Shown here: piece after piece, positions 1 to 64,000 of the stretch | How positions within the stretch are numbered: the first letter of the stretch is position 1 | Layout: each line of letters begins with the position of its first letter | IMG/VR virus record: IMGVR_UViG_3300005613_000019 | Span: 33,992 to 97,991 of that record | DNA: 64,000 nt | Reading direction: 5' to 3' (one strand) | DNA from: a virus | The notes under the pieces: model-generated | What the model was told of the DNA's origin: nothing | Databases searched by the model: none | Seen by the model: the letters and a program-made list of their open reading frames with translations, nothing else | Translations under genes and position numbers: made by a program

Positions 1-274
1 CATATTGTGTTATTGCTCCAGTAACAACAGTAAGAGCAGAAGCTGCACCTTGTGAGGCACCACCTATATGAGTAGATGTAGAATCAAAAGGCGTACCGTT
101 CCATCTTCCACCTAACAAAATTTCATAAGTAAGATCATCGACCAAAACAGGTTGCGTTGATTTTACAGATATTGAAACATTTCTAAATGGCATACTGGAA
201 GGTGCATCCCACAATCTAGCAGTACCAGCTGCCGCTATAGAAAGAGTTTTTGTAATTTGCCTGTATTGACCCAT
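1..274 (-). CDS. Putative virion structural protein, partial (runs off window start)
   Basis: ATG at 274 with GGAG RBS; frame MGQYRQITKTLSIAAAGTARLWDAP... stays open to base 1; late-promoter motif upstream (314-337). Confidence 0.6.
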   Translation of the reverse strand, partial: MGQYRQITKTLSIAAAGTARLWDAPSSMPFRNVSISVKSTQPVLVDDLTYEILLGGRWNGTPFDSTSTHIGGASQGAASALTVVTGAITQY

Positions 275-313
275 AATAATCTCCTTTAAAAGTTAGATCT
301 ATACCGTTATTCT

Positions 314-337
314 ATTTTATCAGATTTATATTTGGAA
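314..337 (-). promoter_or_regulatory. Putative late promoter CCRA-N12-TAnnnT
   Basis: Minus strand TTCCAA-atataaatctga-TAAAAT; same arrangement at six other late-gene starts. Confidence 0.6.
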
Positions 338-353
338 AGTTAAATTTTAAGAA

Positions 354-1208
354 TTAAAGATCATCATCTTCTTCAGAAGTAAGATCATCAAGAAACTTAT
401 TAGCAAAGTTTTTAACGCTCTTATAAACACCCTTAGTAGAAATATATTCCCAATCTTCTAAAGAAAGTTCTGGTAAAAGCATTTCTAGTTCTTCTACAAA
501 ATCTCCAGCTTTAATCCTCATAGGACCTTGATCACGAGAAGCTTTATGACACAACCCTACAACAGTAGGATTAATCTCAATAGCTTTCTCAGCTTTTTCC
601 ATAGCATCCTCTAACTCTGAAGCACGTTGTCTTTGTAACCTATCAGAAGGCATTTCCTCCTTATTTTGCAACCCACTCTTAAGCTTAAGAGCCTTACCAA
701 GCTCATAATCAAACGTTGTATTATTTCTATCCGCAATACGTTCATAATATTCAATATACTCATCTTCAGTAATAGTTCTCAGAGCTTGAGGAGACCTAGT
801 AACTAACTTACGAAAATCAGGACTTGTTTTAATAACCTCAATAGGAACCTCATTGGTCAAATTATAAGGTCTTCGAGTCTTAGGAATAATAACATGATAT
901 TCATCACCACCTAATCCTTTAAAGGAAATAGATATTTGTGAATTAAGCATATTTTGAACAAAAATTTCAGAATTTTCAGTAAAATATTTAGAAAAATTAA
1001 CAATAAGTTTACTTCTTTTACTTGTCGTTTGTTTAGGAATAGTCATATAATCATCTCCAACTTCTCCCTTTAATTGTAAAATAAAAGGGTCACGGCAAAA
1101 CACTTTAGCTTTACCTTTTTTTATTAATATACGCGATTTAGCTGGATTTGTATAAGATAAAAACTTATTATTAGAATCTAATACAGGAATATTATTATCT
1201 TTACCCAT
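354..1208 (-). CDS. Post-capsid protein with N-terminal PLMP/RRXRR-like domain
   Basis: Residues about 7-47 (IPVLDSNNKFLSYTNPAKSRILIKKGKAKVFCRDPFILQL) follow the IscB N-terminal pattern; no RuvC/HNH motifs; internal GGAG-N7-ATG at MTIPKQ. Confidence 0.65.
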   Translation of the reverse strand: MGKDNNIPVLDSNNKFLSYTNPAKSRILIKKGKAKVFCRDPFILQLKGEVGDDYMTIPKQTTSKRSKLIVNFSKYFTENSEIFVQNMLNSQISISFKGLGGDEYHVIIPKTRRPYNLTNEVPIEVIKTSPDFRKLVTRSPQALRTITEDEYIEYYERIADRNNTTFDYELGKALKLKSGLQNKEEMPSDRLQRQRASELEDAMEKAEKAIEINPTVVGLCHKASRDQGPMRIKAGDFVEELEMLLPELSLEDWEYISTKGVYKSVKNFANKFLDDLTSEEDDDL

Positions 1209-1268
1209 ATTACCAGCCTTCGCTGACCTCTTACTTATAAAACATAAGTAAGGTTTAACTCTTTTTAT

Positions 1269-1321
1269 AAAATAAAGGACAACGGCCAGGGAAAGGAGGG
1301 GGAAACCTGACCGCTGCCCTT
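1269..1321 (-). terminator. Stem-loop/terminator after the capsid gene with a pyrimidine-rich loop
   Basis: 16-bp stem with 3 G-U pairs valid only on the minus strand; loop UUUCCCCCUCCUUUC; followed by UAUUUU. Confidence 0.65.
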
Positions 1322-1333
1322 AAAACCTAATTA

Positions 1334-2530
1334 CTACTTAGAACCCTTAGCAGCAGCTTTAGCATTCGGAGCACCAAAACCAACCATCTCAAGAAACACC
1401 CAACCTTTACGAGTCTCACCAAGAGCATACTTATTATAAGGCTCAGAAAACAGAGAAATACGTTCACCCATCTCACCGAGATAATCAGGGCCGGTACATG
1501 CATAAAAAGTTCCAGCAGGAATGACTTGCTCAACACCTGTACCTGCAGCCGTCAAGATCTGAGCATTTAACAGATTACCAATATGGCCAGCCAAAAGAAG
1601 CTCACGCTCACTAACTGGGTCAACTGCAGTAGACATATTCTTGATAATATCAGAAAGCTCAGCACGATTAATAAGAAATTGCTCTACCAAAAGTCTGTGC
1701 TGCTCAACTTGAAAACGAACATCCTCGAAAGCACCAACTCCCAAAGAAGCAAACGTAGTAGTAGTATTTACAGCAGTAGACAACCTATCAAGAAGATCAA
1801 TACCGAGCTTATCTTCTTGAAGTTCAATCTCCTGACGAGCTGTATCCTGAGCACGCTCCAGAACATCAAAGTTCATTTGATAAATGTCCATAATGTCGAT
1901 AGCCGGAAAAGATGTAATCTTTTGCTCATTCGGAGTGATCCATTTGGTCTTAATCTTGGCTTCAGGAGTTTGACCGTCCTGACCAATGGTATAAGCAACC
2001 GAACGGATGTCTTTCGGGATACGGAACAGTTCGGCCTGGCCGAGCTGACGTACACGATAGATCTTCCTCGAAAAACCCTCGTAATCAAGGATAGCCTTAA
2101 TCGGAAGAGCCAGCTCTTGACCAACCACTCGGAGTCCTTGCTCAGAAGGATCTTTAAGAGCGGCAGCCAAAATCTCACGGCGTTGATCCAAGGAGTAACT
2201 TGCAGATTCAGGAGTAGCAAAAGTCAGGCGACCTGCATTCCTCTTAGTATGGTTATTCAACAGATGAGAAACTTGAACAAGCGCATCACGCTTATCATAA
2301 GCATTAAGCTCACCATCAGAATCAAACATACGACGGGAAGTATCAGACGACGTAACGTTTCTACTAGAATCGTAGTCAAATCCTTGTGGGTTAAAAGTTC
2401 CATTCCCCTCAAAAAGAGATTCGTCTTGCTTATCAGCCATTTTCGTACGAGGACGAACAGCTAAACGACGAGGCTCTTTCGTTTCCTGAGAGGGTGTCTT
2501 TGATGCTAATTTTCTATACGGATTATCCAT
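1334..2530 (-). CDS. Major capsid protein (HK97 fold)
   Basis: 398 aa; follows protease-scaffold-decoration; capsid-like segments (FSRKIYRVRQL..RIPKD, FDVLERAQDTARQEIELQED); TAG-TAA double stop. Confidence 0.85.
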   Translation of the reverse strand: MDNPYRKLASKTPSQETKEPRRLAVRPRTKMADKQDESLFEGNGTFNPQGFDYDSSRNVTSSDTSRRMFDSDGELNAYDKRDALVQVSHLLNNHTKRNAGRLTFATPESASYSLDQRREILAAALKDPSEQGLRVVGQELALPIKAILDYEGFSRKIYRVRQLGQAELFRIPKDIRSVAYTIGQDGQTPEAKIKTKWITPNEQKITSFPAIDIMDIYQMNFDVLERAQDTARQEIELQEDKLGIDLLDRLSTAVNTTTTFASLGVGAFEDVRFQVEQHRLLVEQFLINRAELSDIIKNMSTAVDPVSERELLLAGHIGNLLNAQILTAAGTGVEQVIPAGTFYACTGPDYLGEMGERISLFSEPYNKYALGETRKGWVFLEMVGFGAPNAKAAAKGSK

Positions 2531-2548
2531 AATATATCTTCCTCTCTA

Positions 2549-3340
2549 TTAAATAACCGTTTTGATTCCGATATAAGGATCAGCCGGTGTAGGAATTTGC
2601 ACGCAATATCCAACGGTAGGACCCGAACCAATAGACGAATCAGTAACTAAACCACGAAGAACTTCAGCAGTAGTTCCTGCCAAAACAGCCCCATTAATAG
2701 CCCACGTAGCCGCTGGATCAAACATAGTTGTGTAAATGATAGATCCTGGACCATGAGCAACAGTAACTTTATCAGACTGAATAGTTACATCATCATCAAA
2801 GTTCCAAAAGTTCTTACCATCATCAAGCAATTGTTGAGCAGTAAGAGCGTACTGATAATTAACATACACGTATTCACCATCTGAAATCGTACCACCTCCT
2901 ACACGAGTTACAGTACCATTAGTATAGTCAACAGTATAATCGCTACCTCCACCCTCTGTGTACACTGTACCAGCAGCAGGGTCAGTAGCAACTCGCACTC
3001 CAGCCACTGCTCCAGCAGCTGTTCTAAGATTAGCATGTGCCAAACTAGTAGCCGTAGTACCATTCAATTGAATGTACTCTCCAACCACTGCTCCGTAAAG
3101 AGTCGTAGTCTTATTATACAGAGCCCACCCATAAGGCGAACCAGCTGAACCCAATAAGGCTCCTGTAGTTACATCAACGTTACCATTCGCATCTAACTGA
3201 ACAAGCATTCCAGCTTGAAAAGTAGCTGTGGAAGCAGCAACGTAATCGCCGAACGAGTTGATTACTTGAGAGCGCTGGTGGTCATATCCTCGCTCAATTG
3301 TGTCAACACGAAAGGCTTCTCGTCTAGGTTCTAGTGCCAT
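2549..3340 (-). CDS. Capsid decoration/cement protein
   Basis: Gly/Thr/Ala-rich beta protein between scaffold and capsid genes; FQAGMLVQL and C-terminal VGYCVQIPTPADPYIG. Confidence 0.6.
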   Translation of the reverse strand: MALEPRREAFRVDTIERGYDHQRSQVINSFGDYVAASTATFQAGMLVQLDANGNVDVTTGALLGSAGSPYGWALYNKTTTLYGAVVGEYIQLNGTTATSLAHANLRTAAGAVAGVRVATDPAAGTVYTEGGGSDYTVDYTNGTVTRVGGGTISDGEYVYVNYQYALTAQQLLDDGKNFWNFDDDVTIQSDKVTVAHGPGSIIYTTMFDPAATWAINGAVLAGTTAEVLRGLVTDSSIGSGPTVGYCVQIPTPADPYIGIKTVI

Positions 3341-3372
3341 TTCATATCTCCTCTTGTTAGGTTATCCTACAA

Positions 3373-5238
3373 CTATGCCTTTAGCCTCTTGAGAGCGTTA
3401 CTACGCTTACTCAATCTTGTGTTACCCATAGCTGCTCGAACTCCACCAACTAAATTATTATTTGTGGTAGAGGCATCAGGTCTACCAGTATTTACTTGAA
3501 AATTACCCTCTACAGCAGCCGTCTTTAAATTATCTCTAGACGCAGACTTAAAGGATTCTTCAGAAACTTCAACAGATTTAATATTAAGATTATTAAAATC
3601 AGACTCTAGGTCATTAAGATATTCATCAGATTTCTTCATAAGACCTGCAGTTCTCTCTAACAATATATCAACAAAATCTTCTTGGCCAGTAGAAGCTATC
3701 ATTTCAATAAGTTCACTCGCATCAGATTGCGGCATACCTATATAAGCATCACCATTAGCAAAATTTTGTTGATTAGCTAAAACGTCCATAGAAGCTGCTT
3801 TATAAGGGTTCTCGTCATAATTAAGCAACATTCTAGTAGAAGCAAGTTTAACACATTTTACAAATTTTTTAATAAATTTCTCATTAGCCTCTTTAGCTAA
3901 TTTTTTAGCTTTAGCTGTATAAAGCTTTTTAATATTAGCCTCTACACTCTGAAAATCAACATCAGAGCCTTCCTGAGAAGAATCAGCTGCTTGATCTAAA
4001 GACTCAGTATGAACAGTATCTTCACCTTTCAAAATACTATCAGGCTTACTATCATAATTAGGATCAGTAACAAACTCAGCATCAGATTCAACACCTGCAA
4101 TAACTTTATCATAAGTTTCCTTAGTATTAAACTCAGCACCATCAGGAATAGTCTCAGAAGGATCATCTAAATCATCTTTAACTAAGTCATCCCCATCTTC
4201 ATGTATCGGTTCAGAGGCTTCAGGCGTTAGCATCTCATCAAAAACCGGTTGAACATCATCATCAACACCCGCAATTAAAGTTGTATTAGCACGCTTAGCT
4301 GCAACTTTAGGACCCTCATAAATAATCCAACCATAGATTTGATTAGCTTTTCTCTTAAGATAATCTAAATTAGACTTATCTTTTGGTCTAGCAATAAAAA
4401 GAGGTTTACCCTCAAAAGAAGCTAAAATATCTCTTCTAGGAAGAACTCTAACAGTGACCTTAGAGGCTGTTTTAGGGTCTTTAATACCCATATACTTAAG
4501 ATTTGCATCTTTTTTATCTTCCTCTTTTTTATCTTCCTCTTTTTTATCTTCCTCTTTTTTATCTTCCTCTTTTTTATCTTCCTCTTTTTTATCTTCCTCT
4601 TCCTTCATCTGAGCAACTCTATCCAATAATTCTTCTTTATCAGATTTATCTAAGTCTTTCTTATCTTTCTTATCTTTCTTAAAATCGTCTTTCTTATCTT
4701 CCTTAAAATCGTCTTTCTTATCTTCCTTAAAATCGTCTTTCTTATCTTCCTTAAAATCGTCTTTCTTATCTTCCTTAAAATCGTCTTTCTTATCTTTGTC
4801 CATAGAAGGCTCCATATCAAATTCCAGAGGTTTAATATCAGGTTTAGAATCAATAACCTCTTCAACTGGATTTATTAATTTATCATCAGCAAAAGAACCA
4901 TCCATATCTTTATCAAGACAAGGAAGATCTGACTTCGTATTCATATCAGAACCAAGATCCAAACCTAATGAGGGTTTATCCGAATTAAACTTACCAGAAT
5001 CTTCCAAAAACCTAGAAACCATCATATAAGCATCATCAGGATTTTCAGACATCTTAAGGTCTTCCAACAACTTGTCAAAACCAGGAGGAGCCATCATCGC
5101 ATATTTACGACCAGCAGAATTCAAAAGATCCCTAGTCTCAGATTCAATAATAGATCTCTCAGAGGCTGTTAAAGAAGCTTTACCCTCTTCATGGATATTA
5201 AGAACAGTCTCAAACAGTTTTATCCTGTCAATACTCAT
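3373..5238 (-). CDS. Scaffolding/prohead core protein
   Basis: Highly charged D/E/K low-complexity protein between protease and capsid genes. Confidence 0.65.
   Translation of the reverse strand: MSIDRIKLFETVLNIHEEGKASLTASERSIIESETRDLLNSAGRKYAMMAPPGFDKLLEDLKMSENPDDAYMMVSRFLEDSGKFNSDKPSLGLDLGSDMNTKSDLPCLDKDMDGSFADDKLINPVEEVIDSKPDIKPLEFDMEPSMDKDKKDDFKEDKKDDFKEDKKDDFKEDKKDDFKEDKKDDFKKDKKDKKDLDKSDKEELLDRVAQMKEEEDKKEEDKKEEDKKEEDKKEEDKKEEDKKDANLKYMGIKDPKTASKVTVRVLPRRDILASFEGKPLFIARPKDKSNLDYLKRKANQIYGWIIYEGPKVAAKRANTTLIAGVDDDVQPVFDEMLTPEASEPIHEDGDDLVKDDLDDPSETIPDGAEFNTKETYDKVIAGVESDAEFVTDPNYDSKPDSILKGEDTVHTESLDQAADSSQEGSDVDFQSVEANIKKLYTAKAKKLAKEANEKFIKKFVKCVKLASTRMLLNYDENPYKAASMDVLANQQNFANGDAYIGMPQSDASELIEMIASTGQEDFVDILLERTAGLMKKSDEYLNDLESDFNNLNIKSVEVSEESFKSASRDNLKTAAVEGNFQVNTGRPDASTTNNNLVGGVRAAMGNTRLSKRSNALKRLKA
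4508..4797. repeat. Coding tandem repeats: 15-nt (EEDKK x6) and 24-nt (DDFKEDKK x5)
   Basis: Directly visible at about 4508-4600 and about 4668-4797. Confidence 0.95.
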
Positions 5239-5239
5239 A

Positions 5240-6151
5240 TTATTTACCTTTTTCTGATAGATAGTTATAAATTATACTAGCTAACGAATCAGGAATATCT
5301 TTGGCATACCTAGCCGTAAAAGAAATAATCTCTTGAAGATCTAAATCTTTGCCAGAAGCAGCCTTTCTTGCGATCTCTAGTATACCCTCTTGAATAACAG
5401 CCGTTTTATCAGCAGGATCAGCAACAGCCGATAGTTCCTGGTACACAGTACCCCTACAAAGCTCACCAGCTATTCGATAAGTACCGTCATTCATTTTGTA
5501 TTCTCTATTAGAATACTTGTTTCTAATATGATCACAAAATTCCCAAGTCGTAGTAGCAACATTACCACACACATTACAAACAGTGTCAGCAACATCAGCA
5601 CCCATTGAAAAAGTCTTAATAGCCCCAGATTTATAAGCATCAGCTAACGCAGGATCTTTTGTTTGATCAACAGCTAATACCACTTCAACAAAAACATCAT
5701 TATCAGGAGCAACACCAACAGACTTCATACAAGCCTCTTTAACTTCATCATCAGCAACATTTTCTAAATTCATATGAGAATCTAAAATAACGCCCCTAGC
5801 TACTTCATATCTAGAGGCGTTGTGCTCAACAAAATGAGGCTTATTATTATAAGTTTGATAAGTTCTACACCCAAGCTCTGGACGAAAAGCTACGCTTTCA
5901 TCAAAAGTCCAACCATCTAAATTAGCATTAAACCTTCCAACACTATTAGCTCTGGCAGGTATCAACAAATAATCTGAAGGGTCTCGACTTATCTTATATA
6001 CGTCGGCAACAGCATCAAGTCTCTCTTCTAGATCAATAGACCCACTCTTATTCATATAATAAGACTCAGTCTTAGTAGAAGAAATTTTATTCCAGGAACC
6101 TTTACTCAAAACTCCTAAAATCTCAACTGATGATATTTTCTTAAACGACAT
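5240..6151 (-). CDS. Prohead (capsid maturation) protease with Zn-finger insert
   Basis: HFVEHN, FSMGA, CNVCGN..CDH and ELSAVADPAD motifs; first gene of the capsid operon. Confidence 0.75.
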   Translation of the reverse strand: MSFKKISSVEILGVLSKGSWNKISSTKTESYYMNKSGSIDLEERLDAVADVYKISRDPSDYLLIPARANSVGRFNANLDGWTFDESVAFRPELGCRTYQTYNNKPHFVEHNASRYEVARGVILDSHMNLENVADDEVKEACMKSVGVAPDNDVFVEVVLAVDQTKDPALADAYKSGAIKTFSMGADVADTVCNVCGNVATTTWEFCDHIRNKYSNREYKMNDGTYRIAGELCRGTVYQELSAVADPADKTAVIQEGILEIARKAASGKDLDLQEIISFTARYAKDIPDSLASIIYNYLSEKGK

Positions 6152-6187
6152 ATACGTATGCTTATCCTTTTTGACAAACTATTTATA

Positions 6188-6211
6188 AGTATAATATAAA
6201 ATGTGTCGGGG
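6188..6211 (-). promoter_or_regulatory. Putative late promoter
   Basis: CCCCGA-cacattttatat-TATACT. Confidence 0.55.
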
Positions 6212-6272
6212 GATTAAAGTTTAATTTTTAAATTTTAACTAAAGGTAGGAAAAAACTTATAACACATTTGAA

Positions 6273-6704
6273 CTAATCTTTACCAAAAAGAAGTTTTTTA
6301 TTAGTCTCAAATCGTTTTACTGGAATACTAATATCTAAAATTCCATTATTAAATGAAACTTTTGAATTCTCTAAATCTAAATCCCTGTATACCTTAATCT
6401 CATGATGAAACTTACTCCTAAATTTCTCTGAAATATTTTCCCTAGAAGTATTATCAGCCATTATATGCAACTTATCGGCTTCATTCCATACTTTAATATC
6501 AGACTCATCGTACCCAGCTAAAGCAAGCTGAATACTCCAGCCCTTTAAAACATCATCATCACTATCTGGATCAATAATAGGAAACTTGTCCATAGGCGGC
6601 TTAGTTAATGTAGGCCAACTACCAAAAAAGTCGTTGAACAAACAATCAAAATCATTGAACAGGGAAGACATTCTTACGGTTGGATAAACGATTCTCGGTA
6701 ACAT
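6273..6704 (-). CDS. hsp20: Small heat-shock protein (Hsp20/alpha-crystallin)
   Basis: IQLALAGYDESDIKV and VSFNNGILDISIP motifs; 143 aa. Confidence 0.85.
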   Translation of the reverse strand: MLPRIVYPTVRMSSLFNDFDCLFNDFFGSWPTLTKPPMDKFPIIDPDSDDDVLKGWSIQLALAGYDESDIKVWNEADKLHIMADNTSRENISEKFRSKFHHEIKVYRDLDLENSKVSFNNGILDISIPVKRFETNKKLLFGKD

Positions 6705-6795
6705 AGTTACACCTCCATAAATATTTCGCTCGAATTTCGAGCTTCGTTAAGATCCTTAATATAAGGATCATGGTTGATGAATATCATCAAAAATT

Positions 6796-6820
6796 ATAAT
6801 ACTACAACTTAGTGTCGGAA
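6796..6820 (-). promoter_or_regulatory. Putative late promoter (13-nt spacer variant)
   Basis: TTCCGA-cactaagttgtag-TATTAT; shares CCGACAC with the 6188 site. Confidence 0.45.
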
Positions 6821-6823
6821 TTT

Positions 6824-7141
6824 TTAATTTAAATATTTTTCTATTATAGCCTCAAGACTGTCATCTAAATCAAAATAATTACTAGCTGTAATAACCCAAT
6901 GACCTGTACATATACGGTCCAATACAGACTTCATCCAATACTCTGAACCTAAACTTACATTAACAACGTTAAGCTTGTTAGCTTCCCTAACAAGCTTAAC
7001 CCCATTTATATACCTTACAGATGCCTCAAATGCCCTACGAAATGCCTCAGACTTTGACCTTATTATATAAGTAAAAGCAGTCATGTCATGAAACACGACT
7101 GCTTTGTTTATAAAATCATTACTCACTACGTAATACTTCAC
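6824..7141 (-). CDS. Hypothetical protein
   Basis: ORF with GGGAGG RBS in the portal operon. Confidence 0.6.
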   Translation of the reverse strand: MKYYVVSNDFINKAVVFHDMTAFTYIIRSKSEAFRRAFEASVRYINGVKLVREANKLNVVNVSLGSEYWMKSVLDRICTGHWVITASNYFDLDDSLEAIIEKYLN

Positions 7142-7316
7142 TGAAATCCCTCCCTACCTCAAAAGATATTACTTCCCTCAACATACCAAACATAATAAAA
7201 ACATCTATTAACCCTAAGACAACCTCAGAATTATAAACTATAAAATCGTCATCGCCCATAATAGAGTCTACTAATAAAAAACTTTTATCCCTTATCTTTA
7301 AACTTAAGTTCTCCAC
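7119..7316 (-). CDS. Hypothetical protein
   Basis: ORF track; packed in the operon. Confidence 0.45.
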   Translation of the reverse strand: MENLSLKIRDKSFLLVDSIMGDDDFIVYNSEVVLGLIDVFIMFGMLREVISFEVGRDFSEVLRSE

Positions 7317-7321
7317 AATAC

Positions 7322-7420
7322 TTATTTATCTTTCTTATCCTTCTTCTTAGAATCTTTATCTTCCTTTAAATCCTTTACCGGACCTAAAACCTTTCCATCA
7401 CCTTTACCAGTCTTCTTCAT
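7322..7420 (-). CDS. 32-aa Lys/Asp-rich micro-protein
   Basis: MKKTGKGDGKVLGPVKDLKEDKDSKKKDKKDK; ATGA overlap with the upstream gene; below the ORF-track cutoff. Confidence 0.45.
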   Translation of the reverse strand: MKKTGKGDGKVLGPVKDLKEDKDSKKKDKKDK

Positions 7421-8502
7421 AATACTCTCTCCATAGTCTCTACATCAAAATATACACCGTCAACATCTACTACCTTCCTACCATCAAGATAGTAGATGTC
7501 ACCATCTACTATCTTTCTCTCGATAATAGAATTAGACAACTCCTCGTAATTATCACTCGATAACCACTCAACTAAATAATCAATAGGTGAATATGAACCA
7601 TAATACATATTATGTACATATAATACTCCACCATCCTCAACTATTACTTCACTAGTTAAATTCTTGAACTTCCCCCTCAAGTTTATAAAATGAACTTCTT
7701 CCAAACTACTGTTTGGAAGAAGTTCTACTAAGTCTACTAAATACTCAGTAGGAGCATTTATAACCTTAACATCACCTATAAAAACAGATCTATTATCTAT
7801 CTCTAAACCATTAACCTTAGACCGATCCCTTATCACAGGTATAAACTCACCTAAACAATTTCCATGTATTAAATACCTGCCAGATCCAAAAAGATCACAT
7901 AAACTAAATACACTGTAAATATTACCGTTGAAAGCACTACATAAAGGACACCCATCTAAACACTTAAACTTGCACTCCGTAAAGCCTAAATCCTTTAAAG
8001 ACATTAACTGAGCTAAAGAATCTATTATCCCATGATCTATGCCAACACTACTAGTTAAGTACTTTACCATGTACTTCTCATTTGAAGACACTATTAAATC
8101 AATCTCCTTAAAAGCTACACCAGTTAACTTCTTAGACTTTATCTCTAAAAAATTGTAATTGGATAATATTCTTCTCTTTACTTCAACATAATGATCAAAA
8201 TATTGACCATTTCCTAAACAACTGTCCTTAGCATACTCACATAAATCATCAGTTAAACCATTATCATATAACTCAATGTCCGGCTTGTTAACTAAATCTT
8301 TGTAAGAGTGTATTCCAGATAATTGAAAATTTAAACGACCTCTAGGCTTGTCTACCCTAGACATTAACTCCGCTGAACCATCTCCTACCAAAAAACTGTC
8401 AAATTCCTTTAACTCTTCAACTTCAGGATATGAATCTAGCATATCCTGAAGTTGCTTGTCTAATAACTCTTTAGATAATTCCCCACACTTTTTAACATCC
8501 AT
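7417..8502 (-). CDS. Head morphogenesis/minor capsid protein (SPP1 gp7/Mu gpF-like)
   Basis: Directly after portal; CPLC..NGNIY...IHGNCLG resembles the CxxC...HPNCRC motif. Confidence 0.55.
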   Translation of the reverse strand: MDVKKCGELSKELLDKQLQDMLDSYPEVEELKEFDSFLVGDGSAELMSRVDKPRGRLNFQLSGIHSYKDLVNKPDIELYDNGLTDDLCEYAKDSCLGNGQYFDHYVEVKRRILSNYNFLEIKSKKLTGVAFKEIDLIVSSNEKYMVKYLTSSVGIDHGIIDSLAQLMSLKDLGFTECKFKCLDGCPLCSAFNGNIYSVFSLCDLFGSGRYLIHGNCLGEFIPVIRDRSKVNGLEIDNRSVFIGDVKVINAPTEYLVDLVELLPNSSLEEVHFINLRGKFKNLTSEVIVEDGGVLYVHNMYYGSYSPIDYLVEWLSSDNYEELSNSIIERKIVDGDIYYLDGRKVVDVDGVYFDVETMERVL

Positions 8503-8507
8503 CTTAG

Positions 8508-10361
8508 CTACCTCACATCAGAACCACCAGGACCAGGACTATCTAATGACATGTCAGAAGGTCCTGTTCCGTCTGCTGAGCCTGGAGGACCAGCCATACC
8601 TGGTTCCGTATCCCCACCAAGACCTCCACCGCTAGAAGGCAACCCAGACGAACCTGGAGGTCTCGCCCCTCCTCCAGCTGTTCCAGGAGGCTTACCCTTT
8701 TGCATGTTCTTCTGCTCAAATTTGCCCTTTAAACCACCTAATTCTTTATTAAGTATATGCTCCCTCTCAGCAAACTCTTTGGCCGATTTAGTAGTCTCTT
8801 CCTTCCAGTCTAACCCAGCTATAGATCCAACACTGTCTAACGATATGTCAAATCCAAAATTCCTTAACTGAGAATATGCAGTCAATAACTCAGAATCTAC
8901 AGCAGGATCTAACTTGTTCCTCCATTTAAGCCTTGGCTTAATATATAGATTAGAATCCTGCTTCTCCTGAGCAGTCCTCTTAACTCTATATCTGTGAGCT
9001 ACCTCAGAGGGTTTTGACTTGGTCCAATCATTTATCTGAATAATAGGTTGAAAAAACTTCGGGAGTATCCAAGTGTTCTCAAAAAACTGACGCATGGACA
9101 AAAGTCTTCGTAAGAAGACTTGCAATCCGCTCTTGGCAGAGGAAAAGGTTGTCTCCCCCGTCATAAAGCTCTTAGATAAGCCTAGAGCTAAGAGCTTTAC
9201 TTGCTCAATCGTGCTGTGCTCTCGTGAGAGAGTCACAGCACGTTCGTTGATTCCTACAGTCTCGAATTGTATACCATAATTATAAATCAACCACGATCCA
9301 GGATCAATTTCACTCTGCATTAGCAGCCTTTGAAGATTAGCTTCAGCCTCTGGGCCTGGAATCCATCCTGAAGCCTGGTCCCCAATTTTGGCCACTCTTA
9401 ACGGGCTAGCAGCACGCCTAAAAGTTTGGATGGTGGAATTATAGACTGCGTCTTCCACCATCCAAATCCTCCACATACGGCTAGCAAGGCTTACACCCCT
9501 TTCATCATAGGGGTGTAATTTCCTCGGAATATATGAACAATTAAGTGGTGAAAGTCTGATTTTTTGTCTTGCTAAAACTTTTGAAACAAATTCAGAAGGA
9601 AGTTTTTGTCTCAACTCCTGAGACTCAGGAGTTGTATCCAACAACATATTTCTAAGATTATCATCTGGTATAAAATAAATAATTGGATCCATATCAATAA
9701 TAGGAGAATCCTGAATATCAATATAATCTGGATCATGAAAACCTATATAAGACCATTTGTTAGTCTTATCATCAAAAAAATTATGAGGGAGAACCTCACC
9801 CGTTACTAAATACTCTTTAACCATACTTTGTAGTTTTTCTAATAGAAAAACATCATCAGCCATGTCTTCAAGTTCGTTTTTAAGAGTTTGGTCACTTTGA
9901 TTTTCAAGAATGATGTCAAATTCTGAAACCATCATTTGAGAGTACATATCAACGGCAGTACCAAAAACTGGATCATACTTATAAAACATTCTCCAATATT
10001 TATTAGCAACTGCTCGATCATGAGGGTAGAATTGTCTTTCAGGAGAATCAAATTCAGGTAAATAGGGTCTTTGTGTATGAAAATTTGAAGATCCATAACC
10101 TCCAGACATAGATGACCCACCAGTAAAAGGAGCAAACACGTCTGCCTTTTTAGATCCTACAGCTAGAGTATGCCCCTCTGGGAGAACTTCTCTAGCCATT
10201 TCTTGTCTAATAGAATCTTGGTTAGATGTAACCAATCTAGGTTGCATAGACTCAGCTCTGGCCCTCATACGATCCCTAAAATCATCCGAAGCACCAATTC
10301 TCGCGTTAGCTATATTTGATCGTTCTCTGGCTAGTTCTTTAACATCTTTTTTATAGGACAT
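8508..10361 (-). CDS. Portal protein
   Basis: 617 aa; YKYDPVFGTAVD, GVSLASR, PLRVAKIG, LLALGLSKSFMTG; G/P-rich tail; position in head module. Confidence 0.85.
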   Translation of the reverse strand: MSYKKDVKELARERSNIANARIGASDDFRDRMRARAESMQPRLVTSNQDSIRQEMAREVLPEGHTLAVGSKKADVFAPFTGGSSMSGGYGSSNFHTQRPYLPEFDSPERQFYPHDRAVANKYWRMFYKYDPVFGTAVDMYSQMMVSEFDIILENQSDQTLKNELEDMADDVFLLEKLQSMVKEYLVTGEVLPHNFFDDKTNKWSYIGFHDPDYIDIQDSPIIDMDPIIYFIPDDNLRNMLLDTTPESQELRQKLPSEFVSKVLARQKIRLSPLNCSYIPRKLHPYDERGVSLASRMWRIWMVEDAVYNSTIQTFRRAASPLRVAKIGDQASGWIPGPEAEANLQRLLMQSEIDPGSWLIYNYGIQFETVGINERAVTLSREHSTIEQVKLLALGLSKSFMTGETTFSSAKSGLQVFLRRLLSMRQFFENTWILPKFFQPIIQINDWTKSKPSEVAHRYRVKRTAQEKQDSNLYIKPRLKWRNKLDPAVDSELLTAYSQLRNFGFDISLDSVGSIAGLDWKEETTKSAKEFAEREHILNKELGGLKGKFEQKNMQKGKPPGTAGGGARPPGSSGLPSSGGGLGGDTEPGMAGPPGSADGTGPSDMSLDSPGPGGSDVR

Positions 10362-10364
10362 GGT

Positions 10365-10862
10365 TTAGTCTTTCTCAATCATTAAATATATAGAATCAAA
10401 TGACTCTTTAGTCATATTATCAGGAAGGTTCAATTCATTTATTGAAAATAAATGCAATTGAACCTCTGAGTCCCCTATATAATAAAACTCATACCATTTT
10501 TGTTTCTTAAGTTTTACTTCAGCTAACAAGTCTTTATAGTCTTCATTAAAATTTAACAATAATGTTTTGACTTCATCTTCAAAACCCTGCATTATTTGTA
10601 ACTTACCGTTAGCCCTCACATAAGAACCATCTACTTTTACTAAATAAGAGTCTAATAATTCGAGTCTTTTTTGATCATACTGTAAAGATTCTTCAGTAGG
10701 CTCAAGAAAACTATCTCGAATTTGAATCAAATTCTCTACCTCTTTTTTAAGAATTTCAATGTTTTGCTGTATTTTTATATGAACAGCAACAGCGCACTTT
10801 ATTTGTGCGCTGTTGCTGGAAGTGAGGAATTCCAATAATTTTTGAACTTCAAAGTTTTTCAC
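10365..10862 (-). CDS. Hypothetical helical protein (possible fibre assembly chaperone)
   Basis: ORF with GGAG RBS downstream of the fibre gene. Confidence 0.55.
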   Translation of the reverse strand: MKNFEVQKLLEFLTSSNSAQIKCAVAVHIKIQQNIEILKKEVENLIQIRDSFLEPTEESLQYDQKRLELLDSYLVKVDGSYVRANGKLQIMQGFEDEVKTLLLNFNEDYKDLLAEVKLKKQKWYEFYYIGDSEVQLHLFSINELNLPDNMTKESFDSIYLMIEKD

Positions 10863-10930
10863 AGTTTAGGTCTCCTTTTTATTAAAATACCCCTTTTAGT
10901 TCAAAATTAGAGGATTATAATATCCCAGTA

Positions 10931-13900
10931 TTAATCTCTTCTATAACCGTAAATTCTTAAGTCTTCAATTAGACAATTAGATTGATAAGTTTGATTATAA
11001 AATGCTCCAACTTCTAAGCGATCCGTATAAAAAGGCATTTCACAATCAGTATCAGCTACCCCATCTGGAGTTCCATCAATTTCAATATCTAAATTGTCAT
11101 CTTCTAAATAAGTTAAAATAGAATGTTTTACGCCGTCAACTACTACAGTAGTAGAATCCACACTACCAGAAGTTCCGTTAAAAGCAGTAAAAGCTACATA
11201 GTGCTCAGCTGTAGGATTAAGGTATGGTGAAAATCTTTCAGTAGCTGATCCGCCATCATTAATATCTAAAACTCTATGATTATCCGAGGCATCATAAGAA
11301 TCTGATAAAACATTAAAACCTACAGTTCTTCTTTGATTATCTACAATGTTTCCATCAGAACCATCATACTCAAGTTCATCTTTAAGCCTAGTTGCAGCAG
11401 CTGTAGTTGTAGGTACATAGGAAGTGGCGTAACCGAGTCCATTGCACTCAACCTGAAAACCCCACATATAGCCATTGACTGTTACTCCGTCGCCTGCAAA
11501 ATCATCGTCGTTATCTGCATTCGCGATCTTGAATTTGATGGTGTGGGCAGCTGCTGTGCCGGTTACGATTGCAATACATCTGACTGTATCGTTGTATTTG
11601 CCAGGCTCGATATACAGCGCATCAATACCGGCTCCAGGAGTTGCACCAACAACACCGTTGTCAATGTCGAAAAAGGCTTTGCAATCAGCTATTGTTTCAT
11701 CTTCGATGCATATCCAGGTTTTATCACCTTTCTTTGCGTAACAGGAAATAGCAGTTGATGTAGCTGTAAGCGTACATACCTTTGTTATACCGTGTTCGGT
11801 GTCGGTTGAATCTGCAATAATACCGTCCATGGTTGTTTCACCGTTTGGAGCATCAATAGCGTTTAAGTCGAAAGTATCGGCCAAGTTAATAGGCCATTGA
11901 TTTTCGTATACTTTTACATCGTCGAAATCAACAACACCAGAAGAAGAACTAGAACCTATATATATAACTGCCGAGATGGCAATAAGAGTTATGTCAAAGC
12001 CCTGCCAATCTGTAGAAGAAGTACCTGTCCATTGCCCAAACCCACAATAAATATAGGGTAGAGCACCTCCACTAACAGACCTGGCAACTCCAGTAACCCT
12101 ATAAGTTTTGCCAACAGTGCAAACAGTTTGACTCGCATAGAAGGTAGCAGCTGTGGAGGTAATTCTTAAATGTTGGGTACCTTGATATAATGGAGCAGTT
12201 GTATCTTTTGTTAAAACAGAATCAAGTGCTGTCCAATCACCAACCCCAACAGCTTCCATATCGCCGTCTACAATAACGTCGGTTACTGCTGACATATCCT
12301 CAGACTGCAACGCTAGGTTCTCAGCCTCTGGCTCAGGTAAATAACCATACATATCATTAGCTAAAGAATCTTTTCTATGGCACATGCGCAACCATTCAGC
12401 GCCAACTTGGTAAAGTTTACTTGAACCATCAGATTCAATTTTATCTAAATATGCAGGAAAAGTTCTTGTTGCCGTTGTTGGCATATAAGTACCCTTAGCC
12501 AATTGTGGATAAACTCCTGATAATTTTGTAAATCTTTCAGCGGATATTGTTGCCCATTCGGCGGGGCCTGATGCACCGGCTTGATGCCATGAGGCTTTTT
12601 TCCACATTGCGAGGTAGGCGATGTTGGAATTTGTAGGTGTCGATGCCGACACATTAGAACCTATATTAAAAAAACTATTTGTCATATCTCCAACGGAAGA
12701 ACAGTCAATCCCAGAACCAGACACGTTTCCGTTAACGTACCACTTAGCACCATTGGTGGAGGCTTCATCTCTATTACAAAAGACTAATGCATGATACCAT
12801 TTATTATGTGTACCTTGGCTTGGTGCTGCTTGAATTGCTACAGTATTAACACCGTCCCCTATCCTCAAATAATAACTACCAGATCCAGATCCATCGTTAA
12901 CCATAAAATAACCATTTGTTGAAGAAAAACAATCAAAAAGATATTCAATTGTATCTTGTGCTTTCCATATAATTTCAACTACAAAATCTTCTGTACCAAT
13001 TTGGCAAGCAGTGTTAGAGGCATCTTTGTAATAATCAGAAACATTGAACTTCACCGAATCATCATCCGTGCCAAGCAATGGAGAGCCATCATTATAAGTT
13101 GGAGGAGTAGCTACAGCAATCCTTGATAAAGTCTCGCCACCAACTCTAGGCACCCAACCCGTTGCATCAGCGTCTCCACCGTAATACACATAAGATGCAG
13201 TTACTGTGGAACCGTTGATAGTTAAATCGCTGTCAAGGTTTGCTACTCCGGGTTTTGTTGCGCCGGTAGAATCAAAATCAAATAGTCTAAATCTTTGAAA
13301 ACCTTCAAAATCGCCGCTTGGGATTATATCATTATAAATTCTGAGGCTTGAGATTAGGCAAAATGATTGCAATACAGCTGTACTACTTTGACCAACGCTA
13401 ATTCTATCAATATCATCCGGCATATCACAACTTGTATCAGTGGCTCCGTCAACATAATTTCTTGTTGCTGTTAAACTGTTTGTTATAAACCTACTCCTGT
13501 AATGTTGTATTTCTCCGTTTACTGAATCACCAGCATTTGATGAAACGCCAGGATTTCCGCCACTAGCAGCCGTCGCACATGCTGTAACATTCCCACCAAA
13601 ATAAACATAATTAAGAATACTATCAGCAGCTGAACCCCCATCAGACACGGCTAATAAGTGAGAGGTTTTAAGTAAGTCAAAATCTTCATATAAAAAATCA
13701 AGCACAAAAGTACCTTGTTTCTCATTTATATAAGCACCATCATTAGCAACATATCTTAATTGATCTTTAAGTCTAGTAGCTGCTCCAGCATCGGTAATAA
13801 TCTGAGAAGTCATATAATCGTTTTTTTCACACTGAGCGCCCCAAAAATAGGTATTAGTTGTTGCGCCGTCTCCAGAAAAGTCATCATCAGTATCAGCATG

Positions 13901-15376
13901 AGCAGACACAACTCTAAGTGTATGAGCAGCTACAGTTCCAGTAAACCTTATACCAACCCTATAAGAATCATTAAAATAAGGGCCTATTATGTAAGCCTCA
14001 TCAGAACCGGCACCTTTGGTTCCTAAAACACCATTTGTTACGTCAAAATAACAATAACAATTAGCTACAGTTGTATTCTCAATCTTTACCCAGTCTTTAT
14101 TACCAGGTTTAACAAAACAAGAAAACACATAAGTATCAGCGGTTAATGTAGGTCCTATTGAAAACCCATGTTGAGTGTCAGTTGCATCTCCTACAATACC
14201 ATCCATGACTTGTCTTCCGTCTGGACAGTTATCTGCATTAGCGTCTATACTATCACCAGCCGTTATTTTAGCCCAAGTTGTTGAAAAATCTTCTGACTCC
14301 ACAATTAAATTTTCCATTTCAAGCTCGGGAAAATAACCATAAGTATAGTTGGAACCATCATAACGCGAACACATTCTAAGCCACTCAGATCCTACATTAT
14401 ATAGTTTTATATATCCACTTTCATATTTATCCAAATAAGCTTGGTAAGTTCTAGTATTAACACTCGGCATCGCTGTTTCAGATTTATAAAGCTCTGGATA
14501 TTGACCTGTTAATTTTACAAAACGTTCTTTGGCGATTAGAGCCCATTCGGCGGGGCCAGCTGCACCGGCTTGATGCCATGAGGCTTTTTTCCACATTGCG
14601 AGGTAGGCGATGTTTGAGTCAAAAGAGGTTAAACCATTATGAGATGCACCTATTGTAAAATAATCAGCGTTTGCCAAAGTCAAAGCATTGCTGCTGAAAT
14701 CAGCACTATCAGCCAATGCTCCATTGATGTAAAGGTTTGCACCATCTGCTGATGCCTCATCACGATTTACGAAAATTAACACATGATTCCATGTGCCTAA
14801 TGTTGTTGCATCTACCCAAGTGAATCCGCCGCCATCATTTATCACAAAATAAAAAGCACCTGCATTGTTTTGGTACATATAATAGGTACTGCCCTTTGAA
14901 AATAATCTAAGATTACTAGCCGTACCACCGTTCCTACTTTTCCAAATAACTTCAATAACAAAATCTTCTGTGGCAATATTCAACGCATCTGCTGATGCAG
15001 CGCGATAATAATCACTTTCGTGAAACAATACCGAATCATCGTCAGATCCAAGCAATGGAGAGCCATCATTATAAGTTGGAGGAGTAGCTACTGCAACCCT
15101 CGATAAAGTTGCACCCCCAACTTGTGGCACCCAACCCGTTGCATCTGCATCACCTCCATAATACACATAAGAGGCTGTTTCTGTAGAACTATTGATTGTC
15201 AAATCACTGTCAAGGTTTGCTACTCCAGATAAATAAGTAGAAGAACTAGTTTTATGTAACGGACCCCACCAAGTGGTATCATTAACTTTTTTGATATGCC
15301 TATAAGGTATACCATTAATTTTACCAACATTCTGAAGACTTATTCCGTTTATTTTATTAACATCATTGTTAGCCAT
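10931..15376 (-). CDS. Large virion fibre/adhesin with duplicated LamG (concanavalin A-like) and carbohydrate-binding modules
   Basis: Two homologous halves (GVANLDSDLTIN...KKASWHQAGA.GPAEW...ATRLKD); W.H.L.F.NR and LYING LamG signatures. Confidence 0.75.
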   Translation of the reverse strand: MANNDVNKINGISLQNVGKINGIPYRHIKKVNDTTWWGPLHKTSSSTYLSGVANLDSDLTINSSTETASYVYYGGDADATGWVPQVGGATLSRVAVATPPTYNDGSPLLGSDDDSVLFHESDYYRAASADALNIATEDFVIEVIWKSRNGGTASNLRLFSKGSTYYMYQNNAGAFYFVINDGGGFTWVDATTLGTWNHVLIFVNRDEASADGANLYINGALADSADFSSNALTLANADYFTIGASHNGLTSFDSNIAYLAMWKKASWHQAGAAGPAEWALIAKERFVKLTGQYPELYKSETAMPSVNTRTYQAYLDKYESGYIKLYNVGSEWLRMCSRYDGSNYTYGYFPELEMENLIVESEDFSTTWAKITAGDSIDANADNCPDGRQVMDGIVGDATDTQHGFSIGPTLTADTYVFSCFVKPGNKDWVKIENTTVANCYCYFDVTNGVLGTKGAGSDEAYIIGPYFNDSYRVGIRFTGTVAAHTLRVVSAHADTDDDFSGDGATTNTYFWGAQCEKNDYMTSQIITDAGAATRLKDQLRYVANDGAYINEKQGTFVLDFLYEDFDLLKTSHLLAVSDGGSAADSILNYVYFGGNVTACATAASGGNPGVSSNAGDSVNGEIQHYRSRFITNSLTATRNYVDGATDTSCDMPDDIDRISVGQSSTAVLQSFCLISSLRIYNDIIPSGDFEGFQRFRLFDFDSTGATKPGVANLDSDLTINGSTVTASYVYYGGDADATGWVPRVGGETLSRIAVATPPTYNDGSPLLGTDDDSVKFNVSDYYKDASNTACQIGTEDFVVEIIWKAQDTIEYLFDCFSSTNGYFMVNDGSGSGSYYLRIGDGVNTVAIQAAPSQGTHNKWYHALVFCNRDEASTNGAKWYVNGNVSGSGIDCSSVGDMTNSFFNIGSNVSASTPTNSNIAYLAMWKKASWHQAGASGPAEWATISAERFTKLSGVYPQLAKGTYMPTTATRTFPAYLDKIESDGSSKLYQVGAEWLRMCHRKDSLANDMYGYLPEPEAENLALQSEDMSAVTDVIVDGDMEAVGVGDWTALDSVLTKDTTAPLYQGTQHLRITSTAATFYASQTVCTVGKTYRVTGVARSVSGGALPYIYCGFGQWTGTSSTDWQGFDITLIAISAVIYIGSSSSSGVVDFDDVKVYENQWPINLADTFDLNAIDAPNGETTMDGIIADSTDTEHGITKVCTLTATSTAISCYAKKGDKTWICIEDETIADCKAFFDIDNGVVGATPGAGIDALYIEPGKYNDTVRCIAIVTGTAAAHTIKFKIANADNDDDFAGDGVTVNGYMWGFQVECNGLGYATSYVPTTTAAATRLKDELEYDGSDGNIVDNQRRTVGFNVLSDSYDASDNHRVLDINDGGSATERFSPYLNPTAEHYVAFTAFNGTSGSVDSTTVVVDGVKHSILTYLEDDNLDIEIDGTPDGVADTDCEMPFYTDRLEVGAFYNQTYQSNCLIEDLRIYGYRRD

Positions 15377-15412
15377 ATTGTATAGCTCCTATAAATCCAC
15401 ACTATCCAAAAA

Positions 15413-16804
15413 TTAAACTATTTCTATAAACAGAGTATTCGGATTAAAATATATTATTGCTGAGGTAATAGCAAAACCTATAGGCTGCATATAATCACCA
15501 ATGCCGGATGGTACAGTTTGAGTAATTCCACCGGCAGTTGTACTAGCGTACAACGTGCCTCCAGGTGTCCAAGCCCAGGAGTCATCTCTCATGACTCCTT
15601 GAAACAGTAAAAGCTTATTAGCGCCAGCACCTGTATCAATAGCCAAAGCCCTACAAGGCATTGTACCTACTGCATCAGCATCACAAGCTTGATAAGTTCC
15701 TGCATTATCCAAATATAAAGCATATCCAAAAGTTGCAGCAGGTCCTACTGTTCCTTCAATTTCAATACCATGCGCAGTAGTATCCGCTAAATTTGTAGAT
15801 AGTGGTATATTAATTCCAGTCCCGTTATATAAAAATATTGATCCAGCAGAAACCAAGCTTATATCACTACCATCCGACTCAATTTCAATAGAATCACCTC
15901 CCAATGAAACAGCACCATCAGAATCTAAATTAAGACTAGTAGTAGTTGCTACGTCTACAGTTGCTGAGTCAACGTCTATTGTTGCACCAGCGTTAGAAAT
16001 ATCAATATCATTAGCACCGTCCCCTGTAAGGGCCAGAATACCTCCGTCAGATTCTACAGTGACAGACGCCCCACCTATAGAGGTGGCGGCGTCTGAATCC
16101 ATTGTAAGGGCTCCAGCTGCGTCCAGATCGAGGGTAGACGTTGTTTCGATGTCTACGACATCGGAATCAACGTCGATTGTTGCACCAGCGTTAGAAATGT
16201 CAATATCGTTAGCACCGTCCCCAGTGATAGCCAGGATACCACCGTCAGCTTCTACAGTGACAGACGCTCCACCTATAGAGGTGGCGGCGTCTGAATCCAC
16301 TGTAAGGGCTCCAGTAGAGTCTAAGTCAAGCGTACCTGAAGTAACCAAATCAATATTTCTAAGGGCAGTTTCTAAGTCAATTGCAGCGTCTGCTTTTCGA
16401 ATAAGTTGAAAATATTCTGCAGACGTATCAATTAATTTAAATCCGTAAGTTGTCCCTGTAACTTGTTCAATATCAATTGTAAAGTCTTGAGTACCTACTA
16501 ATGTATAATATAGACCGCTAGATGAAGGAACAACTCCAGACGAATCAATATATTTCCATTGTCCTATTTGATTTGAAGTAAAAACAGTTCCATCAAGTTT
16601 AGCAATTATCTCACTTGAATCTACCAGATTGCACAGTGTATCAATGAATAATATATCATGTTGAATGTCTGATAAATCTATGTTTACTGTTGTATTTTTA
16701 AGTACGACTACATTATAGCCCTCATCTCCTTCAATAGATAAAGATTTAGGTGTACCCAAAGTATGCGTGTTATTTATAAGAGTTACCGTATGTGATACTG
16801 TCAT
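15413..16804 (-). CDS. Virion fibre/decoration protein with internal about 59-aa duplication
   Basis: Repeat LDLD..GALT.DSDAATSIGGASVTVE.DGGIL; C-terminal MPC.ALAIDTG..WAWT.G domain shared with 19086-20525. Confidence 0.7.
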   Translation of the reverse strand: MTVSHTVTLINNTHTLGTPKSLSIEGDEGYNVVVLKNTTVNIDLSDIQHDILFIDTLCNLVDSSEIIAKLDGTVFTSNQIGQWKYIDSSGVVPSSSGLYYTLVGTQDFTIDIEQVTGTTYGFKLIDTSAEYFQLIRKADAAIDLETALRNIDLVTSGTLDLDSTGALTVDSDAATSIGGASVTVEADGGILAITGDGANDIDISNAGATIDVDSDVVDIETTSTLDLDAAGALTMDSDAATSIGGASVTVESDGGILALTGDGANDIDISNAGATIDVDSATVDVATTTSLNLDSDGAVSLGGDSIEIESDGSDISLVSAGSIFLYNGTGINIPLSTNLADTTAHGIEIEGTVGPAATFGYALYLDNAGTYQACDADAVGTMPCRALAIDTGAGANKLLLFQGVMRDDSWAWTPGGTLYASTTAGGITQTVPSGIGDYMQPIGFAITSAIIYFNPNTLFIEIV

Positions 16805-16849
16805 AGCTGCTCCCTCTATGAAAAAATGTATAGTATTACAATCATAGCT

Positions 16850-16873
16850 AGTTTATCATAAATATATTCGGTA
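16850..16873 (-). promoter_or_regulatory. Putative late promoter
   Basis: TACCGA-atatatttatga-TAAACT. Confidence 0.6.
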
Positions 16874-16900
16874 GACTAAAGGCAGGAAAAATATTTTAAG

Positions 16901-17161
16901 TTAAGTCCAAACTTCCCAATCTAGTGCTAATACTTTCAATCTGTATTTTGTACCTTCTTTAAATATAAGCATAGTATCTTCATCATCTATACCTGATGAA
17001 AAAGAAAGAGCAGCTCCAGACTCTGTTAAAACTGTACCTCCACTAACTGAAGAACTAGTTATAGATCTACTACCTGATCCGTCTTGAACAACAGTAACTA
17101 TCCACATACCATCACCTATATTTCCTGTATCTACTATAGTCATAGTATAGTTTACAGTCAT
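16901..17161 (-). CDS. Small fibre-tip-like protein
   Basis: VVQDGSGSRSIT motif resembles phage fibre C-terminal beta domains. Confidence 0.5.
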   Translation of the reverse strand: MTVNYTMTIVDTGNIGDGMWIVTVVQDGSGSRSITSSSVSGGTVLTESGAALSFSSGIDDEDTMLIFKEGTKYRLKVLALDWEVWT

Positions 17162-17176
17162 ATTATTTATACATTA

Positions 17177-18001
17177 CTAACCGTAATGATTAAAACCATC
17201 CCTAATAAGCAAAAAAGAAGTAGAAACAGTTACATTAGTATCATTAACATTCACATTCATACGAGGTATAAAGTCAGTTCCAGCAGTTAGAGGTATTGGA
17301 ATTTCAAATTTTTGTGTAGAAACACTTGTACCGTTTGTTGTAATAGATCCTTCATCAACTAACCTAGAATATTTACCATAATCCCTAACATAAATTCTTA
17401 ATTCAGCGAAATTAGCAACTTTAGTTACTAAGCTAACTCTACTCCACAAAACATACGCAGTATAATTAGCAGGACATGTAAATAAAGCATTAAGGAAATT
17501 ATTTTTACCGTTATTTGCGTAAGCTTTTACATCCGTATCTACATCAGGTTTACCATTAGTAATTCCGTTTATTGCTACAGCTGCAGAGCTGTAGCAATAA
17601 ACGTCTCCAGCAAAGCCTGTACCTACTGACGGAGTTGTAGAAGAATCTTCATTAGTTAAACTAAATACTCTGCACAACGGAGTTGTTAAAGAAGCTGTAG
17701 TTTGACCTGTCAAATTAATATCTTGAACAGTCCAATTTAAATTAGCATCTAATCCTATTATATTAACTGGTTGAGTATCACCATTATCATCACTAGATAT
17801 ACTATCAATTATTGCACTACCGTCATTAGAAAAAGTATAATTAGTATCTCCTAAAGACGCACTTCCATATTCCCAAACATCATGAAACACAGCATCATTA
17901 TCTATAGTTGTTTTACCAAACTGGTTCCAGGTGAAAGCACCTGGAACCAGTCCTCTTGAAACACGATGAATATAACCTGGCTTAAAGGGTAAACCTATCA
18001 T
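17177..18001 (-). CDS. Putative structural protein
   Basis: Beta-rich ORF (ISSDDNGDT..IIGLDAN; FTCPANYTAY) in the structural operon. Confidence 0.55.
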   Translation of the reverse strand: MIGLPFKPGYIHRVSRGLVPGAFTWNQFGKTTIDNDAVFHDVWEYGSASLGDTNYTFSNDGSAIIDSISSDDNGDTQPVNIIGLDANLNWTVQDINLTGQTTASLTTPLCRVFSLTNEDSSTTPSVGTGFAGDVYCYSSAAVAINGITNGKPDVDTDVKAYANNGKNNFLNALFTCPANYTAYVLWSRVSLVTKVANFAELRIYVRDYGKYSRLVDEGSITTNGTSVSTQKFEIPIPLTAGTDFIPRMNVNVNDTNVTVSTSFLLIRDGFNHYG

Positions 18002-18552
18002 TAAACAAACTCCAATGTTGATCCATTATACAATTCATATTCAAACACAATATGCATTGAAAAATCCAAAGTAGTATTAGTTGTAACATGAAACCTTATA
18101 TAGTTATCAACACCAGATTTACCGTTAACAGTAAAAGGTCTACCCATTTTCTTATCTACAACAGTCTCAAGAACTCTAACTTGATCAGAAGATAACTTAG
18201 AATAAGTTTCAGCTTTTACCTTATCTTTAGTAAATAAAGTACCTACAGATTCACCAGAAAGAGATATACCATCAGCAGTTAAATCTTCACTAAGAGTACC
18301 ATCATAAACTGTTGCATAAACATTAGTACAATTAGATAGATCAGCAGCATCAATTATTATAGCATACTGGTCTAAAATACGAATTGATCCTGTAAATTTA
18401 AAAACATTAAATATTTTAGTTTCATTATTTGCAGTAATATTTACGTCTGAACATAGTTTTCTACCGCAAGTACGATTATACATGTCAGTAATAGAATTAT
18501 CTTCACCTGTAGGTTCTATTATACAATCTGGATAAAGTCCTGGATATCTCAT
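18001..18552 (-). CDS. Putative structural protein
   Basis: ORF coupled to its neighbours. Confidence 0.55.
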   Translation of the reverse strand: MRYPGLYPDCIIEPTGEDNSITDMYNRTCGRKLCSDVNITANNETKIFNVFKFTGSIRILDQYAIIIDAADLSNCTNVYATVYDGTLSEDLTADGISLSGESVGTLFTKDKVKAETYSKLSSDQVRVLETVVDKKMGRPFTVNGKSGVDNYIRFHVTTNTTLDFSMHIVFEYELYNGSTLEFV

Positions 18553-18556
18553 AATA

Positions 18557-19066
18557 CTACCTAGCCCTAAAATCTAATTCATTTGTATTAGTGGCGTTAT
18601 CTATAATTAGTTTAAATCTAATTAATGACACATTTAAATTATCAAAATTTAAACAAAAATTTCCGGTTGCGTCAGTAATCGAAACAGCTCCTACAGAATT
18701 AGTTCCTAACTCATAACCTGTAGGAGTAATATCAATCCACGTACCTGTAAGAGAATTTCTAACCTCTACCGTTAAAGTACTAGCAGCACCTGAAGTAGTC
18801 ATAACTCCTGCTAGCGAAATATCAGTGTAGCCATCCATTAAAAAGCCAGAAGCTGACGGTAAGTAGTGAGTATCTACCGTTAGGTTATCAGATCCTAAAG
18901 ACGCTTCATAAGCAGATCTAGGAGAAGCCGCTGTTGTCATCTCACCAGACGAATTTATGGTAATAGGTTGAGGGTTAGTACCGTCGGAACCGGCTATTAG
19001 TAAAGCTTTATCCGTATTAGTATCTACTCCAGTTTTATAGACAGCATCGTCAATTCTTAATGCCAT
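18557..19066 (-). CDS. Putative structural protein
   Basis: GGAGG RBS; beta-rich. Confidence 0.6.
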   Translation of the reverse strand: MALRIDDAVYKTGVDTNTDKALLIAGSDGTNPQPITINSSGEMTTAASPRSAYEASLGSDNLTVDTHYLPSASGFLMDGYTDISLAGVMTTSGAASTLTVEVRNSLTGTWIDITPTGYELGTNSVGAVSITDATGNFCLNFDNLNVSLIRFKLIIDNATNTNELDFRAR

Positions 19067-19085
19067 GATAACCTCCGAAAAATTA

Positions 19086-20525
19086 CTAAGTAATCTCTAT
19101 AAAATATAATTGAGGATCAAAAAAGATTGTATCTGCAGCTACAGCATAACCAACAGCTTGTACCTGATCTCCTAATCCTGAAGGTGCCGTTTGAGTAAGA
19201 TCTCCACCTGTAGTGCTAACATATACAACATCACCAACCGTCCAAGCCCAAGCACTATTATTTATATAACCCTTCAACAAAACTTCTTTATCCGACCCAG
19301 ATCCAGTATCAATAGCCAGCGCAACACAAGGCATTGTAGTTATACTGTCTGCATCAGCTAACACATAAGTACCATCGGTATGAACATGTAAAGCTTGAGA
19401 AAAAGTAACTGCAGGGGTAGTAGTTCCAAAAGATGTAAGGCCGTTAGCAGAGTCAGCAGAGACTGTACTATCTAGCTGCAAAGACTCATGAACTCTAACA
19501 TTATTAAAAGAAGATACTGTATGCTTATCATCAGAAGTCTCTACGTATATAGTACCATTAGGCGCTGCAGATGAATTAAGAGCATAACCTACTTTAATAA
19601 CTTTTTCAGGAGAAGAGGGAACAGAATCTGTAAAATCACCTGAAGAACTATCTAGATACAAAGTATTACCTGAACCTACACCTGAAGTATCAATTCCTGT
19701 AATTATTCCAAATAATTTTACATAACCGTATCCCAAAAAACTAATATCAGTAGCAGCAACACCAAATGTTTGAGAATTAGGTGCTGTTGAAACAGCTTTG
19801 ATTGCTGCTAAAGAAGTACCTCCAGCACCGGCTCCCGAAACATTAACAACGTCACCTTTAGAAATTCCACCAGCCTCTAAACCAGCAGCATATACAATTA
19901 AATCCCTACCAGCTAATAGTCTTACATCACTAGAATCAGTGTCAATTCCTAAAGAATGATTTGTAGAATCCCAATAAACTTGACCCTCTACATACGAAGG
20001 AGTTGACATACTAGAATCTAGAGCAAAAGGAGAATTAATATTAATTAAACCCTTTGTAGCATTAGATGTAGAATCCAAAGTAAGGTTGTTAGAAGCAGCA
20101 GTTCCACCATTTAAAGATTGACCTCCCGCTCTACCGGCTAAAAGAGCATACTGTGTATGCACATCTCCAACAGTTAAATTATCCAGAGTATTATGATCAG
20201 ATAAATTAAGATCAGTTCCAGCAGAATCTGTATAAATTAATCTATGAGGGGTTAGAGTACTATCAACCCATAAAGTGTCATTACCTGCAGAGGCTGCAAT
20301 CCCTGTAAAAGCTATGTCACCTATACCGGATAACTCTCCACCGTCAATCCCAAGTTTAGTCTCTATTGCTAAAATAGACTCAGATAATGTATTAACGTGG
20401 TTAGCTAAAACATCATCAATAAAATCGATCATATACCCAGTTCCTGCAGCAATATTTCTAACAGTTGGATGATAATAATCATCCAAAGCAGTAGGGTACT
20501 GTATTGCTTTCCAAACTAATGTCAT
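19086..20525 (-). CDS. Virion fibre/decoration protein
   Basis: Probable start MTLVWK (ATG 20525, GGAG RBS); AIETKLG and HTQY fibre motifs; two cement-like domains. Confidence 0.7.
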   Translation of the reverse strand: MTLVWKAIQYPTALDDYYHPTVRNIAAGTGYMIDFIDDVLANHVNTLSESILAIETKLGIDGGELSGIGDIAFTGIAASAGNDTLWVDSTLTPHRLIYTDSAGTDLNLSDHNTLDNLTVGDVHTQYALLAGRAGGQSLNGGTAASNNLTLDSTSNATKGLININSPFALDSSMSTPSYVEGQVYWDSTNHSLGIDTDSSDVRLLAGRDLIVYAAGLEAGGISKGDVVNVSGAGAGGTSLAAIKAVSTAPNSQTFGVAATDISFLGYGYVKLFGIITGIDTSGVGSGNTLYLDSSSGDFTDSVPSSPEKVIKVGYALNSSAAPNGTIYVETSDDKHTVSSFNNVRVHESLQLDSTVSADSANGLTSFGTTTPAVTFSQALHVHTDGTYVLADADSITTMPCVALAIDTGSGSDKEVLLKGYINNSAWAWTVGDVVYVSTTGGDLTQTAPSGLGDQVQAVGYAVAADTIFFDPQLYFIEIT

Positions 20526-20576
20526 TAAAAATCTCCAAAAACTAAATGTAAAAAGATACAATTAACCTTATAAAAG

Positions 20577-20600
20577 ATTTTACCACATTACTATTTGGAG
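20577..20600 (-). promoter_or_regulatory. Putative late promoter
   Basis: CTCCAA-atagtaatgtgg-TAAAAT. Confidence 0.6.
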
Positions 20601-20615
20601 AATTAAAAAGGAATA

Positions 20616-20906
20616 TTATTCTACACGATTAAAGGCATAACCAGGAACTTTTATATTTTGATTAAGATATATACCCTTTGAAGTAGCATAAAGTAACCCT
20701 TCATACAAATCATAAGATACGTCATAATACTCATATAATGCCCCATTATAAAACCTAACCATCAAAGTAAACGAGTTCTCATCGTACCCTATTTCAGAAA
20801 TATGAGAAGATTCTACAGGGAACATTTCAACTTCACTAGGGTTAGGTACAGCAGTACCTCCTAGTGCATTATCAGTAGGTAATCCATCATTTCCATAAAT
20901 AGGCAT
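20616..20906 (-). CDS. KTSC domain protein
   Basis: VESSHISEIGYD...L.VRFYNGALYEYYDV...YEGLL.A.SKG.YLN..IK. Confidence 0.9.
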   Translation of the reverse strand: MPIYGNDGLPTDNALGGTAVPNPSEVEMFPVESSHISEIGYDENSFTLMVRFYNGALYEYYDVSYDLYEGLLYATSKGIYLNQNIKVPGYAFNRVE

Positions 20907-22604
20907 CTAATCCCTCCAATTAAAAAAAGATTCAAGTAAAGAAGCCTCAACGCTCTTCTGCGAAGAGACGTTGCGGCTAACTATTTCAAGAGCCTTAAGG
21001 ATTTCTTCCGAATCCTTAGCTTTATCATACTGGGAACCCTTGTATTCGTCAAGCATTGCTTGCAGATTTTTTACAGGTTCCAGATAAGATTGATAAGACC
21101 CAGCGCTAAATTCTTCAGAAAATTCGGATAACTCATTAATTTTATTCTGCAAGCCACCCTTAATATCGTTTAACCCTTTAGCTATAGTTGAGATACTATC
21201 GTCGGTACTACGCTCGTTATATTTAAATTTAGAAAGTATTTCTAGAGTTCCTTCAAGTTTTTCCATCGTTGTAAATATATCGTCACTGATAGTATCAAGA
21301 GTTTTAGAAAACCCGGATAAGCTATCCTGAAGTTCTCCTAAACGAGAAAGTTCACGATTAGCTGAGTTATAACCTTGTTGAAAAAATTTCATAGCCCTAT
21401 CAATAGGCATAGAAGTAACAACATTAGGATCTAAAAGATAAGAAAGATTAGCTACGCCTTCCCCCTGAATACCCGAAGATCCTTGATGAAACGTTACAGT
21501 TCCATCTTCATTAACTTTTATATTTTTCTCTATTAAGAACTCTTCAGCCTGCCTAAGATCTTCGTCAGATTCCATTGAGTTAACTTCAGACTCACCAGGA
21601 GCCATCTCAGACGGCTCCTGGTCCAAGTAACGCTCTTCTAGTATCTCATAGCCAGGGTCAGACTCTTCCAAGTCCTCTAGGTCATCTTGGTCCTCCGGGT
21701 CAGTAACACGACCATAAAAGGGTCCAGACTCTTCCAAGTCCTCTAGGTCATCTTGGTCCTCCGGGTCAGTAACACGACCATAAAAGGGTCCAGACTCATT
21801 ATACAAAGAATCGTCCAAACCTTCAAACATTTGTTCATCATCAGCATCACCATATTGAACTTCAGGTACATCTAAAATAGCTTGAGCAGCCTTAATTAAT
21901 GAATCTACAACACTCTGTTGTTTTTTACGTATATTCCTAGTATTAGGTCCAGTTTCCTCAACAGATGGGTCTAAAGAAAGATCCATTTCTGGATCGTACT
22001 CTTCTTCGGTCTGGCCTTGATCCGTATAAACCATACCAGGTTGAGATGGCCAAAACCCTTCCGGCTCTTCTGGATATGTTTGTTGAGTTATTTGAGTTTG
22101 ATCATACCCCATTTCAGGATCTACTGAAAGATCCATATCTGGGTCATATTCTAATTGACTCTGAGATTCATCTGTATAGACTTGACCGGGTGACTGAGGC
22201 CATAAAGGCCCATCGCCAGCTGAAGTGTCTTGAACAGGCCAGGTAGGATTAGTTTCACCTTTATCCATAAGCATAGTTTTATCATAAGGATTTAACTCTT
22301 CTTCCTCCCAGTCAATATCAAGACCTTCGTAAACGTCTGAGTCTTCGTCTTGCTGAGCAAATTTTAAGAACTCGTCGGTTACGTCGTAATCTTTACGGGA
22401 TATTATATTCCTCATATATAATTCATCTTCCTTTTTAGAATATTTAGCCATAATGCCAAGCTGAACGAGAGATGTCACGTAAGCGTGACGATCTCTCTCG
22501 TTCAGCGCTTGCAAAAATTGGTCAAACAATTCCTGAGAAATGTAATTAGAATCGTCAGCCGAAAGTTTAGTACGCTCAATTGCATCTTGAAGTGTTATAG
22601 GCAT
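20907..22604 (-). CDS. Highly acidic protein, possible internal head protein
   Basis: D/E-rich; 22-aa exact duplication; WP.QPG.VYTD repeats; C-terminal coiled coil; late promoter upstream. Confidence 0.6.
   Translation of the reverse strand: MPITLQDAIERTKLSADDSNYISQELFDQFLQALNERDRHAYVTSLVQLGIMAKYSKKEDELYMRNIISRKDYDVTDEFLKFAQQDEDSDVYEGLDIDWEEEELNPYDKTMLMDKGETNPTWPVQDTSAGDGPLWPQSPGQVYTDESQSQLEYDPDMDLSVDPEMGYDQTQITQQTYPEEPEGFWPSQPGMVYTDQGQTEEEYDPEMDLSLDPSVEETGPNTRNIRKKQQSVVDSLIKAAQAILDVPEVQYGDADDEQMFEGLDDSLYNESGPFYGRVTDPEDQDDLEDLEESGPFYGRVTDPEDQDDLEDLEESDPGYEILEERYLDQEPSEMAPGESEVNSMESDEDLRQAEEFLIEKNIKVNEDGTVTFHQGSSGIQGEGVANLSYLLDPNVVTSMPIDRAMKFFQQGYNSANRELSRLGELQDSLSGFSKTLDTISDDIFTTMEKLEGTLEILSKFKYNERSTDDSISTIAKGLNDIKGGLQNKINELSEFSEEFSAGSYQSYLEPVKNLQAMLDEYKGSQYDKAKDSEEILKALEIVSRNVSSQKSVEASLLESFFNWRD
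21659..21797. repeat. 66-nt coding tandem duplication
   Basis: ESGPFYGRVTDPEDQDDLEDLE x2. Confidence 0.9.
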
Positions 22605-22644
22605 GTCTGCTTCCTTTAAATTTTAAATATAATTACACAAATTT

Positions 22645-22668
22645 ATATTAGCACAAAAATGCTTGGTA
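22645..22668 (-). promoter_or_regulatory. Putative late promoter
   Basis: TACCAA-gcatttttgtgc-TAATAT. Confidence 0.6.
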
Positions 22669-22689
22669 GGAATAAAGAGATACTTAATT

Positions 22690-23076
22690 CTAATCTTCTT
22701 GAGTAAGATTCGGATTCCTTACAAATCTTTTAATAAAAAGGGGCTCAACCTCAGACCCACACATTGGGCAAGCTTCAAGATCTTTAGAACCCTCTACATC
22801 ATGAGCTACATCACACGTACATACATAGCCATATTCAGCTACAATAGCACTTTGACCTTTAGAATCTACACCAAAAATACCATTTACGACACCTAATAAT
22901 CCTAAAGTAGCTTCATAGTCAACATGAAACCCAGTTTGGATAGTGTCATCAAAAGCCACATCAATTGAACACGGTATCCTAATGTCTACTAAACACGTTG
23001 CTGCTACCTTATCTTTCTCAACTAATCTATTCAAAACTTCAAGAGCCTCTTCGATTCCTACAAATTCCTTAATCAT
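22690..23076 (-). CDS. Hypothetical protein with C-terminal Zn ribbon
   Basis: LGLLGVVNGIFG; CTC...CPMCG. Confidence 0.65.
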   Translation of the reverse strand: MIKEFVGIEEALEVLNRLVEKDKVAATCLVDIRIPCSIDVAFDDTIQTGFHVDYEATLGLLGVVNGIFGVDSKGQSAIVAEYGYVCTCDVAHDVEGSKDLEACPMCGSEVEPLFIKRFVRNPNLTQED

Positions 23077-23240
23077 TTCTTCCTCCTTTTACACGCTTCA
23101 TAACACTCCTTACCACATAATTCAGGAGTACAATATTCTACCCAGCTTCCAAAACAAGCTGGCTTATACTGAGTATCTTCGCATAGCTTAGGTTCGAAGT
23201 CAATAGTTATTTTGGAATCTTTTGCTCTTTTTTTAGCCAT
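23073..23240 (-). CDS. 55-aa Cys-rich micro-protein
   Basis: MAKKRAK...PACFGSWVEYCTPELCGKECYEACKRRKK; ATGA overlap with the next gene. Confidence 0.55.
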   Translation of the reverse strand: MAKKRAKDSKITIDFEPKLCEDTQYKPACFGSWVEYCTPELCGKECYEACKRRKK

Positions 23241-23243
23241 GGC

Positions 23244-24005
23244 TTAAATCTCTATCAAAAACTCCTCTTTATAATGACCTTTATTATTATATTCAAAAGG
23301 ATAACCCCAAGGATTACAATAAATTTTAGTATTTCCTATCTTATAATCAAAATAATAATGAGTATGCCCACATAACCATAAATTAGGCTCAGTCTTAAGC
23401 ATCGTCTCTGACATATCTACATAAAAACCTCCATTTATAGATGAACTTCTATAAATGTCGGGTATGACTGAAGTAGTAGGAACATGATGAGTTACAACTA
23501 CAGTTTTATCATTTTTATTTATGCTCTTATTAAGCCAATCTCTATCTTTCCTATGTTCCGTTAATATATCATAAGTATCTACAGTCATAATCTCACAATC
23601 ATCATTTACTTTATTAATCTTCCTATAATCTGGAAAAGAATAATACACTTCACTCTCACCCCTACGATTATCAAAATCAGTCCATAAAGTAGTGCCTAAA
23701 AAAGTAACATCGTCTATTTTAACTGAAGACCTAGACAAAATATGTATATTTTCAAACTTAGCAGCAACCGACTGTAAGTCGGTTGCTGCTTTATTCAAAA
23801 ATCTATTATAATAGTCATGGTTTCCCAAAACCATGACTACAGGCATATTATAATTTACCCTAAGTTCTTTAAAATATTTTCTAAGCCTTTTACGACTAGA
23901 ATCAATATCTCCAGCCATTACAAGCACGTCTGCCTCGTCTGAAATACGAGGCAGACGTTTATGCTCAAAAATTAAATGTAAATCTGATAATAGTTGTATT
24001 TTCAT
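23244..24005 (-). CDS. Calcineurin-like metallophosphoesterase
   Basis: SDLH, AGDI, GNHD, THH, GHTH motifs. Confidence 0.92.
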   Translation of the reverse strand: MKIQLLSDLHLIFEHKRLPRISDEADVLVMAGDIDSSRKRLRKYFKELRVNYNMPVVMVLGNHDYYNRFLNKAATDLQSVAAKFENIHILSRSSVKIDDVTFLGTTLWTDFDNRRGESEVYYSFPDYRKINKVNDDCEIMTVDTYDILTEHRKDRDWLNKSINKNDKTVVVTHHVPTTSVIPDIYRSSSINGGFYVDMSETMLKTEPNLWLCGHTHYYFDYKIGNTKIYCNPWGYPFEYNNKGHYKEEFLIEI

Positions 24006-24070
24006 ACCACACCTTAAATTAATAATATTTTATAAAAAATTATAAAATAAATTTATAAGATTGTCAAGAA

Positions 24071-26254
24071 CTATTTCTTTATGTTTTTAAAATTAGGCAT
24101 TGCTACACCGTAGGAACGACCCCCAGTAGCAAGTTGTCGTTGAAGAAGTTGAGCTTTTCTACCTTGAGGCTCATTAACAACAGAAGATTTAATAACACTA
24201 TTTAGACCTACAAGGCACCTTGCTAAGTCGTCAGACCCTCTACCTCTAACCTTACCCTTCTTACTAGGTGAGATTATCTTCCTCAAGTCTTCGCTTCTCT
24301 CAAGTCTTAAAGATTCGAGCAAACAGACACCCTCACCTGACATCTCTTCCTCGTTTCTAGTCATCTGAATGGTACCTTGAGGGCTCAAAGAAAAACCATC
24401 TGAGAGGGCAGGAGGAAGCAAGCTAACTTGATCGTTATAAACTTGAGTTCTAAAGGACATAAAATCCTGCATTCTAATACTATACCTGTTAGCTGCGATT
24501 CCTAAAGACCTAATATTCTGTATTGCATTTGCAGAGTTCCAAGCGTCAAACCATACTCCAGCTATATGTATCTTCTTAGATAATTCTTTTATAATATCTG
24601 TTACTGAATTAAAATAAATCTCTCTAGATCTAGTAGGAACAATTCTAATACAAAAATCAACTACCGTAATTAGTCTATCTAACGATTGCGGATCTGGATA
24701 AAATGGTTTACCTCCTACTAAAACTCTACCTTTGGACCTTGGAGAATCTTTAGCTGATGGTAAACTAGATAATAAAATTCTACCATCACCGTAAGGTCCA
24801 GGATCTCTAGTTTTTATACCTTTACTTTCAACTTGATAATCCCCCTCATCTTTTAGTTCAGGATGACCACATACTATGGCAAAAGAGTCAAATGTTAAAC
24901 CGGCATCTAAAAACATATAATGATAGTTTTCAAAATCATAATTTACAGATTCTAAATTCAAACCTACATATTGTTTTCCTGTTTTATCAGTTATATTAAC
25001 GTCTCTAAAAGCAGCTATAGGCTCACGATCATAGCGCACACAACTCCAAAACCTTAAAGGTTGATCAAATAGAGGACTTTGAGCTGCTGGAGGATCTGCA
25101 GCGAAGTCTCGTTGTGCAGCTACTGGATCTTTAATAAACTCCTCGTCAAAGTTCTTTCTTTTTTGTTCAGGATTAAATTCCCAAGTAGCACCTTTCCAAA
25201 AAAAAGTTCTCTTAAGCTCTCCGTGTTCTGCTTTATTATAAAGCTGCATAGCTATGTCATCAATTGACATAGGACTAGTAACATTAATCATGAGTCCTAA
25301 GAATGGAAATAAATTATAGTTGTCAACCGAGGATCTTACAGTTTTTAAGGACTGGTTTATAACTCGATACAACTCTTGTGCAGAGGTCTTTGCCTCAGTA
25401 TGCGATAGACGAGCAAGCTCGTCTATCGCTCCAAGGATACGAGTCCTACCTGCAACACCGCCTGAGTTTGAAGAAATTCTGTTAAATCTTACCTGAAGCC
25501 ACCCGTCTATTACAGAGTCTTCAAGAACTTTATACTCCCATGGATCTAAAGAACCTAATTGTTGTTTCTCTTTTCCTTTAACCCATCTAACATGTCTGTT
25601 AATCCAAGGAGAATTATCCCTCATTCCTCTATATTTAGCATAAATAGTATTCTTAGCCTGCTCAGCAGTTGAAGCAGCAAACGTTACTTCAAACCATTCA
25701 GATTTCTCTTGCCTCAAGTATCTCTGCAACGCAAATCTACCTTCGGTAGATTTTACCCTTAAACAATGCTCAATATATCCTCCTATATGAGCACCTAAAT
25801 AAGACTTACCGGATCTCATTCCAGCAATACAAATTAACTCATTATATGGAGTTATGACACCGTCATAAATTAAACCCTGCATCGAATTTTTACAAGACGG
25901 GCATTCAAAATCATTAATTTGAGAATTCCAAACAAACAAGTTTTCTGACTCAAGATAAGATCTAGATTTATTCCAACAATCCATAGCTTCAGGATCTTGA
26001 GAATTACAAAAAGGACATCTTAAATTAAACATATCCCTTAAAATTTGATATTGACGCCAATATCTAAAAGTTGAAGGTACATTCCAATAATCAAGCCCTG
26101 TAACCCATTCAACAATATTTGGGGCAGGTTTTAACAAATAAGACCTTTCAGAGTCTAAGGATATATCTAAACCTGTTACACGATCATCTATTAGATCCTC
26201 TATGTCTTTAATAAAACTTTTCTTCATGTTATACATTTCTACAGTCTTAGCCAT
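24071..26254 (-). CDS. terL: Terminase large subunit
   Basis: Walker A AGMRSGKS, Walker B GAIDE, nuclease FLDAG..FDSFA, WFDAWNS and DDLA. Confidence 0.88.
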   Translation of the reverse strand: MAKTVEMYNMKKSFIKDIEDLIDDRVTGLDISLDSERSYLLKPAPNIVEWVTGLDYWNVPSTFRYWRQYQILRDMFNLRCPFCNSQDPEAMDCWNKSRSYLESENLFVWNSQINDFECPSCKNSMQGLIYDGVITPYNELICIAGMRSGKSYLGAHIGGYIEHCLRVKSTEGRFALQRYLRQEKSEWFEVTFAASTAEQAKNTIYAKYRGMRDNSPWINRHVRWVKGKEKQQLGSLDPWEYKVLEDSVIDGWLQVRFNRISSNSGGVAGRTRILGAIDELARLSHTEAKTSAQELYRVINQSLKTVRSSVDNYNLFPFLGLMINVTSPMSIDDIAMQLYNKAEHGELKRTFFWKGATWEFNPEQKRKNFDEEFIKDPVAAQRDFAADPPAAQSPLFDQPLRFWSCVRYDREPIAAFRDVNITDKTGKQYVGLNLESVNYDFENYHYMFLDAGLTFDSFAIVCGHPELKDEGDYQVESKGIKTRDPGPYGDGRILLSSLPSAKDSPRSKGRVLVGGKPFYPDPQSLDRLITVVDFCIRIVPTRSREIYFNSVTDIIKELSKKIHIAGVWFDAWNSANAIQNIRSLGIAANRYSIRMQDFMSFRTQVYNDQVSLLPPALSDGFSLSPQGTIQMTRNEEEMSGEGVCLLESLRLERSEDLRKIISPSKKGKVRGRGSDDLARCLVGLNSVIKSSVVNEPQGRKAQLLQRQLATGGRSYGVAMPNFKNIKK

Positions 26255-26301
26255 AAAATTAGGCGCAGGGAACCACGGCGGCTTGCCCCGTGGCAGGTTA
26301 C
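26255..26301 (-). mobile_element. Possible IS200/IS605-type end hairpin (PATE-like remnant)
   Basis: GC-rich GTAACCTGCCACGGGGCAAGCCGCCGTGGTTCCCTGCGCCTAATTTT directly before the terL ATG. Confidence 0.4.
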
Positions 26302-26302
26302 T

Positions 26303-26509
26303 TTAGGTCTCGTTATCTCTACAAACTTTTTCTTTTGAACCATAAAACCAAAAAGTAGATCCTATCTTTTCTATACTAAAACTATGATAACCACTACTCT
26401 CGTAAGAGCGCTCTAAGCCTTTTAAATAATCACAAATTTCAGACACGCTACCAGTTAAATACTCTACATTAATAGCACATAACTTCTCAAGAACAAAATG
26501 TTTAATCAT
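26303..26509 (-). CDS. Hypothetical protein
   Basis: ORF in the terminase operon. Confidence 0.5.
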   Translation of the reverse strand: MIKHFVLEKLCAINVEYLTGSVSEICDYLKGLERSYESSGYHSFSIEKIGSTFWFYGSKEKVCRDNET

Positions 26510-26512
26510 AAT

Positions 26513-26800
26513 TTAAACTCTTTTCAAAATAAAGTTTGTTACAATTATCTCCTTAGTAATACTACGTATTTTTAATTTATTTAAATCTGAAGGAATTTTA
26601 TATTTGACTCCGTCAATATAAAATTCATATCCTAAAACATTAGTACAGTAATATTTCAAAACTTTTAAAACAGCTACATTAAAAAACTCAGCCCCTTTTT
26701 TATAAGAAGCTGAGTTTACTAAAATCATCCTGCCTACCGATTTTCCTTTATCGTTCCTAATTAAAGCATCTTGTTGATATGAATTTGTTTCTAAAACCAT
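26513..26800 (-). CDS. Hypothetical protein
   Basis: ORF in the terminase operon. Confidence 0.55.
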   Translation of the reverse strand: MVLETNSYQQDALIRNDKGKSVGRMILVNSASYKKGAEFFNVAVLKVLKYYCTNVLGYEFYIDGVKYKIPSDLNKLKIRSITKEIIVTNFILKRV

Positions 26801-26802
26801 AA

Positions 26803-27639
26803 CTATTTAATACTAAATTCTTCAAAAACTTCATCTATAATTTCTTTAAAGGATTGCTTAATACTCTCAGCCATCTTATTTCTTAAAGTTTCAATAATTG
26901 CATCACCTACACTAGAATCAGGATTAGCTTCTTTAAATGACTCAGCAGCTTCCTGAGTTATAGCAATTAAACTATTCATAAACATCTCCACACTCATAGA
27001 AACAGCTCTTTGCACAGCAGAACCAGCTACATGAGATGAATTTCTAAGTTTAGTGAGTTTAATCTTCATATCAGTTAAATCTGAAAGTAATTTATTAAAA
27101 TCATTAATTTGTCTTATAGAAATAGGTCTTCGCTTTTTACCTGAATCCTCAACAGGATTTAAAGTCTCACGTTCATATCTATAAAGCATGTCTTCAAACA
27201 TACTAATATATCGGGTAATTGAAGTATAATCTGTAAGCTCTTCAGTTTTTTCATATATTAACGTTTCAGCCGTCTCTTTACGTAACGCAGATTGAGGACC
27301 CGTTAAATCTTTGTTTGTAAGATCCTTTTTCATTGCATGTCTTAAATCTTTAGCTATAAGTTCTGCTTTTGTAACATGCTTACTAAAATGTTTTGAAAGA
27401 TTAGCTGAATTAAAATGAGGCAAATAATCACTTTCAGGTGCATCATCCGATAATTGAGCATTTAAAAAATCAACCTTTGAATTCATCCATCTCATAGTTG
27501 AATTATTAGATTGATCTTCCTCCATAATCTTATTATGTACTTCTATATAAAAATCTGGATGAGTTTTTCTTAAAGAACAAATTTTACAATTATTTACTAA
27601 TTTATTTAAACGAGGTAACTCTTTTTTAGATTTTACCAT
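26803..27639 (-). CDS. Putative terminase small subunit / DNA-binding protein
   Basis: N-terminal CKIC..H..KH, helical body, upstream of terL; function inferred from position. Confidence 0.4.
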   Translation of the reverse strand: MVKSKKELPRLNKLVNNCKICSLRKTHPDFYIEVHNKIMEEDQSNNSTMRWMNSKVDFLNAQLSDDAPESDYLPHFNSANLSKHFSKHVTKAELIAKDLRHAMKKDLTNKDLTGPQSALRKETAETLIYEKTEELTDYTSITRYISMFEDMLYRYERETLNPVEDSGKKRRPISIRQINDFNKLLSDLTDMKIKLTKLRNSSHVAGSAVQRAVSMSVEMFMNSLIAITQEAAESFKEANPDSSVGDAIIETLRNKMAESIKQSFKEIIDEVFEEFSIK

Positions 27640-27682
27640 AATAACCTCTCCTTTAAAAACTACATAACATAATATACTCTAT

Positions 27683-28111
27683 TTAACTAGAATTGTTATT
27701 AATTAATTGTCTTAATAACTCTTTTAATTCTTTTTGACTGTCTAAATATTTTTGTTTATAAGATTCAAGCTCATCTTCGATGACTTGAATCTTTTCTTTA
27801 TTAGCATCTGTCTCATAACTTATTTTATCAACATATCTAAACCAAGCCAAACCTACTGAAATAAAAAACAGGAGTAGGCTGATGCCTACTCCTGCTTGCC
27901 AAGTTAACATCCTTTTATTCATTTTAGAATTTTCTTTAATTTGATTCTGAAGTGAATCAAATAACGGAAGTTGAGTACATTTATCTTTTTCTAATATTTT
28001 AGTTTCTAGTTTATCCATACGATCATCTAACTTTAAAAATTTACCGTCTACACGTTCTTTATTTAATTCATAAAGTCTCTTTTTTAAAGACTCAGTTGTT
28101 GAATCAGACAT
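27683..28111 (-). CDS. Single-TM coiled-coil membrane protein (holin-like?)
   Basis: TM WQAGVGISLLLFFISVGLAWF flanked by coiled coils. Confidence 0.5.
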   Translation of the reverse strand: MSDSTTESLKKRLYELNKERVDGKFLKLDDRMDKLETKILEKDKCTQLPLFDSLQNQIKENSKMNKRMLTWQAGVGISLLLFFISVGLAWFRYVDKISYETDANKEKIQVIEDELESYKQKYLDSQKELKELLRQLINNNSS

Positions 28112-28199
28112 ATTAAAATTCCTATTAAAAATAATTTTAATTTCATTATACCATTATTTATATTATTTTTTATAAAGTTTATAAGCAATTACAATTAAG

Positions 28200-29230
28200 T
28201 TATAATTTAAATATTTTTACATATAAAATTTATGTAAAGTCTATCGTATGCCGTTTGGCATACGATAGACGCACCTGTAGCCAAAAATCTCAAAAATTCT
28301 TCTTTTTTAAAAAGTTGTTTAAAAGAAGTTTTTAAATGCTTTGCTTAAGTGCTCTACTCGTTGCCTTTCAGGCTTTCTCGTTCGAGCAGACCCTTTTTCA
28401 GGGTCATTTTTTTAAAACACATTTTTTAAATTTTTCTTTTAAAATTAAGATTTTATATTAAAAAAAGGTAATATAAAAAGTTAGAATCGAGTGAAACGAG
28501 ATTCTTTACAGCGACAAGGTCCGTAGGACCTGTCAGAAGCTGTAAACTTAACAGTATAAGTTAAAGTTTTTAGTTTTAAAAGAATTTTTTAAGAAGTTTA
28601 AAATTTGAAAAGTTTTTTGAAAGTTTTTTAAGAACAAGATTTTAAGTCTTTTTTAAAGCCGAGAAAAACAAAAGTTTTGTTTTCTCAGCTGTCCTACAAA
28701 ATTTTCCCCTCTCAACCAAAGATTCGTCCCCTCACTATGTGCATAAATAAAAAAAAAGAAACCTCAAAAAATATAAACCGATACCGCCATGTCCTTGAAG
28801 TTATCTCCGCATGTACGTTTTTCAGGATAGGCCGCGTGGATCACATCGCTGAGATCCCGCCCCGCCAGTGCGTCTCCGTCGAACGGGGGTCCATCCCTCC
28901 TTTTTATTAGATCTTAGTCTTATACACACCTAATAAAAAGATCAATTTATATCCGATTACGACATTGCTATTTAAAGCACCTCTCCGCAATTCTATGTTA
29001 TTAACATACTCGTTTTTTATTAGGTCTTAATCTTATACACACCTAATAAAGATCAATTTACATATAGTTACAGTATTGCTTAACTCTAAGAGTTGCAATT
29101 TTAAGTAACTAATATTAATATACCCGGTTTAGTTTAAAAACAAGCAACAAATTTTTGTTGCTTGTTTTATAATAAAAACGTGTATTTTTATGTTAAAACG
29201 AAGTATAATACTATAAATTTAGATTTTTTA
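28200..29230. other. Non-coding hairpin/direct-repeat region, candidate replication origin
   Basis: About 1 kb without a credible ORF; multiple inverted repeats, A/T tracts, about 48-bp direct repeat (28900-28949, 29013-29060). Confidence 0.45.
28775..28904. ncRNA. Candidate structured ncRNA (GC-rich island)
   Basis: About 130 nt GC-rich within very AT-rich flanks; stems GGATC/GATCC, CCGT/ACGG, TCCT.GAA/TTCAGGA; no family recognised. Confidence 0.35.
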
Positions 29231-29246
29231 AAGTTTGGAATTAAAA

Positions 29247-29615
29247 ATGAGTAAAAACCGAAAACATAAAAAAGTTAAATACAAATATAAAGAGGGAGAT
29301 CCGTGCTCTATATGTAAGAGTCCATTAATCTGGTCATACGTTGACAATAGATGGAAATTAGTGTGTCCTACTCCTGAAAATCATCTTAGTGTTGAGGATA
29401 GAGCTGAATATAAACGTTTTCATGCTTTAAATGAAGTAAATAGTGTTATATGTAAAAATTCTAATATTTTAAATTATGAAAAAGAGTATATAAAATATAA
29501 AAATAAGTGTGAAAAATTAGAAGACGATAATTTAAAAAACAAAGAACTTATTAATTTATTAAAAAAAGAAGTTGAAAGACTATCTGCACTTGTTGACAAT
29601 ATTATAAATCGTTAA
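29247..29615 (+). CDS. Zn-finger/coiled-coil protein
   Basis: CSICKSP...CPTPENH; C-terminal coiled coil; likely start MSKNRK. Confidence 0.6.
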   Translation: MSKNRKHKKVKYKYKEGDPCSICKSPLIWSYVDNRWKLVCPTPENHLSVEDRAEYKRFHALNEVNSVICKNSNILNYEKEYIKYKNKCEKLEDDNLKNKELINLLKKEVERLSALVDNIINR

Positions 29616-29784
29616 TTGTATTTTTAAGTTTTTGTAAATCTTGTAAATTTTTTTCTAGCTCAGAAATCATATCTTTTTTAATACAACCATAACCTCCAGG
29701 TATTAAAGCTTGAGCAATTAAATATTCTGATCGTTCAACTATACTATCTATTATTTTTAATATTTCTTTATTTTTTATTTTCAT
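29602..29784 (-). CDS. Hypothetical protein
   Basis: ORF track; overlapping chain. Confidence 0.45.
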   Translation of the reverse strand: MKIKNKEILKIIDSIVERSEYLIAQALIPGGYGCIKKDMISELEKNLQDLQKLKNTINDL

Positions 29785-29968
29785 CTAAGTCTTCTAATTT
29801 AAAAAGTTTCTCTTCTTTTTCTGTTTGTTGTAATGGGCCAATTAAGGCATTTAATTTTCCATTTTTAGACATGTAGTATACTAAATGTTTTTTAGGACTA
29901 TTAACTGAAATAGAAAAATGTGAATTTACAAATTCAAATGTTAAAACCATTATTGATACTCCCTGCAT
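29768..29968 (-). CDS. Hypothetical protein
   Basis: ORF track; overlapping chain. Confidence 0.45.
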   Translation of the reverse strand: MQGVSIMVLTFEFVNSHFSISVNSPKKHLVYYMSKNGKLNALIGPLQQTEKEEKLFKLEDLDENKK

Positions 29969-30363
29969 GTGTAAATTGACGATTTGTTTTTAAAAGGGCT
30001 TTCTCTGTAAGTGTCATGATTTAGACAGCTAGGACACAAGACTTTACCCTGAAAAAATGAAAGTCTAGTTGAGAATTTACAACATTCTTGACATTCTCCT
30101 ATGAAATCTTGTAATGATCTCTTATTAGGTAAATGATATTTTATCCAAGATTTTCCTTTATCTGTAATTACATATAAAGAAAATCCGTTATCAGTTTGTA
30201 TTGAACGTATCATACCTTCCTCTGAAAGGTATGATACGTATTTTTTGATAGCAGACATCGAAACTTCTATGTCTGCTATCTTTTTAACAGTGCCTATTGT
30301 AATTTTTGGATTATCAGCTATAGTTCTTAATATAGTTAGCAGCTTTATTTGTTTTTTTGTCAT
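29950..30363 (-). CDS. Winged-helix DNA-binding protein with C-terminal Zn ribbon
   Basis: VSMSAIKKYVSYLSEEGMI...YVITDKGK; CQEC..CPSC; GGAGG RBS. Confidence 0.75.
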   Translation of the reverse strand: MTKKQIKLLTILRTIADNPKITIGTVKKIADIEVSMSAIKKYVSYLSEEGMIRSIQTDNGFSLYVITDKGKSWIKYHLPNKRSLQDFIGECQECCKFSTRLSFFQGKVLCPSCLNHDTYRESPFKNKSSIYTCREYQ

Positions 30364-30481
30364 TGAGTCCTCCTACGTATTTAATTTGAATATGTTTCAA
30401 TATTACACCAATTAAATTCTATAGTCAAGTTGTAAAGTATTTATTTTTTCATATACGGGTATATTATCTTATACTTTATTT

Positions 30482-30754
30482 TTGATTGGAGAAAAGATAA
30501 TGAAAAGTTCATATGTTATTTTAGCAACTGAAGAATGGTATAATGCTGTTTTAAATCAATTACCAAGTCATGTTCAAGAAATAGTTGAAAGTAAATCTGA
30601 GAAAGTGTATAAATTTGGAAAGAATTTAGTAGAAATTTCAGATTACAATGATTCTTATTATGAAGACGAGGATATGTATTTTTCAGAATTTGAAAAATTG
30701 TTATTTAATGACTATGATAATGTATATGTTAAGACTTTTGATTTTGTTGACTAA
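30482..30754 (+). CDS. Acidic hypothetical protein
   Basis: ORF; likely start MKSSY after GGAG. Confidence 0.5.
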   Translation: MIGEKIMKSSYVILATEEWYNAVLNQLPSHVQEIVESKSEKVYKFGKNLVEISDYNDSYYEDEDMYFSEFEKLLFNDYDNVYVKTFDFVD

Positions 30755-30944
30755 CTATATCATAAATAGAACTTAGTTCCAGGGTTAGGTCTTTAATATT
30801 CATTCCTGTTTCATCCATCATTTCTTCTACTGTAAGACCCTCTTCTATCATAGAAATCAGGTTACGTTGTTTTTCAAGATCTTTTATATTTTTAGCTAAT
30901 TTTTGCTTTTTTTGTACTTTTTTCTTTATTTTCTTTTTAGACAT
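30729..30944 (-). CDS. Small HTH-like protein
   Basis: MSKKKIKK...EEGLTVEEMMDETGMNIKDL. Confidence 0.5.
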   Translation of the reverse strand: MSKKKIKKKVQKKQKLAKNIKDLEKQRNLISMIEEGLTVEEMMDETGMNIKDLTLELSSIYDIVSQQNQKS

Positions 30945-31377
30945 CTGAAAAATCTCTTTTATTAAACTTAATACTTTTTTTACATGAATTAGAACAATGT
31001 ATTTTGTCCCATACTTGACAGTGATATGCTGGACTACCACAATATCTACAAATATGGGGCCACTTATTTGTATCAACTTGATTTTGAATTAAGGGGTTTT
31101 TAACTTTATCATCTAATTTATATCTTGTTACTATGTCAAGTAAGTCAAAGGCTTCTTCACTTATTAATGTATGTTCAGGAGTACTCCCTACTATTTCTTT
31201 AATAAGTAAACATTCTGACTCTGCTGTTTCGTCAGCCTCTATAGAGTAAGTCCCTGCTGGAATACGTGTTATCATTTCAGCTGATGAGTCATCACTCCTT
31301 AAGGCAGGTTTTAGTTGATATCCTGGTTTCGTTTTGTAGAAATCACCAGGCTCCCAATCAGAATATTCTTTAGTCAT
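30937..31377 (-). CDS. Hypothetical protein with C-terminal WPxICxxCGxPAY Zn ribbon
   Basis: GGAGG RBS; domain shared with 37904-38305. Confidence 0.65.
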   Translation of the reverse strand: MTKEYSDWEPGDFYKTKPGYQLKPALRSDDSSAEMITRIPAGTYSIEADETAESECLLIKEIVGSTPEHTLISEEAFDLLDIVTRYKLDDKVKNPLIQNQVDTNKWPHICRYCGSPAYHCQVWDKIHCSNSCKKSIKFNKRDFSDV

Positions 31378-31398
31378 ATTATAACCTCCTTTTAAAAG

Positions 31399-31440
31399 TA
31401 AACTTATACTATCCCGGTTAAACGGGATAGTATAAGTTTA
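31399..31440. terminator. 18-bp perfect inverted repeat
   Basis: taaacttatactatcccg-gttaaa-cgggatagtataagttta. Confidence 0.55.
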
Positions 31441-31491
31441 TTATAAGGAAGAACGAAAAGGAAGTCAAGAACAAAAAGACTAAATTAAATT

Positions 31492-32871
31492 TTAGGTAAG
31501 TTCCCAGTTGATTACGGCTGAAGTATCAGCGCAAGTGCTAGCACCGGCTAGCACACGGACAACCCGTATAACGTCACCAGCAACGAAAGCATCAGCAGCT
31601 GCATCAATAGTACCGATTTGAACAGTGGTACCAGCCGCATTATCTAATGTTATAACACCTGTTAGGGCGGTTACCGCATTGATGGTAACATCAAATGTCA
31701 TAGTTTCTGCTACGTCACAACCCGTTCCAGCGATTGCAGCAAAACCTGTAATGTTACCAGCAGCGGGAGCTACCCATTCTACAGTAGTTGCTGTTGCTGC
31801 AGCAGCTTGGAAACTCATACTTGCTCCTGGAGCTGTCCACGCACCAACGGTATCTTCAAGTGTTTCAATTCGAGCATCTTGAGTATGCCATCCAGTACCA
31901 TCGGAGAAAAGTTCAACGCTCGCATTATCGACATTTAGTACCAGATCAACACCAGCGCCTCCATTGTCAATTTCTTCAGTACCATTAGGATCGAGCGTTA
32001 TATTAGCAATAGATGCGTTTCCTACAGCGTCTACAACTTGAATTCGACGTCCAGTAGCACCTACAGCTGTTGGAAGGTCAAGCTCTACTGCACCACCAGA
32101 GGTGTCAACCAACAGGATGTCATCAGCTGCTAATACTGTATAAGGAGAATCTCCAAAAGCCACTGCAGTTTGAGTTAACAAACAATCTAATGCGATGTTA
32201 GCTTCGTTGGTAGTAAGTCTAGTTTCAGCAGCATCCATTCTAGCTTGCTTTGTAAACCAACCTGTTCCGTCAGAAACTAATTCAATTACACCGTAGTCTA
32301 TATCCAAAACAACAGCAACACCTGCACCACCTGAATCAATTTGTTCAGTACCGTTAGGATCAATTGTGATGTTAGCTGTACCGGCATTACCACCACCATC
32401 AACTACCATGTATGTTTTACCTGTAATACCTGAAGCAGTAGGAAGATCTAGTTCTACAGCACCGCCTGAAGTATCTACAACTATACAATCATCAGTAGCA
32501 GCTACAGTATAAGGAGAATCTCCAAAAGCAACAGCTGTTTGATCCGACACTACAACCGCCTGAGCAGAGTCAATCACCCCGTCGTCGTCATCATCATATG
32601 AATCACGAGACATGTCAGAGCCCTCTACCCAAGCAGTAAGCTCATCGGCTGTTACCGTTGTGCCACCGCGAGTAATTGTAACAGTACCAGCGGTAACCCA
32701 AGTAGATAACGTAGTACAAAGTAAATCATTACCTAATAAATCAGAAAGGTTAACATTGACTGTGTTACTTCCAGCTGTCGCTGGAATGTCTATTCTAGGT
32801 TCACCATTATCACCTTCTAAACTAAGATTGTTAGCAGAGGCGTTAGTGACTATGACGTATGTAGCTGCCAT
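31492..32871 (-). CDS. Displaced virion fibre/decoration protein with duplicated beta repeat
   Basis: Two copies of QTAVAFGDSPYTV..VDTSGGAVELDLPTA..GNA..ANIT.DPNGTE.ID..SDGTGW; N-terminus resembles 15413-16804. Confidence 0.75.
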   Translation of the reverse strand: MAATYVIVTNASANNLSLEGDNGEPRIDIPATAGSNTVNVNLSDLLGNDLLCTTLSTWVTAGTVTITRGGTTVTADELTAWVEGSDMSRDSYDDDDDGVIDSAQAVVVSDQTAVAFGDSPYTVAATDDCIVVDTSGGAVELDLPTASGITGKTYMVVDGGGNAGTANITIDPNGTEQIDSGGAGVAVVLDIDYGVIELVSDGTGWFTKQARMDAAETRLTTNEANIALDCLLTQTAVAFGDSPYTVLAADDILLVDTSGGAVELDLPTAVGATGRRIQVVDAVGNASIANITLDPNGTEEIDNGGAGVDLVLNVDNASVELFSDGTGWHTQDARIETLEDTVGAWTAPGASMSFQAAAATATTVEWVAPAAGNITGFAAIAGTGCDVAETMTFDVTINAVTALTGVITLDNAAGTTVQIGTIDAAADAFVAGDVIRVVRVLAGASTCADTSAVINWELT

Positions 32872-32940
32872 TTTTTATACTCCTTCAACTTATGAAGTTT
32901 TTGTTTCAAAGTAAAATTTATAGTTCTAAACTAATAATTT

Positions 32941-32964
32941 ATGATACCATATTAGCTTTTGGAA
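32941..32964 (-). promoter_or_regulatory. Putative late promoter
   Basis: TTCCAA-aagctaatatgg-TATCAT. Confidence 0.6.
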
Positions 32965-33019
32965 TTTTAAAGTTGATAATTTTAAAATTAACAACATATA
33001 TTATTATATACTAACTTTT

Positions 33020-33292
33020 ATGAATAAAAAAGTTTTAAAACAAGCAGCCGTAGATATTAAAGGTGGGAAATGCATCGTTTGTGGTTACAAACGATGCCTT
33101 ACTGCGTTACATTTTCATCACATTGACAAATTTCTTAAAGAAATTGATATAAGTAAGTGCTCAACATGGGAACAGGTTGAGCACGAGTTGTCTAAATGTG
33201 TTCTACTCTGTGCTAATTGTCACGCTGAAGCTCACTCAGGGTTAATTGATTTAGAATTCTTGATTGGGCTTGATGAAGATTTTTCTAGATAG
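33020..33292 (+). CDS. HNH endonuclease
   Basis: GGKCIVCGY..ALHFHH...LLCANCHAEAH. Confidence 0.9.
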   Translation: MNKKVLKQAAVDIKGGKCIVCGYKRCLTALHFHHIDKFLKEIDISKCSTWEQVEHELSKCVLLCANCHAEAHSGLIDLEFLIGLDEDFSR

Positions 33293-33513
33293 TCATAGAG
33301 TTGTAAAATATCTTTTTTATGTTTTGTTATAAAGTTAAATATTTTTTCAAATTCTATATGAGAGCCTTCATATGGAATCCTGATAGGATAATACCATTCT
33401 TTAAGACTTAATTTATATTCATAGTCTAGTGCTTCTTCTTTGCTGCTAAATTGCTTGTTGTCTGAAGTTTTATAATTTATAATTTGTGTAGGTTGTTTAA
33501 TGTTTAGTTTCAT
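33232..33513 (-). CDS. Hypothetical protein
   Basis: YKTSDNKQFSSKEEALDYE; GGAG RBS. Confidence 0.6.
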   Translation of the reverse strand: MKLNIKQPTQIINYKTSDNKQFSSKEEALDYEYKLSLKEWYYPIRIPYEGSHIEFEKIFNFITKHKKDILQLYDYLEKSSSSPIKNSKSINPE

Positions 33514-33527
33514 ACGTTAAAACTCCT

Positions 33528-34910
33528 TTATGCAATTTCTTCAGTGTCTACGAAGTCTGGATCTTGTTTTCTTATCCCTTCAAGTATAGTAAAAGTGTCT
33601 CCTTTCCATTTTAAATTGGACCACATGCTAGGGTGTTCTACTCTTATAACGATGCCCTCTCTAACATGTGTAGGATCTAATGTGGAGGGTCCATCTGTAT
33701 AAGGTCTTAGTTTTGAAACTAAGCCCTCCTTGTCACCATCATATATGAAAGGGTCACAAAGTTGTGGAACAACTTTGTGACCTAGCTGTTCGCACCTAGC
33801 TATTACACTACTAATAGGTAAATCAACTTCATACCCGTCTTCATTAATATGGGCAATTCTGTATACATAAAAATCACAGGTAGGTGGTTCACATCCGTAT
33901 GTGAACCTCATTTGATTTCCATACTTTCTCCTTATGTTTTTATCATCTACTGAATATGAACCCATCAGTAATTGACCACTTTCAGTATGTCCTACAATCT
34001 CATAAAATATAACTTCACCTTTTTGAAGCCCTGTTGATTTTATATGTTCATGTATTTTAGTTCTAAAATGATTTCCGTTGTAATAGCCCTCATATTCTGT
34101 ATCTGGATCTATTACAACTCGTCTAGATCCAGAAACATATTCATAGAACTTGGAACCCTCGTAACGTTTAAGGTCAAAATATCCTAAATTAGTATTTTTA
34201 AGAAATCTTAAAGACTTATGTTTCCTGCTAAGTTTTTTAGTTAGGATACTAAACCTCCAAGATAGATTATTCCAACCAAGTTTAAAAGGGTTAAATTTTA
34301 ATTCTCTTGAACAAATGTAACCACTCCTGCCGGACGAGCCGTGAATTTTTTCGGAGACTGTAATTATACTACCAGGCGGTATTTTATTAATCTCAAATCT
34401 AAGTTGTCTGGTGTCGTAGTGTTCGTGCATATTAGATCTATCTACTTTAATTACGTTCGTTTTGCCATTTTTAGGGTTATTTTTTTTACCTATAGCTCTA
34501 AGAGTAGCTGGGGTATAATACTTTTGACATATTTTTATACCGTTTATAGTGTCGAACTGGTAGCCTTCTACCAGTTCATCTATTTTACCAGTCCATTCAA
34601 AGGATCTTAAGGGTTGCCAAAAGCCCTCTGAAACTTCGCCTCGAAGTTTCAGAGCTTTAACTCTTCCGTTAGTCCCGAAATATCCTCCCATAGGCTCTCC
34701 AGTTTCAGGATTTTTTTTATAGAGGTTATTTTTCATGCAATGGTCATACATGATCATTCCATCAGATAAAAAGAAGACTCCTAGTTCGTCTTCTTTTTGG
34801 TTTAAACCTACTATAATTTGAGATCCTTGAACCGTAGCTAATTTTAGTTTGTCTGCGTTAGGATGCTTTCTTACATTTTTTATTTTACAAACAATTGCTT
34901 GATAAGACAT
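33528..34910 (-). CDS. RNA ligase (DRB0094/Rnl5-like) with N-terminal tRNA-binding OB-like domain
   Basis: KHPNADKL..KLRGEVSEG; motif I EKIHG; YEIVG; FYVY; REGIVIR; LKWK. Confidence 0.85.
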   Translation of the reverse strand: MSYQAIVCKIKNVRKHPNADKLKLATVQGSQIIVGLNQKEDELGVFFLSDGMIMYDHCMKNNLYKKNPETGEPMGGYFGTNGRVKALKLRGEVSEGFWQPLRSFEWTGKIDELVEGYQFDTINGIKICQKYYTPATLRAIGKKNNPKNGKTNVIKVDRSNMHEHYDTRQLRFEINKIPPGSIITVSEKIHGSSGRSGYICSRELKFNPFKLGWNNLSWRFSILTKKLSRKHKSLRFLKNTNLGYFDLKRYEGSKFYEYVSGSRRVVIDPDTEYEGYYNGNHFRTKIHEHIKSTGLQKGEVIFYEIVGHTESGQLLMGSYSVDDKNIRRKYGNQMRFTYGCEPPTCDFYVYRIAHINEDGYEVDLPISSVIARCEQLGHKVVPQLCDPFIYDGDKEGLVSKLRPYTDGPSTLDPTHVREGIVIRVEHPSMWSNLKWKGDTFTILEGIRKQDPDFVDTEEIA

Positions 34911-35076
34911 TTTAATCTCCTATTTTAATGTTTATAATAAAAATATAAATTGATAGATATTAATATAAAACCTAATAGGGTTAACAAATAATATAACCAA
35001 GAAGGAATATTGATTACAAAAGTAATCAATATTCCTAATACTATTAATTTTGATGCATATTTTAAGAATTTAGGAT

Positions 35077-35274
35077 TCATTTTTTTAAATACTCCTTTAC
35101 CTGCGAATTTCGTTTTTGTTTTAAAATATTTATTGATTTTTTAAGATTGTCTTTTGAATTAATAAAACAAGCTAAAGGACAAGATTCATTTCTCATTACA
35201 GTTTCAAGTCTGTTCATATTTTTTAAAACATTTTCCATTTCATCAATTAGTATTGTAAGTTTATTTGCTTTCAT
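35077..35274 (-). CDS. Hypothetical protein
   Basis: ORF with AGGAG RBS. Confidence 0.5.
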   Translation of the reverse strand: MKANKLTILIDEMENVLKNMNRLETVMRNESCPLACFINSKDNLKKSINILKQKRNSQVKEYLKK

Positions 35275-35473
35275 TTTTACTCCTTTTCATCTTATATAAC
35301 ACTCCTATTGGTGGTTTGTCAATAGGTATTATCCACCAAAAACCTGTATAGTGATCTAAATATCGTCCTTTCCAAACTTCTACAGGCCACATTTCATCAA
35401 TATTAGGATCATAAAACCAAAAGAATTTTTTTATCTTATCTGATTTTATTGAAGGCGGATCTACTGACCACAT
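35261..35473 (-). CDS. Trp-rich hypothetical protein
   Basis: ORF with AAGGAG RBS. Confidence 0.5.
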   Translation of the reverse strand: MWSVDPPSIKSDKIKKFFWFYDPNIDEMWPVEVWKGRYLDHYTGFWWIIPIDKPPIGVLYKMKRSKNESK

Positions 35474-35502
35474 AAAATATACTCCTTTACATTTTGGACT
35501 AA

Positions 35503-35575
35503 AAAATTAGCATACTTTGCTAATTTTGTCAAACAAAAAATTTGCCTTGACAAAATTTTATTTTTAGTGTAACCT
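35503..35575. promoter_or_regulatory. Divergent sigma70-type promoters with a palindromic operator-like site
   Basis: + strand TTGACA(35547)-17-TAACCT; - strand TTGACA(35532); aaaattagca-tactt-tgctaatttt. Confidence 0.55.
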
Positions 35576-35604
35576 AACTATATTGTGCTAAGGAGGAATA
35601 ATAT

Positions 35605-36705
35605 ATGTTTAAAAAATTATATGCTAAAGGTAAAAATAAAGAAATAAGAGTATGGAATGTACGTACTGAAGGACCTGACATCATTACTGAACATGGTCAA
35701 CTAGACGGTAAAATGCAAATTAGTCGAAAGACGGCCAAAGCTAAAAATATAGGAAAATCTAATGAAACATCGCCTGAAGAACAAGCTGTTCTTCAGGCGA
35801 CTTCTATGTATAAAAAACAAATAGATAAAGGATATTTTCTAACAATAGAAGAAGCACAGTCAAAGACTGTGCTTCTTCCTATGCTAGCTAATAAATTCGA
35901 CGATAAGAAGCATAAAATTTCGTATCCGTGTATTACGCAGCCGAAATTAGACGGGCTAAGGTCTCTAATTTATTGGGAAAATGGCGAAATAAAGCTTTTG
36001 TCAAGGGGCGGTAAGGAGTATAAAATCCCTCACATCGCTAAGGCGTGTGAGGGATTTCTTCCTAATGGTCGTGTATTTGATGGAGAGGTGTACCTTCATG
36101 GTACACCTCTCCAAGATATTAACAGTCTTGTCAAAAGAAATCAAGAAAACTCTATCAAGTTAGAATATTGGATATATGATTCTTTTCTAATTGACAAACC
36201 TTGGATAATTTGGAAAGACAGGTTTGAATATTTGAGAGATGATTTATACCCAAAACTAAAAGAAGCTAATACTCCTTTAAAACATGTTCCTTGGGCATGG
36301 GTTACATATGAAGATCAAGTAAGGTCTTTTGAAAGTGAATTTAAGTATCATGGTTATGAAGGATCAATTATTAGAGATTTTAGAGGAACTTATGAAGTCG
36401 GTAATAGATCATCTTACTTACTTAAGGTTAAGAGTTTTATTGATGAAGAATTTCCAATTGTTGGGTTTAAAGATGGTGAGGGAAAGTTTAAAGAATGTGT
36501 TATTTGGGTATGTCAAACTCCAGATGGTAAGGAGTTTGACGTTGTTCCTAAAGGTACATTGAAGCAAAAAGCTGAATGGTTTAAACATGGTATTGAATAC
36601 GTAGGCAAAAAACTGAAAGTTCAGTTTTTTGCCTACACTAAGGATAAGAAACCGCAATTCCCAGTGGGGATTGCGGTTCGCCTTGAGGAGGATATGGATG
36701 AATAA
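35605..36705 (+). CDS. ATP-dependent DNA ligase with WGR-like N-terminus
   Basis: PMLANK, QPKLDGLR, FDGEVY, YEGSIIR, LLKVK, PQFPV. Confidence 0.93.
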   Translation: MFKKLYAKGKNKEIRVWNVRTEGPDIITEHGQLDGKMQISRKTAKAKNIGKSNETSPEEQAVLQATSMYKKQIDKGYFLTIEEAQSKTVLLPMLANKFDDKKHKISYPCITQPKLDGLRSLIYWENGEIKLLSRGGKEYKIPHIAKACEGFLPNGRVFDGEVYLHGTPLQDINSLVKRNQENSIKLEYWIYDSFLIDKPWIIWKDRFEYLRDDLYPKLKEANTPLKHVPWAWVTYEDQVRSFESEFKYHGYEGSIIRDFRGTYEVGNRSSYLLKVKSFIDEEFPIVGFKDGEGKFKECVIWVCQTPDGKEFDVVPKGTLKQKAEWFKHGIEYVGKKLKVQFFAYTKDKKPQFPVGIAVRLEEDMDE

Positions 36706-36934
36706 AATTATTAACATATTTTTAATAGCTTTACTGGGGATGCCTCTATATTGGAAATGTCCTATGGACACTGACTGTATGAAAGAGGTTGATTACATGG
36801 ATGCACAAATTAAACACTTTATTCTTGACTGCAGCTTTTATCCGATGTATAAAGATAGAAGAGAATGTGTTGAGTTGGCTAAAATAATGAAATGTAAACC
36901 GTGGAAACATTATAAAGATAAAGATAAAAAATAA
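36698..36934 (+). CDS. Small exported Cys-rich protein
   Basis: MNKIINIFLIALLG hydrophobic start; overlaps the ligase stop. Confidence 0.5.
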   Translation: MNKIINIFLIALLGMPLYWKCPMDTDCMKEVDYMDAQIKHFILDCSFYPMYKDRRECVELAKIMKCKPWKHYKDKDKK

Positions 36935-37435
36935 ATGAATATATTAATAGCATTTTCAACTTCAGATAAAGTATATGCCAAAATCTTAAGAAAGATTATG
37001 GATTGTCCTTATCATCATACATTTCTTTTTGTAGAGTTTAAAGAATTTGGTTGGATGGCATTAGAAATAGATAATAAAGGTGTAAGATTTGTAAATGTAA
37101 ACAGTATAGGTACATATGCTAAAAAACTTATATATTTTAAACCAACAAAAGATCTTAGTAATGGTTTAATTCTTATGAAGAACTATATTGGAAAAAAGTA
37201 CGATTGGAAAGGTTTATTTTCAGGTGCTTGGCGTTTATTAATTAAGAAATGGTTTGAGCATGAGATAAATGATGGAGAAGAAAATCCAAACAGAATGTTT
37301 TGTTCTGAATTTGTTGCTTCAGTTCTTCAAAAATCTAGCATACCTGGTACTTCTTGTTGGATTCCAGCTAATATATCTCCTAAAATGCTTTATGACTTTA
37401 TTAAAAATAACGAATATTTTATAGAAATTACATGA
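36935..37435 (+). CDS. Permuted papain-like NlpC/P60 (YiiX/YebB-like) enzyme
   Basis: His before Cys: PYHHTF...IGKKYDW...MFCSEFVA...ISPKML. Confidence 0.8.
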   Translation: MNILIAFSTSDKVYAKILRKIMDCPYHHTFLFVEFKEFGWMALEIDNKGVRFVNVNSIGTYAKKLIYFKPTKDLSNGLILMKNYIGKKYDWKGLFSGAWRLLIKKWFEHEINDGEENPNRMFCSEFVASVLQKSSIPGTSCWIPANISPKMLYDFIKNNEYFIEIT

Positions 37436-37489
37436 AATCTTTTAAAAACTTAATTAAGATGATGTTATTGTATTCGTAAAGGAGTAATC

Positions 37490-37690
37490 GTGGTGGACGA
37501 AATTTTTAATCTTCTTATGATCTTTTTTAAAAATGATGCTGTTAAAGCCTCTTTATGGTTAAAGACGCCTAACCCTCTACTTGGTGGCGTAACGCCTGGA
37601 TCATTAATTGTTAATAGCAAATCAAAAAGATTGTTAAAGTTTATAAAAAATCAATTATCTAAAAACGAAAGAAATAATAAAAATGACTAA
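37490..37690 (+). CDS. Xre/MbcA/ParS antitoxin C-terminal toxin-binding domain (orphan)
   Basis: F..D..KA.LWLKTPNPLLGGVTP..LI motif. Confidence 0.8.
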   Translation: MVDEIFNLLMIFFKNDAVKASLWLKTPNPLLGGVTPGSLIVNSKSKRLLKFIKNQLSKNERNNKND

Positions 37691-37706
37691 AAAGAAATGA
37701 TTAAAA

Positions 37707-37892
37707 ATGAAAATTAAAGTAGACCGTGATTGGTTTGAGAGAGTCATGTCTTTATGGGATTTTGATAAACTCGGTTGCCCTTTATGTGGGGCAGACTCTG
37801 AAATAGTTAAGGATTTTAAAGAGGGGTTTACTACAAGGTATGGCTGTTCTAAATGTAACAGATGGTTTAATGAACCTGAGTGTATTGACTAA
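37707..37892 (+). CDS. Zn-ribbon protein
   Basis: CPLCG...CSKC. Confidence 0.6.
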   Translation: MKIKVDRDWFERVMSLWDFDKLGCPLCGADSEIVKDFKEGFTTRYGCSKCNRWFNEPECID

Positions 37893-37903
37893 AGGGCTTA
37901 AAC

Positions 37904-38305
37904 ATGAATTTTAAAAATTGGACAAGAATATCAGATTGGGACTTGATATTTGAAGGTATGACAATAAAAATTGAATATGAATCTGACTTTACACCAGGAA
38001 AGATTTGTACACTTTATAGAGTAGTTAAAGAAATTAATTGCTCAAGGCTGGTAATTAGTCATGTAGGATCGGCCACTTTTTCAATTTCGCGTCATCTTTT
38101 TAACGATAATACATTTAAGATATTTAGTGATTCTGAATCACTCTTAAAATCTAATAGTTCTAGCATATTAGAAAAAGTTTTTGAGCCTAAAGAAGATAAT
38201 TATAAATCGAAAGAAATTTCAGATTGGCCGGATATATGTGATAAATGTGGAGGGCCAGCATATAAAGGTCTGTTGAGTGTAGATTGTAAAAATAGGTGTT
38301 GTTAA
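37904..38305 (+). CDS. Hypothetical protein with C-terminal WPxICxxCGxPAY Zn ribbon
   Basis: DWPDICDKCGGPAY..DCKNRC. Confidence 0.6.
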   Translation: MNFKNWTRISDWDLIFEGMTIKIEYESDFTPGKICTLYRVVKEINCSRLVISHVGSATFSISRHLFNDNTFKIFSDSESLLKSNSSSILEKVFEPKEDNYKSKEISDWPDICDKCGGPAYKGLLSVDCKNRCC

Positions 38306-38306
38306 A

Positions 38307-38498
38307 ATGAAATGCGAAAATTGTGACAATGAAGCTCGATACCTTACCTTTAAACATGAAACCTTTCAAAAACTTAATCAAGAGGATGTTATTGTTCTTG
38401 GAAAGGAGCTAATAACTAAATATTATTGGTGTAAAGGTTGTGGATCTTTAATTACAAAAAATGATAATGGTAAAATAACTTATGAATTTCCAAGTTAA
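38307..38498 (+). CDS. Zn-ribbon protein
   Basis: CENC...CKGCG. Confidence 0.55.
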   Translation: MKCENCDNEARYLTFKHETFQKLNQEDVIVLGKELITKYYWCKGCGSLITKNDNGKITYEFPS

Positions 38499-38811
38499 TA
38501 TTATTAATTTATTAACACAGAAAAAGGAGTTTTAAAGATGAAAAAAGAAAAGACTAAAAAAGAAAAGAAAAGAAAGAAACAGTTAATAAAGAAGAATATT
38601 TTTATATTTTGATTGAAGGAGGAGAAATATTAGATTCAGGTGAAAATGTATTTGCAGCATTTCGTAGCCTTGAGGCTTTAAAAGAAGAGTACAAAAATCA
38701 AGTTATGAGGGGTGATATCAACCCTGAGAATGATGAAATTTATTATTCAAAAGTAACTAAACCTAAGAGGATTTCTATAAGCTTAGAGGTTTTTGTAGAG
38801 GAATAAAAATA

Positions 38812-39162
38812 ATGGAAAATGAGTTAGACTTTACCCTTACTAAAGAGGAGTTTCTTGCTAAAAGGAATGAGATTACGCAAGAGGACATCTTAAATATTGC
38901 TGAACAGTTTTATGTTTTATTTAAAAGAAATAATTGGCAATGGCTAGATTCTAAATATGATCGATATTATGTTCCTACAGTTTTACAGATTGCTCATAAA
39001 ATAGGGTATTTATTTAATAGTATTGAAGAATTATTTGAAAAAAACAAAGTGAGTCAATGCCCTATTTATGCGTCTACTGGTAGGATAACAGTTACATTTT
39101 GTAAATTTTCATACCAAATTTCTGTTGAAATTAGCTTAGAAGCTTATTCAGAATGTTTTTAA
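38812..39162 (+). CDS. Hypothetical protein, paralog of 63047-63367
   Basis: NNWQW..Y.VPT..STGRI shared. Confidence 0.6.
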   Translation: MENELDFTLTKEEFLAKRNEITQEDILNIAEQFYVLFKRNNWQWLDSKYDRYYVPTVLQIAHKIGYLFNSIEELFEKNKVSQCPIYASTGRITVTFCKFSYQISVEISLEAYSECF

Positions 39163-39193
39163 AAAAATTATACTATAATAAAGGAGTTATTAA

Positions 39194-40486
39194 TTGAAAA
39201 AGATAATTATAGTAGTTTTGTTAATACTAAGTTGTAATCCTCAGTCTCCAGAATCTATATACCCAGAATGGTTTGATAAAGCAATTATAGTAACTTCAGT
39301 TGATGATAACCTTAATGCTTCGGATGGTAGTAGATTTATTCAAAAATTTAAGGATCTTGGTTATATACTACATATTTATAATACTAATACTACTCTATAT
39401 GAATTTCAAAATTATTTAAAGATATCGATAGATACTTTGTATCATACAGGTCATGGTAATTATGGTGATGTAATATTGGCTGATGAGAATGCTAACAGCT
39501 ATAATTCAAGAATAAGAGTTAAAAATACTATATTTGCTACTTGTTTAACCCTTAGTGATACGTCTTGGGCATATTCTATGCAGGATGAAGCTAAAAACTT
39601 AATGGGTTATACCAAAATTAGTTGGGATTTAGTAGATGATAAAATTGTTGATGAGTATGCAAAAGCTGTTGAATACGGATATAGTCCATCTTCAGCTTGG
39701 TATATGGCTAATGCCGTATTTGAGTCAGTTAATGACCGTTGGATTGTGTATACTAGAGAGTTAGATGGTGAGATTGTTGAATATTCTGCAAGAAATGAAA
39801 ACTATGAACAATTTGTAGTTGAGAACTACTCTAAGGTCATGGATAAAGTTTATGTAAGGACTGGCCTATTAAAAAGAGGTCTTTTTACCTTTAATCTATC
39901 TTATAATCCCTTTGACCGAGTTATTAATGATGTTAACTTTAAACTTAATATTAGATTTAAAGGTCTGTCAAGTCTGAAGACGACCAATATGTCGTCTTCA
40001 GACGCTGTTAACCTAGCTAAAAAACAAATAATTAAGTCTGATTTATTAAATACTGAACTATGGAAACCTAGAGTATTTCAAATTTTAAAACGTGAAATAC
40101 AAGATGAACATCACACTGTAGTTGGCTACAGTGTGATGTTTGTTAGAATGTATTATGGACTTCCTATTAAGAGTAATGATGTTTCAGATCACATTCTTGT
40201 ATTAGTCACTGAAGAGGAATCTTATGTAGTATCATATAAATGGTCTAAATACTTAATTTTAGAGGATTATGACTCTGACAAAATATTATCCTTTGAGGAA
40301 TCTGTTAAATCCTGGTTTAAGGAATCTGAAGTACACCTGAAGGACAAAAATCTTTACATCAAAGACTATTATGTAGTATTGGGCTTAGTAGATGATTCTT
40401 TAAAACCTTCGTATGATGTTGTACTAATGGATGGTTCAAGAATAATAATAAGTGCAGTAGATGAAAGCCTTATGATAGAGGAGTAA
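39194..40486 (+). CDS. Lipoprotein with caspase/gingipain-fold (His-Cys) peptidase-like N-terminal domain
   Basis: Lipobox ILSC; LYHTGHG and IFATC motifs; NLMGY. Confidence 0.55.
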   Translation: MKKIIIVVLLILSCNPQSPESIYPEWFDKAIIVTSVDDNLNASDGSRFIQKFKDLGYILHIYNTNTTLYEFQNYLKISIDTLYHTGHGNYGDVILADENANSYNSRIRVKNTIFATCLTLSDTSWAYSMQDEAKNLMGYTKISWDLVDDKIVDEYAKAVEYGYSPSSAWYMANAVFESVNDRWIVYTRELDGEIVEYSARNENYEQFVVENYSKVMDKVYVRTGLLKRGLFTFNLSYNPFDRVINDVNFKLNIRFKGLSSLKTTNMSSSDAVNLAKKQIIKSDLLNTELWKPRVFQILKREIQDEHHTVVGYSVMFVRMYYGLPIKSNDVSDHILVLVTEEESYVVSYKWSKYLILEDYDSDKILSFEESVKSWFKESEVHLKDKNLYIKDYYVVLGLVDDSLKPSYDVVLMDGSRIIISAVDESLMIEE

Positions 40487-40488
40487 AA

Positions 40489-41283
40489 ATGGCTAAACCT
40501 TTTTTGAAATGGGTAGGAGGTAAACAACAGCTGCTAAAGCATTTACATAACCAGTTACCCCGAAAATATGACTATTATATAGAGCCTTTTTTAGGAGGAG
40601 GAGCGTTGTTTTTTTCTATGTTCTCTAAAAAGGCTCTTATAGCCGATTCTAACGCTGAATTAATAAATGCATACATTGTAGTGCGTGATAATTTAGATGG
40701 GCTTATAGAGGCTCTCAGAACTCACGTAAATGATTCCGACTACTATTATAAGATCAGAGCCTTAAAACCATATGAATTAAGTTCTGTAGATAGGGCTTCT
40801 AGGTTTATATATCTAAATAAAACCTGCTATAACGGTTTATATAGGGTTAATAGTAAAAATGAATTCAATGTTCCTTTTGGCAAATACAAAAACCCTACTA
40901 TCTGCGATAGTAGGGTTTTAAAGGCTGCAAGCAGATCTTTACAAGGTGTAAATATTCAAGCAACTTATTTTCAAAACATTTTAACTAATATTCCTGAAAA
41001 TTCGTTTGTGTACTTAGACCCTCCTTATTTACCTGTCAAGTTTAATAGTTTTGTATCATATTCGAAAAAAGGTTTTGGCTTAGAAGAGCACGAGGCGTTA
41101 GCCTCGTGCTTTGAGGCTTTAACTGATAAAGGTGTTAAGATTTTGTTATCAAATTCAAATACAGATTGGGTTATTGATCGTTACTCTGACTATAAAATTA
41201 TTAAAGTAAATGCTAGACGATCTGTTAATTCTAACGGTAAAAAAAGAGGAGATGTTACGGAATTATTAATTCGTAATTATTAA
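40489..41283 (+). CDS. dam: DNA adenine methyltransferase (Dam/D12 class)
   Basis: LKWVGGK, YIEPFLGGGA, YNGLYRVN..FNVPFG, YLDPPY, LSNS. Confidence 0.95.
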   Translation: MAKPFLKWVGGKQQLLKHLHNQLPRKYDYYIEPFLGGGALFFSMFSKKALIADSNAELINAYIVVRDNLDGLIEALRTHVNDSDYYYKIRALKPYELSSVDRASRFIYLNKTCYNGLYRVNSKNEFNVPFGKYKNPTICDSRVLKAASRSLQGVNIQATYFQNILTNIPENSFVYLDPPYLPVKFNSFVSYSKKGFGLEEHEALASCFEALTDKGVKILLSNSNTDWVIDRYSDYKIIKVNARRSVNSNGKKRGDVTELLIRNY

Positions 41284-41286
41284 GAT

Positions 41287-41511
41287 ATGTCTGTTATTTA
41301 TTATATACAAATTATAATATTTATAGTTTCAATTATATGTAGTACTTCTTGTTTTATTTATATGTTATTCAAACTTCCAAAGTATTTTATATTAGTTGGT
41401 TGGTTTTATATAGTTATCCTTGCTATCTTTTTAAGTTTAATGTGGCCCTTAGTGTTTTTGTATAATTTAATTACACTGTATATGGAGAAATTTTCTGGAA
41501 ATAAACCTTGA
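41287..41511 (+). CDS. Two-TM membrane protein
   Basis: Hydrophobic ORF. Confidence 0.5.
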   Translation: MSVIYYIQIIIFIVSIICSTSCFIYMLFKLPKYFILVGWFYIVILAIFLSLMWPLVFLYNLITLYMEKFSGNKP

Positions 41512-41594
41512 CAACATCTTAAATTTTAGGTTAATATTCTTATTGTGAGTAAAAATACTGAAATGTGTAGGCACCTTGAAAGGCTAACTAACGT

Positions 41595-42158
41595 ATGATT
41601 TTTATTTTCTTTATTTTATTTTCTTTTTGTATGATCCAACCCCTTAATGCCTCCACCCTGGACTCAACGTCCGGGGTGGAGGCTGTTATTGTTAAATTAT
41701 TAAAATATGTGCCTAATCATAAATTAAGAAAAGATAAAAATTATTTACATGAATTTTCTAAAGCTTTAATATTTGCTGCTAATAAAGCAAACATACCTGT
41801 TGCTCTTGTAATAATGACTGCGTATAGAGAATCTACGTTTAAAACAGATATGGTTGGAAATATAGGTGAGTTGGGTATAATGCAATTACATGGGTTAGCT
41901 CAATGGAGACATTGTAAAAAAATTGAGGGACGTAAAATAAACCGAAAAGATTATAAAGATCAATTAATATGTGGCTCTCATTGGCTAAGATACTCAATTG
42001 ACTTGTGTGATGGATCATATTATCAAGGTATTTCATCATACATGACAAAAAATACATGTAAACCTAAACGAGGCTCAAAACTATCTAGGATAGTTTTGAG
42101 CCGTTTGAAACTTATGCAAAGAATTAATAATGGAACACTTAAAATAAAGGAAAAATGA
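41595..42158 (+). CDS. Lytic transglycosylase (SLT) with N-terminal signal/anchor
   Basis: AYRESTF, GELGIMQL, QLICGSHWL, ISSY. Confidence 0.8.
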   Translation: MIFIFFILFSFCMIQPLNASTLDSTSGVEAVIVKLLKYVPNHKLRKDKNYLHEFSKALIFAANKANIPVALVIMTAYRESTFKTDMVGNIGELGIMQLHGLAQWRHCKKIEGRKINRKDYKDQLICGSHWLRYSIDLCDGSYYQGISSYMTKNTCKPKRGSKLSRIVLSRLKLMQRINNGTLKIKEK

Positions 42159-42401
42159 ATGGCTATTAAATGCCCAAGATGTCACTCAAAAGAGTTTTAT
42201 TTAGTAATTGAGCCTGTTTATAGCTTTAAAATAAAAGATATAGGACTAGAAGACGTAATACCTGAGAAATTTGAGGATGAATGTACAAGCAAAACTCTAT
42301 TATGCGATGAATGTGGGTTTTCAGGTTGGATCAATGAATATTGGTTGGTTAAACACGGTGTTGTTTTAACTTTTGATTGGGAAGAGAAAGAGGAGGAGTG
42401 A
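42159..42401 (+). CDS. Zn-ribbon protein
   Basis: CPRC...CDECG. Confidence 0.6.
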   Translation: MAIKCPRCHSKEFYLVIEPVYSFKIKDIGLEDVIPEKFEDECTSKTLLCDECGFSGWINEYWLVKHGVVLTFDWEEKEEE

Positions 42402-42493
42402 GAGGAAACAATTTAATGATGCTTATTTATATGTGTTAAAACAAATAATATTATTTTTAGTATTTATTAAATTTTTGTAAGGGGTATCTTAAA

Positions 42494-42676
42494 ATGATAA
42501 AGATATTTAATTTTAAATGTGAGAAATGCAATTATGAAATTGAAGAATTTATTGACACGGCTGAAAAAATAGAGTATGTTAAAACATGTCCTAAATGTAA
42601 AAGTAAAATGAAAATATTTAATTTAAAAAATAATTGTGGGCGCTGGAGATATGTAGATTCCGTTAGGGGAGACTAA
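42494..42676 (+). CDS. FmdB-like Zn-ribbon protein
   Basis: IFNFKCEKCNYEIE...TCPKCKS. Confidence 0.7.
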   Translation: MIKIFNFKCEKCNYEIEEFIDTAEKIEYVKTCPKCKSKMKIFNLKNNCGRWRYVDSVRGD

Positions 42677-42679
42677 AAG

Positions 42680-42967
42680 ATGAATGATAGTAAAGATAGA
42701 TGCTCAACTTGTGGATATTACGATATTATGAATGGGTTATGTTTACTTCCTAATAATGGGGGCATGGGTGTTCCTAAAAGAGGTACAGATTATTGTCCTT
42801 CTTGGATTCCGTATAAAAAAGAGTGTAATAAAGACTGCAAAGATTTGAGTTATGATGATCTTTGTAAAGGTCGTTGTGAATCATGTAAAGATTGTGATTC
42901 TGGAGATAATGATATTGATGATAATTATTGGCCTTTGTACGGTGCAAACCCTTTTAGTTCAGACTAG
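42680..42967 (+). CDS. Cys-rich hypothetical protein
   Basis: Multiple CxxC. Confidence 0.55.
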   Translation: MNDSKDRCSTCGYYDIMNGLCLLPNNGGMGVPKRGTDYCPSWIPYKKECNKDCKDLSYDDLCKGRCESCKDCDSGDNDIDDNYWPLYGANPFSSD

Positions 42968-42976
42968 AGGTTTAAA

Positions 42977-43537
42977 ATGAAAACATCACTACACAAAAAG
43001 TTATTTGCTAAAAAATATGTTGAGTTAACTGATAAAGGTGTTAGTATTTTTTCAAAAAGTGACCATTGGACTTCTTTATGGAGATTTATTCATTGGTTTT
43101 TGAAAATTATTACTTTTAATCAAATGACTAATTTTTATACTAGCTTTACTACGACTATAGGTAAAAATATTGCTTTTCATTCAGGTTGGTCACCTATTAG
43201 TGTAGGTGCTAGAGATTATGTTATTCTTTGTCATGAAGAAAAACATGTTGAACAATATATTAAATTTGGACTTGGTAATGTTAAATTAGGTGTTGTTGTG
43301 ATGGGCTTTTTGTATTTGTTTGTGTTTATTCCCGTAGTTGGGGCTTGGTTTAGGTATTATTTTGAAAGAGAAGCTTATTTGGCAGGTATTAGAGCTTGGC
43401 AACGTTTAGGTAAAGACCCAGATATTGAACTTTATGTAGATGTGTTAACAGGCCCAAACTACGTTTGGGCCTGGCCTTTTAAAAAAAGTGTAAGGAAGTA
43501 TTTTAAAAAACATTTATATTATTATAATGAGGAGTAA
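42977..43537 (+). CDS. Membrane-associated zincin-like (HExxH) protein
   Basis: TTTIG..I, ILCHEEKHVEQ, TM helix, FEREAY. Confidence 0.7.
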   Translation: MKTSLHKKLFAKKYVELTDKGVSIFSKSDHWTSLWRFIHWFLKIITFNQMTNFYTSFTTTIGKNIAFHSGWSPISVGARDYVILCHEEKHVEQYIKFGLGNVKLGVVVMGFLYLFVFIPVVGAWFRYYFEREAYLAGIRAWQRLGKDPDIELYVDVLTGPNYVWAWPFKKSVRKYFKKHLYYYNEE

Positions 43538-43541
43538 TTAA

Positions 43542-43757
43542 ATGATTGATAATAGTAGATCAGTAATCAGAAATACTATAGGCTATGGCGATAATATTTC
43601 TAAAAATTTGTATAATAGATCTATTTTAGAAGAAAGACTAAGTAATCTTAAAGCTTCTATAGATTTATATATTGCTAACGGTATTGGATCTAACTTTATA
43701 GCGTCTTGGATGAATGAGGTTATTAAAATTGAAAGAGAATTGAAATATGGAAGATAA
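43542..43757 (+). CDS. Hypothetical protein
   Basis: GAGGAG RBS; operon. Confidence 0.5.
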   Translation: MIDNSRSVIRNTIGYGDNISKNLYNRSILEERLSNLKASIDLYIANGIGSNFIASWMNEVIKIERELKYGR

Positions 43758-44010
43758 GAAGTTTTTACCGTCTGCTATAGAGTATCAAATGCTGGAAGAT
43801 CATATTATGGGGACCAATTTAGATCTAATTCCATATTATCCTAGTTATCCTCCTTTAGAAAAATATAAACCTTGGTGGGAGCCTTTTAATCCCAATATTG
43901 AACCTTATGTTGATAGTACCGGAACTAGTGATACTATAAAATTAAAGCCTTGTTCTACTGATTGTTCTGATTGTTCTAAATGTCTTTATGAAAAAAATGA
44001 AAAAAGTTAA
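43747..44010 (+). CDS. Hypothetical protein
   Basis: Overlapping operon ORF. Confidence 0.5.
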   Translation: MEDKKFLPSAIEYQMLEDHIMGTNLDLIPYYPSYPPLEKYKPWWEPFNPNIEPYVDSTGTSDTIKLKPCSTDCSDCSKCLYEKNEKS

Positions 44011-44239
44011 TATAAAGGAGTTGTTTATGAGGAGAGTTTTAGTATATAAAGAAACTAATAATAAATATTTTGAGGCATATGAAGGATGGTTTCATCAATG
44101 GGTATATCCTGAAAATTTAGTGTATGCACTTGTTGAAAGATCTAATGGTAATATTGATATGGTTAAATTAAATTTAATTAAGTTTTTAGATACTCCAACT
44201 ATTAATGTAGTGGAAGAGAGGTCTGAAAGGCATTATTAA
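43988..44239 (+). CDS. Hypothetical protein, paralog of 62099-62293
   Basis: EGWFHQW...ALVE motif. Confidence 0.55.
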   Translation: MKKMKKVNIKELFMRRVLVYKETNNKYFEAYEGWFHQWVYPENLVYALVERSNGNIDMVKLNLIKFLDTPTINVVEERSERHY

Positions 44240-44241
44240 AA

Positions 44242-44421
44242 ATGAGTAATAATAGTAATAGTGGCAATATTGGTTTAGGTGGAGTTTTATTTATTGTCTT
44301 TTTAGTTTTAAAATTGACAGGTATCATTTCGTGGTCGTGGTGGTGGGTAACTTCTCCGCTTTGGATAAGTTTTATTATTATTTTTATTATTGCTGCTATT
44401 TCAGCTTTAGTTATTAAATAG
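44242..44421 (+). CDS. 59-aa membrane protein (transmembrane Fragile-X-F-like)
   Basis: LFIVFLVLKLTGIISWSWWWVTSPLW; below the ORF-track cutoff. Confidence 0.75.
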   Translation: MSNNSNSGNIGLGGVLFIVFLVLKLTGIISWSWWWVTSPLWISFIIIFIIAAISALVIK

Positions 44422-44439
44422 TTTTATCGAGGACTTAAA

Positions 44440-44637
44440 ATGAAGAATTTAAAAAAAGAAGTAAGGGATAAGGTTGTGGATCAGGTTTGGGTTCAGATTG
44501 GGGATCATTTTATGGATCTGGTTTGGTGGCAGGTTAAGGAGCAACTTTGGGGGCCGATTTGGGATCATGTTAGGTGGCAGGTTTTGGATTGTGTTAAGGA
44601 GCATATTTGGGATCAACTAAAGCAGGATTTAAAATGA
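44440..44637 (+). CDS. xxQV-repeat microprotein, copy 1
   Basis: MKNLKKEVRDKV...QLKQDLK; ATGA overlap with next copy. Confidence 0.75.
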   Translation: MKNLKKEVRDKVVDQVWVQIGDHFMDLVWWQVKEQLWGPIWDHVRWQVLDCVKEHIWDQLKQDLK

Positions 44638-44807
44638 AGAATTTAAAAAAAGAAATAAGGGATAAGGTTGTGGATCAGGTTTGGGTTCAGATTGGGGATC
44701 ATGTTAGGTTTCATGTTACGGATCTGGTTTGGTGGCAGGTTAAGGAGCAGGTTTGGCGTCAGGTCGGCCAAGTCCTCGGGGATCAACTAAAGGATGATTT
44801 AAAATGA
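44634..44807 (+). CDS. xxQV-repeat microprotein, copy 2
   Basis: ATG 44634 overlaps TGA 44635-37. Confidence 0.75.
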   Translation: MKNLKKEIRDKVVDQVWVQIGDHVRFHVTDLVWWQVKEQVWRQVGQVLGDQLKDDLK

Positions 44808-44977
44808 AGAATCTAAAAAAAGAAATAAAAGATCAAGTTTGGGATAAGACTAGGGAGCAGGTTTTTGAGCAGGTTTGTTATCCGGTTAAGGAATATGTTT
44901 GGGATCAGACTTGTGGGACGGTTTGTAGGGAGGTTAGGTGGCGGGTTAGGGAGCAACTAAAGAATAATTTCAGATGA
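44804..44977 (+). CDS. xxQV-repeat microprotein, copy 3 (57 aa, not in ORF track)
   Basis: MKNLKKEIKDQVWDKTREQVFEQV...EQLKNNFR. Confidence 0.75.
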   Translation: MKNLKKEIKDQVWDKTREQVFEQVCYPVKEYVWDQTCGTVCREVRWRVREQLKNNFR

Positions 44978-45162
44978 AGAATTTAAAAAAAGAAATAAGG
45001 GATAAGGTTGTGGATCAGGTTTGGGTTCAGATTGAGGATCATGTTACGGATCTGGTTAGGTGGCAGGTTAAGGAGCAACTTTGGGGGCTGATTTGGGATC
45101 ATGTTAGGTGGCAGGTTTTGTGGCATGTCTGGTTTAAACTAGAAGATCAACTAAAGGAGTGA
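44974..45162 (+). CDS. xxQV-repeat microprotein, copy 4
   Basis: MKNLKKEIRDKV...LEDQLKE. Confidence 0.75.
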   Translation: MKNLKKEIRDKVVDQVWVQIEDHVTDLVRWQVKEQLWGLIWDHVRWQVLWHVWFKLEDQLKE

Positions 45163-45169
45163 TTATTAA

Positions 45170-45418
45170 ATGAAAACAAATAAATTTAATAATATAACTG
45201 AGCTTGGTAATTACATTATTTTAAAAACGCTATCTAAAGCCTTATACGAAAAAAATATAATTGAAATAGAATTAAGATATGCTTTTATAGCTGAAGATCT
45301 GTTAGACCTGTCTGAAGATGATAAAACAGAGCTTCATCACGAAATGTTATCTATACGGGCTGAGATAACTAATGAATTTGAAGGGAGGGCGTTAGCCCTC
45401 ATTAAAAAGGAGGGATAA
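45170..45418 (+). CDS. Hypothetical protein
   Basis: AAGGAG RBS. Confidence 0.55.
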   Translation: MKTNKFNNITELGNYIILKTLSKALYEKNIIEIELRYAFIAEDLLDLSEDDKTELHHEMLSIRAEITNEFEGRALALIKKEG

Positions 45419-45802
45419 TTGAATTTGTTTTCATTTTTTAAAAAGAAACCTAAACGCTGTCTTGAACAAAGAATATTGATGCTTGAAGCAAGCATCAATA
45501 TTCTGGATGAATCTATTGTAGAGATTAGAAAACATCTTAAACAACTAGAAGACGATGTTCCAATTACTAAAGAATTTGCTGAGTTAATTAAAAATCAATT
45601 TTCTAGCATAGTTGATAACTTTTCAATTATTAAAGAAACGTCAGAATCTACAATACCTTCTATAAACTCACATAAGGAGGCTATAGAGTTATTGGCTGCC
45701 CAAACAGAAATGAACACTATGTTACTAATTCAGTTGACTAAATCTCTTTTAGATGGTAATATAATTACTGAGGACGATGTAAAACCTCAACAGTTAAATT
45801 AA
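45419..45802 (+). CDS. Coiled-coil hypothetical protein
   Basis: AAGGAGG RBS, TTG start. Confidence 0.55.
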   Translation: MNLFSFFKKKPKRCLEQRILMLEASINILDESIVEIRKHLKQLEDDVPITKEFAELIKNQFSSIVDNFSIIKETSESTIPSINSHKEAIELLAAQTEMNTMLLIQLTKSLLDGNIITEDDVKPQQLN

Positions 45803-45821
45803 AATCTAAGGAGTTTAAAAA

Positions 45822-46478
45822 ATGGATCGAAGATCGTATGAAGTTTATGTAAGTCTTAGTAGTATAGATAAAAAAGTAGCAGAAGATTTTTTATACAAAA
45901 CTTTACAATATCAAATACTCAGATTTATGATGGATGATATACGATCAATCCTCAATATAGATTCTAACGAATCTATATTGAGGGCAGTCAAGGAGGTAGC
46001 CAAACATCTTAATAAAGAACTTGACAAAACTAACCAGCTTGAGAGGTATACTCAAACTGGTGAAATTAGTAAAGCTTCTATAGATAAAGTTGTTAAAACT
46101 GTTGAAGAGGGTGTATCAGAAGAGAGGATGCCTAAAGAGGTGAAGACACCAGAATCTGGTGTCTTCACTTATAATGTTAAGAAGCCTTATGAGAGTAGTA
46201 AGATAAAGTATAAAGACGGTAAAGTTAAAAATAATAAAATATATAATATTAATAAAAATAGAAAAGATATTATAGATGAACTAGAGGACTTAGGTGTAGA
46301 ATATAGGATAAAAGATAGTACTCGTAGATTGCAGAGACGGCTAGATAGATTTAAAAGCAGGAGAAAAGAAGACAAAAAACCTGAAAAAGATAAAATAATA
46401 GAAGACTTCATTAATAATAAGAAATCTTACCATGTAGAATCGGAACATAAGAAAAACATAATAAGAGGGTGGAATTAA
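45822..46478 (+). CDS. Hypothetical protein with basic C-terminus
   Basis: AAGGAG RBS. Confidence 0.6.
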   Translation: MDRRSYEVYVSLSSIDKKVAEDFLYKTLQYQILRFMMDDIRSILNIDSNESILRAVKEVAKHLNKELDKTNQLERYTQTGEISKASIDKVVKTVEEGVSEERMPKEVKTPESGVFTYNVKKPYESSKIKYKDGKVKNNKIYNINKNRKDIIDELEDLGVEYRIKDSTRRLQRRLDRFKSRRKEDKKPEKDKIIEDFINNKKSYHVESEHKKNIIRGWN

Positions 46479-46479
46479 T

Positions 46480-47442
46480 ATGAGACTTGAAGACATAGGA
46501 TTTTATACGCTTTCAGATGATCGTGCTATTAATGTAAGCTTAAAAACTCCTTTATCTAGGTGTGAGTTAATATTAACTGATGCTTGTAATTTTAAATGTC
46601 CTTATTGTAGGGGCTTAAGATCTGATTGTAAGGGTACTATGCCTTTTGAAAAGGCATCGAGTGTTGTTAAATATTGGACAGATGAAAATTTAATTAATAT
46701 ACGATTTTCAGGAGGTGAGCCTACCTTATATAAGCGTTTATCTGATTTAGTTAGCCAGGCTAGAGACAATGGAGTTAAGAGGATTGCTGTATCTACTAAT
46801 GGGTCTGCAAACTGGAATAAATACAGTGAATTAATTGATGCGGGTGTTAATGACTTTTCAATTTCGTTAGATGGGTGCTGTGCTTCTGTAGGTGATATAA
46901 TGGCTGGAGGTATTTCTGGAGCCTGGGATAGGGTTATTGAAAATATCATGAAAATATCTTCTAAAACATATTGTTCTGTAGGTATGGTCTTTACAGAAGA
47001 TAACATACATGATTGTTTGAATTCTGTAAAGTTTGCAGATTCTTTAGGCGTATCTGATATTAGAGTTATTCCTAGTGCTCAATATAATAAGGCTTTAAAT
47101 GCTTTAGCTGAATTAGGAAAAGATTTTTTAACGAAATATCCTATTTTGAATTATCGTATTAATAATATTAAAGAGGGTAGGCATGTTAGAGGAATTCCTA
47201 AAGGAAATAAAGATAGATGTTGGTTAGCTTTAGATGATATGGCTATCTCTGGTAACTGGAATTTTCCTTGTATTATCCATCTACGTGAAGGTGGAAATCC
47301 TGTAGGTAAAATAGGACCTAATATGAGAGAAGAAAGATTGGCTTGGTTAAAAAGTCATGAACCTTGGAAAGATCCAATTTGTAAAAATAATTGTTTAGAC
47401 GTATGTATTGATCATAATAAAACTGCGTCGTTATATAAATGA
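46480..47442 (+). CDS. Radical SAM protein with C-terminal Cys cluster (SPASM/twitch-like)
   Basis: CNFKCPYC, FSGGEP, STNG, ISLDG; CW..FPC..ICKNNCLDVC. Confidence 0.9.
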   Translation: MRLEDIGFYTLSDDRAINVSLKTPLSRCELILTDACNFKCPYCRGLRSDCKGTMPFEKASSVVKYWTDENLINIRFSGGEPTLYKRLSDLVSQARDNGVKRIAVSTNGSANWNKYSELIDAGVNDFSISLDGCCASVGDIMAGGISGAWDRVIENIMKISSKTYCSVGMVFTEDNIHDCLNSVKFADSLGVSDIRVIPSAQYNKALNALAELGKDFLTKYPILNYRINNIKEGRHVRGIPKGNKDRCWLALDDMAISGNWNFPCIIHLREGGNPVGKIGPNMREERLAWLKSHEPWKDPICKNNCLDVCIDHNKTASLYK

Positions 47443-47580
47443 CTTTTAATGAAAGGATTTATTATGTCAGAAGACCAAGAATTAAAACAAATTATTAAAG
47501 AATGTAAACAATCAGATTGGAGGTTTTTAATAGGAATCTTAGCTACGGTAGCTTTAGCAGTTGTTTGGGTTTATTTTTTA

Positions 47581-47853
47581 TTAAATCCCATATTTTAATA
47601 ATTTATCTAGTTCTTCTATTACACCTTTAATTGCATCTTGTCTAATTCCTACAGCCTCCCATAGCTCTTCTAGCTTCTCTAAATTAAAACGTGACCTGTA
47701 CCTCTTACTCGGCGGACATAAGTATACAGCAACCCGTGAACAGGCTTCTGGTAGATCTTTTTCAAGTATTTTGCTGAATGCTTCTTTGAGGTCTAGTAGA
47801 GAACGGCTTTGAATGGCTTGGTTTAACAAATTTATTTGTTTTTTATCAAGCAA
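47581..47853 (-). CDS. Hypothetical protein
   Basis: ORF track. Confidence 0.5.
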   Translation of the reverse strand: MLDKKQINLLNQAIQSRSLLDLKEAFSKILEKDLPEACSRVAVYLCPPSKRYRSRFNLEKLEELWEAVGIRQDAIKGVIEELDKLLKYGI

Positions 47854-47856
47854 TTT

Positions 47857-48177
47857 TTAATCCTTTTCTAATGACTTTGGTATTTCTAATATCTGATAAG
47901 GTTGTGCATGTTCTTCGAACACGCATCCCTTTAACACTATTACGTCTTCAAGATGCTCCGAATCAAACCTTCGACAAAGCTCAGGTTTGTGGTCATGTAT
48001 AGAACATTTATTATTTTTTAGGTGTGGACAAGGATTATATTGAATTAAAATGTTTTTCTCTGGCAATACTTCGAAACCTCTGGTTTCGAAGTATTGCTTT
48101 AGGTCTTTATCGAAGTCAGACGATATTTGAAATACTAGATATTTACAACATCTCCCACATTGTTTACACTTAAGCAT
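47857..48177 (-). CDS. YkgJ/FliB-like CxxCxxCC cysteine-cluster protein
   Basis: CKQCGRCC...CPHL..NKCSIH..KPELCRRF. Confidence 0.85.
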   Translation of the reverse strand: MLKCKQCGRCCKYLVFQISSDFDKDLKQYFETRGFEVLPEKNILIQYNPCPHLKNNKCSIHDHKPELCRRFDSEHLEDVIVLKGCVFEEHAQPYQILEIPKSLEKD

Positions 48178-48184
48178 CTAAAAA

Positions 48185-48910
48185 TTATTCAGGTATCTGA
48201 CAAGTTGTTAAAACATTACTAGGCAAAGCATCTATTAAATGAGTATGCAACTCAATTGCAGGAATAAGGAGCGAGACACCCTGGTGTCTCGCTCCTATGG
48301 CCTGATTAATACCTATAACTTTACCGTTCCTATCAATCGTAGGACCTCCACTCATGCCTGGATTTAAATGGTTGTCTACTTGTATCCATTTAAATTTATT
48401 TGAAGAATTTAGTTGGTATTCTGTTGAAGATACTACACCCTCTGTTAATGAAAAGTTAAAAGGCCAAGGATGTCCTAAACTTAAAATATGTTCTCCTCGT
48501 TCTACTTTTCTATAAAATTCAAACTCAAGAAAAGGTAAAGCATGTGCCTTTATTTTTAAAATTGCAACGTCAAATTCTGGTAAAAGTACCTTTTTAACAA
48601 CCTCATAAGAACTACCGTTTTCAAACGTTACTTTAATTAACGGATCTATCAACTTTAAAGTTGAAACTATAACATGTACATTAGTTAATAAATACCCGTC
48701 AGATGTAATTACAAAACCTGTACCTATTGAGTATAGTTCTGGTGTTCCTGTAACGGACTCAAATACCTTTATTAAGCAAACGGATTGCATAGCCTTTTCA
48801 GCTACTACGGTCCATTCGGGGTTTACATTTACTTGAGGCATCGGTAAACACCCGTTTAATGAGAAAAGTAAAAAAATTGATAGGATTAAGGATGAGTTTA
48901 AATATTTCAT
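48185..48910 (-). CDS. Trypsin-like (S1C/HtrA-type, no PDZ) serine protease, lipoprotein
   Basis: Lipobox LNGC; GTGF, TNVH, DVAILK, NPGMSGGP. Confidence 0.9.
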   Translation of the reverse strand: MKYLNSSLILSIFLLFSLNGCLPMPQVNVNPEWTVVAEKAMQSVCLIKVFESVTGTPELYSIGTGFVITSDGYLLTNVHVIVSTLKLIDPLIKVTFENGSSYEVVKKVLLPEFDVAILKIKAHALPFLEFEFYRKVERGEHILSLGHPWPFNFSLTEGVVSSTEYQLNSSNKFKWIQVDNHLNPGMSGGPTIDRNGKVIGINQAIGARHQGVSLLIPAIELHTHLIDALPSNVLTTCQIPE

Positions 48911-48985
48911 AAAAACTCCTTTTGCAGGTAATGTAAAAACATTATACTATAATATACGGAGTTTTTATTAAAGTAATAAATAAAT

Positions 48986-49288
48986 TTATAAGGATTTAAG
49001 TATATTTTTAATATCTTCATCTACTTTAGGGTCTTCTAACATATCATTTATTAGGTTTTTAGCACCCTCAAACTTAATTGATACGTTATTTATCGGTGGT
49101 TTGTCGAATTTAGCTTCTAGGGTTACTAGATTGATTGTAAGTTCAGTAGGGCTAAGATCTTTCATAGTTTCTATAGCCATTTTATAAGCTAACTCTTTTA
49201 AAGCTTTTTGATTTCCTAAAAATATAGACCATCTTCCTAAGAAAAATACTATTATAAAAATAATACATATAAATAGAGTATTAAACAT
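48986..49288 (-). CDS. Membrane-anchored hypothetical protein
   Basis: N-terminal TM; AAGGAG RBS. Confidence 0.55.
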   Translation of the reverse strand: MFNTLFICIIFIIVFFLGRWSIFLGNQKALKELAYKMAIETMKDLSPTELTINLVTLEAKFDKPPINNVSIKFEGAKNLINDMLEDPKVDEDIKNILKSL

Positions 49289-49289
49289 A

Positions 49290-49490
49290 TTAGCTCCTTT
49301 TTTCTACGTCTTTAGGACACTCTGGGGGGTTTTCTGTTTTTTGATAGATAAGACCCGCTATAAAATAATCTCCATCCTTATATCTGTGTATTTCAGGTCT
49401 ATTATGTATATATCTAGCCGTCCAGACCCAATACCATCCAAAATCCTTTTTTTCTACTTTTTTGTTTTTTAAATACATAAAAGCTTTCAT
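49290..49490 (-). CDS. Hypothetical protein
   Basis: ORF with RBS. Confidence 0.5.
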   Translation of the reverse strand: MKAFMYLKNKKVEKKDFGWYWVWTARYIHNRPEIHRYKDGDYFIAGLIYQKTENPPECPKDVEKRS

Positions 49491-49517
49491 TATTAATTCC
49501 TTTCTTTTTAAATTATA

Positions 49518-49976
49518 TTAGTCAGTTATAATTACTCTCTCTTTAGGCCAATAAGGTAAAATCTTCTCCATTCGGTTTTTCATTCTTTTTATAGATTTAA
49601 AAGGAACGCTATGCACGTTCCGTTGCATAGCGTTCTCTACACTACACTCACATCGAACTATATCAATGTCGTCTGTATGATTCATATAAATTTGAGCATA
49701 TCGAATATAAGGCGACATTTCATGGAGCCTTATATTCGTATTATCTACTATTAACAATCCTATAATAGGATTTTTTAAAGAGTTAATAAACTTTTTGTAA
49801 CAATATTTGTGAGCTTGATCTAGTTTAGATGGATCAAAATTATAATTACAATTAGTATCAATAAAAAAGTCATCTGCGGAGCAGATGACTTTTGCATAAC
49901 CACTCGTAGGCTCAAGTTTATAAATATACGTAGACTTACCCGATCCAGGGATGCCCCTCATAATTACAATTTTCAT
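49518..49976 (-). CDS. P-loop kinase (AAA_33 / polynucleotide kinase-like)
   Basis: MRGIPGSGKST, CSADD, IVDNTN, RNVHSVP. Confidence 0.85.
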   Translation of the reverse strand: MKIVIMRGIPGSGKSTYIYKLEPTSGYAKVICSADDFFIDTNCNYNFDPSKLDQAHKYCYKKFINSLKNPIIGLLIVDNTNIRLHEMSPYIRYAQIYMNHTDDIDIVRCECSVENAMQRNVHSVPFKSIKRMKNRMEKILPYWPKERVIITD

Positions 49977-50038
49977 ATTAATTCCTTTCTTTAAGTTACT
50001 CTACTATATTAAGATTAATTCCTATAGAAGTCAAGTAG

Positions 50039-50215
50039 CTATTTTAAAATATTATCTTTTAAGACTTGAAGAAGTGTAATATTCATGTGATCCCAAACTT
50101 GTATAAATACTTTATCGACAACGTAACCACATACTTTTAGTGAATATTTTGTTTTTATCGTTTCAACAATTTTATTTTTTTGGTTTAAAACTATATTCTT
50201 TTTTAAATTATTCAT
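50039..50215 (-). CDS. Divergent xxQV-family microprotein (58 aa)
   Basis: MNNLKKNI...DKVFIQVWDH...QVLKDNILK. Confidence 0.55.
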   Translation of the reverse strand: MNNLKKNIVLNQKNKIVETIKTKYSLKVCGYVVDKVFIQVWDHMNITLLQVLKDNILK

Positions 50216-50235
50216 ATGAAATTATTCTTTACTTA

Positions 50236-50504
50236 ATCTTCTAAGTTAGACATAATCTCCCCCCAACCTGCCCCCCAACCTGCCACAAAATCTGATCCAA
50301 AACCTGTCACCTAACATGATCCCAAATCGGCCCCCAAAGTTGTTCCTTAACCTGCCACAAAATCTGCCACAAAATCTGATCCAAAACCTGTCCCCCAATC
50401 TGATTCCAAACCTGCCGCCTAACCTGCTCCTTAACCTGCTCCTTAACCTGATCCTTAACCTGATCCTCAATCTGATCTCTTATCTCTTCTTTTAAATTCT
50501 TCAT
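50236..50504 (-). pseudogene. xxQV-repeat copy with TGG>TGA stop (50307) and poly-G frameshift
   Basis: Sequence after the stop continues QVLDQILWQV; tail matches the 53927 copy out of frame. Confidence 0.65.
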
Positions 50505-50510
50505 CTGAAA

Positions 50511-50735
50511 TTATCCTTTAGTTGATTTTTTTAGATTCCCACTAACTTGCCGTAAAGCCTGATACCTAACCTGCTCCCAAACCTGCCGTAAAACCTGATA
50601 CCTAACCTGCCCCCAAACCTGCCGTAAAACCTGATACCTAACCTGCCCCCAAACCTGCCGTAAAACCTGATACCTAACCTGCCCCCAAACCTGCCGTAAA
50701 ACCTGATCTCTTATCTCTTCTTTTAAATTTTTCAT
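50511..50735 (-). CDS. xxQV-repeat microprotein with 36-nt perfect repeats and A7-slipped C-terminus
   Basis: (LRQVWGQVRYQV)x3+; A7 instead of A6 changes NQLKDNFR to KSTKG. Confidence 0.7.
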   Translation of the reverse strand: MKNLKEEIRDQVLRQVWGQVRYQVLRQVWGQVRYQVLRQVWGQVRYQVLRQVWEQVRYQALRQVSGNLKKSTKG

Positions 50736-50741
50736 CTGAAA

Positions 50742-50966
50742 TTATCCTTTAGTTGATTTTTTTAGATTCCCACTAACTTGCCGTAAAGCCTGATACCTAA
50801 CCTACTCCCAAATCTGCCGCCAAACCTGCTCCCAAACCTGCCGTAAAGCCTGATACCTAACCTGCTCCCAAACCTGCTCCCAAACCTGCCGTAAAACCTG
50901 ATACCTAACCTGCCCCCAAACCTGCCGTAAAACCTGATCTCTTATCTCTTCTTTTAAATTTTTCAT
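50742..50966 (-). pseudogene. xxQV-repeat copy with CAG>TAG stop at 50802
   Basis: Read-through gives the same tail as 50511-50735. Confidence 0.65.
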
Positions 50967-50967
50967 T

Positions 50968-51285
50968 TTATTTAGACTCTTTAAGAAGTCTGACCTTATT
51001 CTTAAGGTCAGACTCTCTATGATAAGCTTTTTCATAATCCATTAAATATTGATAAACTACAGGATTGTTATTTTTCATATTTTCTAAATGTCTCTCATCC
51101 CTTTTATACATTTTAGGATGACTTACATATCCGTAACTTGCCTCAGATACTGTTAATTTAAAAATTAAAAACTTTATTTTAAGATTTAATTTATAATATT
51201 CTTCTGCAATAGATACATGCTCTAAATTATTAATGTCAAATTTAACTCCGCATTTTGTAAAAATATCAGTATTTATGTTTTTCAC
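50968..51285 (-). CDS. Hypothetical protein
   Basis: GAGGAG RBS, GTG start. Confidence 0.55.
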   Translation of the reverse strand: MKNINTDIFTKCGVKFDINNLEHVSIAEEYYKLNLKIKFLIFKLTVSEASYGYVSHPKMYKRDERHLENMKNNNPVVYQYLMDYEKAYHRESDLKNKVRLLKESK

Positions 51286-51287
51286 TT

Positions 51288-51494
51288 TTACTCCTCTTCA
51301 TTAATGTTCCAAGTTATAAAACCATCCTCTTCTTCTTCTTCTTCTTCTTCAAGTTCATATTTATAATTTTCAATATAAATACGAACTCTTTCTTTAATTT
51401 CTTCTTTGTCTTCAGTTTCTTCATGTATAAAAGGATATTGAAAAAGACCTTCCTCTCCTTCAATTTCGTCAAATAAATTAAATATCTTTACCAT
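51288..51494 (-). CDS. Very acidic small protein
   Basis: Poly-Glu; GGAGG RBS. Confidence 0.6.
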   Translation of the reverse strand: MVKIFNLFDEIEGEEGLFQYPFIHEETEDKEEIKERVRIYIENYKYELEEEEEEEEDGFITWNINEEE

Positions 51495-51512
51495 GCTGAT
51501 TCCTCCTTAATA

Positions 51513-51902
51513 TTAAATGTATATTCCTACCGTTTTAGCTAAATAATAAATTTGTAAATGATTTATGTTAATTACTAGATATAAAAAGTTAAGTAAAAAT
51601 ATAAAAATATTAAGACGTTTTTTAATTTTATAATTACTCTTTGAATAACTATCATATAAAATAATAGTGAAACCTATAAGTATACTTATCTTAGTAATTA
51701 TAAAAAGATTTGGGTCTAGTTTCAGAAGGTAATCCATTAAGGGATTACCTTCTGAAACTACATAATACCCAGTATCTAATTTTAAAATAATGTTTGATAA
51801 AACTGTAAAATAATAGGTAAATCCAGTGTCGATTAAATTTAAAATATTTAAAACTACTAACTGAATACTTAAACACTTTTTAGTATAAAATTTATTTAGC
51901 AC
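51513..51902 (-). CDS. DUF5658-like membrane protein
   Basis: LNLIDTGFT...EGNPLM..LL...FIITKI. Confidence 0.7.
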   Translation of the reverse strand: MLNKFYTKKCLSIQLVVLNILNLIDTGFTYYFTVLSNIILKLDTGYYVVSEGNPLMDYLLKLDPNLFIITKISILIGFTIILYDSYSKSNYKIKKRLNIFIFLLNFLYLVININHLQIYYLAKTVGIYI

Positions 51903-51960
51903 CTATAAATCCTCCTTTAACTTTTATATTACATAAATCTGTTGGATATGTCAATAAAAA

Positions 51961-52503
51961 TTAAAAAGGCTTTTTAAAAGATTTGTAATGAATAGCTCCA
52001 CCACATGTTATACAACTATGTATCGAAGCTTCACACGCTAATTGTACAGATGTTTTAGCGTCTAAACCTAAAGACTTACAGGTGTATAAAGCTCCCATTG
52101 CAACCTCCTCACCTGTCCCTGAAGCATAAAACCCAGTCTCTATTGTATGAATCTGAAAATCATCCTCTATGGTAAAAATACCGTGTGGAGAAACTATTAT
52201 AATAGAAATGTTTGGATAATTATCTTCATTTCGGGGGTTAACCAAAAATTCGTAGGATCTTACTATATTAATTAATTCATCTCTAAATTTACGTAAGTCA
52301 TTTAAATCTCTGATTTCGTTAGGAAAACATTCATATTCTTCTAATACGTCACCTACCCTGTAAGAACCGGCATTGCTTAATGTGTAATTTTTTTTAGAAA
52401 TTAACTTAGATCCAAATTCAATTTTTAAGTTGTCGTAAGATCCTAAACTATCCGTTGCAATGCATACTTGATTTGTATCTTCTGATGCTGCTATTATTGT
52501 CAT
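51961..52503 (-). CDS. HslV/proteasome-beta-like Ntn-hydrolase
   Basis: Thr after Met (MTIIAA), ATDS, SGTG..VAMGAL, CGG. Confidence 0.75.
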   Translation of the reverse strand: MTIIAASEDTNQVCIATDSLGSYDNLKIEFGSKLISKKNYTLSNAGSYRVGDVLEEYECFPNEIRDLNDLRKFRDELINIVRSYEFLVNPRNEDNYPNISIIIVSPHGIFTIEDDFQIHTIETGFYASGTGEEVAMGALYTCKSLGLDAKTSVQLACEASIHSCITCGGAIHYKSFKKPF

Positions 52504-52672
52504 CTATAACCTCCTAGTTATATAAACTTTATAAATATGATGTTTAACTAATACTTTTGTTAATTTAAAATTTAAACCTTAAAATCTGAATAATAGAAGC
52601 CTTTACCTTGATGTTTAGTAATATAAACAGAGTAAAGTTATAGACTTCGTCTGCAAATTTGTTATGCTTATC

Positions 52673-52708
52673 GAAATATACCTCCAGCTTAAGCTGGAGG
52701 TATATTTC
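52673..52708. repeat. 36-bp perfect palindrome
   Basis: gaaatatacctccagctt|aagctggaggtatatttc. Confidence 0.95.
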
Positions 52709-52722
52709 TTATTTTAAATTCT

Positions 52723-52908
52723 TTATTTGAAATTATCCTTTAATTTATTTATAATAAGCCATCTAGCCTGACTCCAAACTTGCCATTTAACCTGACCCCA
52801 AACCTGATCCCAAATATTATCTCTGATATTTCTTTTAACCTGCCACCAAATTATCTCTTCAACCTGCTCTAAAATGTAATCTCTTATTTCATATTTTAAA
52901 TTCTTCAT
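52723..52908 (-). CDS. xxQV-repeat microprotein (isolated copy coupled to a protease gene)
   Basis: MKNLKYEIRD...LKDNFK; ATGA overlap with 52905-53480. Confidence 0.7.
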   Translation of the reverse strand: MKNLKYEIRDYILEQVEEIIWWQVKRNIRDNIWDQVWGQVKWQVWSQARWLIINKLKDNFK

Positions 52909-53480
52909 TCTAAAACAATCCTTTTAATTACTTTAAAACTTATATGCCTGGACCCTGAAAGGCTGTGTATACCTACTACACAACTTCTAGATCCTTCGTT
53001 TTTAAAAATAGGAACACCTGAATATCCAGGCATTGTCCTAATGCTGGATATTATAAAATCCCCCCTTATGTTATTTATCTTACCTAACTTTTTATAATAT
53101 TTTCCATTCTTGTAAAGTATTAAATATACTGAATCACCATAATTGACGGTATTACATAATTTTAACGGCTTATTGAATTCATTAACCCTTAATATTACTA
53201 AGTCTTTATCGTAAGATGTCTTTTCAATATTAACTACAGTAATAATATTACCCCTACTTATTATTACTATAGGTTTACCCTTGTCCCTGTTCTTAATTAT
53301 ATGATAAGAAGTTAATATTAAATCCTTATCTATATAAAAACCCTCACCTTTGAAAGACCCTCCACCTTCCCTGGAAACAATTACCTCAACTATAGAATAA
53401 CCATCGTAACTATATACACTATTAGAAATTATTAAACATATAGTAAAAATTAAAACTCTTGAATACACCTTAATACTCAT
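52905..53480 (-). CDS. Trypsin-like serine protease with signal peptide
   Basis: GEGFYI, TSYH, DLVILR, PGYSG.PI, VVGIH. Confidence 0.8.
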   Translation of the reverse strand: MSIKVYSRVLIFTICLIISNSVYSYDGYSIVEVIVSREGGGSFKGEGFYIDKDLILTSYHIIKNRDKGKPIVIISRGNIITVVNIEKTSYDKDLVILRVNEFNKPLKLCNTVNYGDSVYLILYKNGKYYKKLGKINNIRGDFIISSIRTMPGYSGVPIFKNEGSRSCVVGIHSLSGSRHISFKVIKRIVLE

Positions 53481-53538
53481 TACTTCTTATGAATTATATA
53501 ATATTCATTATCTTTTATTAAACCGTTTCTAATTAAAT

Positions 53539-53618
53539 AAGCATCAATGTCAAGCTCCGTCTTGACATTGATGCTTCCTCTCCTTAAAACTAAACGCTTT
53601 ATAAAGCGTTTAGTTTTA
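53539..53618. repeat. Two adjacent inverted repeats (16-bp arms; 34-bp perfect palindrome)
   Basis: aagcatcaatgtcaag/cttgacattgatgctt; taaaactaaacgcttta|taaagcgtttagtttta. Confidence 0.9.
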
Positions 53619-53648
53619 TTTTTATAAATATCTACTAAAAATAAAATA

Positions 53649-53712
53649 TCAGAAGACATAATATTTCTCCTCTAAAACTTGATTCCTTATTTCTTTTTTT
53701 TAAATTCTTCAT
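53649..53712 (-). pseudogene. Truncated xxQV-family remnant (A8 slippage)
   Basis: ATGAAGAATTTAAAAAAAAGAAATAAGGAATCAAGTT; ATGA-coupled to the upstream copy. Confidence 0.55.
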
Positions 53713-53930
53713 CTGAAATTATTATTTATTTGATCCTCTAATTTAGACCAAACCTGCCACCAAACCTGCCACTCAACCTGCCAAAAAACATGATCCTTAA
53801 CCTGCCACCAAACCTGCCACTCAACCTGCCAAAAAACATGATCCTTAACCTGACACAAAACCTGCCACCAAACCTCTCCCTTAACCTGATCCCTAACTTG
53901 ATCCCTTATCTCTTCTTTTAAATTCTTCAT
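53709..53930 (-). CDS. xxQV-repeat microprotein
   Basis: 48-nt internal duplication KDHVFWQVEWQVWWQV. Confidence 0.75.
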   Translation of the reverse strand: MKNLKEEIRDQVRDQVKGEVWWQVLCQVKDHVFWQVEWQVWWQVKDHVFWQVEWQVWWQVWSKLEDQINNNFR

Positions 53931-54124
53931 CTGAAATTATTATTTATTTGATCTTCTAAGTTAGACATAATCTCCCCCCTAACTTGCCAAAAAACCTGCC
54001 ACAAAACCTCCCCCCTAACTTGCTCCAAAACCTGATCCCTAACCTGCTTCAAAACCTGATCCCAAAGCTGATCCCTAACCTGATCCCTAACTTGATCCCT
54101 TATCTCTTCTTTTAAATTCTTCAT
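53927..54124 (-). CDS. xxQV-repeat microprotein
   Basis: MKNLKEEIRDQV...LEDQINNNFR. Confidence 0.75.
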   Translation of the reverse strand: MKNLKEEIRDQVRDQVRDQLWDQVLKQVRDQVLEQVRGEVLWQVFWQVRGEIMSNLEDQINNNFR

Positions 54125-54414
54125 CCTAAATTATCCTTTATTTGATCCTTTAATTTAGATCTAACCTCCGGATTGACCTGCCTCTAAACCTGCCACCCAA
54201 CCTGCTCCTTAATATTATCCCAAACCTTCCACCCTACCTTCCACCAAGTCTGCCCCCAAACCTGCCTCTTAACCTGCCACCCAACCTTCTCCTCAACATG
54301 ATCCTCAACCTGCTCTTCAATATTATCCCAAACCTGCCACCCAACCTTCTCCCTAACATGCTTCCAAACCTGCCACCTAACTTGATCCCTTATCTCTTCT
54401 TTTAAATTCTTCAT
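54121..54414 (-). pseudogene. xxQV-repeat copy with in-frame TAG at 54184
   Basis: Read-through gives RQVNPEVRSKLKDQIKDNLG* with ATGA overlap at 54121-54124; AAGGAG RBS. Confidence 0.65.
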
Positions 54415-54935
54415 CTTAAATTGTACTCCTTAAACTTATTCCCGAAACATTAACAAAACTTTTACTAAATTTTATAATACCTCGGTGCATTAGGGCACGA
54501 GACAATCCTATATCAATTATTATGCATCATTGGAGAAGCCTTGTCAAGACCTTTTATATCTTTATTTGTTGATAACTCGGGAAATGACTACTCTAACTAA
54601 TTCTAGCTCATTAAACCTCTAATAAGTACTAACAAGTAAAGAGGGACCCAAACTACGTTTGGGTCCCTCTACATCTATAAAGGGTGAGACACATCTTGAT
54701 AATATCTTTTGTAATATTTTTTTATATGACATTTTTGATGAAATATTGATGTGATTTTAATATTAAGGCTCTATATCGCTACGCGATATAGAGCCTCTTT
54801 GGTAGGAGCATTACTCAAAAAAGTAAACCTGTATTTTAAAAAATGGTCTTTTTTAAAAGAGGGTAAAAGCAACCCCCATACCCAGTGGGGTCCCCTCGTT
54901 GGACGGACCCCCCTATACCCGATATATCGTAGTCC

Positions 54936-55084
54936 AATCTATATCATACGGAATCCGTATGATATAGATTGACTCCTGATATATATTCCGTATGATATAG
55001 ATTGACTCCTGATATATATTCCGTATGATATAGATTGACTCCTGATATATATTCCGTATGATATAGATTGACTCCTGATATATA
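54936..55084. repeat. 33-bp tandem repeat x4 preceded by an inverted copy of its 5' part
   Basis: tccgtatgatatagattgactcctgatatatat at 54954, 54987, 55020, 55053. Confidence 0.95.
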
Positions 55085-55203
55085 GGATTATAAGCTAGTC
55101 TAAAGCTAGTCTAAAGCACTAAACGTCTTATCTATACTCTGATACTCAATTAGGTTTAAACTGGATTGTAACGAATGCTAGGTAGGATTGAATTGAATGA
55201 AGG

Positions 55204-55674
55204 TTACTTACTATTAGAAGTTTGACCTATCATACATAGGGCCATAATAAGAGCAAAAATCCACCAAAAAATATCATGCAATTTAGCTGCTAACGTTTTC
55301 GGAAAACAAAATGATTGAACAGTCCAGACCACAAACCATAACAGAGTATTACTATGTTCACTCCAATTATGATCTATACTATAGTCCTTAATCCAGTACC
55401 AAGCAAAGATCATAAATACCACGGAGCCTATATGTTTTAATCCCGCGATACCTGAACTATCAGTCTTTTGTATACGGAGTTTAGGTATTGAGATTATGAT
55501 CATACGGATTGCCCTGTATAACAGGGCAATCCCTTTGCAAACAGTCTTCACAGTCCATTTCAGGACTGTGAAGACTGTAACGATTACCTTCCAAGTCAAA
55601 ACAATACCCTTCCAAAGCAGTTTGAAAAACTGCTTTGTTTTTGACGGTTTTGTCTTTGTCTTTGTTTTTGTCAT
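55204..55674 (-). CDS. Membrane protein
   Basis: Several hydrophobic helices. Confidence 0.6.
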   Translation of the reverse strand: MTKTKTKTKPSKTKQFFKLLWKGIVLTWKVIVTVFTVLKWTVKTVCKGIALLYRAIRMIIISIPKLRIQKTDSSGIAGLKHIGSVVFMIFAWYWIKDYSIDHNWSEHSNTLLWFVVWTVQSFCFPKTLAAKLHDIFWWIFALIMALCMIGQTSNSK

Positions 55675-55688
55675 AGTCTTATCCCTAT

Positions 55689-56474
55689 TTATCTGGAAAA
55701 AACTTTTCCTTCATGGTCATACAGATCAATCGAACCCAAGTCTTTTGCAATTTGTGTCAACCCTTTTCCAAAATCGTTCCATTTACCATCCCAAAATCCT
55801 GCTCCGTGATTATTTTGAGTCAACCATAGGTCATAACCAAACTGTTCTTCAGTATTGCCGGTTTTATACATCGCCATGGCGATGTAAAACCGGTTTTGTT
55901 CAATGCAATCCAGAACGGATTCAGTCAACGTTGACTTTGACTCGGAGTCAAAGTCAACGTCTGGATCGTAATCGTCGTCAAGATTCTCGGTCATGTTCCC
56001 GTCTTCATCGTCTTTTGGAGTACTCCAAAAAGCACATTCGAAATAAGCGCTCAAGAGTTCATCGATATTAATTTCATCGTCACCTTCAAAATCAAGAATG
56101 CTCAACTTGTCTTTCAGGTGACATTCTTCCAAAGATTCAATCCAATCGTAAAATTCTTTTGGATTAACCGTAAAAACTTCACCGTTAAACGTTTCGGTTA
56201 GGGTATCATATCCTTCTTTTTCGAGGGTTTCATATCTTTCATCCTGTTCTTCACTTGTCATTTGACCCATGAGATGATCTTCTAGACATTCAAATGCGGC
56301 TTCCAAAGCTTTGTATTCGGATCGATCTGATATTGCAATAGCAGCGCCGGGAACATATCCTGATCCATCATGAACAACAGCAACACAAACAGTGTCTTCA
56401 AACAGATCAACAAACTGATCATCGTTAACCGTTAGCAAGCAAACATCTTTGAGCATATTTTTCATATTTTCCAT
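55689..56474 (-). CDS. Acidic phage early protein
   Basis: YFECAFWS...GYDLWLTQNNHGAGFWD motif; RBS present. Confidence 0.65.
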   Translation of the reverse strand: MENMKNMLKDVCLLTVNDDQFVDLFEDTVCVAVVHDGSGYVPGAAIAISDRSEYKALEAAFECLEDHLMGQMTSEEQDERYETLEKEGYDTLTETFNGEVFTVNPKEFYDWIESLEECHLKDKLSILDFEGDDEINIDELLSAYFECAFWSTPKDDEDGNMTENLDDDYDPDVDFDSESKSTLTESVLDCIEQNRFYIAMAMYKTGNTEEQFGYDLWLTQNNHGAGFWDGKWNDFGKGLTQIAKDLGSIDLYDHEGKVFSR

Positions 56475-56521
56475 TTTCTTTTCCTTTTTTGTTAGGCCAG
56501 TTTTTCTGGCCTATTTATAAT

Positions 56522-56767
56522 TTAACCACGTACTTTATTTGCGCAACTCCTAATTAAAATATTCTTAATATTATTTAGGCATTACTTTTGCATGAAAATT
56601 ATTATGCAATCTTTATACCCAATAAAATAAAATAAAAATGATAGTTAACCACGTACTTTATTTGCGCAACTCCTAATTAAAATATTCTTAATATTATTTA
56701 GGCATTACTTTTGCATGAAAATTATTATGCAATCTTTATACCCAATAAAATAAAATAAAAATGATAG
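56522..56767. repeat. 123-bp exact tandem duplication in a divergent intergenic region
   Basis: 56522-56644 = 56645-56767. Confidence 0.9.
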
Positions 56768-56846
56768 CTTACCCCTTGACCTATCAGGCACCGAATGGTT
56801 ATATTATCAGTAACAGGGCAAAGCCCACCGAAAAGGAGCCAAGCAA

Positions 56847-57422
56847 ATGGGTACTAATGAATATAAAGAATATTGGGAAACCGTTGAAAGCATTGCAAAA
56901 GATATAGTGGATTCCTCAACATTTGCAGAATTGGAAAACCACGATTGCCATGGCCGGGCATGGGAAACAGTAGACGGATCAGAGTACGTTAGCTATTATT
57001 ATAAAAATATAGTTGTGCTTGAATATACCGATAATGAGGATGCTTTCAACAGTACCGGCATGGGTCTTGATACCTCTAAAGGCTGGCGATCCATCCTAAC
57101 CCAAGTAGCGTTTTGTGCAATGTTACAAGACGTACAAGACAAAATTGAACGTCTCATATCAGAAAGAATCGAGAAAAAAGAAGAAATGATTGAACAATAT
57201 ACCGACCGCGCTAACGCGGAACGGGAATCTGGAACGGAAATCGAAATAGATATGCTCTTAGAGAGCATATCTATTTGTAACGAGAAATCCGGTATGGAAT
57301 ACTTTTTCCAGAATGATCAATATAATGAATTGATCAAGCGATACGAAGACAGTAACGTCGAGGTTTTCAATGGAGAAATGGACGTTGAAGATCTCATTTT
57401 GGCCGATCTGGTTAATTGGTAA
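56847..57422 (+). CDS. Ocr (T7 gp0.3)-like acidic DNA-mimic protein with C-terminal extension
   Basis: By-eye alignment to Ocr (DxH..D..YY..V..F..G...DT.K...IL...D...E.L..E); acidic; own promoter and AAGGAG RBS. Confidence 0.55.
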   Translation: MGTNEYKEYWETVESIAKDIVDSSTFAELENHDCHGRAWETVDGSEYVSYYYKNIVVLEYTDNEDAFNSTGMGLDTSKGWRSILTQVAFCAMLQDVQDKIERLISERIEKKEEMIEQYTDRANAERESGTEIEIDMLLESISICNEKSGMEYFFQNDQYNELIKRYEDSNVEVFNGEMDVEDLILADLVNW

Positions 57423-57451
57423 ACAACAAACAACAAAAGAGGGAAAACAAA

Positions 57452-57709
57452 ATGATAAAGATTGAACAAGAAAAACAAGTAAACGTACACGACTTTAGTT
57501 ATGATGCCAGCGTTTTTGTCTTGACGCATCCTACTGGAATTATCAAAATCCAAGGGTTAGCTAATCTTGACAGGGTTCTTTGCAAGGGGAATTTTGAGGT
57601 TTCTACCTTGACAAGGGATTTGGTGAAAATGATTCTCAACTACCGCAAGGTTGATTTCTCAAGTAAAGACAATACCAAAAGATTGATTAAAAAGCTTCTT
57701 ACCGTTTAA
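57452..57709 (+). CDS. Hypothetical protein
   Basis: Likely start MIKIEQ after GAGGG. Confidence 0.55.
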   Translation: MIKIEQEKQVNVHDFSYDASVFVLTHPTGIIKIQGLANLDRVLCKGNFEVSTLTRDLVKMILNYRKVDFSSKDNTKRLIKKLLTV

Positions 57710-58045
57710 CCTGCCCAATAAACAAAACCGTGACAAAATGTCACGGTTTTGTTTTATCTTAATATATCGTTACACAATATAAATTCTAAAGGCTTTAAAT
57801 TTAGCATGTACTATAATACCTGTTTTCAGTTTAAAGCCCTCAGAATCCCCGCTAAGCTGGCCTAGCGGGGATTCTATCCTTATACAAGGCATATACACTG
57901 CATAAGTATGCAGTGTATATGCATTATGCAAACCCAATACAAACCCTGTCAACCCTATCAAAACTGAAATTAATGTATACGTGATACGATATAACCAGAA
58001 TAGCAAAGACTATGCCATACACTACATATTATATTTATGTACCTG

Positions 58046-58266
58046 AAATCAATATTTATAATCTCTATCGTGTTCCAATTCTTCGCACGGTTATTATGAT
58101 CATTTTAATACATACCATAATCAGATTATATAAGCTCTTACGATATATCGCAAATCAATATTTATAATCTCTATCGTGTTCCAATTCTTCGCACGGTTAT
58201 TATGATCATTTTAATACATACCATAATCAGATTATATAAGCTCTTACGATATATCGCAAATCAATA
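58046..58266. repeat. 106-bp exact tandem duplication
   Basis: 58046-58151 = 58152-58257, plus a partial third copy. Confidence 0.9.
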
Positions 58267-58491
58267 GGTTTTACTAAAACATTTTAGTAAAACCTATATT
58301 TATTGACTTGGGAGATTACTTTCCCCCCTAAGGGGGGAAAGTAATCTCTTTTCACACATATTGCTAAAATGTTTTAGTACAAAAAACACCTAATTATCGG
58401 TAAACCGATAATTAGGTGTTGACATGGTTTGTTAGAATGATTATAATTAAGAGAGACAAGCAATTTGCTAAAAGCAAAAGGAGCAAGTAAA

Positions 58492-59382
58492 ATGGATAAA
58501 AATCTAGAACAACTAATTTTAGGTGAAATCGTAATCCCTTCATACGCTGAAACAAACCAGCAAGTCACAAGGGACCTAGCAGATCAACTAGGAATTTCAA
58601 ATCTGCTAAACATGCCCCGCTGTAACTTCCGAAATTTGTTAGGGAAAGCCATAAAGCACGCTAACAGGCACCATAAAGACTTTGAAACTATTATGGTGCA
58701 TGAAGGACCAAACAAGATACAGTATGTAATAGTTAGAAAAGAGACAAGAGACAACGGCATTGATACAGACGGCAATGTCCTTAGAGATCCCGATCTAGGG
58801 GTTGAGGCAAGGTTTTATTTCTCTAAAGAAAATAGAGACAATAAAAAACCGGCCAATGAATGTATTAATTTCTGGTTTAACCCAAATCATCCCGTGGCAC
58901 GATACATTGAACAACAGTATTATAATCAAGCTGTTATTTTTTCAGCCGATGATATGAGAAGATCAACAAATAACATGCTGATTTCCCTAGGCGCAATCCA
59001 AATCACAAGAGGAAACGCTTGGTTTGCTCCAAAACAGCAAGAGGAATTGTTAAATAAATTAACATACTGGCTCAAACAAGTTGGATGTTTCGCTGCGCGA
59101 TACATCCAACTTGATGTAGGTCAAGTCAAGGAAAATCTGCAAAATGTATGCCAAGATGGATTGGCAACTACTTTGCAAGATCTTTTTAACCTCATTGAAC
59201 AACACAAGCTTGAATCAAATACAAGAAATTCAACCCTGGAAAAACGAATTGAAGATCTGAATAATCTCAAAACCACTATTAAACTATATACGGATGCAAT
59301 CGGCTGTGATTTGTCAGACCTCAATAATCAGGTTACAACCTGTGAAAATGATCTGGTTAACTTTATGACCGGTAAACAGTAA
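58492..59382 (+). CDS. DUF6744/DUF3150-like helical protein
   Basis: ILGEIV N-terminus, GAIQI.RGNAWFAP, coiled-coil C-terminus; TTGACA-17-TATAAT promoter upstream. Confidence 0.5.
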   Translation: MDKNLEQLILGEIVIPSYAETNQQVTRDLADQLGISNLLNMPRCNFRNLLGKAIKHANRHHKDFETIMVHEGPNKIQYVIVRKETRDNGIDTDGNVLRDPDLGVEARFYFSKENRDNKKPANECINFWFNPNHPVARYIEQQYYNQAVIFSADDMRRSTNNMLISLGAIQITRGNAWFAPKQQEELLNKLTYWLKQVGCFAARYIQLDVGQVKENLQNVCQDGLATTLQDLFNLIEQHKLESNTRNSTLEKRIEDLNNLKTTIKLYTDAIGCDLSDLNNQVTTCENDLVNFMTGKQ

Positions 59383-59418
59383 TAATATATTAATTATATT
59401 TAACAAATTAATCACAAA

Positions 59419-59529
59419 ACACCTAACCGACAATCTGACAGGCTTTAACACCCAAACCTATACCAAGGTATAGGTTTGGGTTAACGGTCTCTAGAATCCA
59501 TTCTAGCCTAGCTAGAATGGATTCTTTGA
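59419..59529. repeat. About 110-bp two-hairpin module, copy 1
   Basis: acccaaacctatacc-aa-ggtataggtttgggt and agaatccattctagc..gctagaatggattct. Confidence 0.85.
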
Positions 59530-59754
59530 CTATACAATACAAGTGTCTACTTTAGTAGACACTTGTGTAATAAAGTGTCTACTTTTTGAATACTATACAT
59601 TTAAAAAGATTGTCAACCAATATCTTATGCCAGTTAGTAAAAATTAATACTACTACTATGTAGTAGTATTATATTTTAACTTAGTCGTCAATATATTATT
59701 GACAATATTAAAAATAATGATTAAACTTATAATAATAACAAAGGAGCAAACCAA

Positions 59755-60018
59755 ATGATAATAATCCCGATAATCATAATCATAGTTAGTTCAACCCTGA
59801 TAACAGGATTAGTTACGTACTACGTTACAAAATCCAAATACGAAACAAATCAATATACAGAATCTCTTAATCACTATTATTCTATGTACGATACAATCAA
59901 TAATCTGAATATATCAGAAATCGAAAAGATTATGATCGCTAAAACATATATTAATAAAACTAATAACAAACTTCAAAAACAATTCGTTGTTAAGTGTGTC
60001 CAACAAATTAATTCTTAA
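59755..60018 (+). CDS. Membrane-anchored hypothetical protein
   Basis: N-terminal TM; TTGACA promoter and AAGGAG RBS. Confidence 0.6.
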   Translation: MIIIPIIIIIVSSTLITGLVTYYVTKSKYETNQYTESLNHYYSMYDTINNLNISEIEKIMIAKTYINKTNNKLQKQFVVKCVQQINS

Positions 60019-60031
60019 AATCAATCCTAAG

Positions 60032-60142
60032 ACACCTAATCGCCAATCTGATAGGCTTTAACACCCAAACCTATACCAAGGTATAGGTTTGGGTTAATGG
60101 TCTCTAGAATCCATTCTAGCTAGGCTAGAATGGATTCTTTGA
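60032..60142. repeat. About 110-bp two-hairpin module, copy 2
   Basis: Near-identical to 59419-59529. Confidence 0.85.
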
Positions 60143-60911
60143 TTATAACCCATTAACACAAACGTTTATTAATCTATTTTTTAATTAAGTGTATAAATAT
60201 ACAAAGTGCATAAAAAGGTTTTTTGTTATTCCCCCTATATACAAAAAGTAATAGTCAGGTTATGTAAAATATTGAAATCATTAAGATTTGATTTTTGGCT
60301 CTTTAAATCAACCGACTGCATAAATATGCAGTCGGTTGTGTATAAATATACATTATGAATATATGATTATTTACTGTTTGGTTAGATAAATAATATGTAA
60401 ATCCTTATAATTATTGGATTATATGTCTTAATATGATTGTGTATACGGATTATTGGATTAAGGGATTAAGGGATTATTGGATTAAGAGATTATGTATTGG
60501 AAGCCTATATGTCGTGAAGCGACATATAGGCTTCCTTTGAAAGACTTTCTTTTCGTTTCCCCCGCTAGAATAATGAGCAAGAGATTAGACAAGCGCCAAA
60601 AGCCCCGGAAAACCGGGGCTTTTGGCTTACATGCAAAATCCCTATAAGATATACTTGGGTACTTGATAGGCTTACTGATCAGATTATTGATAGGATTATT
60701 ATCAATAAAGGTTAATCAAGGGTTAATTTTTAAAGTAATTATCAGGTAATCAAATATTTTATAAATAACAAGGTATAAAGACTTTTTTCATTTTAGCTTT
60801 AATCTTTAAGTCTTATTTTACAAAAAATACGATCTCAACACTATGATCTTTTTCTAGTTCAACTATTGCTCTTTAAAAAGATGTTTCCTTGTTTTTGTTC
60901 TTTCTTTGTTT

Positions 60912-61193
60912 TTAGCTAGTCAATTGAGGGAGTGTTTTAATTTCTTCATCATTGGCTTCTTGCAAGGTTTCATGCAAGGTATTTTCAATCCAATCCGTAA
61001 AGGTCATAAGGCTTTCATGCTCGGAAAAATCTTGTCCTTCGAATTCTTGAACATATTCTTGATACCAGTTTAGGCCAGGGCCATATGGGTCGAGAAGGTA
61101 TTGAAACCAATCTTCCCATGATCCTACATAACCAACCGAGTCAATATCTTCATGTGATACAAACAACGTACCGTCTGTTTTTAAAAAAATCAC
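60912..61193 (-). CDS. Acidic early protein
   Basis: Downstream of a promoter cassette. Confidence 0.55.
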   Translation of the reverse strand: MIFLKTDGTLFVSHEDIDSVGYVGSWEDWFQYLLDPYGPGLNWYQEYVQEFEGQDFSEHESLMTFTDWIENTLHETLQEANDEEIKTLPQLTS

Positions 61194-61276
61194 TAATCAT
61201 TTTAGTTACTCCTTTTGTTTTGTCTTACCTATTTTTAATATAAGTCTTTTTTAGGAATTGTCAAGGGTGTTTTTAA

Positions 61277-61438
61277 TTACTTTTTAGACAAAGATCTTTC
61301 TATACAATCGTCTAATTCTTTTCTATAATCTTTAATGAATTTCTTTAGGGGTTGTCTTGACTGCTTCCACCATGAATAAAGACCTTCATCGTTTAGCACC
61401 CAAAGCCTCCGTTCTTCATCATTTTTTCGGATTTTCAT
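61277..61438 (-). CDS. 53-aa early protein (WVLNDEGLY motif)
   Basis: Directly downstream of a promoter cassette, AAGGA RBS; not in ORF track. Confidence 0.65.
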   Translation of the reverse strand: MKIRKNDEERRLWVLNDEGLYSWWKQSRQPLKKFIKDYRKELDDCIERSLSKK

Positions 61439-61515
61439 TTTCTTTTCCTTTACTTGTTGGTTTTCTTACCTATTTTTAATATAAGTCTTATAGTTTGGGT
61501 TGTCAAGGGTGGATT

Positions 61516-61713
61516 TTAAGAATTTTTAACGAATCGAGTAGTTGTATAGTAGGAATTTTCAATTATATTATTTATTACTGCTTGAATATTCCTTTTGACG
61601 TACAGTTTTTTACCGCAAGATGGGTTCCAATTTTTTGAGCACAAGTATACCCATTTATGTTCGAGGTATTTTCGTGCTTCAATTTTAAGTTCTTTTTGCA
61701 TAGTTAAACCCAT
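61516..61713 (-). CDS. Small early protein
   Basis: ORF track. Confidence 0.5.
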   Translation of the reverse strand: MGLTMQKELKIEARKYLEHKWVYLCSKNWNPSCGKKLYVKRNIQAVINNIIENSYYTTTRFVKNS

Positions 61714-61904
61714 TCATACTTATTGTTTGTCCATACATATTTAGTATTCGCTTTGACTACTGTTTTACAATACCGGCAATTTCGGTTTATCATATTATTG
61801 TAAAACTCTTCTTTGTCGTTTTCAAGTTCTTTCCAAGCTTGTTCTTCGGTTTTATGGGTTTGAGTTGACTGCCATCCATTAAATATGTCTACAACTTTAT
61901 ACAT
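61704..61904 (-). CDS. Small early protein
   Basis: AAGGAG RBS after a promoter. Confidence 0.6.
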   Translation of the reverse strand: MYKVVDIFNGWQSTQTHKTEEQAWKELENDKEEFYNNMINRNCRYCKTVVKANTKYVWTNNKYEWV

Positions 61905-61971
61905 TTTGGTTTCTCCTTTTGTTTCCTATTATTAACTTAAGGCTTATTTTGGGGGTTGTCAAGAAGTGTTT

Positions 61972-62091
61972 TTAATTCAATAGTTGTTTTTGGTTTTTAT
62001 TTATTTCCTGATAAATTCTTTTCAGGGTTTGTTTTAATTTTCTTTGTTTTTTGAGATATTCTTTAGTTTTGTCTTGAGTTATGGTTTTCAT
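61972..62091 (-). CDS. 39-aa basic micro-protein, paralog of 62929-63030
   Basis: MKTITQDKTKEYLKKQRKLKQTLKRIYQEINKNQKQLLN. Confidence 0.55.
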   Translation of the reverse strand: MKTITQDKTKEYLKKQRKLKQTLKRIYQEINKNQKQLLN

Positions 62092-62098
62092 TTGATCT

Positions 62099-62293
62099 TT
62101 ATCCTAAAAGCCTCATTTGATAAAGAGTCACTGTCAAGAAAGTATGATCTTTTTCTAGTTCAACTACTGCCCTAATAGTAGAATCTTCGCTAATAAAACG
62201 ATGAATCCAGCCATTTTCCCAAGTATCGTTGGTATAATTTGTTAAAATCTTAGCTCTTTTTAGTTTGATAGTTTCTTTTGCTTCGTAAGACAT
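62099..62293 (-). CDS. Small early protein
   Basis: Likely start MSYEAK; paralog of 43988-44239. Confidence 0.6.
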   Translation of the reverse strand: MSYEAKETIKLKRAKILTNYTNDTWENGWIHRFISEDSTIRAVVELEKDHTFLTVTLYQMRLLG

Positions 62294-62361
62294 TTCTTTT
62301 CCTTTGTTTTTCTTACCTACTGATAATATAAGTCTTGTTTTATGTGTTGTCAAGGGGATTT

Positions 62362-62586
62362 TTAGTCTATTATTTGGATAAAACCTTTAGCTTCGAAACG
62401 CTTTATTGCATAAAGCGTTTCTTTATATGTCAAGATTTTACGGTCGAAGTAGTTTGACCATTTACTGAAAGTGTTAGTGTCTTCATTCCAATTATAGGTT
62501 TCCAACCAATAATTTCCATAGGGAGTGTTAGACATTTTAACAAGGGCAACCTTAAGTTTTTTATCGTAGTTTATCCAACTTTTCAC
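62362..62586 (-). CDS. Small early protein
   Basis: AAGGAG RBS, GTG start. Confidence 0.55.
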   Translation of the reverse strand: MKSWINYDKKLKVALVKMSNTPYGNYWLETYNWNEDTNTFSKWSNYFDRKILTYKETLYAIKRFEAKGFIQIID

Positions 62587-62643
62587 TTAATTTTCTCCTT
62601 GCGTTTCATATTATTAAAGGCTTATGTTTAAGATTAAATATAA

Positions 62644-62853
62644 TTAGAAAAGAAAAATCCAACGATCATTATATTCGTTATAGATCATGCCTGTTTTGTT
62701 GGTCGTCTCCTTTGTATCCTTTGTATCCTGGTTATTATTTTCATCACAGTTTAACTTTTGCTTTTGCTCTTGCTCTATACTGTTGAGAAAATATTCAACT
62801 ATCTTGAGGTACGTGCCGCCTGGATCAAACGTTTCATCTTTTTTATTATTCAT
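62644..62853 (-). CDS. Small early protein
   Basis: After a promoter cassette. Confidence 0.55.
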   Translation of the reverse strand: MNNKKDETFDPGGTYLKIVEYFLNSIEQEQKQKLNCDENNNQDTKDTKETTNKTGMIYNEYNDRWIFLF

Positions 62854-62928
62854 TTTCTTTTCCTTTCCTTTGTTTTGTCTTACCTATTTTTAATATAAGT
62901 CTTATAGTTTGGGTTGTCAAGGGTGTTT

Positions 62929-63030
62929 TTAATTCAATAGTTGTTTTTTGTTTCTATTTATTTCCTCATAAATCCTTTTCAGGGTTTGTTTTAATTTTCT
63001 TTGTTTTTTAAGATATTCTTTAGTTTTCAT
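62929..63030 (-). CDS. 33-aa basic micro-protein
   Basis: MKTKEYLKKQRKLKQTLKRIYEEINRNKKQLLN; AAGGA RBS. Confidence 0.55.
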   Translation of the reverse strand: MKTKEYLKKQRKLKQTLKRIYEEINRNKKQLLN

Positions 63031-63046
63031 TTGAATTTTCCTTAAG

Positions 63047-63367
63047 CTAGAATAGGCTTTTTCTTTCAGTTTGAAGAAAGGCGACAACGTCTATATCTTC
63101 AGAAAATTGACTTTTAGTTACTTCCAGGACAATACGTCCGGTGGATACTAGTGATCTAGTATCGCCGGGATAGAGATCTTTACAAAGGGACGAAATAGTT
63201 ACCGCTATTTCGTCCTCGGTAGGGACTCGGTATGAATTATCATGCCAAATAGACCATTTCCATTCATTTTTCACAAAAACGGAATGAAAGTCATGCGCTA
63301 GCCTATCCACATTAGCATAATATTTAAATTTAGCTTCCATTATTTCGTCTTTGGTTAGAGTTTTCAT
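63047..63367 (-). CDS. Early protein, paralog of 38812-39162
   Basis: NEWKW..YRVPT..STGRI. Confidence 0.6.
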   Translation of the reverse strand: MKTLTKDEIMEAKFKYYANVDRLAHDFHSVFVKNEWKWSIWHDNSYRVPTEDEIAVTISSLCKDLYPGDTRSLVSTGRIVLEVTKSQFSEDIDVVAFLQTERKSLF

Positions 63368-63648
63368 TATTCAACCTCTTCCCAAGTTTCGAGATCTGTA
63401 ATACCTGCTTGTTCGGCCATGAATTTTTCATCATAACCATAAAATCCCCAACAGGAGTCAAGCTCTTCGTTAGCTTGCTGCTTACAACATTTGCAGACGT
63501 TTACGGTTTTGAGGACAAAACCGTAAACTTCCCCATTTTGAAAAAAGACAACTTCTTCTGAAGAGTAGTTGTCGAAGTGTACTGCTTCTTCATCGACGTA
63601 AATTTCAAAGAGCATATCATCTTTTTGGAAAACTTTAATAGGTTTCAT
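63367..63648 (-). CDS. Acidic early protein
   Basis: Likely start MKPIKV; GEVYGF...DSCWGFYG motif. Confidence 0.6.
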   Translation of the reverse strand: MKPIKVFQKDDMLFEIYVDEEAVHFDNYSSEEVVFFQNGEVYGFVLKTVNVCKCCKQQANEELDSCWGFYGYDEKFMAEQAGITDLETWEEVE

Positions 63649-63729
63649 TTCGGTTTCTCCTTGTTTTCTTTGTTTTGTCTTACCTATTTTTAATATAAGT
63701 CTTGTTTTGGTGGTTGTCAAGGTAAGTTT

Positions 63730-64000
63730 TTAAGAATTCTTAATTTTGTTTTCTAGATATTTGACGATCTTAAAATAACCATTTTCAGAAGCCCCTCTAA
63801 GAGCATTCTCATTATCAGGGTTAGCACCTTTTTCAACCAGGTATTTGACGATCTCAAAATGACCGTAGTTAGAAGCCCCTCTAAGAGCATCCTCATTATC
63901 AGCATGAACGTCTGCTCCCTTTTGGAGCAATAACCTAACAACCTCTAAATGACCATTTGAAGAAGCCCCTCTAAAAGCATGGCCATTATAAGCATGGGGT
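63730..64000 (-). CDS. Ankyrin-repeat protein, partial (starts beyond the window)
   Basis: Repeated ALRGAS.NGH.EIVKYLVEKGA. Confidence 0.85.
   Translation of the reverse strand, partial: PHAYNGHAFRGASSNGHLEVVRLLLQKGADVHADNEDALRGASNYGHFEIVKYLVEKGANPDNENALRGASENGYFKIVKYLENKIKNS

Follow-up and report, generated by a model that had tools for sequence, protein, structure and literature searches.

The DNA analysed here is the right-hand 64 kb (64,000 nucleotides, hereafter the window) of a 98-kb viral record that is 56% complete according to CheckV. A head module lies at the left end of the window on the minus strand, and both the major capsid gene and its immediate next gene, an ORF of 284 amino acids that opens with MGKDNNIPVLDSNNKFLSYTNPAKSRILIKKGKAKVFCRDPFILQLK, belong to this module. 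The elements of the module and of the 284-aa ORF are the following:

8508-10361, minus strand: portal gene of the head module.
Listed between portal and prohead protease without coordinates, minus strand: Hsp20-like gene of the head module.
5240-6151, minus strand: prohead protease gene of the head module.
Listed between protease and capsid gene, minus strand: genes for a 621-aa repeat-rich scaffold-like protein and a 263-aa protein.
1334-2530, minus strand: major capsid protein gene (phrog_2522, E 5.7e-56).
354-1208, minus strand: 284-aa ORF from the ORF list, comprising a PLMP domain, a flexible linker and a conserved phage body.
1047-1190, minus strand: PLMP domain, residues 7-54, beta-beta-alpha-beta-beta (Pfam PF14239).
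993-1061, minus strand: linker with the internal start, residues 50-72, poorly conserved (pLDDT <50).
1044-1058, minus strand: internal start read from the sequence, with GGAG (1055-1058), an 8-nt spacer and the ATG of Met55 (1044-1046).
354-1046, minus strand: body and putative short isoform, 230 aa, with a small beta domain, a helical domain and an acidic C-terminus (phrog_17686).

The capsid protein shares 26-29% identity with capsids of jumbo phages such as Motura, phiRSL1, Lu11 and BcepSauron, and 55% identity with that of the 197-kb uncultured Virus Rctr197k. In Motura and phiRSL1 the genes directly after the capsid gene are not homologues of the gene studied here, and homologues of its body sit elsewhere in those genomes. 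The phages hosting the PLMP gene constitute a large clade of uncultured phages with genomes of about 100-200 kb.

The N-terminal 48 or so residues are confirmed as a true PLMP domain, which is what the original prediction had proposed from the fit of the N-terminus to the IscB/IsrB pattern. Residues 7-54 match positions 1-48 of the 174 positions of PF14239 (RRXRR) with an E-value of 3.8e-8; the score of 33.8 bits exceeds the curated cut-off of 25 bits. The NCBIfam model guided_IscB matches the same N-terminal stretch alone, with 33.6 bits vs a cut-off of 175. When 18 homologues are combined in a profile, it retrieves PLMP domains from IscB proteins of solved structure, with TbaIscB (9k30) as the best match (E 6.9e-7), and residues 5-52 of the AlphaFold model superpose on the PLMP domains of IscB and IsrB with Z scores of 6.1-7.5 and an rmsd of 1.3-3.4 Å over 45-48 aligned residues (30-42% identity). 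Using hhalign against a true phage IscB (L061, a control with a full RRXRR match and an HNH domain), residues 1-54 are aligned and nothing beyond, with a probability of 95% and an E-value of 2e-8. The P-L-M-P residues themselves have become F-L-S-Y in the clade of the window, where the Leu alone is kept and both prolines are lost; the strand FLSYT is strongly conserved in this clade, yet unlike PLMP. Arg26 is invariant in 71 of 71 long forms and, together with the basic helix PAKAR.L.K.GKA, is among the features common to RNA-contacting PLMP domains.

As judged from profile searches, no part of the nuclease or of its guide RNA is present in the PLMP gene or its locus, in agreement with the earlier statement that RuvC and HNH are missing. 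The 284-aa protein matches no RuvC family in Pfam, the guided_IscB score stays below its cut-off, and no HNH family is matched at E≤10, while the HNH domain of the control IscB L061 is recovered with an E-value of 6.6e-12. RuvC (PF02075) is likewise not found across the 98 kb of the phage record. The omega-RNA family HEARO (RF02033) has no match at E≤10 in positions 1-6000 or 1150-1400, and Rfam scans of the same two intervals, leader included, return no meaningful family of any kind; the HEARO controls upstream of the true phage IscB genes L061 and L062 score 129 and 139 bits, respectively. The intergenic space between the capsid and PLMP genes measures just 125 nt vs about 200-400 nt for an omega-RNA. 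The whole protein could still be read as a nuclease-dead and much reduced IsrB derivative, with a degenerate RuvC fold in the small beta domain that follows the linker and the conserved Gln-Asn of VYVQN in place of the catalytic Asp. The order of its secondary structure elements (beta1-beta3, helices, beta4, helix) loosely resembles the start of an RNase H fold, and Foldseek alignments of the full model to IscB span 102-111 columns, past the 48-residue PLMP domain. These long alignments have, however, an rmsd of 14-16 Å, only four strands are predicted in the body, and the body model alone retrieves no IscB, RuvC or RNase H-like chain. Moreover, the alignment to the true IscB ends at residue 54 and the Pfam match at model position 48 of 174. 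We consider such a derivation unlikely, to the point of being very improbable.

The fusion of PLMP domain and body is widespread. All 18 near homologues (42-100% identity, 273-286 aa) carry PF14239, and an exhaustive profile search yields 365 representatives at E≤1e-3 after clustering at 50% identity. Among the 145 representatives with a good match to the body, 84 have a clear and 18 a diverged PLMP domain while 43 start at the body, so that roughly 100 of these 145 clusters at 50% identity carry the fusion. The long form is present in 37 of 40 metagenome loci, the major capsid protein gene is the upstream neighbour in nearly all of the 50 loci that were fetched, and the fusion is kept down to about 20-30% identity. 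Between the window and an 81%-identical relative (L002), the PLMP codons have a dN/dS of 0.036 vs 0.070 in the body; purifying selection is stronger on the PLMP codons than on the body. The PLMP-body fusion is old and under selection. The proposal that a PLMP module has been taken up outside the nuclease is thus upheld by a selected domain in about 100 of 145 clusters, and the extension is retained in related post-capsid genes.

The same data bear on another scenario, that of a decaying remnant: an IscB or HNH homing element would once have landed behind the capsid gene, and its first 50 codons, spared by a deletion, would now be read in frame with the following gene. Phage records do contain true IscB genes accompanied by HEARO omega-RNAs (L061, L062). 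Near relatives, however, conserve the extension better than any other part of the protein, its dN/dS is the low value given above, about 100 diverged clusters carry the domain, and PLMP is also found as intact stand-alone genes. The remnant scenario is refuted by this conservation and we attach next to no probability to it.

The remainder of the protein, originally described as an unrelated phage protein of 230 aa, is indeed a phage family of its own. The phrog_17686 profile covers residues 60-278 with positions 4-223 of 225 (E 1.3e-11 to 2.7e-11), and the family therefore begins at the internal Met55. The body model, based on a 104-row alignment, has a pLDDT of 92.7 and consists of a small beta domain with four strands and a helical domain whose tail is acidic. 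No convincing relative was found in the PDB (Foldseek PDB, VIA-align), the matches being generic helical bundles with Z≤7.0. In BFVD the body resembles uncharacterised jumbo-phage proteins of about 205-225 aa from PaBG, Motura and BcepSaruman (E 1e-9 in Foldseek for PaBG S5VV81), and the ESM Atlas returns unnamed viral clusters only (0.77-0.80). The body homologues of Motura (gp042), phiRSL1 (ORF299) and PaBG (gp154) lack PLMP and lie outside the head module, adjoining genes annotated as repair or recombination nucleases. This neighbourhood is a weak hint: PaBG gp155 and phiRSL1 ORF298, each just upstream of a body homologue, are mutually unrelated, and the depositor's label 'RuvC' on PaBG gp156 is unsupported by Pfam. 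The PaBG paper says nothing on gp154. A complex prediction of PLMP (1-52) and body (55-284) from 71-row alignments gave a score of 0.00, which has no bearing either way.

Several lines of evidence indicate that the gene has two starts, one for PLMP plus body and one for the body alone. The linker is variable in the alignment of near homologues, with the exception of the invariant Met55, and its dN/dS is 0.6-1.0 when pairs of greater distance are compared. In 40 of 40 distinct loci the linker has a Met preceded by an SD-like tract, and the tract is kept while the residues that it encodes vary (GE.GD, DPRE, RSLEG). Of the 32 scored loci, 28 have an anti-SD pairing upstream of this Met that is among the best 10% of all in-frame positions (median 4%). 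In addition, 43 representative proteins begin exactly at the linker Met. When the body domains are placed on a tree, long and short forms are scattered among each other, which requires no fewer than 16 changes; such interleaving agrees better with one gene that has two usable starts, or with frequent fusion and fission, than with many independent losses. Many long forms among the relatives begin with GTG or TTG. The two-start organization is well supported by these sequence comparisons, as is the predicted division of labour between a long start behind a structured leader and a strong, unstructured internal SD-ATG; the gene probably also yields a protein without PLMP from the internal start. 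Long and short isoforms had been anticipated by the original prediction together with the GGAG-ATG pair, which is present as described except that the spacer counts eight nucleotides instead of seven.

The two parts are also found separated. In L050, a 67-aa PLMP ORF ends with TAG and fourteen codons later GGAG-N6-ATG opens the body, an arrangement that argues for the two products as well. In L060, the body gene follows the capsid gene without room for PLMP. The more distant phage L011 carries a PLMP-only ORF of 71 aa (27.1 bits, above the Pfam cut-off) that ends within the SD of the capsid gene itself. Small PLMP proteins of both types are conserved over their full length: the L011 type accounts for at least 14 clusters and the L050 type for 3-4, among them one that is seen on 16 contigs. 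They were found with a profile query; the PLMP domain of the window as a single query retrieved no small proteins, and scans of viral contigs using short-form proteins gave no matches. As a fused, neighbouring or stand-alone gene, PLMP thus behaves as an autonomous module that repeatedly accompanies the same phage genes.

The 125 nt from the capsid stop codon to the long start are predicted to fold into three hairpins (H1, H2 and H3), with a fold z of -2.76 for the intergenic region of the window:

1275-1321, minus strand: H1, predicted stem of 16 bp closed by an anti-SD-like loop of 15 nt, UUUCCCCCUCCUUUC (1291-1305), with a U-rich run after it.
1227-1252, minus strand: H2, predicted 9-bp stem at 1230-1252, after a conserved UAAACC/UAACC motif.
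1227-1232, minus strand: SD-like AAGAGG at the 3' base of H2, 18 nt from the long-form ATG.
1214-1225, minus strand: H3, predicted CAGC-GAAG-GCUG hairpin between the SD-like tract and the long-form ATG.

The loop motif of H1, CCUCCUUU, is kept in L002, L003, L004, L006, L021, L022, L027 and L048, while more distant relatives have the stem and lack both the loop motif and the U-run. H1 looks mainly like a terminator of the capsid gene. H2 is predicted in nearly all of 25 distinct intergenic regions with differing stem sequences; in most relatives the SD (GGAG or GAGG) makes up its 3' arm and its loop is UUCG or GNRA. H3 is kept in relatives as well, with GAAG, GAAA or GAGA loops and stem variants. 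In a model-based alignment of 15 distinct leaders with 88% of cells paired, H2 shows compensatory changes in four of the five modelled pairs, and none of 500 shuffles reaches the covariation score. The mean fold z over the 25 leaders is -2.1 and an SD-like tetramer is paired in 17 of them. In the window, only the first half of AAGAGG lies inside H2; with this half-pairing and a distance of 18 nt to the ATG, a role of H3 in the spacing is probable. The element is confined to this gene: the covariance model R1 has a single match in the 98 kb with filters off (E 1.5e-7), the runner-up scoring 14.5 bits (E 1.1) inside a 945-aa ORF, and H3 occurs a single time in the 98-kb record, as does the pattern YAGCGARRGCTR. 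UAACC shows no enrichment in the window, with 36 observed vs 31 expected occurrences. The structured RNA that had been proposed just upstream of the gene is thereby borne out as a set of conserved and covarying hairpins.

This arrangement resembles that of a known system. The PLMP domain of DtIsrB binds SL7 and SL8, two tandem hairpins at the 3' end of the omega-RNA, SL7 carries the isrB SD, and the authors suggest a possible regulation of expression (PMC9581776). In OgeuIscB, PLMP recognizes the terminal hairpins mainly without sequence specificity (PMC9640706). Like SL7 and SL8, the phage leader consists of a hairpin that bears or abuts the SD and a second small hairpin immediately before the coding start. 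The order of SD-hairpin, small hairpin, start codon and PLMP is the same as in DtIsrB, which favours a binding of the leader by the phage domain. If PLMP keeps its known activity, it would clamp the base of small terminal RNA hairpins beside the SD, as in IsrB, and bind the H2/H3 pair over its own ribosome-binding site. The long isoform could thereby restrict how much of it is made, or hold the protein on the late mRNA, and the outcome would be a setting of the long-to-short ratio for a protein of the late head module. Self-regulation through leader binding, by which the long isoform would keep its own production low compared with the short form, is the explanation that we tentatively favour, at somewhat less than even confidence.

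The conserved, covarying hairpins around the SD of the PLMP gene count in favour of leader binding. Against it stand the loci that retain PLMP with an absent or unclear H2/H3-like leader (L032, L031 and L050, where other genes intervene between the capsid and PLMP genes) and the stand-alone PLMP gene of L011 with almost no leader. Furthermore, F-L-S-Y takes the place of the P-L-M-P residues, which in IscB contact RuvC and the omega-RNA, and the leader of the window has just half of its AAGAGG inside H2 and no Rfam match. Descent of the leader from an omega-RNA does not follow from the likeness either, since tetraloop hairpins near start codons are common.

As the PLMP domain of IscB and IsrB is also a protein-protein scaffold, a role not involving RNA is equally available to it. 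The main rival to leader binding is accordingly a docking module, with which the long isoform, as a minor variant of a protein associated with head assembly or packaging, would attach to the capsid, portal, nuclease or the like, the leader hairpins being ordinary intercistronic control of the capsid operon. The PLMP domain of IsrB packs extensively on RuvC and TI and its deletion abolishes activity (PMC9581776), and the conservation of FLSYT in a form unlike PLMP is as expected of a surface for a new partner. The position of the gene straight after the capsid gene in most loci, the translational coupling of the stand-alone PLMP gene of L011 to the capsid gene and the PLMP domains without a leader fit docking too. 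Still, the body homologues of Motura, phiRSL1 and PaBG are located outside the head module and lack PLMP, and the invariant Arg26 and the basic helix are shared with RNA-contacting PLMP domains. We regard docking as a serious but rather doubtful explanation.

Another possibility is that PLMP acts in trans on translation, resembling the N-terminal domain of IF3 and shifting start choice on host ribosomes late in infection. A structural similarity between PLMP and the IF3 N-terminal domain was noted by Hirano et al. (PMC9581776), the GTG and TTG starts of many long forms among the relatives would be compatible with such an effect, and Foldseek gives weak matches to IF3 in 30S initiation complexes (5lmn_X and 9a5a_B, E 1.5-1.7, 48-49 columns). 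These matches are nonetheless far below significance, and the fusion to the body and the linkage to the capsid gene are left unexplained. We deem an IF3-like role improbable.

Several described mechanisms come close to the leader and the two starts. In phage T4 gene 38, a hairpin between the SD and the start codon shortens the effective distance between the two. Similarly, the 12-nt H3 lies between the AAGAGG and the ATG of the window, which are 18 nt apart. As in operators that sequester the SD, the SD of most relatives is part of the 3' arm of H2 and a conserved structure covers the ribosome-binding site; unlike those operators, the leader is a candidate element, gene-specific and present once in this genome, for which binding by a regulator is our proposal. 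In-frame internal starts that yield two proteins are known from T7 gene 4A/4B and lambda C/Nu3. The PLMP gene likewise has a second in-frame SD-ATG with the C-terminal part as the putative short product, but its two products are deduced from conservation and its extra part is a domain borrowed from RNA-guided nucleases.

The relation to those nucleases is confined to the domain itself. The phage protein shares with IscB and IsrB the beta-beta-alpha-beta-beta fold at the very N-terminus (PDB 9K30, 9K2Z, 8DMB, 7XHT and 7UTN) and the pattern V.VLD......T.PAKAR.LLK.GKA.V....PF.I.L. It differs from them in having no RuvC, bridge helix, HNH, WED or TI, in a locus without omega-RNA, in the residues FLSY at the PLMP position and in the fusion to, or position beside, an unrelated phage protein. 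In contrast to the genes of IS200/IS605 elements, it is a phage gene at a fixed place of the head module and not part of an IS element. A small PLMP and HNH protein, IshB, was reportedly described alongside IscB and IsrB by Altae-Tran and colleagues in 2021; PLMP can thus occur without RuvC, but IshB still has an HNH nuclease and the phage protein has none. With the jumbo-phage proteins of phrog_17686 (about 205-240 aa), finally, the body is shared, whereas the cultured members lack PLMP and are encoded away from the capsid gene.

To our knowledge, IscB, IsrB and IshB are the only proteins in which PLMP has been described, and the roles that we know of for it (scaffold for RuvC and TI, grip on the terminal omega-RNA hairpins, contact with the SD) come from structures only. 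Our literature search returned no report of PLMP in a phage head module or without a nuclease. The nuclease-free PLMP of phages is apparently a real and unpublished architecture of a known domain, for which we infer the mechanism proposed above. A diverse phage family keeps PLMP under strong selection, whether fused, adjacent or stand-alone, and the domain thus has a function of its own. On a broader reading, PLMP and the hairpin pair at the ribosome-binding site would be a portable RNA-protein module independent of RNA-guided nucleases, acting in big phages as a self-limiting translational switch or mRNA tether that sets the isoform ratio of a head-module protein; we consider this generalization unlikely. 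The stand-alone PLMP genes of phages could represent the kind of source from which IscB and IsrB obtained their domain, or an early escape from them.

In summary, the gene offers a simple system, with a protein part of about 50 residues and an RNA of about 55 nt, for asking what PLMP recognises, with a bearing on the self-control of IscB and IsrB expression and on the acquisition of PLMP by the Cas9 lineage. Should the portable module prove true, the unexplained origin of PLMP would become testable. For phage biology, the finding adds a conserved gene, with two well-supported starts and a structured leader, at the junction between the capsid gene and the next late gene in a large clade of uncultured phages.

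Besides its fusion to the body in the window, the PLMP domain (the IscB/IsrB-type N-terminal domain of the gene after the major capsid gene) occurs as a separate gene, as in two of the comparison loci:

L011 (88-kb viral contig), 3965-4180, PLMP-only gene of 71 aa; 4195 onward, major capsid gene
L050 (188-kb contig), 790-2966, three additional genes that separate the capsid gene from the split PLMP/body pair

The L011 PLMP-only gene terminates in TAG-GAG, and these bases also provide the major capsid gene with its SD; judged from this arrangement of the sequence, the two genes are translationally coupled. At least 14 clusters are related to its product, with proteins of 65-78 aa. Of the intervening genes of L050, one encodes a GNAT acetyltransferase, one a dCMP/cytidine deaminase, and the third is an unknown gene.

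When the two closest genomes are compared (the window and L002), synonymous divergence (pS) is 0.35 in the PLMP codons (1047-1208, minus strand) vs. 0.72 in the body. This reduction to approximately half hints that the 5' end of the PLMP gene is additionally constrained at the RNA level. A structured element is found at the end of the preceding capsid gene:

Window, 1275-1321 (minus strand), capsid gene 3' hairpin, loop at 1291-1305

The unusually large loop of 15 nt (UUUCCCCCUCCUUUC) resembles the anti-SD sequence at the 16S rRNA 3' end. Its CCUCCUUU motif is retained in eight relatives, at protein identities of 45-82%, and not in more distant ones. The loop could pair with either the PLMP gene's SD or the internal SD ahead of Met55.

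Two further genes belong to the head module:

Window, 3373-5238 (minus strand), 621-aa protein at the scaffold position, without PHROG match, with long tandem acidic/basic repeats (KDDFKED six times, then KKEED six times)
Window, 6273-6704 (minus strand), Hsp20/alpha-crystallin-like gene (phrog_432, E 5e-11) between the portal and protease genes

Homologues occur in other phages. In Rctr197k, the homologue's only deposited annotation is a misc_feature ('similar to hypothetical protein'), and the body of this homologue contains a long insertion rich in Gln/Gly/Ala:

KX853510, 60618-61757, open frame of 379 aa with GTG start

In three cultured jumbo phages, a PLMP-less homologue of the body lies directly downstream of a nuclease-annotated gene, in these regions:

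PaBG, 112347-114233, 'RuvC Holliday junction resolvase', the depositor's label, which Pfam does not confirm
phiRSL1, 204970-207684, annotated as 'recombination endonuclease-like protein'
Motura, 32149-34050, calcineurin-like phosphoesterase adjoining the terminase

Given these annotated neighbours, the body is possibly linked to DNA processing or packaging.
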